Shown one piece after another: positions 1-28,201 of a stretch of 28,201 bases of DNA. A program made the position numbers and the translations under genes. The notes beneath the pieces are model-generated. The model searched no databases and was not told where the DNA came from. It saw only the letters and a list, made by a program, of their open reading frames with translations. The stretch spans positions 1-28,201 of the forward strand of contig JBGAGQ010000077.1 in assembly GCA_044226625.1 (NCBI GenBank), read 5' to 3'. The DNA comes from Thermoanaerobaculia bacterium. Its GTDB lineage: Bacteria; Acidobacteriota; Thermoanaerobaculia; Multivoradales; UBA5704. The first letter of the stretch is position 1; every line of letters starts with the position of its first letter.

Positions 1-1
1 A

Positions 2-301
2 GCCCCCCTCCTGGCCTCCCCCCGCAAGCGGAGGGAGGGACGCTGCGCCAAGAGGTCGTGGAAGGCCGAGCACGCTGGTCGGAGCATGACGCTCCGGAGA
101 AGCTTCCTCCCCCGCTTGCGGGGGAGGACCGAGGTGGGGGCGATTCGCAATGCGTCAAAAGCCCCCCTCCTGGCCTCCCCCCGCAAGCGGAGGGAGGGAC
201 GCTGCGCCAAGAGGTCGTGGAAGGCCGAGTGCGCTCGTCGAAGGATCGATCCTCCGGAGGAGCTTCCTCCCCCGCTTGCGGGGGAGGACCGAGGTGGGGG
301 C
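2..301. repeat. REP-like palindromic doublet array, left block (2 units, ~159-160 bp period; may continue left of the window)
   Basis: Element L GCCCCCCTCCTGGCCTCCCCCCGCAAGCGGAGGGAGGGAC at 2-41 and 161-200. Element R CTTCCTCCCCCGCTTGCGGGGGAGGACCGAGGTGGGGGC at 103-141 and 263-301. R is an imperfect inverted copy of L, and each contains its own hairpin. Confidence 0.92.
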
Positions 302-307
302 GCCACC

Positions 308-682
308 TCATCGCCTACCCTCCGCCCCAAGCTCGGCAAACACGCCGTCGATCCTCTCCAACACACCGTTCAGGTTCCCAAGCACTTCCGTGTTCCAAAA
401 CCGCAGCACCCGAAATCCCTCCGCTTCAAGGTAACGATCCCGCACCCGATCCGCCTCGCTCTCGGCGTGCTGCCCGCCGTCGACCTCGATGATCACCTTC
501 GGGCTGAAGCAGAGGAAGTCCACGATGTACGTGCCGAGAGGAACCTGGCGCCGAATTCGAACGCCGAGGCGCCGGTGACGTAGCTCACGCCAAAGGCGCA
601 GCTCGGCGTCGGTTGCGTTCTTGCGCAGCTTGCGCGCACGGGACATGAGGACAGGGGATCTGTGTCCGCAGGGTTGGGTCAT
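308..682 (-). CDS. DUF559 / Vsr-like (PD-(D/E)XK) endonuclease domain protein
   Basis: C-terminal part of ORF 308..1255: RARKLRKNATDAELRLWRELR...RRQVPLGTYIVDFLC...IIEVDGGQH...DRVRDRYLEAEGFRVLRFWN, the DUF559 signature. Start is ATG 682 or ATG 646; the upstream ORF part is translated repeat DNA. Confidence 0.9.
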   Translation of the reverse strand: MTQPCGHRSPVLMSRARKLRKNATDAELRLWRELRHRRLGVRIRRQVPLGTYIVDFLCFSPKVIIEVDGGQHAESEADRVRDRYLEAEGFRVLRFWNTEVLGNLNGVLERIDGVFAELGAEGRR

Positions 683-728
683 GCAACTAAGGACGTAAAG
701 CGGGGGCGACAACTCGATATTGGCTGAG

Positions 729-1114
729 GCCCCCCTCCTGGCCTCCCCCCGCAAGCGGAGGGAGGGACGCTTCGCCGAAAGGGGCTTGGTTGTTGGAGTG
801 ATTAGGCCGCTGCGCTGAGCGTCTTGAGAAGTCCGAGCGGGCTGGTCGAAGGGCCGACCCTCCGCAGGAACTTCCTCCCCCGTTTGCGGGGGAGGACCGA
901 GGTGGGGGCGTTTCCGCGATGCGTGAAAAGCCCCCCTCCTGACCTCCCCCCGCAAGCGGAGGGAGGGACGCTTCTCCCAGAGGTCGAGGAAGGCCGAGCA
1001 CGCTGGTCGGAGCATCGATCCTCCGAAGGAACTTCCTCCCCCGCTCGCGGGGGAGGACCGAGGTGGGGGCGCTTCCGCGATGCGTAAAGGCCCCCCTCCT
1101 CGCCTCCCGCCGCA
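729..1114. repeat. REP-like palindromic doublet array, right block (2 units plus a partial)
   Basis: L copies at 729-768 and 930-969, decayed L at ~1090-1114, R copies at 871-909 and 1032-1070. The spacer of the 930-1070 unit resembles the left-block spacers (GAAGGCCGAGCACGCTGGTCGGAGCAT). Confidence 0.9.
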
Positions 1115-1202
1115 GAAAGCTGTGGAAGAGCGAACCGCATCGCCCGTGCATCCTCCGCGGGCGTTGGTATCCTCCAGCCTCCACCGAGCCCGGAGCAGCG
1201 CC

Positions 1203-2441
1203 ATGACCCTAAGCAACCGCCCCTCGCACCCGAAAATCGGCGCCGTCTTCGGCACTCACGACGAGAACACCCTGAAGCAGCTCGAAGGCGTCTCCGCTCG
1301 CGCCGAGAAGGTCGCGCTGATGGCGGACGGGCATCTCGGCTACGTGATGCCGATCGGCGGAGTCGCGGCCTACAACAATCAGGTCTCGGTCGTGGGGGTG
1401 GGATTCGACATCGCGTGCGGCAACTGTGCGATCCGTACCGATTTGATGGCAGAGCGATTCGAGCGGCGCGACCTCACGCGGTTCGCGGACGAGATCGCGG
1501 CGCAGATCTCGTTCGGCGTCGGCCGGAAGAACCGGTCCGACGACGCGCCGGTCGATCATCCTCTGTTCGAAGACCCGGCGTGGGAGGGGGTTCCCGCGAA
1601 CCATCGCGGCAACCTCCGGGAGAAGGCGCGGGCGCAGCTCGGCACGGTGGGGAGCGGCAATCATTACGTGGACATCCTGGTGGACGACGACGGATTTCTC
1701 TGGGTGGGCGTCCACTTCGGATCGCGCGGCTTCGGGCATACGGTCGCCTCGGGGTTCCTGGCGATCGGGGCGGGCGAAAAATGGGGGACTCGCGTCAACG
1801 AGACCGAGGTGCTGTTCGACCTCGATTCCCCCGCGGGCGACGCCTACTACCCCTTGATGGAGCTCGCCGGCCGTTACGCCTACGCCGGCCGGGAGTGGGT
1901 GGCGCGCAAGGTGGTCGGAATCCTCGGCGGCGAGGAGACCGACCGGGTCCACAACCACCACAACTTCGCCTGGCGGGAGATCCACCAGGGCGAGGAACGG
2001 ATCGTAGTGCGCAAGGGGGCGACCCCGGCGTTTCCGGGGCAGCGGGGATTCGTCGGCGGCAGCATGGGCGACGACTCGGTAATCCTCTCCGGACGGACGA
2101 GCGACGATCCGGAGGTGCGGGCGCTCCAGGAAGATTCCCTCTACTCGACCGTCCACGGCGCCGGACGTGTGATGTCGCGCACGCAGGCGGCGGGCAAGCG
2201 GAATCGCAAGACCGGCGAGGTGATCCGCCCGGGTCTGGTGACGCCGCGGATGATGGCCGACTGGCTGGAGGAAAAAGGGGTGATCCTGCGCGGCGGCGGG
2301 CTCGACGAATCGCCGCACGCCTATCGCCGGCTGGGCGAGGTGCTCGCCGCGCAAGGCCCCACGATCGAGGTCGAAACGACGCTCCGGCCGCTGATCGTCG
2401 CGATGGCCGGCGCCGACGAATTCGATCCCTACAAGGACTGA
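1203..2441 (+). CDS. rtcB: RtcB family RNA ligase (3'-phosphate/2',3'-cyclic phosphate to 5'-OH)
   Basis: Motifs MADGHLGYVMPIGG, GFDIACGN, QLGTVGSGNHY, HFGSRGFG, HNHHN, RKGATPA, HGAGR, DESPHAYR. ATG 1203 preferred because the ORF start at 1080 lies in repeat DNA. TGgTATCCT extended -10-like site at 1165-1173. Confidence 0.95.
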   Translation: MTLSNRPSHPKIGAVFGTHDENTLKQLEGVSARAEKVALMADGHLGYVMPIGGVAAYNNQVSVVGVGFDIACGNCAIRTDLMAERFERRDLTRFADEIAAQISFGVGRKNRSDDAPVDHPLFEDPAWEGVPANHRGNLREKARAQLGTVGSGNHYVDILVDDDGFLWVGVHFGSRGFGHTVASGFLAIGAGEKWGTRVNETEVLFDLDSPAGDAYYPLMELAGRYAYAGREWVARKVVGILGGEETDRVHNHHNFAWREIHQGEERIVVRKGATPAFPGQRGFVGGSMGDDSVILSGRTSDDPEVRALQEDSLYSTVHGAGRVMSRTQAAGKRNRKTGEVIRPGLVTPRMMADWLEEKGVILRGGGLDESPHAYRRLGEVLAAQGPTIEVETTLRPLIVAMAGADEFDPYKD

Positions 2442-2645
2442 ACCGGGGCTCCGCCTCGACGGGGCCGGCGTCGGTCCTGGGCCCGGCCGACGCCGTCCCA
2501 GGATCGTCCGGGCGCCGTCCCGCCACGGGCTCCGGCGCCGGGCGATTCTGGTACCATCGCCTCAGGTTTTCTGCCGTCCACCACCTGAGCGCGGTCCCGC
2601 CCCACGTTTGAAACGGGCGGCGGGAGCCATTCGAGGAGGCCCTGT

Positions 2646-5390
2646 ATGTTGAGGTTGTCGCGACACCGTAGGACCTTGGCACGCTTCGCAGCCGCCCTGC
2701 TGCTCGTCGTGGGCGCCGGAGGCACCCTGTTCGCGCAGGGCAAGACCACCAGCGCGCTCAACGGCCGCATCGTCGGAGAGGACGGCGCCGCGCTGCCCGG
2801 CGTGACCGTCGAGATCTCGAGCCCCGCCCTGATCGGCGGCGCCCGGGTCGTCACGACCGACAACGACGGACGGTTCCGCTTCCCCGAGATCGCCCCCGGA
2901 ACCTACACCGTCTCGGCCGCGCTCGACGGCTTTCAGAGCGTGCGCCGCGAAGGGGTCGTCCTCGCGCTCGGCCGGACGACCGAGCTGCCGATCAAGCTCG
3001 GCTTGAAGGCGCTCGAAGAAACGCTGGTCGTCGTGGGCGAGGCGCCGACGATCGACGTCCAGAGCTCGGAGACGAGCACCAACCTTCCCGCGACGTACCT
3101 CGAGAACATCCCGGCCAGCCGCTTCCAGGTCGACGTGATCAACCTGGCGCCCGGGATCAACAACGACTCGGCGTTCGGCGGCGGCGGCTCCTCGGCCAAC
3201 GCTTACCAGCTCGACGGCGTCGACGTTTCGGACCCGGAGGGCGGCACCGCCTGGGCGTTCGTCAACTTCAACATCGTCGAGGAGGCGCAGCTGGTCGGCC
3301 TGGGCGCCCCGGCCGAGTACGGCGGCTTCACCGGCGTGGTGTTCAACAGCGTCACGAAGAGCGGCGGAAACAAGGTCAAGGGAAGCTTCGAGACCTACTT
3401 CACCAACGATTCGCTCACCGGGAACAACTCGGACATCGCGGGCATCGCCCCGACGACCAAGAAGTCGTACGACACCAACCTGCAGTGGGGCGGTCCGCTC
3501 AAGAAGGACAAGCTCTGGTACTTCCTTTCGGGCCAGTACGTCGCCGACGACACGACCGACGGCGGGCCCTTGCGCACCGAGCGCGATCCGCGCGTCTTCG
3601 GCAAACTGTCGTACGCGCCGAGCGAGTCGCTGAGCATCGACGCGTGGACCGAATGGGACCGCTTCGACGTTACGGGCCGCGGCGGCGACGCCGTCACCCC
3701 GCTCGAAGCGACGGTGACCGAGGACGCGCCCGAGTACGTCTGGAACGCCTCTGCGCGCAAGGTGCTCTCGTCGGACACGATCCTGTCGTTCGCCTACGGC
3801 GGCTTCACCGGCTACTACTACCTCGATCCGAACGAGGGGTACGACATCCCGGGCCGCCTCGACGCCCAAACCGGCCTGTACTCGGCCAACTCGCTGTTTT
3901 TCTTCCTCGCCGATCGCGACCGCCAGCAGGCGAACGCCTCGATCAGCCACCACGCCTCCGACTTCATCAAGGGCGACCACGACTTCAAGTTCGGCATGGA
4001 GATCGAGCGATCCACGGTACGCAACCGCTACGGCTATCCGACCGGCGTCTGGTTCTACGACAACTACTACACGGCCGACGATCCGGGCACCGAAGCCTAC
4101 GATCCGGTCCCGTATTCGATCGGCTATTACGGCGGCAACTACGACGTCCACGCGACGAACAAGCGGCTGTCGGCCTACGCGCAGGACACCTGGCGGATCG
4201 GACCGAACCTGACGATCAACCCGGGCGTCCGCATCGACCTGAACCGCGGCGACGTGAGCAACGGCGAGGTCTTCTCGACCAATCCGATCGCGCCGCGCCT
4301 CGGCATCGCCTGGGACGTCGCCGGCAACGGCAAGAACCTGATCAAGGCGCACTACGGCCGGTATTACGAGGCGCTGTTCGGCTCCTATTACTACTGGGTC
4401 GACCCGAACGCGTTCCACGGCGTCGAGCAGCGGCGCGTCTTCCCGAGCGGCTACAACGATCTCTTCGGTGAAACCGCGGGGGCGAGGTACGCGATCGACA
4501 AGAACCTCAAACACCCCTATCTCGATCAGTTCCTGCTCGGCTACGACCGCGAGCTCCGGCCCGGGCTCACGCTCTCGACCTCGCTGGTCTATCGAGAGAA
4601 CAAGAACTTCATCGAGACGGTGAGCCGCGACGGGGTGTTCGAGCCGGTGACCGGATTCGTCGGCGTACGCGACCCGGCGACCGGCCGGCGCGTCAGCACG
4701 GGGCAGCAGGTGACGCTCTACAACTACCTGAACGCGGCCGACGACGTGTTGATCGTCACCAACCCCAAGGGGCTCGAACGGACCTACAAGGGGGCGACGA
4801 TCACGCTCACCCGCCGGCTGCGCGACAACTGGCAGATGCTCGCGTCCTACGTCTACTCGAAGTCCGAAGGGACGATCGACAACGTGAGCTTCTCGAGCTC
4901 CGGAGGCGGCAACGGAGGTCCCGGCTCGTTCCTCGACACGCCGAACTCGCTGGTCAACGCCAAGGGTCACCTCACCAACGACAACACCCACCAGGTGAAG
5001 ATCCAGGGCACCTACCAGATTCCGAAATGGAATCTGTCGCTCTCGGGCAACTACACCTACCTGACGGGAACCTCCTACACCCTGCGGAGCAACTGCCTGC
5101 TGCTCGATCCGAACTCGAACAGCTGCTTCCGTTTCGAGCAGGGCGCAATTCGCTTCTTCGGCGAGGCGCGCGGCAGCCGGCGCTTGCCGGCGCGCAACGA
5201 GGTCGACCTGCGGGCCGAGTGGCAGCCCAAGATCGGCGGCGACCGCCTCGGCATCATCCTCGACGTCTTCAACGCGACCAACCAGGGCCGCCCGGAGACG
5301 ATCGAGACCCGCGACGGCTCGACCTTCGGCGATCCCCTCACCTACAACGCCCCCCGGCAGTACCGGCTCGGCTTCCGGTACGTCTTCTAG
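2646..5390 (+). CDS. TonB-dependent outer-membrane receptor, Oar/OmpA-related type with N-terminal carboxypeptidase-regulatory-like domain
   Basis: Signal peptide (LLLVVGAGGTLFAQ), GAALPGVTV..TDNDGRFRF...PGTYTV domain, plug (NAYQLDGVD, AEYGGFTG), GGPLKKDKLWYF, AYAQDTW, PRLGIAWD, C-terminal PRQYRLGFRYVF. RBS GAGGAGG at 2633-2639. Confidence 0.93.
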   Translation: MLRLSRHRRTLARFAAALLLVVGAGGTLFAQGKTTSALNGRIVGEDGAALPGVTVEISSPALIGGARVVTTDNDGRFRFPEIAPGTYTVSAALDGFQSVRREGVVLALGRTTELPIKLGLKALEETLVVVGEAPTIDVQSSETSTNLPATYLENIPASRFQVDVINLAPGINNDSAFGGGGSSANAYQLDGVDVSDPEGGTAWAFVNFNIVEEAQLVGLGAPAEYGGFTGVVFNSVTKSGGNKVKGSFETYFTNDSLTGNNSDIAGIAPTTKKSYDTNLQWGGPLKKDKLWYFLSGQYVADDTTDGGPLRTERDPRVFGKLSYAPSESLSIDAWTEWDRFDVTGRGGDAVTPLEATVTEDAPEYVWNASARKVLSSDTILSFAYGGFTGYYYLDPNEGYDIPGRLDAQTGLYSANSLFFFLADRDRQQANASISHHASDFIKGDHDFKFGMEIERSTVRNRYGYPTGVWFYDNYYTADDPGTEAYDPVPYSIGYYGGNYDVHATNKRLSAYAQDTWRIGPNLTINPGVRIDLNRGDVSNGEVFSTNPIAPRLGIAWDVAGNGKNLIKAHYGRYYEALFGSYYYWVDPNAFHGVEQRRVFPSGYNDLFGETAGARYAIDKNLKHPYLDQFLLGYDRELRPGLTLSTSLVYRENKNFIETVSRDGVFEPVTGFVGVRDPATGRRVSTGQQVTLYNYLNAADDVLIVTNPKGLERTYKGATITLTRRLRDNWQMLASYVYSKSEGTIDNVSFSSSGGGNGGPGSFLDTPNSLVNAKGHLTNDNTHQVKIQGTYQIPKWNLSLSGNYTYLTGTSYTLRSNCLLLDPNSNSCFRFEQGAIRFFGEARGSRRLPARNEVDLRAEWQPKIGGDRLGIILDVFNATNQGRPETIETRDGSTFGDPLTYNAPRQYRLGFRYVF

Positions 5391-5401
5391 GGTTGGCCCC
5401 C

Positions 5402-5438
5402 GGCCCCTCCCCGCTTCGCCCGCGGGAGGGGCCTTCCT
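5402..5438 (+). terminator. GC-rich hairpin, probable terminator of the receptor gene
   Basis: GGCCCCTCCCCGC-TTCGCCC-GCGGGAGGGGCC about 11 nt after the stop; the U tail is weak. Confidence 0.5.
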
Positions 5439-5467
5439 CACCGGATCGCGTTACAATCTCCCTCGAA

Positions 5468-5842
5468 ATGGCTCGATCCTCGAACGTCTCGAAACCCGAG
5501 AAAAGCGCGAGAGCGAGAACGCAGCCCGCGCCGCGGCCAGCAAAGTCGGAGGCCAACTCTCGTGACCTCGCGGCCGAAGTGGACGCCGCGTATCGCGATC
5601 TCGGCAAGCTCTCCCGGTCTCCCGCGTCGCCGAAGCGGGACCGCGAGGTCTTACGGGCGTTCCATCGCCTGCGCGCGCTTCAGCATCTCGAAGCCGAGCG
5701 GTTCCAGAAGCAGTTCGAAGCCAGCCTGCGGATGCCTCTTCACGCCGGAGCGAAGATCCTCGAACGATCTCGAACCTTGAGGAAAAAGCTTGAGGATCTT
5801 GCCGCCGCAGACGCTTCCCCCGCGAAAGCCGCTTCTGCGTAG
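5468..5842 (+). CDS. hypothetical 124-aa basic, alpha-helical protein; overlaps the HNH gene
   Basis: ATG 5468 in frame with ORF 5027..5842; protein-like helical segment (DLAAEVDAAYRDL...EVLRAFHRLRALQHLEAERFQKQFEASL). TACAAT -10-like hexamer at 5452-5457. Confidence 0.6.
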   Translation: MARSSNVSKPEKSARARTQPAPRPAKSEANSRDLAAEVDAAYRDLGKLSRSPASPKRDREVLRAFHRLRALQHLEAERFQKQFEASLRMPLHAGAKILERSRTLRKKLEDLAAADASPAKAASA

Positions 5843-6554
5843 ACACGCTCCTCGACCCTCGCGAGCGTGGACCGTCTATCGCTCGTGTTTGCGGTGGGAC
5901 TTCGGATTCACCTGCGCATTCTGTCTGCTTCACGAGGCGGACCTCTACGGCGGCCGGCCGGGCGAGGGCCTCGGCGGTATGACGGTCGAGCACCGCGTGC
6001 CGAGGAGCGAGCAACCGAGTCTCCGAGGGCGCTACGCCAACTGTCTGCTGGCGTGCCGCTTCTGCAATCAAGCGCGCGGAGCGCTCGGCGTTCGAACCGG
6101 CCGCAAGCGCCTCCTGGACCCGACCCGAGATTCGTGGTCGGACCACTTCGAGCGGTTCGGCGATCGCCTACGCCCTCGGGTCGCCGGTGGGAATGCCGAG
6201 CACACGCACGCAACCTACGACCTCGACGATCCGCGAAAGGTCGTCCGACGCCGGCTGCGAAGGGAGCTGATCTCCGACCGCCTGGACCTTCTAGCGGGGA
6301 TCGGCCTGGAGCTAGATCGCTTGCTGCGGCTCGCCGAAAAGCTTCGGAAGCGCAATCCGGCGGCCTTTTTCGCCGCCCTCCGGGAGGTGGCGCGAATCCG
6401 ATCCGACGCATTGCGCGCCCTCGAGGATCTCCGTCTGTTCGCCGCCATTCCTTCCGATAAGCCGAGTTCCTGCCGATGCGCCTCGGCGAAGCATCATCGC
6501 CTCCCCACAGCCCTTTCGGAGCAGACGATTCCCATGCCCATCTTGGGCATCTGA
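5790..6554 (+). CDS. HNH endonuclease family protein
   Basis: YRSCLRWDFGFTCAFC ... TVEHRVP ... YANCLLACRFCNQ ... LLDP...WSDHF, i.e. the CxxC-H-N-CxxCN zinc/HNH pattern. TTG start preceded by GAGGAAA. Confidence 0.85.
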   Translation: MRILPPQTLPPRKPLLRRHAPRPSRAWTVYRSCLRWDFGFTCAFCLLHEADLYGGRPGEGLGGMTVEHRVPRSEQPSLRGRYANCLLACRFCNQARGALGVRTGRKRLLDPTRDSWSDHFERFGDRLRPRVAGGNAEHTHATYDLDDPRKVVRRRLRRELISDRLDLLAGIGLELDRLLRLAEKLRKRNPAAFFAALREVARIRSDALRALEDLRLFAAIPSDKPSSCRCASAKHHRLPTALSEQTIPMPILGI

Positions 6555-6555
6555 C

Positions 6556-7695
6556 TCAGGTCGTTTCCGAGCAGTGCGCGGCCCGAACCGTAAGCTCCTC
6601 GATCCGGTCGAGGTCGACGTCCACGCCGAGACCGGGGCGTTCGAGGGGGACTCGGACGCGGCCTTGCTCGTCCATGGTCCATTCAGGGCGGACGATGTCG
6701 CGCGACCAGTAGCGCTCGGAGGGGGAGACGTCGCCCGGGATGGTGTAGCCGGGCAGGGCGGCGAGGGCGACGTTTACGGCCCGTCCGATGCCCGATTCGA
6801 GCATTCCTCCGCACCAGACCGGCACGCCGTGGGCGCGGCAGAAGTCGTGGATCGCGAGCGCCGAGGCGATGCCTCCGACCCTTCCTACTTTGATGTTGAC
6901 GATCCGCCCGGCGTCGAGCGCCACCATGTCCTCGGCGCGGTCGAGGCAGGTGATCGACTCGTCGAGGCAGATGGGGGTGCGCAGGCGCTTCTGGAGCTCG
7001 GCGTGGCGCAGCAGGTCGTCGTGGGCGAGCGGCTGCTCGATCATCATCAAGCCGAAGGCGTCGAGCGCTGCGAGGCGATCGAAATCGGCGCGGCCGTAGG
7101 CGTTGTTCGCGTCGGCCATGAGCGGCGCGTCGGCGCCGAGCGCTTCGCGCACCGCGGCGAGATAGTCGAGGTCCTCCCCCGGGCCGATCTTCACCTTGAT
7201 CCGGCGGTAGCCGCGCGCCAACGCGGCCGAAGCCTTCTCGGCGAGCGCCGCGGGGCTCCCCTGGATGCCGAGCGAGATGCCGACCTCGATCTCCTGCCGC
7301 GCGGTACCGCGCCCTTCGCACAGGAGCGCCGCGAGCGGCAGGCCTCGGCGTTGCGCCTCGAGGTCCCAGCAGGCGACCTCGGCCGCTCCCTTGGCCATCG
7401 AGTGGCCGCGAAAGTTGTGCTCGAGGATCGGCAGGACCTCCTCCGGCCCCGACAGCTCGCGCCCGAGCAGCCGCGGCGCGATCCACTCCTGGAGCGCGAG
7501 CCAGGCGGTCTCGATCGTCTCCGAGCTGTAGTTCGGCTCCTCCCCCGCCGTGCACTCGCCCCAGCCGACGCGCCCTTCCTCGTCCGTCGCGGCGACGAGG
7601 AGGATCCGGCGGAGCGATTGGACGCCCGAGGAGATGCGGAACGGCTCTTTGAGCGGCATCCGGATCTCGCGGAGGTGGAGGGAGGCAATGCGCAT
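6556..7695 (-). CDS. menC: o-succinylbenzoate synthase / N-succinylamino acid racemase (NSAR/OSBS, enolase superfamily)
   Basis: KxK motif (IKVKI), metal ligands DANN, EQP, DES, then NIKVGRVGG, WCGGMLESGIG, PGDVSPSERYW. RBS (AGGAG on the minus strand) upstream. Confidence 0.92.
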   Translation of the reverse strand: MRIASLHLREIRMPLKEPFRISSGVQSLRRILLVAATDEEGRVGWGECTAGEEPNYSSETIETAWLALQEWIAPRLLGRELSGPEEVLPILEHNFRGHSMAKGAAEVACWDLEAQRRGLPLAALLCEGRGTARQEIEVGISLGIQGSPAALAEKASAALARGYRRIKVKIGPGEDLDYLAAVREALGADAPLMADANNAYGRADFDRLAALDAFGLMMIEQPLAHDDLLRHAELQKRLRTPICLDESITCLDRAEDMVALDAGRIVNIKVGRVGGIASALAIHDFCRAHGVPVWCGGMLESGIGRAVNVALAALPGYTIPGDVSPSERYWSRDIVRPEWTMDEQGRVRVPLERPGLGVDVDLDRIEELTVRAAHCSETT

Positions 7696-7756
7696 GGGCG
7701 GGCTCCTATCCCGAATCCCTATCCTGAGTCTCGATTGGAATCGCTGGTTGGAATCG

Positions 7757-8593
7757 CTAACTTGAGGTTCGAGCGAGCCCGTAATAACGCCGCTCGCCGT
7801 CCGAGAGGAGCGTCTCCGCCCGATATCCCGCGGCCAGGTAGAACTGGAACGCGCGGCGGGTCGAGGCGCGAAACGCGACGGCGCGGTCGAGGTCGACGGC
7901 CTTGAGATCTTGGACCGAGCGCGGGGCCTCGACCCGGACGAACGGCGCCTCGGGAAGCGGCGCGTCCAGGTCCTCCGGGGCCACGATCGGCGATCCGGCG
8001 AAGCGGTTCGGAGACTCCGGAGCCCTCGCGGCGGCAGCCCTCACCGCGCGCTCGGAAGTGAGCTCCCAACGCACGATGAAGCGATCGGTGCCGATCCCCT
8101 CGGCGAGGTCCGAGCCCTCTTCCCCGGCGTACATCTCCTCGACGTAGCTCTCGATGCCCGCCCCGAGCCGATCGAGGTTCAGGTGAGCGTTGCGCGTCTC
8201 CAGCGGGTCGAACGTCCAGCGGACGATGTCGACCCCGTTCGCGAGCAGCAGCTCCCGCTGGTGCCGTTTGAGGCGAACCCCGAGACCCCGGTCGCGCGCG
8301 TCGGCGACGACCGCGAGCATGTGCGACCAGTGCGCCGGGCGGCCGGCGACCACCCCGGAGAGGCCGAACAGGAAACCGAGCATCCGGCCGGCAGGGTCGA
8401 ACGCCCCGAGGGCGAGGCCGCCGACCTTCTGGCTCACCTTGAGCAGGCTCGCGGGGACCAGGTCGCTGAAATGCGCACCCCAGGTCGCGCGTTGAAGCTC
8501 GACACAGGCATGGAAATCGTCCACCGATTCCATGGGGCGGAGGACGATCCCGTCATCCCCAGATGACGAGGTCTTCGAATCCGATTCGGACAT
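7757..8593 (-). CDS. GNAT acyltransferase, probable succinyl-CoA:D-amino acid N-succinyltransferase type
   Basis: HWSHMLAV...RDRGLGVRLKRHQRE...WTFDPLETRNAHLN..RLGA....Y...MY.....TDRF, the family typically encoded upstream of NSAR/OSBS genes. Start ATG 8593 assumed. Confidence 0.85.
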   Translation of the reverse strand: MSESDSKTSSSGDDGIVLRPMESVDDFHACVELQRATWGAHFSDLVPASLLKVSQKVGGLALGAFDPAGRMLGFLFGLSGVVAGRPAHWSHMLAVVADARDRGLGVRLKRHQRELLLANGVDIVRWTFDPLETRNAHLNLDRLGAGIESYVEEMYAGEEGSDLAEGIGTDRFIVRWELTSERAVRAAAARAPESPNRFAGSPIVAPEDLDAPLPEAPFVRVEAPRSVQDLKAVDLDRAVAFRASTRRAFQFYLAAGYRAETLLSDGERRYYGLARTSS

Positions 8594-8669
8594 TGGCGAC
8601 AATCCTGACACACCCGGACGGGGCCGCCCCACTCCCCCCGGCCGTCGAACGAGACCGCGGTTCGTCCCC

Positions 8670-10388
8670 TTGATCGCCGACCCCACGCCCAAGACCCCAC
8701 CCGCCGCGAGCCGCGATCCGCGGCGTTACCGGAAGCTCCGCCGGTTCGTCCTGCGCACGTTTCTCCACGCGGTCTGGTGGGACGTGATCCTCGCCTTGCC
8801 TCCCCTTGCGCCGCTGCGGCGCCCGCCCGCCGAGCGGTGGCTGGTCGTCGCCCGCCGGTATCGCGCGCTCGCCGCCGAGATGGGGGGCGTGCTGATCAAG
8901 ATCGGCCAGTTCCTGAGCACCCGGGTCGACATCCTGCCGGCGGCGATCGCCCGCGAGCTGGCCGGCCTTCAAGACGAGGTGCCGCCCGCACCGTTCGCCG
9001 CGATCGAGCGCCGGATCGCCGAGGAGTTTCCCGCCGGCTCGCCGTTCGCCGAGGTCGACTCGGCCGTGCTCGGAGCCGCGTCGCTCGCCCAGGTCCACCC
9101 GGCCCGGCTGCTCGACGGCCGCGAGGCGGTGGTCAAGGTGCTCCGCCCGGGAATCGAAGTCCTGGTCGAGACGGACCTCGCGGCCCTCGAGCTCGCGGTC
9201 CGCCTGCTCCACGTGTCGCGGAAGATCCGCCGCCGGGTCGACCTCGAGCGGCTCGCCGAGGAGATCACCTCGACCACCCGGGCGGAGCTCGATCTAGGCG
9301 CCGAGGCGGACAACGCCGAGCGCTTCGCCGAGCTGTTCGCCGACGACCCGGGAATCGCCGCGCCGAAGGTCTACCGGGAGGCCTCCTCCCGCCGGGTGCT
9401 CGCGGCGGAGAACGTCACCGCGATCAAGGTGAACGACCTCGCCGCGTTGGCCGCCGCTGGGATCGATCCGGCCGCCGTGGCGCGGCGGCTGTTCCGCGCG
9501 ACGATGCGGCAGATCTTCGAGCTGTCGTTCGTCCACGCCGATCCCCACCCCGGCAACCTGTTCGTTCGGCCCCTGGCCCCGGGAGAGGATGGCGACAGCG
9601 AGGACGGGGCGCCCTCCGAGACCGGCACGGGCGCGCCGTTCGCGATCGTCTACGTCGATTTCGGCATGATGGCGACCGTGCCGCCCCACTTGCGCGGCGC
9701 GCTCCGGGAGTATGCGATCGCCCTCGGCACGCGGGACGCGGCGCGCCTCGTCCAGGCCTACTCGGCCGCCGGGGTGCTGCTGCCCGGGGCCGACCTCGAG
9801 CGGTTGGAAGAGGTCCACGCCGAGCTGTTCGCCCGGTTCTGGGGGGTGAGCGTCGGCAAGATCCGGGACGTCGCGATGTCCGAAGCCCGGTATTTTCTGC
9901 GGAAGTATCGCGACCTCCTGTATGAAATGCCGTTTCAGGTGCAGGTCGAGCTGCTGTTCGTCTCGCGCGCCGTCGGGTTGCTGGCCGGGCTTGCGACCGG
10001 GCTCGACCCGGAGTTCGATCCCTGGGCCGAGGCGATGCCGTTCGCCGATCGGATCGCCCGGGAGGAGGTCTCGCGCGGCCTTTCGGCCCGGCTCGCCGAT
10101 CTGGCGGGCGACGCCCGGGCACTGCTCGGCCTCCCCCGCCGCCTGGACACGGTCCTCGCGCGCGCCGAGAGGGGCGCCCTCCAGGTCCGCCTGGAGCCGG
10201 GCCGCGAGGCGCGGCGGATCGCGATCCGGATGGAAAAGTCGCTGCAGCGCCTCTCCTGGGCCGTGCTCGCCGGCAGCCTGGCGGTCGCGGCGGCGCTGCT
10301 CCGAGCCGAAGGGGTCCTCTGGGCGGCGATCCCAGGAACGCTGTCGGCCGCCTTCCTGGTCCGATTCCTGCTCGCGCGGAAGGGATGA
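8670..10388 (+). CDS. UbiB/AarF/ABC1 atypical kinase family protein
   Basis: GGVLIKIGQFLSTRVDILP, LQDEVP, AASLAQVH, VVKVLRPG, HADPHPGN, DFGM, C-terminal TM helices. Start uncertain: TTG 8670 chosen because 8532 would overlap the divergent GNAT. Confidence 0.92.
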   Translation: MIADPTPKTPPAASRDPRRYRKLRRFVLRTFLHAVWWDVILALPPLAPLRRPPAERWLVVARRYRALAAEMGGVLIKIGQFLSTRVDILPAAIARELAGLQDEVPPAPFAAIERRIAEEFPAGSPFAEVDSAVLGAASLAQVHPARLLDGREAVVKVLRPGIEVLVETDLAALELAVRLLHVSRKIRRRVDLERLAEEITSTTRAELDLGAEADNAERFAELFADDPGIAAPKVYREASSRRVLAAENVTAIKVNDLAALAAAGIDPAAVARRLFRATMRQIFELSFVHADPHPGNLFVRPLAPGEDGDSEDGAPSETGTGAPFAIVYVDFGMMATVPPHLRGALREYAIALGTRDAARLVQAYSAAGVLLPGADLERLEEVHAELFARFWGVSVGKIRDVAMSEARYFLRKYRDLLYEMPFQVQVELLFVSRAVGLLAGLATGLDPEFDPWAEAMPFADRIAREEVSRGLSARLADLAGDARALLGLPRRLDTVLARAERGALQVRLEPGREARRIAIRMEKSLQRLSWAVLAGSLAVAAALLRAEGVLWAAIPGTLSAAFLVRFLLARKG

Positions 10389-10417
10389 CCACCTTCTCGA
10401 GAGCCGCGGAAAGCACC

Positions 10418-10433
10418 TGGCACACCGCTTGCT
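10418..10433 (+). promoter_or_regulatory. sigma54 (RpoN) -24/-12 promoter
   Basis: TGGCAC-ACCGC-TTGCT is an exact match to TGGCAC-N5-TTGCW, located in intergenic DNA. Confidence 0.8.
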
Positions 10434-10443
10434 ACTCTAGGAG

Positions 10444-10640
10444 GGCAGTCAACGAGATATCCCACGGGGAAGGAACCGACCTACCAACAAAATCCCACCT
10501 CACATCGAGATCTTCCGATCTCACCCCGTCACCAAATCCTCCGAATTCCCCTTGTCTACAGGGGTGAAGCCAAAAATCCCACCGGAGAGACGGAACCAAC
10601 CCCGTATCGACCCCCCTCTCGAGGGGGGTCTTCTCGTTTC
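10444..10640 (+). ncRNA. candidate sigma54-dependent small RNA (~195 nt)
   Basis: Lies between the sigma54 promoter and an intrinsic terminator, between two convergent genes, with no credible ORF. Has internal hairpins and repeated CCAA..AAUCC(C/U)(A)CC motifs. Confidence 0.6.
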
Positions 10641-10641
10641 T
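10609..10641 (+). terminator. intrinsic terminator
   Basis: GACCCCCCTC-TC-GAGGGGGGTC perfect inverted repeat followed by TTCTCGTTTCT. Confidence 0.8.
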
Positions 10642-10877
10642 GGGCTCCTCGCTTCCGACCCGCCTCTCGAACCTTCCGATCCGATTGAATCCAAACGGCA
10701 TCTCGGCGCACTTCGAAGGTCGTCCCAGCCCTCCCAGCCCCAAATCCTTCCGCCGCCGCCCTCGTGTGACAGCCGTGTGACGGACCTGACACCGCCTCGC
10801 GCGGGGCGATTCGGGTGTCTTTCTGGCGCGCCGATACGACCTGCCGGTTTGGCCGGCCGCCATTTTGTGGCACCTGC

Positions 10878-13463
10878 TCAACGACGAATGGACAATCGCT
10901 CCGCCAGCCGGACGATTCGGGCGACCGCATCCGCCCCGGCACGATCTTCCGACCCGAGCTCGGCAACCAGCTCGGCGCGCTCCTCGAGCAGGCGATAGAG
11001 GGCGACCTGGGGCGGCAGGTGATCGAGCGAAAACGGCAGCGCCCCCGCCAGATCGAGCAGCGCGTCCAGCCGAACCCCCGCGGCGGCGTCGAGCGGATCG
11101 CGGCGGAGCCGTTCGGCGAGGCCCGTCATCGCCGGCTCGAGCAGATAGCGCACCCCTTCGCGGTCGAGGGACAACCCCCAGTCGCGCACTTCGACCAGGC
11201 GACGGCGTATTTCGGCAAGATCGCTCATGGGATCGCGCAGCGCGTGCTTCAAGTCGGCATGAATTGCCATCTCGGCCGCGCTGCGCAACGGGCCCGGCAA
11301 GGCGAGCCCGACGGCGCCCAGCCGGCGCATCAACGGCGCGTGGCGCTCGAACAGCTCCCGCCCGCGCGCCTCGACCTCCTCGATCGTTCCGCGGAGGATC
11401 CGTTCGAGCAGGCGCTCCCGGTCGTCGCCGAACAAGGCGTCGAGGGCGTGTTGGACCGGAAAATGGCGGTCGAGCCAACGGACCACCCGCGCCGGATCGG
11501 CCAGGCGGAGCGCCTCTTCGACCTCCTCGATCTCGCCAGGGGTCGGATCGAGCCCGAGCGCCGGACCGGAGCGGGCCCGCACCCCCACCTGGACGTTCGG
11601 GTCGCCCCAAGCGAACGCGGCGTAGGTGAAACCGCCTTGCTCGCCCGTGATCTCCGAGGTGACGTCGACCTCCGCGAGCAGGAGCTTCAGGGGGCCGCCG
11701 GTCGCCCGCCGAAGCGTGCGCCGCGCCACGGCGAACGAGTAGATCCGTCCCGCCTCGATCCCCTCCTCGGGCTCCCGGTCGGTTCGGTCCGTGCGGTCGG
11801 ACGGGCCGGCGAAGAGGGCGGCGATCGCGTCGTGGGCGGCCACCGCCGAGAGCGCCACGCGCGCCGGCTTGACCGAGGCGAAGTAGATCGCCCGGCCGTC
11901 GCCGAACTGCGGCTCGTTGCTCCGCGCCGCGGCCAGGGTCTCCAGGAACGGGGACTCGAGCGACTCGCCGAACAGCTCCTCGGCGAGCTCGATCGCCCGC
12001 GCCGCATGGAGCAGCACCTGCCGCGTCTCGATCCCCGCGAGGTCGCTGAAGAACCAGCCGCAGCTGGTGAACATTGCCATCGCCTGCCGCGACAGCTCGA
12101 GGAGCTTCCGCGCCCCGATCCGCTCGGCCGGGCCGAGCGGCCGGCGCGCCTCGCGGGCGAGGAACCGTTCGAGCGTCGCCTCCGACCGGTCGAGCACGAC
12201 CTCGACATAGCGGTCGCGCGCCCCCCAGGGATCGTGGAAAATCTCGGCGCCCGCGCGCTCGAAACGCGAGGCGAGCCGGGCGGCCAGCTCGTCGAGCGCC
12301 CGCCGGAGCGGCGCGCGCCACGCCTGGCTCCACCCCGGGCCGCCGCCCGCATTGCAGCCGCAGTCCGAGCGCCAGCGCTCGATGCCGTGCGCGCAGCTCC
12401 AAGAGGTGCCCGGCGCGATCTCGACCTGCCATTCCGGCGGGTGGCGCGCCAGAAACTCTCCGTACGAGACGACTCGAGCGAGCCCGTGCTCCTCCAGCCG
12501 GAGGAGCGCGGCGGCGAGCGCCATCTCGCCGTGCCGGTGATGGTGGCCGTAGCTCTCGCCGTCCGTCGCGACGTGGACCAGCCGAGCCCCCTCGCGCGCG
12601 GGAAACGCCCCGGCGAGCCGCGCCGCGAAGCGGTCGCCGCTATGAAGCAGCCCCTCGAACGCGATCGAGCGGGAGAGCGGGCCGTCATAGAAGAAGATCG
12701 CGATCTCGCGGCCGGACTGCAGTCGCGCCAGGTAGGCGCGGGAGGGATCGATCGAGCCCCCCGGCACCTCGCGCCAGGGCGTTTCCTCCCGCATACCCGA
12801 CGCGACGAGCGGCCTCACCCGCGCGGCTTGATGGGGCGCGAGGATCGTGAACCGGATCCCCTGCTCGGCGAGCGCCTCCAGCGTCGGGACGTCGACCGCC
12901 GTCTCCGGCAGCCACATCCCCTCGGGGGCGCGGCCGAAGCGGTGGCGGAAGTCGGCGATCCCCCAGAGCACCTGGGTCCGCCGATCGCGGTCGTTCGCGA
13001 GCGGCAGGATCAGGTGCCCGTAGGCTTGGGCGATCGCCGAGCCGTGCCCGCAACGCTCCAGGCTCTTGCGGTCGGCGGCGAGGAGCGCGGCATAGGTCTC
13101 CGGATCGGCGCGCTCCATCCAGGAGAGGAGCGTCGGACCGAAGTTGAACGAGATCCGCGCGTAGTTGTCGACCAGCCGCACGAGCCGGCCGCGGTCGTCG
13201 AGCACCCGCGCCCGCGCGTTCGTCGCGTAACATTCGGCGCCGATCCGCTCGTTCCAGTCGTGATACGGCCGCGCCGAGGGTTGCCGCTCGATCGCCTCCA
13301 GCCAGGGGTTCTCCCGCGGCGGTTGGTAGAAGTGCCCGTGGATGCAGACGAACCGCTCCCCGGCGGGCGCCGTCGCGCGCGCTTCTCCCGGTCCCGGTCG
13401 TTCCGCCCCCCTCGGGGCCGTATCGAGGGTCTCCGTCCCACCGCTCGCAGCTCGGTTCCGCAC
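10878..13463 (-). CDS. glycoside hydrolase family 57 protein with DUF3536 C-terminal domain
   Basis: CIHGHFYQPPRENPW, GMWLPETAVD (nucleophile Glu), ATDGESYGHH (acid/base Asp), SWSCAHGIERW, MFTSCGWFF. Start uncertain (GTG 13463 used; ORF is open to 13619). Confidence 0.92.
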   Translation of the reverse strand: MRNRAASGGTETLDTAPRGAERPGPGEARATAPAGERFVCIHGHFYQPPRENPWLEAIERQPSARPYHDWNERIGAECYATNARARVLDDRGRLVRLVDNYARISFNFGPTLLSWMERADPETYAALLAADRKSLERCGHGSAIAQAYGHLILPLANDRDRRTQVLWGIADFRHRFGRAPEGMWLPETAVDVPTLEALAEQGIRFTILAPHQAARVRPLVASGMREETPWREVPGGSIDPSRAYLARLQSGREIAIFFYDGPLSRSIAFEGLLHSGDRFAARLAGAFPAREGARLVHVATDGESYGHHHRHGEMALAAALLRLEEHGLARVVSYGEFLARHPPEWQVEIAPGTSWSCAHGIERWRSDCGCNAGGGPGWSQAWRAPLRRALDELAARLASRFERAGAEIFHDPWGARDRYVEVVLDRSEATLERFLAREARRPLGPAERIGARKLLELSRQAMAMFTSCGWFFSDLAGIETRQVLLHAARAIELAEELFGESLESPFLETLAAARSNEPQFGDGRAIYFASVKPARVALSAVAAHDAIAALFAGPSDRTDRTDREPEEGIEAGRIYSFAVARRTLRRATGGPLKLLLAEVDVTSEITGEQGGFTYAAFAWGDPNVQVGVRARSGPALGLDPTPGEIEEVEEALRLADPARVVRWLDRHFPVQHALDALFGDDRERLLERILRGTIEEVEARGRELFERHAPLMRRLGAVGLALPGPLRSAAEMAIHADLKHALRDPMSDLAEIRRRLVEVRDWGLSLDREGVRYLLEPAMTGLAERLRRDPLDAAAGVRLDALLDLAGALPFSLDHLPPQVALYRLLEERAELVAELGSEDRAGADAVARIVRLAERLSIRR

Positions 13464-13697
13464 CCGTCGCGTCTCTCCCGGCCGGATCCTCCCGATCGGA
13501 GGGTCCGATCGGCGCCCGGCGCGGCGAGACGATAGCGCAGACCGGCCTGGCGACCGGACGACGCGATCGCCGAATCTGACGCGACTCCGAGGCGAATTCG
13601 ATCCCTGCGGGCGTCTCACCCCTCACGGGTGCTTTTCTCGGCCGTGCTAGCCTGCCGCCTCCCCTGACGAAACCGACGACCACTGGATGGAGACGGG

Positions 13698-16600
13698 ATG
13701 ACACCGAGGGATCGGGCCAGGATTCGTAAGGCCAGACTTCGTCGAGCTCTCCTCTCCGCCTGCGCCGTGATCTCCGGTGCGGCGCTCGCCTTGCTGTCGC
13801 TGCCCTCCCCCGATCCCGATCCGAGCGCGCGGCGGCGCGAGCTGCTCCAGGCGTTCGCCGAGGCGCGGTTCTTCGCGGGGCGCCTCGCCGGAACGCCGTT
13901 CGGCCCGGCCCGTTCGCGACCGAGCCGCGACCTGATCCTCCGCCTCCGCTCCGGGCCGCGGAGCGCCGCGGCTACCCGCGGCGCTGACGGCCCACCCTCC
14001 CCGGCCAACGAAAGCGATCCGGCGGCCGAGGCGTTGCTGAGCGGCTGCCCGCGCGAGGCGGTCCGCCGCTGGACGCGGGCGGTGGCCGCCGCGCCGAACG
14101 ACCCGCGGCTGTGGAACGACCTCGCCGTGGCGCATTCGGTCGCCGCCCAGGCGGAGCGGAATCCCCGCTCCCCCCTCTTCGCCCGTTGTCCGGGGGGCTC
14201 CGCGGGGGGTCTGGACGAGCTCGACGCGCTGGAGGCGGCCTCGCGCTCGCTCGCCCTCCTCCCCTCGCCCGAGGCGCGCTACAACCGCGCGCTCGCGCTC
14301 GAAGCGCTCCATCTCGCCCGCCAGGCCGGCCTCGCCTGGAAAGAGGTGGCGGCCACCGACCCCGACGCACGTTGGGCCGCCGAGGCGTCCGAGCGGAGGC
14401 GCGCGCTCGTCGCGGGGGTTCCAGGCGCCCGCGGGTCCTCCGCGCTGGACGAGGCGACGCTCGTAGGTGCCATCCGCCGGGGCGACCTCGCCGCGGCCGC
14501 GCGGCTCGCGACCTCCTCGCCGCAACGCGCCCGCGCGCTCGCCGGGAAGGAGCTGCTCCAGGACTGGAGCCGGGCGATCCTGGCCGGACAGTCGGCCGCA
14601 GCCGGGGCCCTGCTCCGCGCCGCCGAGGCGCTCGCCCGGCCGCTCGCCGAGCGGGGCGATCCGTACGCCGCCGAAGCGGCGGCGGCCCTTCGCCGCGCCG
14701 GGTCCGCGGGAGCCCTCCTGGCCGCCCGTGCCCTGGTCGAGTACGACGAGGCGTTCGCGCTCTACCGGGGATTCGACGACGAACGGGCGATCGTGGCGCT
14801 CGACTCCGCGCGCCGCGCCCTCGGCGCGGCCGGGCTCCCCCAGGCGCTCGAAGCCGAGATCTACGCGGCCTCGGCCGAAAACAACGCCGGCCGCCGGGAC
14901 CGCGCGCTCGCGCGGCTCGCCGCGGCCGAGCCGAGGATCGAAACGCGCGGATTCCCCGCGCTCCGCGCGCTTTCGAGTTGGATCCGCGCCGTGATCGTCG
15001 GGCGCGACGGCCGCCCCTACGATCAGTTGGAGGAGTACCGCCGATGCCGGGCCCTCTACGAGCGGCTCGGCGAGGTCGACCGGATGGCCACCGCCGACAG
15101 CCTGCTCGCCCAAGCGCTCTGGAAGCTCGGGCGACGCCGCGAGAGCTGGAGCACCTACCTGAGCGCGACGGCGGTTGCCCCGCGGGTGCGCGACCCCTAC
15201 CAACGCCGGACGATCTGGGGGCAGCTCGCGTTTCTGTCGCACGCGAACGGCCGCCTCGCGAGCGGGCTCGCCTTCGAAGAGGAGATGCAGCGTGCCGCCG
15301 CCGCGCAGGCCGATCCGGACGCGGTCCACGAAGCGCTCCTCCTGCGCGCGCAACTGCTCGCCGGGTCGGGCAGGTTGGACGAGGCACGCGGCGATCTCGA
15401 GCGGGTGCGCCGGGAGGCTCTTTCGATCGCCGACGCCGACGACCGGGCGCGCACGGAGGCCGACTTGGATCGGATCGCGGGGATGTTGGCGGTTGAGGGA
15501 GAGGGCGTGCAGGCCCCCCACCTAGCCTCCCCCCGCAAGCGGGGGGAGGGACTCGAGGCGCTGGGGGCTGGACGGGCGAGCGCGCGGGCCCCCGTCCTGT
15601 TCTCGCAGCGGAGGGAGAGTCTCGAGGCGACGGGGGCTGAACGGGTGGGCGCGCAGGCCCCCCTCCTAATCTCGCAGCGGGGGGAGGGACTTGAGGCGCC
15701 GGGGGCTGGACGGGCGAGCGCGCGGGCCCCCGTCCTGTTCTCGCAACGTGGGGAGGGGCTCGAGACGCTGGGGGCTGGACGGGCGAGCGCGCAGGCCCCC
15801 CTCCTGATCTCGCAGCGGGACCTGCCCCCCGCAAGTCCCTCCCCCCGCTCGCGGGGGGAGGCTAGGAGGGGGGCTTCCCCGCCCGCGACCGATGCGCTCG
15901 CGGCGCTCGACCGGGCGGTGGCGTTTTACGGCGCGAACGGCCAAGGGGTGCTCGAGGGGACGACGCGCGCGGTCCGGGCGCGGGCGCGCGCCGCCGCGGG
16001 CGACCTCGCGGGGGCCGAGGCGGATCTCGCGGCGCTCGTCACTCGAGGAACACGGGGCGGCGCGGGTTGGCTCGACCGGGCGAGCGACGAGGATCGCTAC
16101 ACGTTCGGCCGCGAGGCCCGACGGGCGTTCTCGGAAATGGTCCGATTCCTCGCGGAGGTTGCCCATCGCCCCGCGAGCGCGTTCGCCTACGCGGAAGCCG
16201 CGCGCGAGCTGCTGGCGCCTCGCGCCTCCCCCGCCGCAAAGGCATCCAGCTCATTCAGCTCATCGAGCCCGTCGGGGAACAACTCGGCGGCGGCCCCCGC
16301 CCGGCTCGCGGCCCTGCGCGCGGCGCTTCCGGCGGATACGGTTCTCGTCGAATTCGCGGTCTTCGACGATCGGACATTCGCCTGGTGGATCGCCCCCGAG
16401 GGCGCCGCGTTCTTTTCGACGCGCGTCTCCCGCGAGGAGCTTTCGCGTCTCGCCGAGCGCCTCGATCCCGCCCGCGGGCTGCGCGAGGACGCCTGGAACG
16501 AAACGGCCGCCCGCCTGTTCGATCTCCTGCTGCGACCCTTCTACGGGCGGGTCGGCGCGGAGAGAACGCTCGTCGTGGTGCCGGACGGACCGCTCGCCCA

Positions 16601-17363
16601 GGTTCCGTGGGCGGGGCTTCGCGACCGGCGACGGGCGCGCTACGTGATCGAGGATCGGCCGGTCCTGATCGATCCCAGCGCGAGCTTCTTCCTCCGCGCT
16701 CTCGCTCGTTCGCGAGAGCTTTCCGCGCGGTCGGGCAACGAGGTCGATGCGGAAGGCGGCCTAAAAGCGCCGAGAGCGGTCCTCGTCGGCGACCCCGCCT
16801 TCGACTCGCGCGAGTGGCCGCGGATGAAGCGCCTCGAAGACGCGGCACGCGAAGCCCGGGAGATCGCGGCGCTCTACGGAACGAACGCCGTCGCGCTCAC
16901 CGAGCGCGCCGCGACCTGGGACGCCTTTCGCGCGGCGGCACGTGGGGCCGACGTGATCCAACTCGGAATGCACGCGTCGCTCGATCCGGTAGATCCGTTC
17001 CGCTCGTTCCTGCTGTTCGCCGATCGCGGACCGCGCGGCGCGCGGACGCTGCGCGATCTCGCGACCCTCGATCTGCCACGCACGCGCGTCGCCATCCTCG
17101 CCGCCTGCGAAAGCGCCGGAGAGGTCGAGCCAGGCGAAGGAGTGGTAGGTTTGGCGCGACCCTTTCTAGCAGCGGGAGTACCGACCGTGGTGGGAAGCTT
17201 GTGGGAAGTGGACGACCGGCTGGCCCACGATTTCACGCTCGGGCTCCATCGCGCCCCGAGCGGAACCCCGGTGGCGGAAGCGGTGCGAAGGGGGATCCTC
17301 GAAACCCTGTCCGCTCGGCCGTTTTCGTCGCAACCGTTCTCGTTCGTCGTGCTCGGTTTCTGA
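13698..17363 (+). CDS. membrane-anchored TPR + CHAT (caspase HetF-associated, clan CD) protease
   Basis: Basic N-terminus plus hydrophobic helix; TPR-like segments (WNDLAVA, EARYNRALALE); CHAT motifs LVVVPDGPLAQVPW, VGDPAF, AREA..IA, IQLGMH (His1092), LAACES (Cys1137), GLARPFLAAGVPTVVGSLWEVDD. Confidence 0.92.
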   Translation: MTPRDRARIRKARLRRALLSACAVISGAALALLSLPSPDPDPSARRRELLQAFAEARFFAGRLAGTPFGPARSRPSRDLILRLRSGPRSAAATRGADGPPSPANESDPAAEALLSGCPREAVRRWTRAVAAAPNDPRLWNDLAVAHSVAAQAERNPRSPLFARCPGGSAGGLDELDALEAASRSLALLPSPEARYNRALALEALHLARQAGLAWKEVAATDPDARWAAEASERRRALVAGVPGARGSSALDEATLVGAIRRGDLAAAARLATSSPQRARALAGKELLQDWSRAILAGQSAAAGALLRAAEALARPLAERGDPYAAEAAAALRRAGSAGALLAARALVEYDEAFALYRGFDDERAIVALDSARRALGAAGLPQALEAEIYAASAENNAGRRDRALARLAAAEPRIETRGFPALRALSSWIRAVIVGRDGRPYDQLEEYRRCRALYERLGEVDRMATADSLLAQALWKLGRRRESWSTYLSATAVAPRVRDPYQRRTIWGQLAFLSHANGRLASGLAFEEEMQRAAAAQADPDAVHEALLLRAQLLAGSGRLDEARGDLERVRREALSIADADDRARTEADLDRIAGMLAVEGEGVQAPHLASPRKRGEGLEALGAGRASARAPVLFSQRRESLEATGAERVGAQAPLLISQRGEGLEAPGAGRASARAPVLFSQRGEGLETLGAGRASAQAPLLISQRDLPPASPSPRSRGEARRGASPPATDALAALDRAVAFYGANGQGVLEGTTRAVRARARAAAGDLAGAEADLAALVTRGTRGGAGWLDRASDEDRYTFGREARRAFSEMVRFLAEVAHRPASAFAYAEAARELLAPRASPAAKASSSFSSSSPSGNNSAAAPARLAALRAALPADTVLVEFAVFDDRTFAWWIAPEGAAFFSTRVSREELSRLAERLDPARGLREDAWNETAARLFDLLLRPFYGRVGAERTLVVVPDGPLAQVPWAGLRDRRRARYVIEDRPVLIDPSASFFLRALARSRELSARSGNEVDAEGGLKAPRAVLVGDPAFDSREWPRMKRLEDAAREAREIAALYGTNAVALTERAATWDAFRAAARGADVIQLGMHASLDPVDPFRSFLLFADRGPRGARTLRDLATLDLPRTRVAILAACESAGEVEPGEGVVGLARPFLAAGVPTVVGSLWEVDDRLAHDFTLGLHRAPSGTPVAEAVRRGILETLSARPFSSQPFSFVVLGF
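15513..15874. repeat. in-frame REP-bounded insertion: 40-bp inverted repeats enclosing four 69-bp tandem units
   Basis: 15513-15552 and 15835-15874 are reverse complements (2 mismatches in 40) and match the L element of the DUF559 array. TCTCGCA recurs at 15601, 15670, 15739 and 15808 (period 69 bp = 23 aa, RGEGLEALGAGRASARAPVLFSQ). Confidence 0.9.
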
Positions 17364-17373
17364 GGAGGACGGT

Positions 17374-18297
17374 GTGCCGCGCAAGCTCGAGGTGACGTTC
17401 AAGGGCATCTGTGCGTTCATGCCCGACCAACCGTTCTTCGTCGGCACCACGCCCGGCAAACCGAAGACGGTCCGCGTCGCGTTGCCGGACCTGATCCAGC
17501 CCGCGCTCGCCTCGTGGTGCCTCAAGACGCCTCACCTTCCGGTCTTTCGCGCAACCCATCTCGCCGCGCTGACGTTTTCCCTCCGCGACTACTGCGCGAA
17601 ACAGAGCACGATCGAGCCGGACTACGAATCGGACGGCGTGGGCATCATCCTGTTCAAGGGCGACCGCCTCACGTTCCATCGGCTCGCGTCCCAAAGCCTG
17701 ACGTTCGACTCACAGGTTTCCTCCAGCACCCAGCCCTCGCAATCCGACCGGACCTCGCTCTGGTGGCTGCCTCGGCTCGCCGAGCTTGTCGACGTGCGCA
17801 CCGCGACGCCGAACGCTGCGCCGGCCGTCGACCTCGCGTTCGACGCGGGTCACCTTTCGGTCGCCGGCTTCAACGAGGATGCCCACGGGGATCCGCGCCC
17901 CTGGTCTTTCTGCCCGATCGCGTTCGACGGCACGGCGTACGTGCCCGGCAAGCCCGTCTTCGAGCGAGCGATCGGAAATCAAATCCGCCTCGAAGCGAAA
18001 TTGACCGGTGCCCACGCCGAGATCGAGCTGCTTCGGCAAGGCGGAAGCTCCGACTTTCTCCTCTTGGGCAAATTGTGTTCGGGAAAGACCCTTCGCATCG
18101 AAATCGTCAACGCCGAGCTCGAATCCCTCCTCCGGTTCAAAGACACCCCGTTCGTGACCTTCGGAATGAACAATCGCGGCGACGCGGATTTCGAGGCGTT
18201 CTATCAGTTCTTCGGCCTGCCGTTCGGACCGGTTCCCGCCGATACCGAAGACGGCAGCGGCGATCTGGCGAGGCCTTGCTCCCCCACCGCCGGCTGA
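17374..18297 (+). CDS. hypothetical 307-aa protein, predicted beta-rich, no signal peptide
   Basis: GTG start with RBS GAGGAGG overlapping the CHAT stop; normal protein composition; N-terminal LEVTFKGICAF and C-terminal PCSP. Confidence 0.85.
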   Translation: MPRKLEVTFKGICAFMPDQPFFVGTTPGKPKTVRVALPDLIQPALASWCLKTPHLPVFRATHLAALTFSLRDYCAKQSTIEPDYESDGVGIILFKGDRLTFHRLASQSLTFDSQVSSSTQPSQSDRTSLWWLPRLAELVDVRTATPNAAPAVDLAFDAGHLSVAGFNEDAHGDPRPWSFCPIAFDGTAYVPGKPVFERAIGNQIRLEAKLTGAHAEIELLRQGGSSDFLLLGKLCSGKTLRIEIVNAELESLLRFKDTPFVTFGMNNRGDADFEAFYQFFGLPFGPVPADTEDGSGDLARPCSPTAG

Positions 18298-18347
18298 CCT
18301 CGGAGCGATCGATCGGACATCTCGCGGAAATCCCTGGGAGGTAAAGA

Positions 18348-19250
18348 ATGGCGATCCCATCCGTCGACCAAATCTGCCCCCGGTTGGCCGACCTGAAGCT
18401 CACCGGGGCCGGCGAGTGCGACGGCCGTCTGCTCCTGCTCGCGGAATACCCGGAAAAGGCGGCCGATGCGCTACGCTCGGCCTTCGGACCGCCGCTAGCC
18501 GGTCACACCTGGACGGAGTTCATCGAAGAGGCGTCTTTCGAGCATCCCGATCTCGCCCCCTTCGAAGGCCTGGATCCGAAACGCGTGACCCCCTCGGCGA
18601 GCCCGCCGGTGCTGCAGGCGGGAGACAAGATCGGGCGAAACACCGGACCGACGGGAACCCTCGGAGGCATCGTCTTCGACAGCACGCACAGGCCTTACCT
18701 CCTGGCCGCCTGGCATTCGACGCCTCTGCAAAACATCCATGAAACGGACAGCGGGCGCGTCGTGGCGAACGCCACGACCCAGATCGGCACGTTCGCAACG
18801 GCCGGCCACTCGGCGGATTGCCTCGTGGCCCTGAGCAACGGCACCGGAACCGCGGATCCCCGCTTGAAATTCGGCGCCTCCACCGACCGCTTCCAGCCGG
18901 CTCCGGCGGCGGCGAACGCCGGCGACGCCGTCGAGCTCTGCGGCGCGATCGCGGAACGCACGACGGAGGGAACGGTGCTCTGCCCCCATTTCTGCGTCTT
19001 GATCAAGAGAAACGGGGTGCTCTACAAGTTCGACGACCAGATCCTGACCCGCAGCGTCAACCGCGCCCGACCTTTCGCGCAGAAAGGAGACTCCGGCGGA
19101 ATCGTCCTGCGCAGGAGCCGAAGCGGAGCCCTCGAAGCGCTCGGACTCCACCACTCCACCTCGCAGAACTTCTCCCTCTCCGTATCCCACCCCCTCGTCG
19201 ACATCTTCCGCAGGATCCAGTCGACGATCGGCAGCCCGGTCCACTTCTAG
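18348..19250 (+). CDS. trypsin-like (S1, Nal1-like) serine protease
   Basis: GTLGGIV..YLLAAWH (His123), ADC (Asp157), FDDQI, FAQKGDSGGIV (Ser249), ALGL. RBS GGGAGGT; about 85-aa N-terminal pro-region; no signal peptide. Confidence 0.82.
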   Translation: MAIPSVDQICPRLADLKLTGAGECDGRLLLLAEYPEKAADALRSAFGPPLAGHTWTEFIEEASFEHPDLAPFEGLDPKRVTPSASPPVLQAGDKIGRNTGPTGTLGGIVFDSTHRPYLLAAWHSTPLQNIHETDSGRVVANATTQIGTFATAGHSADCLVALSNGTGTADPRLKFGASTDRFQPAPAAANAGDAVELCGAIAERTTEGTVLCPHFCVLIKRNGVLYKFDDQILTRSVNRARPFAQKGDSGGIVLRRSRSGALEALGLHHSTSQNFSLSVSHPLVDIFRRIQSTIGSPVHF

Positions 19251-19260
19251 CTAGGCCCGA

Positions 19261-19295
19261 GGACTCAGATCAACCCCGAAAGGAAACCCCCGCCG
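19261..19295. repeat. imperfect direct repeat, copy 1 (duplicate of the 3' end of the DUF4143 ATPase gene)
   Basis: GGAC-TCAGATCAACCCCGAAAGGAAA-CCCCCGCCG versus 20050-20086 GGACTTTAGTTCAACCCCGAAAGGAAAACCCCCGCCG. Confidence 0.85.
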
Positions 19296-19338
19296 CCCCT
19301 CGACGTCGCGGACGGGCGCAGATCAAGCTCTTACCCTC

Positions 19339-19766
19339 TCAAACCACAACGAGATGTTCGGAGGACGCGCCTGACACAGCAGACAGCGGGATCGATCGAT
19401 CGAAGGTTACAAATCGACCACCATGCTCGACCGCGAGACACAACAGGTAAATATCCGTCACCTGACTCGGTCCTTGGACATGCCGAGAGTCAATTCGACG
19501 GCGGTCGAGAAGGCTGGTGGCGCAGGGCCAGAATTCGTGATGTTCGGTGCTTGTCGCGCGGCGAAGCCGCTCGATGGCTGGGCAGGTGAAACCGGGCTTG
19601 GATATCGCGGTTGGCTGAAGATCCGCACAAATCCGTTCTGGGTCAGGGCACAGGATGCCCAACCATGGCGAATTTCCCCAGACAGCCATTCTCGCGCGCG
19701 GAGGTGATCGGCATGGTCAGAATCAAGCAGGGCAAGGAGCACATTCACGTCGAGGAGTGAACGCAT
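19339..19766 (-). pseudogene. vapC: VapC PIN-domain toxin, frameshifted near 19577
   Basis: The N-half (LLDVNVLLALL..DH..H...WASCALTQNGFVR) is in ORF 19458..19769 and the C-half (AIERLRRA...QVTDIYLLCLAVEHGGRFVTFD) is in ORF 19339..19689. One base is missing at CAG^CCATCGAG. Confidence 0.85.
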
Positions 19767-20005
19767 CACTCCTCATCGGCTCGGAGCCGGTCGATCAACT
19801 CGTTGGACACAACCGCGCCGCGGGGCGGGAACGGCTCGAAGCCGAAGAAACTCTCCGAAGCGTCCGTATTGCTCGCTCGGTTCTGACTTTCGAGGGCGTC
19901 TCGGACCAGATCCGACGGCAAATCGCCTGCGCTACGGTTCTGCCGGCGGGCGCGATCCTGCACCGTCTGGAGCACGTCGTCGGCAATTTCGAGAGTCATT
20001 CGCAT
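19766..20005 (-). CDS. vapB: VapB-type ribbon-helix-helix (CopG-like) antitoxin
   Basis: MRMTLEIADDVL...RARRQNRSAG...SDLVRDAL...GFEPFPPRGAVVSNELIDRLR; TGATG coupling to the toxin. TGcTAGCAT lies 7 nt before the ATG, consistent with a leaderless transcript. Confidence 0.85.
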   Translation of the reverse strand: MRMTLEIADDVLQTVQDRARRQNRSAGDLPSDLVRDALESQNRASNTDASESFFGFEPFPPRGAVVSNELIDRLRADEE

Positions 20006-20054
20006 TGGCCAAATGCTAGCACGCCAGTTGCTTTCCCTCGCCAACGTCGGGACT

Positions 20055-21176
20055 TTAGTTCAACCCCGAAAGGAAAACCCCCGCCGGGGCCACGCGGATC
20101 CCTTCCTGCGAGACGTAATCCTTCGACCCGGTCGCCGAGATCTGCCAGGCCTCGGCGCCCGGGGTGCGCGCAAATAGGTAGCGCAGCCCGCGGTCGATCT
20201 CGGCGTCCGCCCATTTGCACTCGACGAGGAGAACGGGACGGCGTTCCTCGGTCACCACGAAATCGACCTCGCGACCTTCGACGTCGCGGAAGAAGCGCAG
20301 GTCGAGATCGCGCCCCTTGGCGTCTTGCTCGAACTGGACCCATTTGAGCAGGTGGCTCGCCACCAGATTCTCGAAACGCTGCGGCAGCTCTCGAACCAAC
20401 GTCCAGTCGAAGTGGTAGTGCTTCTGCTCCTTCTTGACCGCCCGGATCTTCGGCTGACCGAACGGTGCCAAGCGGAAGATCGCGAATAACCGTTCGAGGA
20501 TCGCGAGCCAGTGGGTCGCCGTTTTGTGGCTCACTTGAAGGTCCTCGCGCAGGGCGTTTACCGACAGCGGCGAGCCCACCAGCTCCGGAAGGCGAAGGGC
20601 CAGCTGTTCCAACCGGCCGAGATCCTGCACCCGCTCGAGCGCTCCAATCTCTTCCCGGATCAACAGATTCCGATACTCGCGTGACCAACGTCTCGCCTCG
20701 ACCTCGGACCCGCCGAAAAACGGCTCGGGAAAACCGCCCAGCGTCAGCAGATCGGAGATCTCGGCGGCGGTGGCGAGCCCCAGCTCGGCCACCGAGAGTG
20801 GGTGGAGATGCAGCAGGTGATACCGCCCCTGGAGCGAATCGCCCGAGTAACGGTACAGGTCGAGCCGCGCGCTTCCGGTGACCAGAATCCGCTGCCCTTC
20901 CCGCCTGCCGTCCCACAGTCCCTTGAGCAGGTTGCGCCAGAGCCTGTACTTGTGGACCTCGTCGAAGACCCAGAGATCGCCCGGCGGCAACTCGCGCTTC
21001 AAGATTCGCTCCCGATCCTCGGGGACGTCCCAGTTCAGGTATCCCTTCGTGGCTCCTGGCAGGGCTCGCGCGAGCGTGGTCTTCCCTACCTGGCGCGGAC
21101 CGGCCACGAAAACCATCTTCCGGGCGAGGTCGCGCTCGACCTGTTCCGTCAGATATCGATGCTCCGGCGTCTTCAC
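20055..21176 (-). CDS. AAA_14 ATPase with DUF4143 and C-terminal PD-(D/E)XK-like segment
   Basis: Walker A GPRQVGKT, Walker B VFDEVH, VTGSA, SLQGR, GGFPE, FENLVA, EVDFV...VECK. GTG 21176 preferred; ORF is open to 21212. Confidence 0.92.
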   Translation of the reverse strand: MKTPEHRYLTEQVERDLARKMVFVAGPRQVGKTTLARALPGATKGYLNWDVPEDRERILKRELPPGDLWVFDEVHKYRLWRNLLKGLWDGRREGQRILVTGSARLDLYRYSGDSLQGRYHLLHLHPLSVAELGLATAAEISDLLTLGGFPEPFFGGSEVEARRWSREYRNLLIREEIGALERVQDLGRLEQLALRLPELVGSPLSVNALREDLQVSHKTATHWLAILERLFAIFRLAPFGQPKIRAVKKEQKHYHFDWTLVRELPQRFENLVASHLLKWVQFEQDAKGRDLDLRFFRDVEGREVDFVVTEERRPVLLVECKWADAEIDRGLRYLFARTPGAEAWQISATGSKDYVSQEGIRVAPAGVFLSGLN

Positions 21177-21193
21177 AGACCGAAGGCTGCCAC

Positions 21194-21249
21194 TTTTTTC
21201 ACCCACGGTCAAAAAAACTCACGACCGTTTTCGACCGCGGGTGAAGAAA
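21194..21249. promoter_or_regulatory. 22-bp imperfect inverted repeat upstream of the ATPase gene
   Basis: TTTTTTCACCCACGGTCAAAAA (21194-21215) and TTTTCGACCGCGGGTGAAGAAA (21228-21249), 19/22 complementary. Confidence 0.7.
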
Positions 21250-21372
21250 CTCGTGCCCGGCGCTTGGCCCCGGTTCTCTCCGTCTTCCGCCTCTTGCGCC
21301 AGAACCGCGACGTCCGCGGCGAAGGCCGAAAGGCCGCGCCGAGGACGGCGCACATCGAAAGGGAGAGAAACC

Positions 21373-21594
21373 ATGCGCAAGTCGGCCAAGAAACTGAATC
21401 TCCACCGCGAAACGCTCCGCAGCCTCGAGGAATCCCTGGACGGCGCCGTCGGCGCATCGACCGTTCCGGGCTGTGTCACCACCGGCTGTCCCACGCGAAT
21501 CATCACCTGCAAGAGCGCCAACCTGTGCGCCACGGTCGTCTACCCGTGCGTGACGCAGACGGGCTGCGTTTCGGGGACGGGCTGCATCGGCTAG
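21373..21594 (+). CDS. 73-aa RiPP (lanthipeptide-like) precursor peptide
   Basis: RBS GGGAGA. Leader MRKSAKKLNLHRETLRSLEESLDGAVGA (KKLxLxRETL motif, GA double-glycine-type end). The 45-aa core has 7 Cys and 12 Ser/Thr. Not called as its own ORF in the track (it is the tail of 20878..21594). Confidence 0.85.
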   Translation: MRKSAKKLNLHRETLRSLEESLDGAVGASTVPGCVTTGCPTRIITCKSANLCATVVYPCVTQTGCVSGTGCIG

Positions 21595-21618
21595 CTCGAG
21601 CCGTTCCGCTCGGATTTT

Positions 21619-21659
21619 GCGCGCCCGTCGGGTCCCAGACCCGGCGGGCGCGCCTCTTC
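21619..21659 (+). terminator. hairpin terminator after the precursor peptide gene
   Basis: GCGCGCCCGTCGGGTC-CCA-GACCCGGCGGGCGCGC (16-bp stem with one G-U) followed by CTCTTC. Confidence 0.7.
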
Positions 21660-21707
21660 GAACGCGTCGTGGTCTCCGTCGATCCGCAAACGTGATCGAA
21701 TCGCCGC

Positions 21708-22217
21708 ATGCCGGCCGAGGTCTCGATCCGCGACGCCGTTCCCGCCGATTTTCCGGAGATCCTCGCGCTCAACGAGGAGTGGGAGCATTTCTTGAGCCCC
21801 GCCTCGGCAGCGCGCCTCGAGTTCCTTCATGCCGAGGCGGAGTACCACCGCGTCGTCCCACGCACCGCGGAAGACCCTGGGATCGACGCCTTCCTGCTCG
21901 CGTTCCGCGAGAATAGCCGCTACGACAGCCCGAACTACCGCTGGTTCGTCGAGCGCTACCCGGCGTTCCTCTACGTCGATCGCGTGGTGGTCTCGGGCCG
22001 GGCGCAGGGGCGAGGGCTCGGCTCCCGGCTCTACGACGATCTGTTCGCGTTCGCCGCGAGCACCGGCGTGCCGCGCGTGGTCTGCGAGTACGACGTCGAG
22101 CCGATGAACGAGGGCTCCCGTAGGTTCCACGCGCGCTACGGCTTCCGCGAGGTCGGCCGGTCGACCTACAGCGATCCGCCGAAGGTCGTCGCGATGCAGA
22201 AGGCGCTCGTCGGCTAG
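21708..22217 (+). CDS. GNAT family N-acetyltransferase
   Basis: ILALN, YDSPNYRWF, FLYVDRVVV...QGRGLGSRLY, NEGSRRFHARYGFREVG. Confidence 0.9.
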   Translation: MPAEVSIRDAVPADFPEILALNEEWEHFLSPASAARLEFLHAEAEYHRVVPRTAEDPGIDAFLLAFRENSRYDSPNYRWFVERYPAFLYVDRVVVSGRAQGRGLGSRLYDDLFAFAASTGVPRVVCEYDVEPMNEGSRRFHARYGFREVGRSTYSDPPKVVAMQKALVG

Positions 22218-22250
22218 GGCGCGCGCCCCACCCACCGATCGACCGCTCGG

Positions 22251-23225
22251 CTACCCGCGCGCCCGGTGCCCCGGCTTCTGCGCCTTGCGCGCGGCGGGCC
22301 CGGCCGCCGGCACCACGAGCTGGAGCGCCTGCTCGGCGCGACCTACCGTCACCGTCTGGCCGCCAAGGAATTCGAGCGCGTCGCTTTCGATGCCGTCGGC
22401 GAAGACCGCCCCTCCCTCGGCCATCTCGGAATGGAGGACGAGCCGGGCTCCGGCTGGGAGAAGGCCAAAGTCGAGACCGACGCCCGTCGAGATCGAGGGG
22501 AAGGGCTCGCGAACCATCCAGGCGAGCTGGGGATCGGTCGGGCGCGGCAGGCCCTGCTCGATCTTCCGCTGCTCGCAGATCGAGCGCGCCCAACCGGTGG
22601 CTCCCGTGCCGGTCGCGCAGAGGACGCCCGAGGAGGAGTGGCGCTCGCGCTGCTCCCCCACCTCGATCGTGTAGCGGGCCGACTGGTGCGTGCGATGGCC
22701 GACGAACACCTCGTTCAAGGCGAGCAGCTTCTGTCCGTCCTCGCGCTCCGCGACCGCCATCGTGCGGCGCTCGATCCGGTAGGCGTTCCCCGAGCCCGTC
22801 GCCGTCCATTCGAGGAGGAAGCGGACGCTCGCCGGAGGGTGCCGGCAAAGCACGCCGTCGAAGCGCTCCGGGTCGGAGTTGACGCCGATCACCCGCTGGC
22901 CGGATAGGTACTTGGCGACGTTCGCGACCAGGCCGTCCTGCCCGACGACGAGGATCAAATCGTCGGGCGCGAACAGGAATCGATCGAGGTCGTCGCGGTC
23001 GATCTGCACCCTGCGTTGGTCGCCCGGGATGCTCGCCTCGACCTCGGAGTAGGCGGCGACGAACCGCTCGTGCGCCGCCTCATGCCAGGCGATGTCCTGC
23101 CCGCGCGAGGCGAGGTAGAAGCGCACCTGGTCGAGCGTGCCGCGCGCTTCGCGCAGCCCTTCAAGGGAAGTCTTGCGGGTGACCAGCACCACCCGCGGCC
23201 GGGTGCGCGACGGAGTGCCGGCCAC
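22251..23225 (-). CDS. NAD-kinase-like (ATP-NAD kinase fold) protein
   Basis: VLVTRKT, VVGQDGLVANVAKYL (variant of GGDG), ALNEVFVG, SSGVLCATGTGATGW (variant of TPTGSTAY), FADGIESD. Confidence 0.85.
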   Translation of the reverse strand: MAGTPSRTRPRVVLVTRKTSLEGLREARGTLDQVRFYLASRGQDIAWHEAAHERFVAAYSEVEASIPGDQRRVQIDRDDLDRFLFAPDDLILVVGQDGLVANVAKYLSGQRVIGVNSDPERFDGVLCRHPPASVRFLLEWTATGSGNAYRIERRTMAVAEREDGQKLLALNEVFVGHRTHQSARYTIEVGEQRERHSSSGVLCATGTGATGWARSICEQRKIEQGLPRPTDPQLAWMVREPFPSISTGVGLDFGLLPAGARLVLHSEMAEGGAVFADGIESDALEFLGGQTVTVGRAEQALQLVVPAAGPAARKAQKPGHRARG

Positions 23226-23234
23226 GCGCCCCGC

Positions 23235-24275
23235 CTACTCGCCGGACGATTTCAAGGCGAAGCGCTGAACGAGGTCGCCGAGCAGGTCGGGGGTCACGTT
23301 CAGGTGCTCGATCGAGCCGATCTTCCCCGCGAGTTGCCGGAGAGCGAAGCCGAGCAGCACGGACGGCGGCGCGCCCGACCAGATCTCCGCCCGGCGCGCC
23401 TCGGCCGCGAGGTCGGCGTCCAGCAGCAGGCGCTTCGCCTCCGTCTCGCCCGCCGCCCGGGTCTTCACGTCGCGGGCCGCCGCCTCGGCGGCGATACCGT
23501 CGCGCTCGGTCTGCGCCACGACCCCGAGCCGCTGCGCCTCGGCGTCCTCGCGGACGGAGAGCAGCCGGTTCGCGGCCTCCTGGCGGATCAGCTCCTCCTG
23601 TCGCCGCGCGAGCTCGATCTCGGTCGCCAGCTCGTTCTCCTTGATCGCCCGCTCCTTCTCGACCGCGAGCGCGCGGCGCTCGAAGGTCGCCTCGTCGGCC
23701 TTCTGCTGGATCGCCTCGCGCGTGGGCGTCTGGAGCGCCTTTTCGATGTCCGCGTTCGGAACCACCTGATCGACCTGGACGCTGACCAACGCGAGCCCCA
23801 TCTCCGCCGCCTCCGCGTTGCCGCGCAGGGCGGGGTCGAGCGCGGCGCGGATCGTCGCCGCTCCGGTGCGCACGGCGTCGACCAACGGCAGGCGCATCAA
23901 GGTCTCGCGCACGGGCTCCTGCGCCCAGCGCGACCAGAGGCCGGCCAGGCGTTCGAGCGGCTGCTCCAGCCACGCGCCGCTCGCAAGGCCGATCGTGAAG
24001 TTGATCCGGCGGCCCGCCTTCTGCGCCTCGGCCACCCGATAGGCAAGGGTGATCTGGACCACGATCTCCTGCAGATCGGCCGAGCGCTCGCGCAAGACGA
24101 ACGTGCTCGCGATGTCCTCGACCGGCACCTGGAGCACCGCGGCGGACAGCGGGTGGAACCAGTAAGCGATGCCGGGCCCGCTGCGCACCAGCTTGCCGCG
24201 GCGGAAGTGGAGGATCGATTGGTTCGGCTCGGCGCGCAGGTGGCGAAGGAAGAGGAGGCGGGAGATCTGGGCCAT
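23235..24275 (-). CDS. SPFH / band 7 / flotillin-like protein
   Basis: ATG 24275; G.GIAYWF.P, DLQEIVVQ..L.YRV, EKALQTPTREAIQQKADEATFERRALAVEKERAIKENEL coiled coil, IEHLNVTPDLL. 9-nt gap to the kinase-like gene. Confidence 0.9.
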   Translation of the reverse strand: MAQISRLLFLRHLRAEPNQSILHFRRGKLVRSGPGIAYWFHPLSAAVLQVPVEDIASTFVLRERSADLQEIVVQITLAYRVAEAQKAGRRINFTIGLASGAWLEQPLERLAGLWSRWAQEPVRETLMRLPLVDAVRTGAATIRAALDPALRGNAEAAEMGLALVSVQVDQVVPNADIEKALQTPTREAIQQKADEATFERRALAVEKERAIKENELATEIELARRQEELIRQEAANRLLSVREDAEAQRLGVVAQTERDGIAAEAAARDVKTRAAGETEAKRLLLDADLAAEARRAEIWSGAPPSVLLGFALRQLAGKIGSIEHLNVTPDLLGDLVQRFALKSSGE

Positions 24276-24503
24276 CGCGGAGCTACCTCCGAAACGATCG
24301 AAAGACGACAACGCCGGGAAAACGGAGAGTGATTTCAAGGATATCGCAGGGGGAAACCCATCCCGCAGAGGGAATCCAAAACGACCCGAGAAGGGGGACG
24401 AGGTTTGAACCACGATCGAACCGTGGGGCGGATAGGATGCGGAGCCGTCCACATCAGGTCCATCTCCCCGACCCCCTCCTCCTCTCTCGATCGCGAGCCC
24501 CCG

Positions 24504-27500
24504 ATGAGCCACCGCCGCCCCCACCCCGCCGCTTTCCCTCTCTCGTCGACGTCTGCCTTCGCGATGATCACCGCGATCACCGCGATCACCGCGATCACGG
24601 GCCTAGGGTCCGCTGCCCACGCGGCGACCGTGCCGGTCGAGCTGATCTCGCGCGCCGCGACGGTTTCGGACACCGCGATCGGCGAGCTTCCGGGAGCGGG
24701 GTTCGACCTGCGGCCGAGCGTGAGCGCGGACGGGCGCTTCGTCGCCTACTCGAGCACCAGCGCCGCGCTCTCCGCCGGTCAGCTCGACGCCAACGCCGCG
24801 GCGGACGTGTTTCTCTGGGATCGCACGCTCGGCACCTCGACGCTCGTGAGCCACGCGGCGGTGAGCGCCGTGACAGCGGCCACGGGCGCCTCCGGCGATC
24901 CGGCCGTCTCGGCGGACGGCGCGTTCGTGGCCTACCTTTCCGGCGCGCCCGATCTGGTCGCCGGGATTTCGGACGGCAATGCCGGGGCCGACCTCTACGT
25001 CTGGGACCGCGCCGCGGGAAGCTCCGTGCTCGCGAGCCACGCCGCCTCTTCGGCGAGCGCCGCGGCGAACGCCCCGGCGCTCGAAGCCGCGATCTCGGGC
25101 GACGGCCGCTACGTCGCCTTCGCGAGCGCGGCGACCGACCTGTCGACCGGCCAGGTGGATTCGAACGGCGACACCGACGTCTTCCTCTGGGATCGCATCA
25201 CCGGCACCGTCACCCTCGTGAGCCACGTCGCCGGGATGGCCGCGAAGGCAGGCGCCGGCCCGTCGTTCGGACCCGCGGTGAGCGCCGACGGGCGCTACGT
25301 CGCATTCATCAGCTTCGCCCCCGATCTGGTCGCGGGGCAGGTCGAATCGATGGGCCAGGCGGACGTCTTCGTCTGGGATCGGACGACCGACACGTCGATC
25401 CTCGTGAGCCACGCCGCCAGCGGAACGACGACCGCGGGCAACGGCGGGGCGATCCGAGGCGTGGCCCTGTCGTCGGACGGCGGCGCGGTCGCGTTCCTCT
25501 CGACGGCGACCAACCTGATCGCCGGAGGGACCGACGCGAACGGCGCGGCCGACGCGTTCGTCTGGGATCGCGCGACGGGGAACGTCGCGCTCGCGAGCCA
25601 CGCCGTCGGCGCGCCGTCCCAGGCGGGCAACGGCGCGGCCTCCGAGGTGGCGATCTCGGGCGACGGCACGGTGGTCGCGTTTGCGGGCACCGGCACCGAC
25701 CACGTGCCGGGTCAGGTCGATCCCGACTCCACCTCGCCGGACGTCTTCGCGTACGTCCGCGCGACGGGGGCCCTCGCGCTCGCGAGCCGCAAGGCGAGCG
25801 CCGCGACCGACGCGAGCACGGGTGCCCACGCCCCGGCGCTCTCGGCCGACGGCCGCTTCGTCGCGTTCGCGAGCGCCGATCCCGCGCTGATCGGCGGCCA
25901 GGTCGACTCCGGAGCGGGAGAGGACGTGTTCGTCTACGACCGCACGGGGGACACCACCGCGCTTGCGAGCCACGCCGCAACGCAGGGCAACCGGGCGGGC
26001 CTCCCTCAGCTCGGCGAGCGGGCTCTCGCGATCTCGGCGGACGGCGGCGCGGTCGTCTATTCGAGCCCGGCCGCGGATCTGGTGACCGGGCTCGCCGACG
26101 CGAACGGGGGCAACGACCTCTTCCGCTACGACACGCTTGGCGGCACGAACCAGGCGATCACCCGCCGCGCCGCCGACCGCCCCTCCGCCTCCGCCGGGGG
26201 CTTGAGCTACGTCCTCGGCCAGCCGATCGCCGCGCTCGACGCGGCCGGGCGCTACGTCGCGTTTTCGAGCACCGGAGTCGGACTCGTCGCGGGACAGACC
26301 GGATTCGGCGGCACGACCCAGGTCTACGTCCGCGACCGGAACCCGGCCACGCTTTCGACCTCCATCGCGAGCCACGCGCTCGCCTCGCCGCTCGCCCCGG
26401 GCAACAACCTCGCGGACGCCGGGGTGGCGAGCGCCGACGGCCGCTACGTGGCGTTCTGGAGCGCGGCGACCGATCTCGTGGCCCCGCCCCTCCCGCCAGG
26501 CACGGTCGGCCTCTATCTCGAAGACCGCGCGGCGGCGACGCTGCTGCGGATCGCCACCTCGCTCGCGAGCAAGGCCCTGTTCGACGATCCCTCGCCGCAC
26601 GCGATCTCGGCCGACGGCCGCTTTGTCGCCTTCGTCTCCGGGGCGACCGACCTGGTGCCGGGCCAGGTCGACGGCAACGCCGGGCCGGATGTCTTTCTGT
26701 TCGATCGCACCACGGGCACCACCGTCCTCGCGAGCCATTCGAACGCCTCGACGACGACCGCGGCGGACGGCCCCTCCGGCCACGTCTCGCTCGACGCCTC
26801 CGGCCGTTTCCTCGCCTTCGAGAGCCTCGGCTCGAACGTCGCACCGGGGCAGTTCGACAACCTGGGGCTGCCGGACGTCTTCCTCTACGACGCGCAGACC
26901 GGCAACGCCGATCTGGTGAGCCGGTCGTTCGACACGCCGAACAGCACCGCGGTCGGCACCTCGCACGCGCCGGAGATCAGCGCCGACGGCCGCTGGGTGG
27001 CGTTCCGAAGCGACGCGTTCGACGTCGTCCTCTCTCAGACCGAGGGGAACGCGGGCGATGACGTCTTTCTCTACGACCACGCCCTGCTCTCGAACCGGCT
27101 GGTGAGCCGGCAGGCCGGGAGCGCCTCGACCACCGGCAACGCCCCCTGCACGGAAGCGCGGCCGAGCGCGGACGGGCGCTACGTCGCCTACGTCTGCCGG
27201 GCGAGCGATCTGGTCGCGGGCCAGAGCGATGCGAACGGCGCGGCCGACCTCTTCCTCTACGACCGGATCGCCGATTCGAGCACCCTCGCGAGCCACGCCG
27301 TCGGCGCACCGCTCACCGCGCTCGGCGTCGACGCGGGAAGCCCCCCCTCGATCGCCGCCGACGGCCGTTTCGTCGCCTTCACGAGCGCCGCGCCGCTCGC
27401 CGCCGGGGCGCCCGCGCGGACGAACGTCTTCCTCTTCGATCGGTTCCACGCCACGAACGCGCTCCTGAGCCCGGCGGCCTTCCCCGCCTCCGGACCCGTG

Positions 27501-27998
27501 GGGACCTCGCTCAACCCGCAGATCAGCGCCGACGGCAGCGTCGTGGTCTTCGCCTCGAATTCGACCGATCTGGTGGCCGACGACCGCAACGGAGCGCTCG
27601 ACGTCTTCGCGGCGAAGAACCCGAACCTCGGCCAATACTTCACCGTCTCCCCCTGCCGCCTCTACGACAGCCGAGGCGACGGAGCGGGCCCCCTCGCCTC
27701 CGGCGCGCCGCGCATACGGCCCGCGCAGGGCCTCTGCGGCGTCCCACCGACGGCGACCACGATCGCCGCGAACGTCACGGTGACCTCGCCCACCGCGCTC
27801 GGCTTCCTCACCCTCTACCCGGGAGACGGAGCAGCCCCGGGTGTCGCGACCCTCAACTTCGCCGCCGGCCAGACGCGGACCAACAACGCGGTGGTACGCC
27901 TCTCCGCCGACGGCAACGGAACCTACGCGGCGTCGGCCTTCGTGCTCGGCTCGGGGACGGTCCACGTGATCGTGGACGTGGGGGGTTACTTCGAGTAG
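24504..27998 (+). CDS. secreted TolB/PD40-like beta-propeller repeat protein with C-terminal PCR..DSR...GYFE domain
   Basis: Signal peptide ending AAHA; 16 copies of (S/D/A)xxGrxVaF...DxNgxxDVFxxDR; C-terminal YFTVSPCRLYDSR...NVTVT..GFLTLYP...LNF...N.AVV...HVIVDVGGYFE. Start ATG 24504 (or 24564). Confidence 0.9.
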   Translation: MSHRRPHPAAFPLSSTSAFAMITAITAITAITGLGSAAHAATVPVELISRAATVSDTAIGELPGAGFDLRPSVSADGRFVAYSSTSAALSAGQLDANAAADVFLWDRTLGTSTLVSHAAVSAVTAATGASGDPAVSADGAFVAYLSGAPDLVAGISDGNAGADLYVWDRAAGSSVLASHAASSASAAANAPALEAAISGDGRYVAFASAATDLSTGQVDSNGDTDVFLWDRITGTVTLVSHVAGMAAKAGAGPSFGPAVSADGRYVAFISFAPDLVAGQVESMGQADVFVWDRTTDTSILVSHAASGTTTAGNGGAIRGVALSSDGGAVAFLSTATNLIAGGTDANGAADAFVWDRATGNVALASHAVGAPSQAGNGAASEVAISGDGTVVAFAGTGTDHVPGQVDPDSTSPDVFAYVRATGALALASRKASAATDASTGAHAPALSADGRFVAFASADPALIGGQVDSGAGEDVFVYDRTGDTTALASHAATQGNRAGLPQLGERALAISADGGAVVYSSPAADLVTGLADANGGNDLFRYDTLGGTNQAITRRAADRPSASAGGLSYVLGQPIAALDAAGRYVAFSSTGVGLVAGQTGFGGTTQVYVRDRNPATLSTSIASHALASPLAPGNNLADAGVASADGRYVAFWSAATDLVAPPLPPGTVGLYLEDRAAATLLRIATSLASKALFDDPSPHAISADGRFVAFVSGATDLVPGQVDGNAGPDVFLFDRTTGTTVLASHSNASTTTAADGPSGHVSLDASGRFLAFESLGSNVAPGQFDNLGLPDVFLYDAQTGNADLVSRSFDTPNSTAVGTSHAPEISADGRWVAFRSDAFDVVLSQTEGNAGDDVFLYDHALLSNRLVSRQAGSASTTGNAPCTEARPSADGRYVAYVCRASDLVAGQSDANGAADLFLYDRIADSSTLASHAVGAPLTALGVDAGSPPSIAADGRFVAFTSAAPLAAGAPARTNVFLFDRFHATNALLSPAAFPASGPVGTSLNPQISADGSVVVFASNSTDLVADDRNGALDVFAAKNPNLGQYFTVSPCRLYDSRGDGAGPLASGAPRIRPAQGLCGVPPTATTIAANVTVTSPTALGFLTLYPGDGAAPGVATLNFAAGQTRTNNAVVRLSADGNGTYAASAFVLGSGTVHVIVDVGGYFE
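24566..24598 (+). repeat. 9-bp tandem repeat (GATCACCGC x3.7) in the signal peptide
   Basis: Encodes ITA-ITA-ITA-IT. Confidence 0.85.
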
Positions 27999-28009
27999 CC
28001 CGGGGGCGA

Positions 28010-28036
28010 TGTCACAAACCTCTTCGTCGAACCCTC
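28010..28036 (+). promoter_or_regulatory. possible ECF41-type sigma promoter
   Basis: TGTCACA-N16-CCTC versus the ECF41 consensus TGTCACA-N16-CGTC. Confidence 0.45.
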
Positions 28037-28096
28037 CTTAGATCGCAGAGGGCCGCGATCTCGCGGCGTTCAAAAAGAAGATCCAGGGAGACGAGA

Positions 28097-28201
28097 ATGA
28101 AGACCCACGACGTTCAATCCGTATCGCTCGCCGTGCCGAGCCGGCGCGCTTTCGAGTTCATCGCGGCTCCGGAGAACCTTCCGCGCTGGACCAGCGCCTT
28201 C
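28097..28201 (+). CDS. SRPBCC/START family protein, 5' partial
   Basis: RBS AGGGAG; MKTHDVQSVSLAVPSRRAFEFIAAPENLPRWTSAF matches the SRPBCC N-terminal pattern F.f.adpenlp.W; runs off the window. Confidence 0.75.
   Translation, partial: MKTHDVQSVSLAVPSRRAFEFIAAPENLPRWTSAF

Follow-up and report, generated by a model that had tools for sequence, protein, structure and literature searches.

The window analyzed here, a 28,201-nt stretch of DNA from a Thermoanaerobaculia bacterium (Acidobacteriota), carries an ABC1/UbiB-type kinase gene on its + strand (ubiB, 8532–10388; Pfam PF03109, 1.4e-59) and, downstream of it, a convergent gene with GH57 and DUF3536 domains (10878–13619, − strand; Pfam). The gap between these genes contains the sequence of a sigma-54 promoter with the −24 element TGGCAC and the −12 element TTGCT (TGGCAC-ACCGC-TTGCT in full, 10418–10433, + strand). 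Based on the spacing from the −12 GC, the transcription start is predicted at 10444–10447. An intrinsic terminator at 10609–10641 (+ strand) consists of a 9-bp stem (10609–10630) with seven G-C pairs and a T-rich tail. The small RNA gene of ~195–198 nt (10444–10641, + strand) is delineated by covariance model R1, the predicted fold, and RNA-library contigs (discussed below). A preliminary description, made from the sequence, had placed a promoter, two hairpins, three linkers rich in A and C (10483, 10531, and 10569), and a terminator in this gap, and all of them were recovered at the same positions. Its statement that no open reading frame is present stands only in part, because mechanical open reading frames do cross the gap (e.g., 10385–10567 on the + strand, 60 amino acids, and 10432–12432 on the − strand), but every reading frame is broken by one-base insertions or deletions among the eight copies from the genus. 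The source genome has one copy of the element, which is a non-coding unit with its own terminator. The gap between the ubiB and GH57 genes almost certainly harbors a real RNA gene.

None of the 4227 families of Rfam 15 reached its gathering score anywhere in the window, in agreement with the proposal that the RNA is uncatalogued. At E-values up to 10, mir-296, Methylosinus-1, and whalefall-1 (twice) appeared with 11–15 bits, which is far below the cut-offs and was regarded as noise. An identity with 6S RNA was also rejected because the RF00013 match of this genome is located elsewhere (C120:73353–73541, 51 bits). In the accessible parts of the literature, we found no small RNA of this lineage described, although a candidate listed in a supplement may have escaped us.

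The pattern TGGCACN5TTGCW has one match in the window, compared with 0.00 expected from 100 shuffles, and only nine matches in the whole 6.6-Mb genome when both strands are counted. The preliminary description had made its proposal dependent on the presence of rpoN, and this gene was found in the source genome (PF04552, 222.9 bits, G000:C76). It was also detected in 146 of the 151 genomes sampled from the order; the order-wide tallies for the RNA, rpoN, Hfq, and KhpA (n = 151) each count an unpublished genome, G216, as one of the 151, and none of its sequence was included. All of the genus copies (8/8) retain a perfect promoter. In the genus, the spacer separating the −12 element from the RNA shows no constraint, and sequence conservation sets in again at ~10446, which fits a start at 10444–10447. 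A CA dinucleotide is conserved at positions 5–6 of the covariance model.

The 198-nt RNA folds at −65.8 kcal/mol, compared with −52.4 ± 4.3 kcal/mol for shuffled sequences (z = −3.1; 0/200 as good). The order-wide structure consists of a 12-bp closing helix (P1), a sequence-variable hairpin (P2), and a nearly invariant hairpin (P3), which are connected by three joiners. P1 is formed by the 5′ strand GGGGAAGGAACC (10466–10477) and its partner, the 3′ strand GGAACCAACCCC (10592–10603), whose pairing is supported by covariation across the family. Family-wide, the two strands are GGGGGAGGUUCC and GGAACCUCCCCC, and P1 of the source genus has four A·A mismatches at the positions where the family has U-A pairs. 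Because these U-A pairs became A·A mismatches, the two strands resemble a direct repeat in the source genus. What had been taken for a duplicated module (10459–10481 and 10576–10602) is therefore not a duplication but the 5′ and 3′ strands of P1. Joiner J1/2 (10478–10506) carries the boxes CCUACC (10480) and CCCACC (10494), and it is followed by P2 (GAGATC-TTCC-GATCTC, 10507–10522), which is supported by the sequence and by covariation. Joiner J2/3 (10523–10547) contains UCCUCC, which the alignments show in the source genus only. P3 (CCCCT..AGGGG, 10548–10564) is the most conserved part of the RNA, as judged from pairing and conservation. Joiner J3/1 (10565–10591) carries a third box, CCCACC (10578). 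The boxes in J1/2 and J3/1 are predicted to be open.

In 111 distinct sequences, standard pairs occupy 94.5% of the cells compared with 88.3% after shuffling, double changes occur in 22 of the 23 pairs of the three helices, and the covariation score is 0.245 compared with 0.138 for shuffled data (0/500 reach it) and at most 0.092 for slid partners; given that the sequences share ancestry and were aligned by fitting them to the model, the figures speak for the fold but are not to be read as probabilities. P2 is paired in 96.8% of the cells with double changes in 6/6 pairs, and P3 is paired in 99.6%. Four P1 pairs that are outside the model structure are still paired in 82–92% of the cells. An inner extension of P1, which RNAalifold proposed from a genus-dominated alignment, was discarded as poorly supported (49–79% paired). 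P3 and its 3′ flank (CCCCU..AGGGGU-A-A-CC) are at least 90% conserved, and CCTACCAA in J1/2 is invariant in 13/13 family-level copies.

Within the genus, conservation extends only from ~10415 to ~10644, which is exactly from the promoter to the terminator. By DNA search, the element was recovered from all seven further genomes of the genus (7/7) and from two additional genera. A scan of 185,579 species genomes for the exact three-block pattern gave 14 places, 12 of which are real (nine named as Thermoanaerobaculia or Thermoanaerobaculaceae, two as Acidobacteriota, and one as Holophagales); the other two were chance matches inside coding sequence. Covariance model R1 was built from 13 distinct copies with the promoter and terminator left out. 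It matches the source window at 10442–10614 with 187.6 bits and has matches in 90/92 genomes of the family and in 99/151 genomes sampled from the order, covering 10 of 12 families. The RNA is rare or absent in family f7 (2/21), family f8 (0/21), and family f12 (0/1). The profiles of rpoN (146/151), Hfq (122/151), and KhpA (145/151) do not explain its absence from f7 and f8. The broader model R2 gave no match in 114 genomes from other orders of the class or in the 147 genomes of a phylum sample that do not belong to this order. The RNA gene was strongly supported as ancestral to one order of Thermoanaerobaculia-type Acidobacteriota. Its copy number is one in the source genus (8/8), two in 40/41 genomes of g5, and three in 11/11 genomes of g7, and multiple copies are arranged in tandem, 250–350 nt apart. 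A crude finder located a hairpin of −10 kcal/mol or lower with a T-rich tail behind at least 79 of the 111 copies.

These 111 copies are the 115 cmsearch matches on 87 loci minus four rows from duplicate loci. GGCA[CT]N5TTGC is present within 75 nt upstream of 100 of them, and GGCA[CT]-N5-NTGC, in which the first T is free, is present upstream of 108. The three copies that lack a match are a degenerate one, a second copy, and one cut at the locus end. Because the covariance model held no promoter columns, the recurrence of the promoter is an independent test. Loci with a divergent upstream gene retain the promoter as well. We consider it very probable that the sigma-54 promoter is functional. 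As a separate observation, GGAAT (usually GGGAAT) precedes the −24 GG by exactly 14 nt in 28 of the 108 promoters, and by 14–16 nt in 34 of them, in several families (loci L035, L064–L068, L074, L079, L094, and others). The equivalent in the window is CGGAAA at ~10407–10413, and two adapter-bounded RNA inserts begin beside it, at 10406. We know of no sigma-54 promoter element at this position.

Taken together, the presence of rpoN, conservation from promoter to terminator, the promoter at 108/111 copies, covariation, the lack of an Rfam match, and RNA contigs support the central proposal of the preliminary description, namely an uncatalogued sigma-54-driven small RNA that represents a new family in a phylum poor in described small RNAs. 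This order-wide small RNA family, absent from Rfam and equipped with a sigma-54 promoter, is real.

The genomic address of the RNA gene was surveyed in 16 loci of ten kb each, drawn from a range of families within the order. The examined core contains dnaA in 12/16 loci, and sppA and/or dnaA in 15/16. Directly downstream and in the same orientation, a Pfam-confirmed mutY was found in 10/16 loci, and a protein with two cNMP-binding domains comes next in 12/16. The exceptions to the dnaA/mutY address are locus L134 and the source genus, both of which lack mutY downstream. In most relatives, the gene occupies, as one to three tandem copies, the interval that separates mutY from the divergent (sppA-)dnaA promoter, and it is strongly supported that the single copy of the source genus has moved behind ubiB. 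In the dnaA-sRNA intergenic regions of loci L138, L141, and L142, we noted DnaA-box pairs (TTTCCACA and TGTGGAAAA) and a conserved extended −10 element of the TGCTATGAT type, which together are situated 70–400 nt from the sigma-54 promoter. The family boxes themselves (CCNRCC, as TCCNACC) were rejected as DnaA boxes because the DnaA box is TCCACA and the true ones are nearer dnaA.

On the other side, the palindrome GCCA-N3-TGGC occurs downstream of the RNA gene in 44/85 loci and upstream in 3/85, and it is followed by a TAGAAT-like −10 hexamer and then by the mutY start. From this arrangement, a separate mutY promoter is predicted immediately after the final sRNA copy. We observed that this promoter is placed ~60–130 nt behind that copy in the 44/85 loci (e.g., L035, L040, and L048), with its −35 element inside a GCCAAnnTGGC palindrome and the TAGAAT-like −10 only ~6 nt before the start codon. 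The mutY mRNA may thus be nearly leaderless. The RNA genes appear as independent units between two putative sigma-70-type promoters beside the replication-initiator gene. A further observation concerns the ~60 nt adjoining the GH57 stop in the window (10813–10872), which are 83–93% conserved in 6/7 genus loci at a variable distance from the sRNA terminator and contain GCCA-N5-TGGC. It could be what is left of the palindrome in the ancestral mutY promoter, or else the terminator of the GH57 gene.

This address bears on the possibility that the RNA is not a trans regulator but another kind of structured RNA, such as a ligand- or protein-scaffolding RNA or a cis-acting leader of mutY. Such a function would fit the near invariance of P3 and its 3′ flank and the position of the gene directly upstream of mutY in the same orientation at the 10/16 Pfam-checked loci. 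However, mutY is missing downstream in the source genus and at L134, the copies end in their own terminators, and the mutY promoter is separate. The 6S RNA of this genome, which scores above its cut-off with 51 bits, is encoded elsewhere, and no Rfam family matches the new RNA. We therefore consider this possibility very improbable.

A sigma-54 (−24/−12) promoter would drive the RNA, and an unlinked enhancer-binding activator would therefore be needed. Neither an activator gene nor an evident upstream activator site was found in the window or in the 16 ten-kb loci. Two recurrent elements were considered as enhancers and rejected. Read on the opposite strand, the upstream ATCATAGCACAG corresponds to an extended −10 element (TGCTATGAT) belonging to the divergent (sppA-)dnaA promoter, and the downstream GCCA-N3-TGGC palindrome forms the −35 region of the separate mutY promoter.

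The RNA family is present in environmental RNA libraries. Fourteen RNA runs contain part of the stretch, with only 0.17–0.25 of the sampled words in X5–X14. In the four best runs (X1–X4), the RNA body was found in contigs at 95–100% identity that span from 10395, 10406, or 10425 to 10582 or 10603; they are Logan contigs from one study, which cannot show the start or the level of a transcript. In X1, 13/15 contigs have at least 99% identity, and X2–X4 have one such contig each. Many contigs are short adapter-bounded inserts, several of which end at 10603. The listed adapter ends have the same orientation (10/10); assuming the usual stranded chemistry, kit, and adapter sequences, this would place the RNA on the + strand. 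The right ends of the contigs stop just before the terminator hairpin. The flanks (9900–10383 and 10648–11200) gave no contigs, but we did not take this as proof of a discrete transcript because missing cover proves nothing.

The left ends of the contigs are 19–49 nt upstream of the predicted start, and the −24 box is included in three of the four runs. Because these contigs start before the predicted +1, at least some molecules do not begin at the sigma-54 site. No terminator-like site was found between the ubiB stop (10388) and 10609, and since ubiB lacks its own terminator, part of the molecules probably originate from ubiB read-through and processing. The concern that the terminator only ends the ubiB-kinase mRNA, which had been raised together with the original proposal, is thus partly justified, in that ubiB has no terminator and contigs cross the promoter. 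In its full form, this explanation regards the RNA of the source genus mainly as a processed product of the ubiB 3′-UTR, to which the sigma-54 promoter adds little. The contig starts at 10395, 10406 (twice, adapter-bounded), and 10425, which lie upstream of or inside the promoter, agree with it. In contrast, the promoter is perfect in all eight genus copies and is kept where the upstream gene is divergent, so that read-through is impossible at such loci. In addition, the contig 10406–10498 of X1 has a depth of 489, compared with 3800–4700 for the contigs from 10469 on, although these depths are crude. We judge it improbable that the RNA is mainly a 3′-UTR product.

The RNA is rich in C (35%; G, 20%), and its joiners are poor in G. 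The sequence CCNRCC occurs 3.56 times per RNA compared with 1.24 times in dinucleotide shuffles, and 87/111 RNAs have three or more; this enrichment is descriptive only because the motif was chosen after viewing the alignment and the sequences are related. Box nucleotides have a predicted probability of being unpaired of 0.79, compared with 0.48 elsewhere, and the value is higher in the boxes in 109/110 RNAs. The two central bases of the box vary, whereas the flanking CC..CC is fixed. The conserved repeated element of the family is thus an exposed CCNRCC box, present ~3.6 times per RNA.

The binding motifs that had been suggested from the single sequence did not hold across the family. The anti-Shine-Dalgarno motif CCUCC is not enriched family-wide (1.32 vs 1.00 per RNA), and the CCUCC of J2/3 is not conserved outside the source genus. 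A-rich motifs of the Hfq type are under-represented, both as ARN triplets (0.38 vs 0.58 per RNA) and as AAnAAnAA (0.02 per RNA vs 0.07 in shuffles). CA motifs show no enrichment across the family. The hint of a CsrA sponge found no support, since CsrA (PF02599) was not found in the 97.9% complete genome; ProQ was also searched for and not found. Hfq is present in the source genome and in 122/151 genomes of the order, and its distribution was compared with that of the RNA. In g25, the RNA occurs in 3/3 genomes and detectable Hfq in 0/3 (completeness of 99, 98, and 91%), and in g18, both are absent from all 19 genomes (0/19), most of which are 97–99% complete. In contrast, family f7 has Hfq in 19/21 genomes and the RNA in 2/21. 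The pattern in g18 and g25 looks like lineage-specific loss of Hfq. KhpA is present in 145/151 genomes of the order, including lineages that lack the RNA, and is therefore uninformative. No candidate box-binding protein was identified among those considered, CsrA and ProQ being undetected and KhpA uninformative.

A conventional base-pairing function was considered, in which the C-rich boxes would be redundant seeds for G-rich mRNA stretches, with or without Hfq, and the RNA would repress or activate several mRNAs in the manner of Qrr or GlmZ. Many known sigma-54 small RNAs work by base pairing. The layout of the gene, with its own promoter, exposed conserved single strands, a terminator with a U-rich tail, and paralogous copies, is typical of such RNAs, and Hfq is available in the source genome and in most of the order (122/151). 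In the source genus, the UCCUCC joiner could be complementary to GGAGG, which peaks at −12 of predicted starts. However, GGYNGG, the complement of the family box, has no peak at ribosome-binding positions, and CCUCC lacks family-wide enrichment; the anti-Shine-Dalgarno reading was rejected for these reasons. When the three joiners were compared with 5462 start windows by duplex prediction, no outlier was obtained: the best non-self duplex had −33.2 kcal/mol, compared with −31.8 to −35.8 kcal/mol for four shuffles. There was also no consistent complementarity to the 5′ regions of dnaA/sppA or mutY (15 loci; median ranks of 0.54 and 0.59, respectively). These pairing tests were based on a single genome or were crude, and their power is low. 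The box centers vary independently, which is a further point against pairing. Overall, base pairing through the boxes seems somewhat unlikely.

We tentatively favor a decoy mechanism over seed pairing because of the four degenerate boxes with variable centers, the covarying scaffold, and the several gene copies, although the decoy mechanism is itself possible rather than probable. The strongly supported part of this explanation is that three long G-poor joiners between P1, P2, and P3 display three to four single-stranded CCNRCC boxes and that the RNA ends at its own intrinsic terminator. As a free-standing regulatory RNA, it would act in trans via the exposed boxes, as a multivalent decoy titrating a partner that recognizes CCNRCC, either an RNA-binding protein or a G-rich RNA. 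A protein partner, if any, would be neither CsrA nor ProQ, and Hfq is improbable as well. How much RNA is made would depend on the signal that turns the activator on. As a whole, the explanation that this is a sigma-54-dependent, free-standing regulatory RNA acting as a decoy is evenly balanced between being right and being wrong in our estimation.

CrcZ, an RNA of ~400 nt, has its own terminator, paralogues, and a repeated single-stranded motif between helices. The new RNA resembles CrcZ, CrcY, and CrcX in its sigma-54 promoter, terminator, paralogues, and displayed repeats, and these RNAs serve as the model for the decoy reading. They are described, in the part of the source available to us, as sigma-54/CbrB-dependent RNAs of Pseudomonadaceae that titrate Hfq (PMC6292655). 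Unlike CrcZ, the new RNA is ~195 nt long, has CCNRCC as its motif with AAnAAnAA under-represented, lacks an Rfam match, and occurs in genomes without detectable Hfq. The Qrr RNAs are approximately half the length of the new RNA. Like it, the Qrr1–5 RNAs of Vibrio are sigma-54-dependent (with LuxO), multi-copy, and terminated, according to a source available in part (PMC10162802). The new RNA differs from them in having no Rfam match, no nearby activator gene, and no conserved single seed. The GlmY/GlmZ pair of Enterobacteriaceae (sigma-54/GlrR) shares the sigma-54 promoters and homologous paralogues, and one member is a protein decoy, as stated in the accessible parts of PMC3045617 and PMC4152352. 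The new RNA differs from this pair in its fold and in its phylum, and Rfam contains no match to it. NrsZ is made of repeated modules. This RNA of Pseudomonas aeruginosa is another sigma-54 (NtrC) small RNA (PMC4253122, seen in part). In the new RNA, the repetition instead consists of 6-nt boxes in one fold and of whole-gene tandem copies with their own promoters, and Rfam gives no match.

Acidobacteriota are among the most abundant bacteria in soils and sediments, and to our knowledge almost nothing is known about post-transcriptional gene regulation in this phylum. The RNA family adds a member to a known class and does not introduce a new principle. It is ready for Rfam, with a 115-copy alignment, a covariation-backed structure, a promoter class, a distribution, and a conserved genomic address, and it flags an output under sigma-54 control that occurs in environmental RNA libraries. 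Should the box motif be a protein-binding site, it would point to an unrecognized global regulator, and if the boxes are seeds, they would open a regulon. A more far-reaching version, in which the RNA is the CsrB/CrcZ equivalent of the whole order of uncultured Acidobacteriota and serves as an abundant sponge under sigma-54 control, its CCNRCC boxes titrating an unrecognized global RNA-binding regulator, is in our view unlikely. If it were true, the ancestral seat of the gene, back-to-back with the dnaA promoter and before mutY, would tie the signal to replication or repair.

Two additional observations concern sigma-54 elsewhere in this genome. The window contains an RtcB RNA ligase gene (1080–2441), which has no perfect sigma-54 promoter upstream; in E. 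coli, rtcBA is under sigma-54/RtcR control. Of the eight remaining perfect sigma-54 promoters in the genome, two (G000:C25:5060, − strand, and G000:C81:213312, + strand) are immediately followed by G+C-rich hairpins instead of an obvious ribosome-binding site, and these may represent further sigma-54 RNAs or attenuators.
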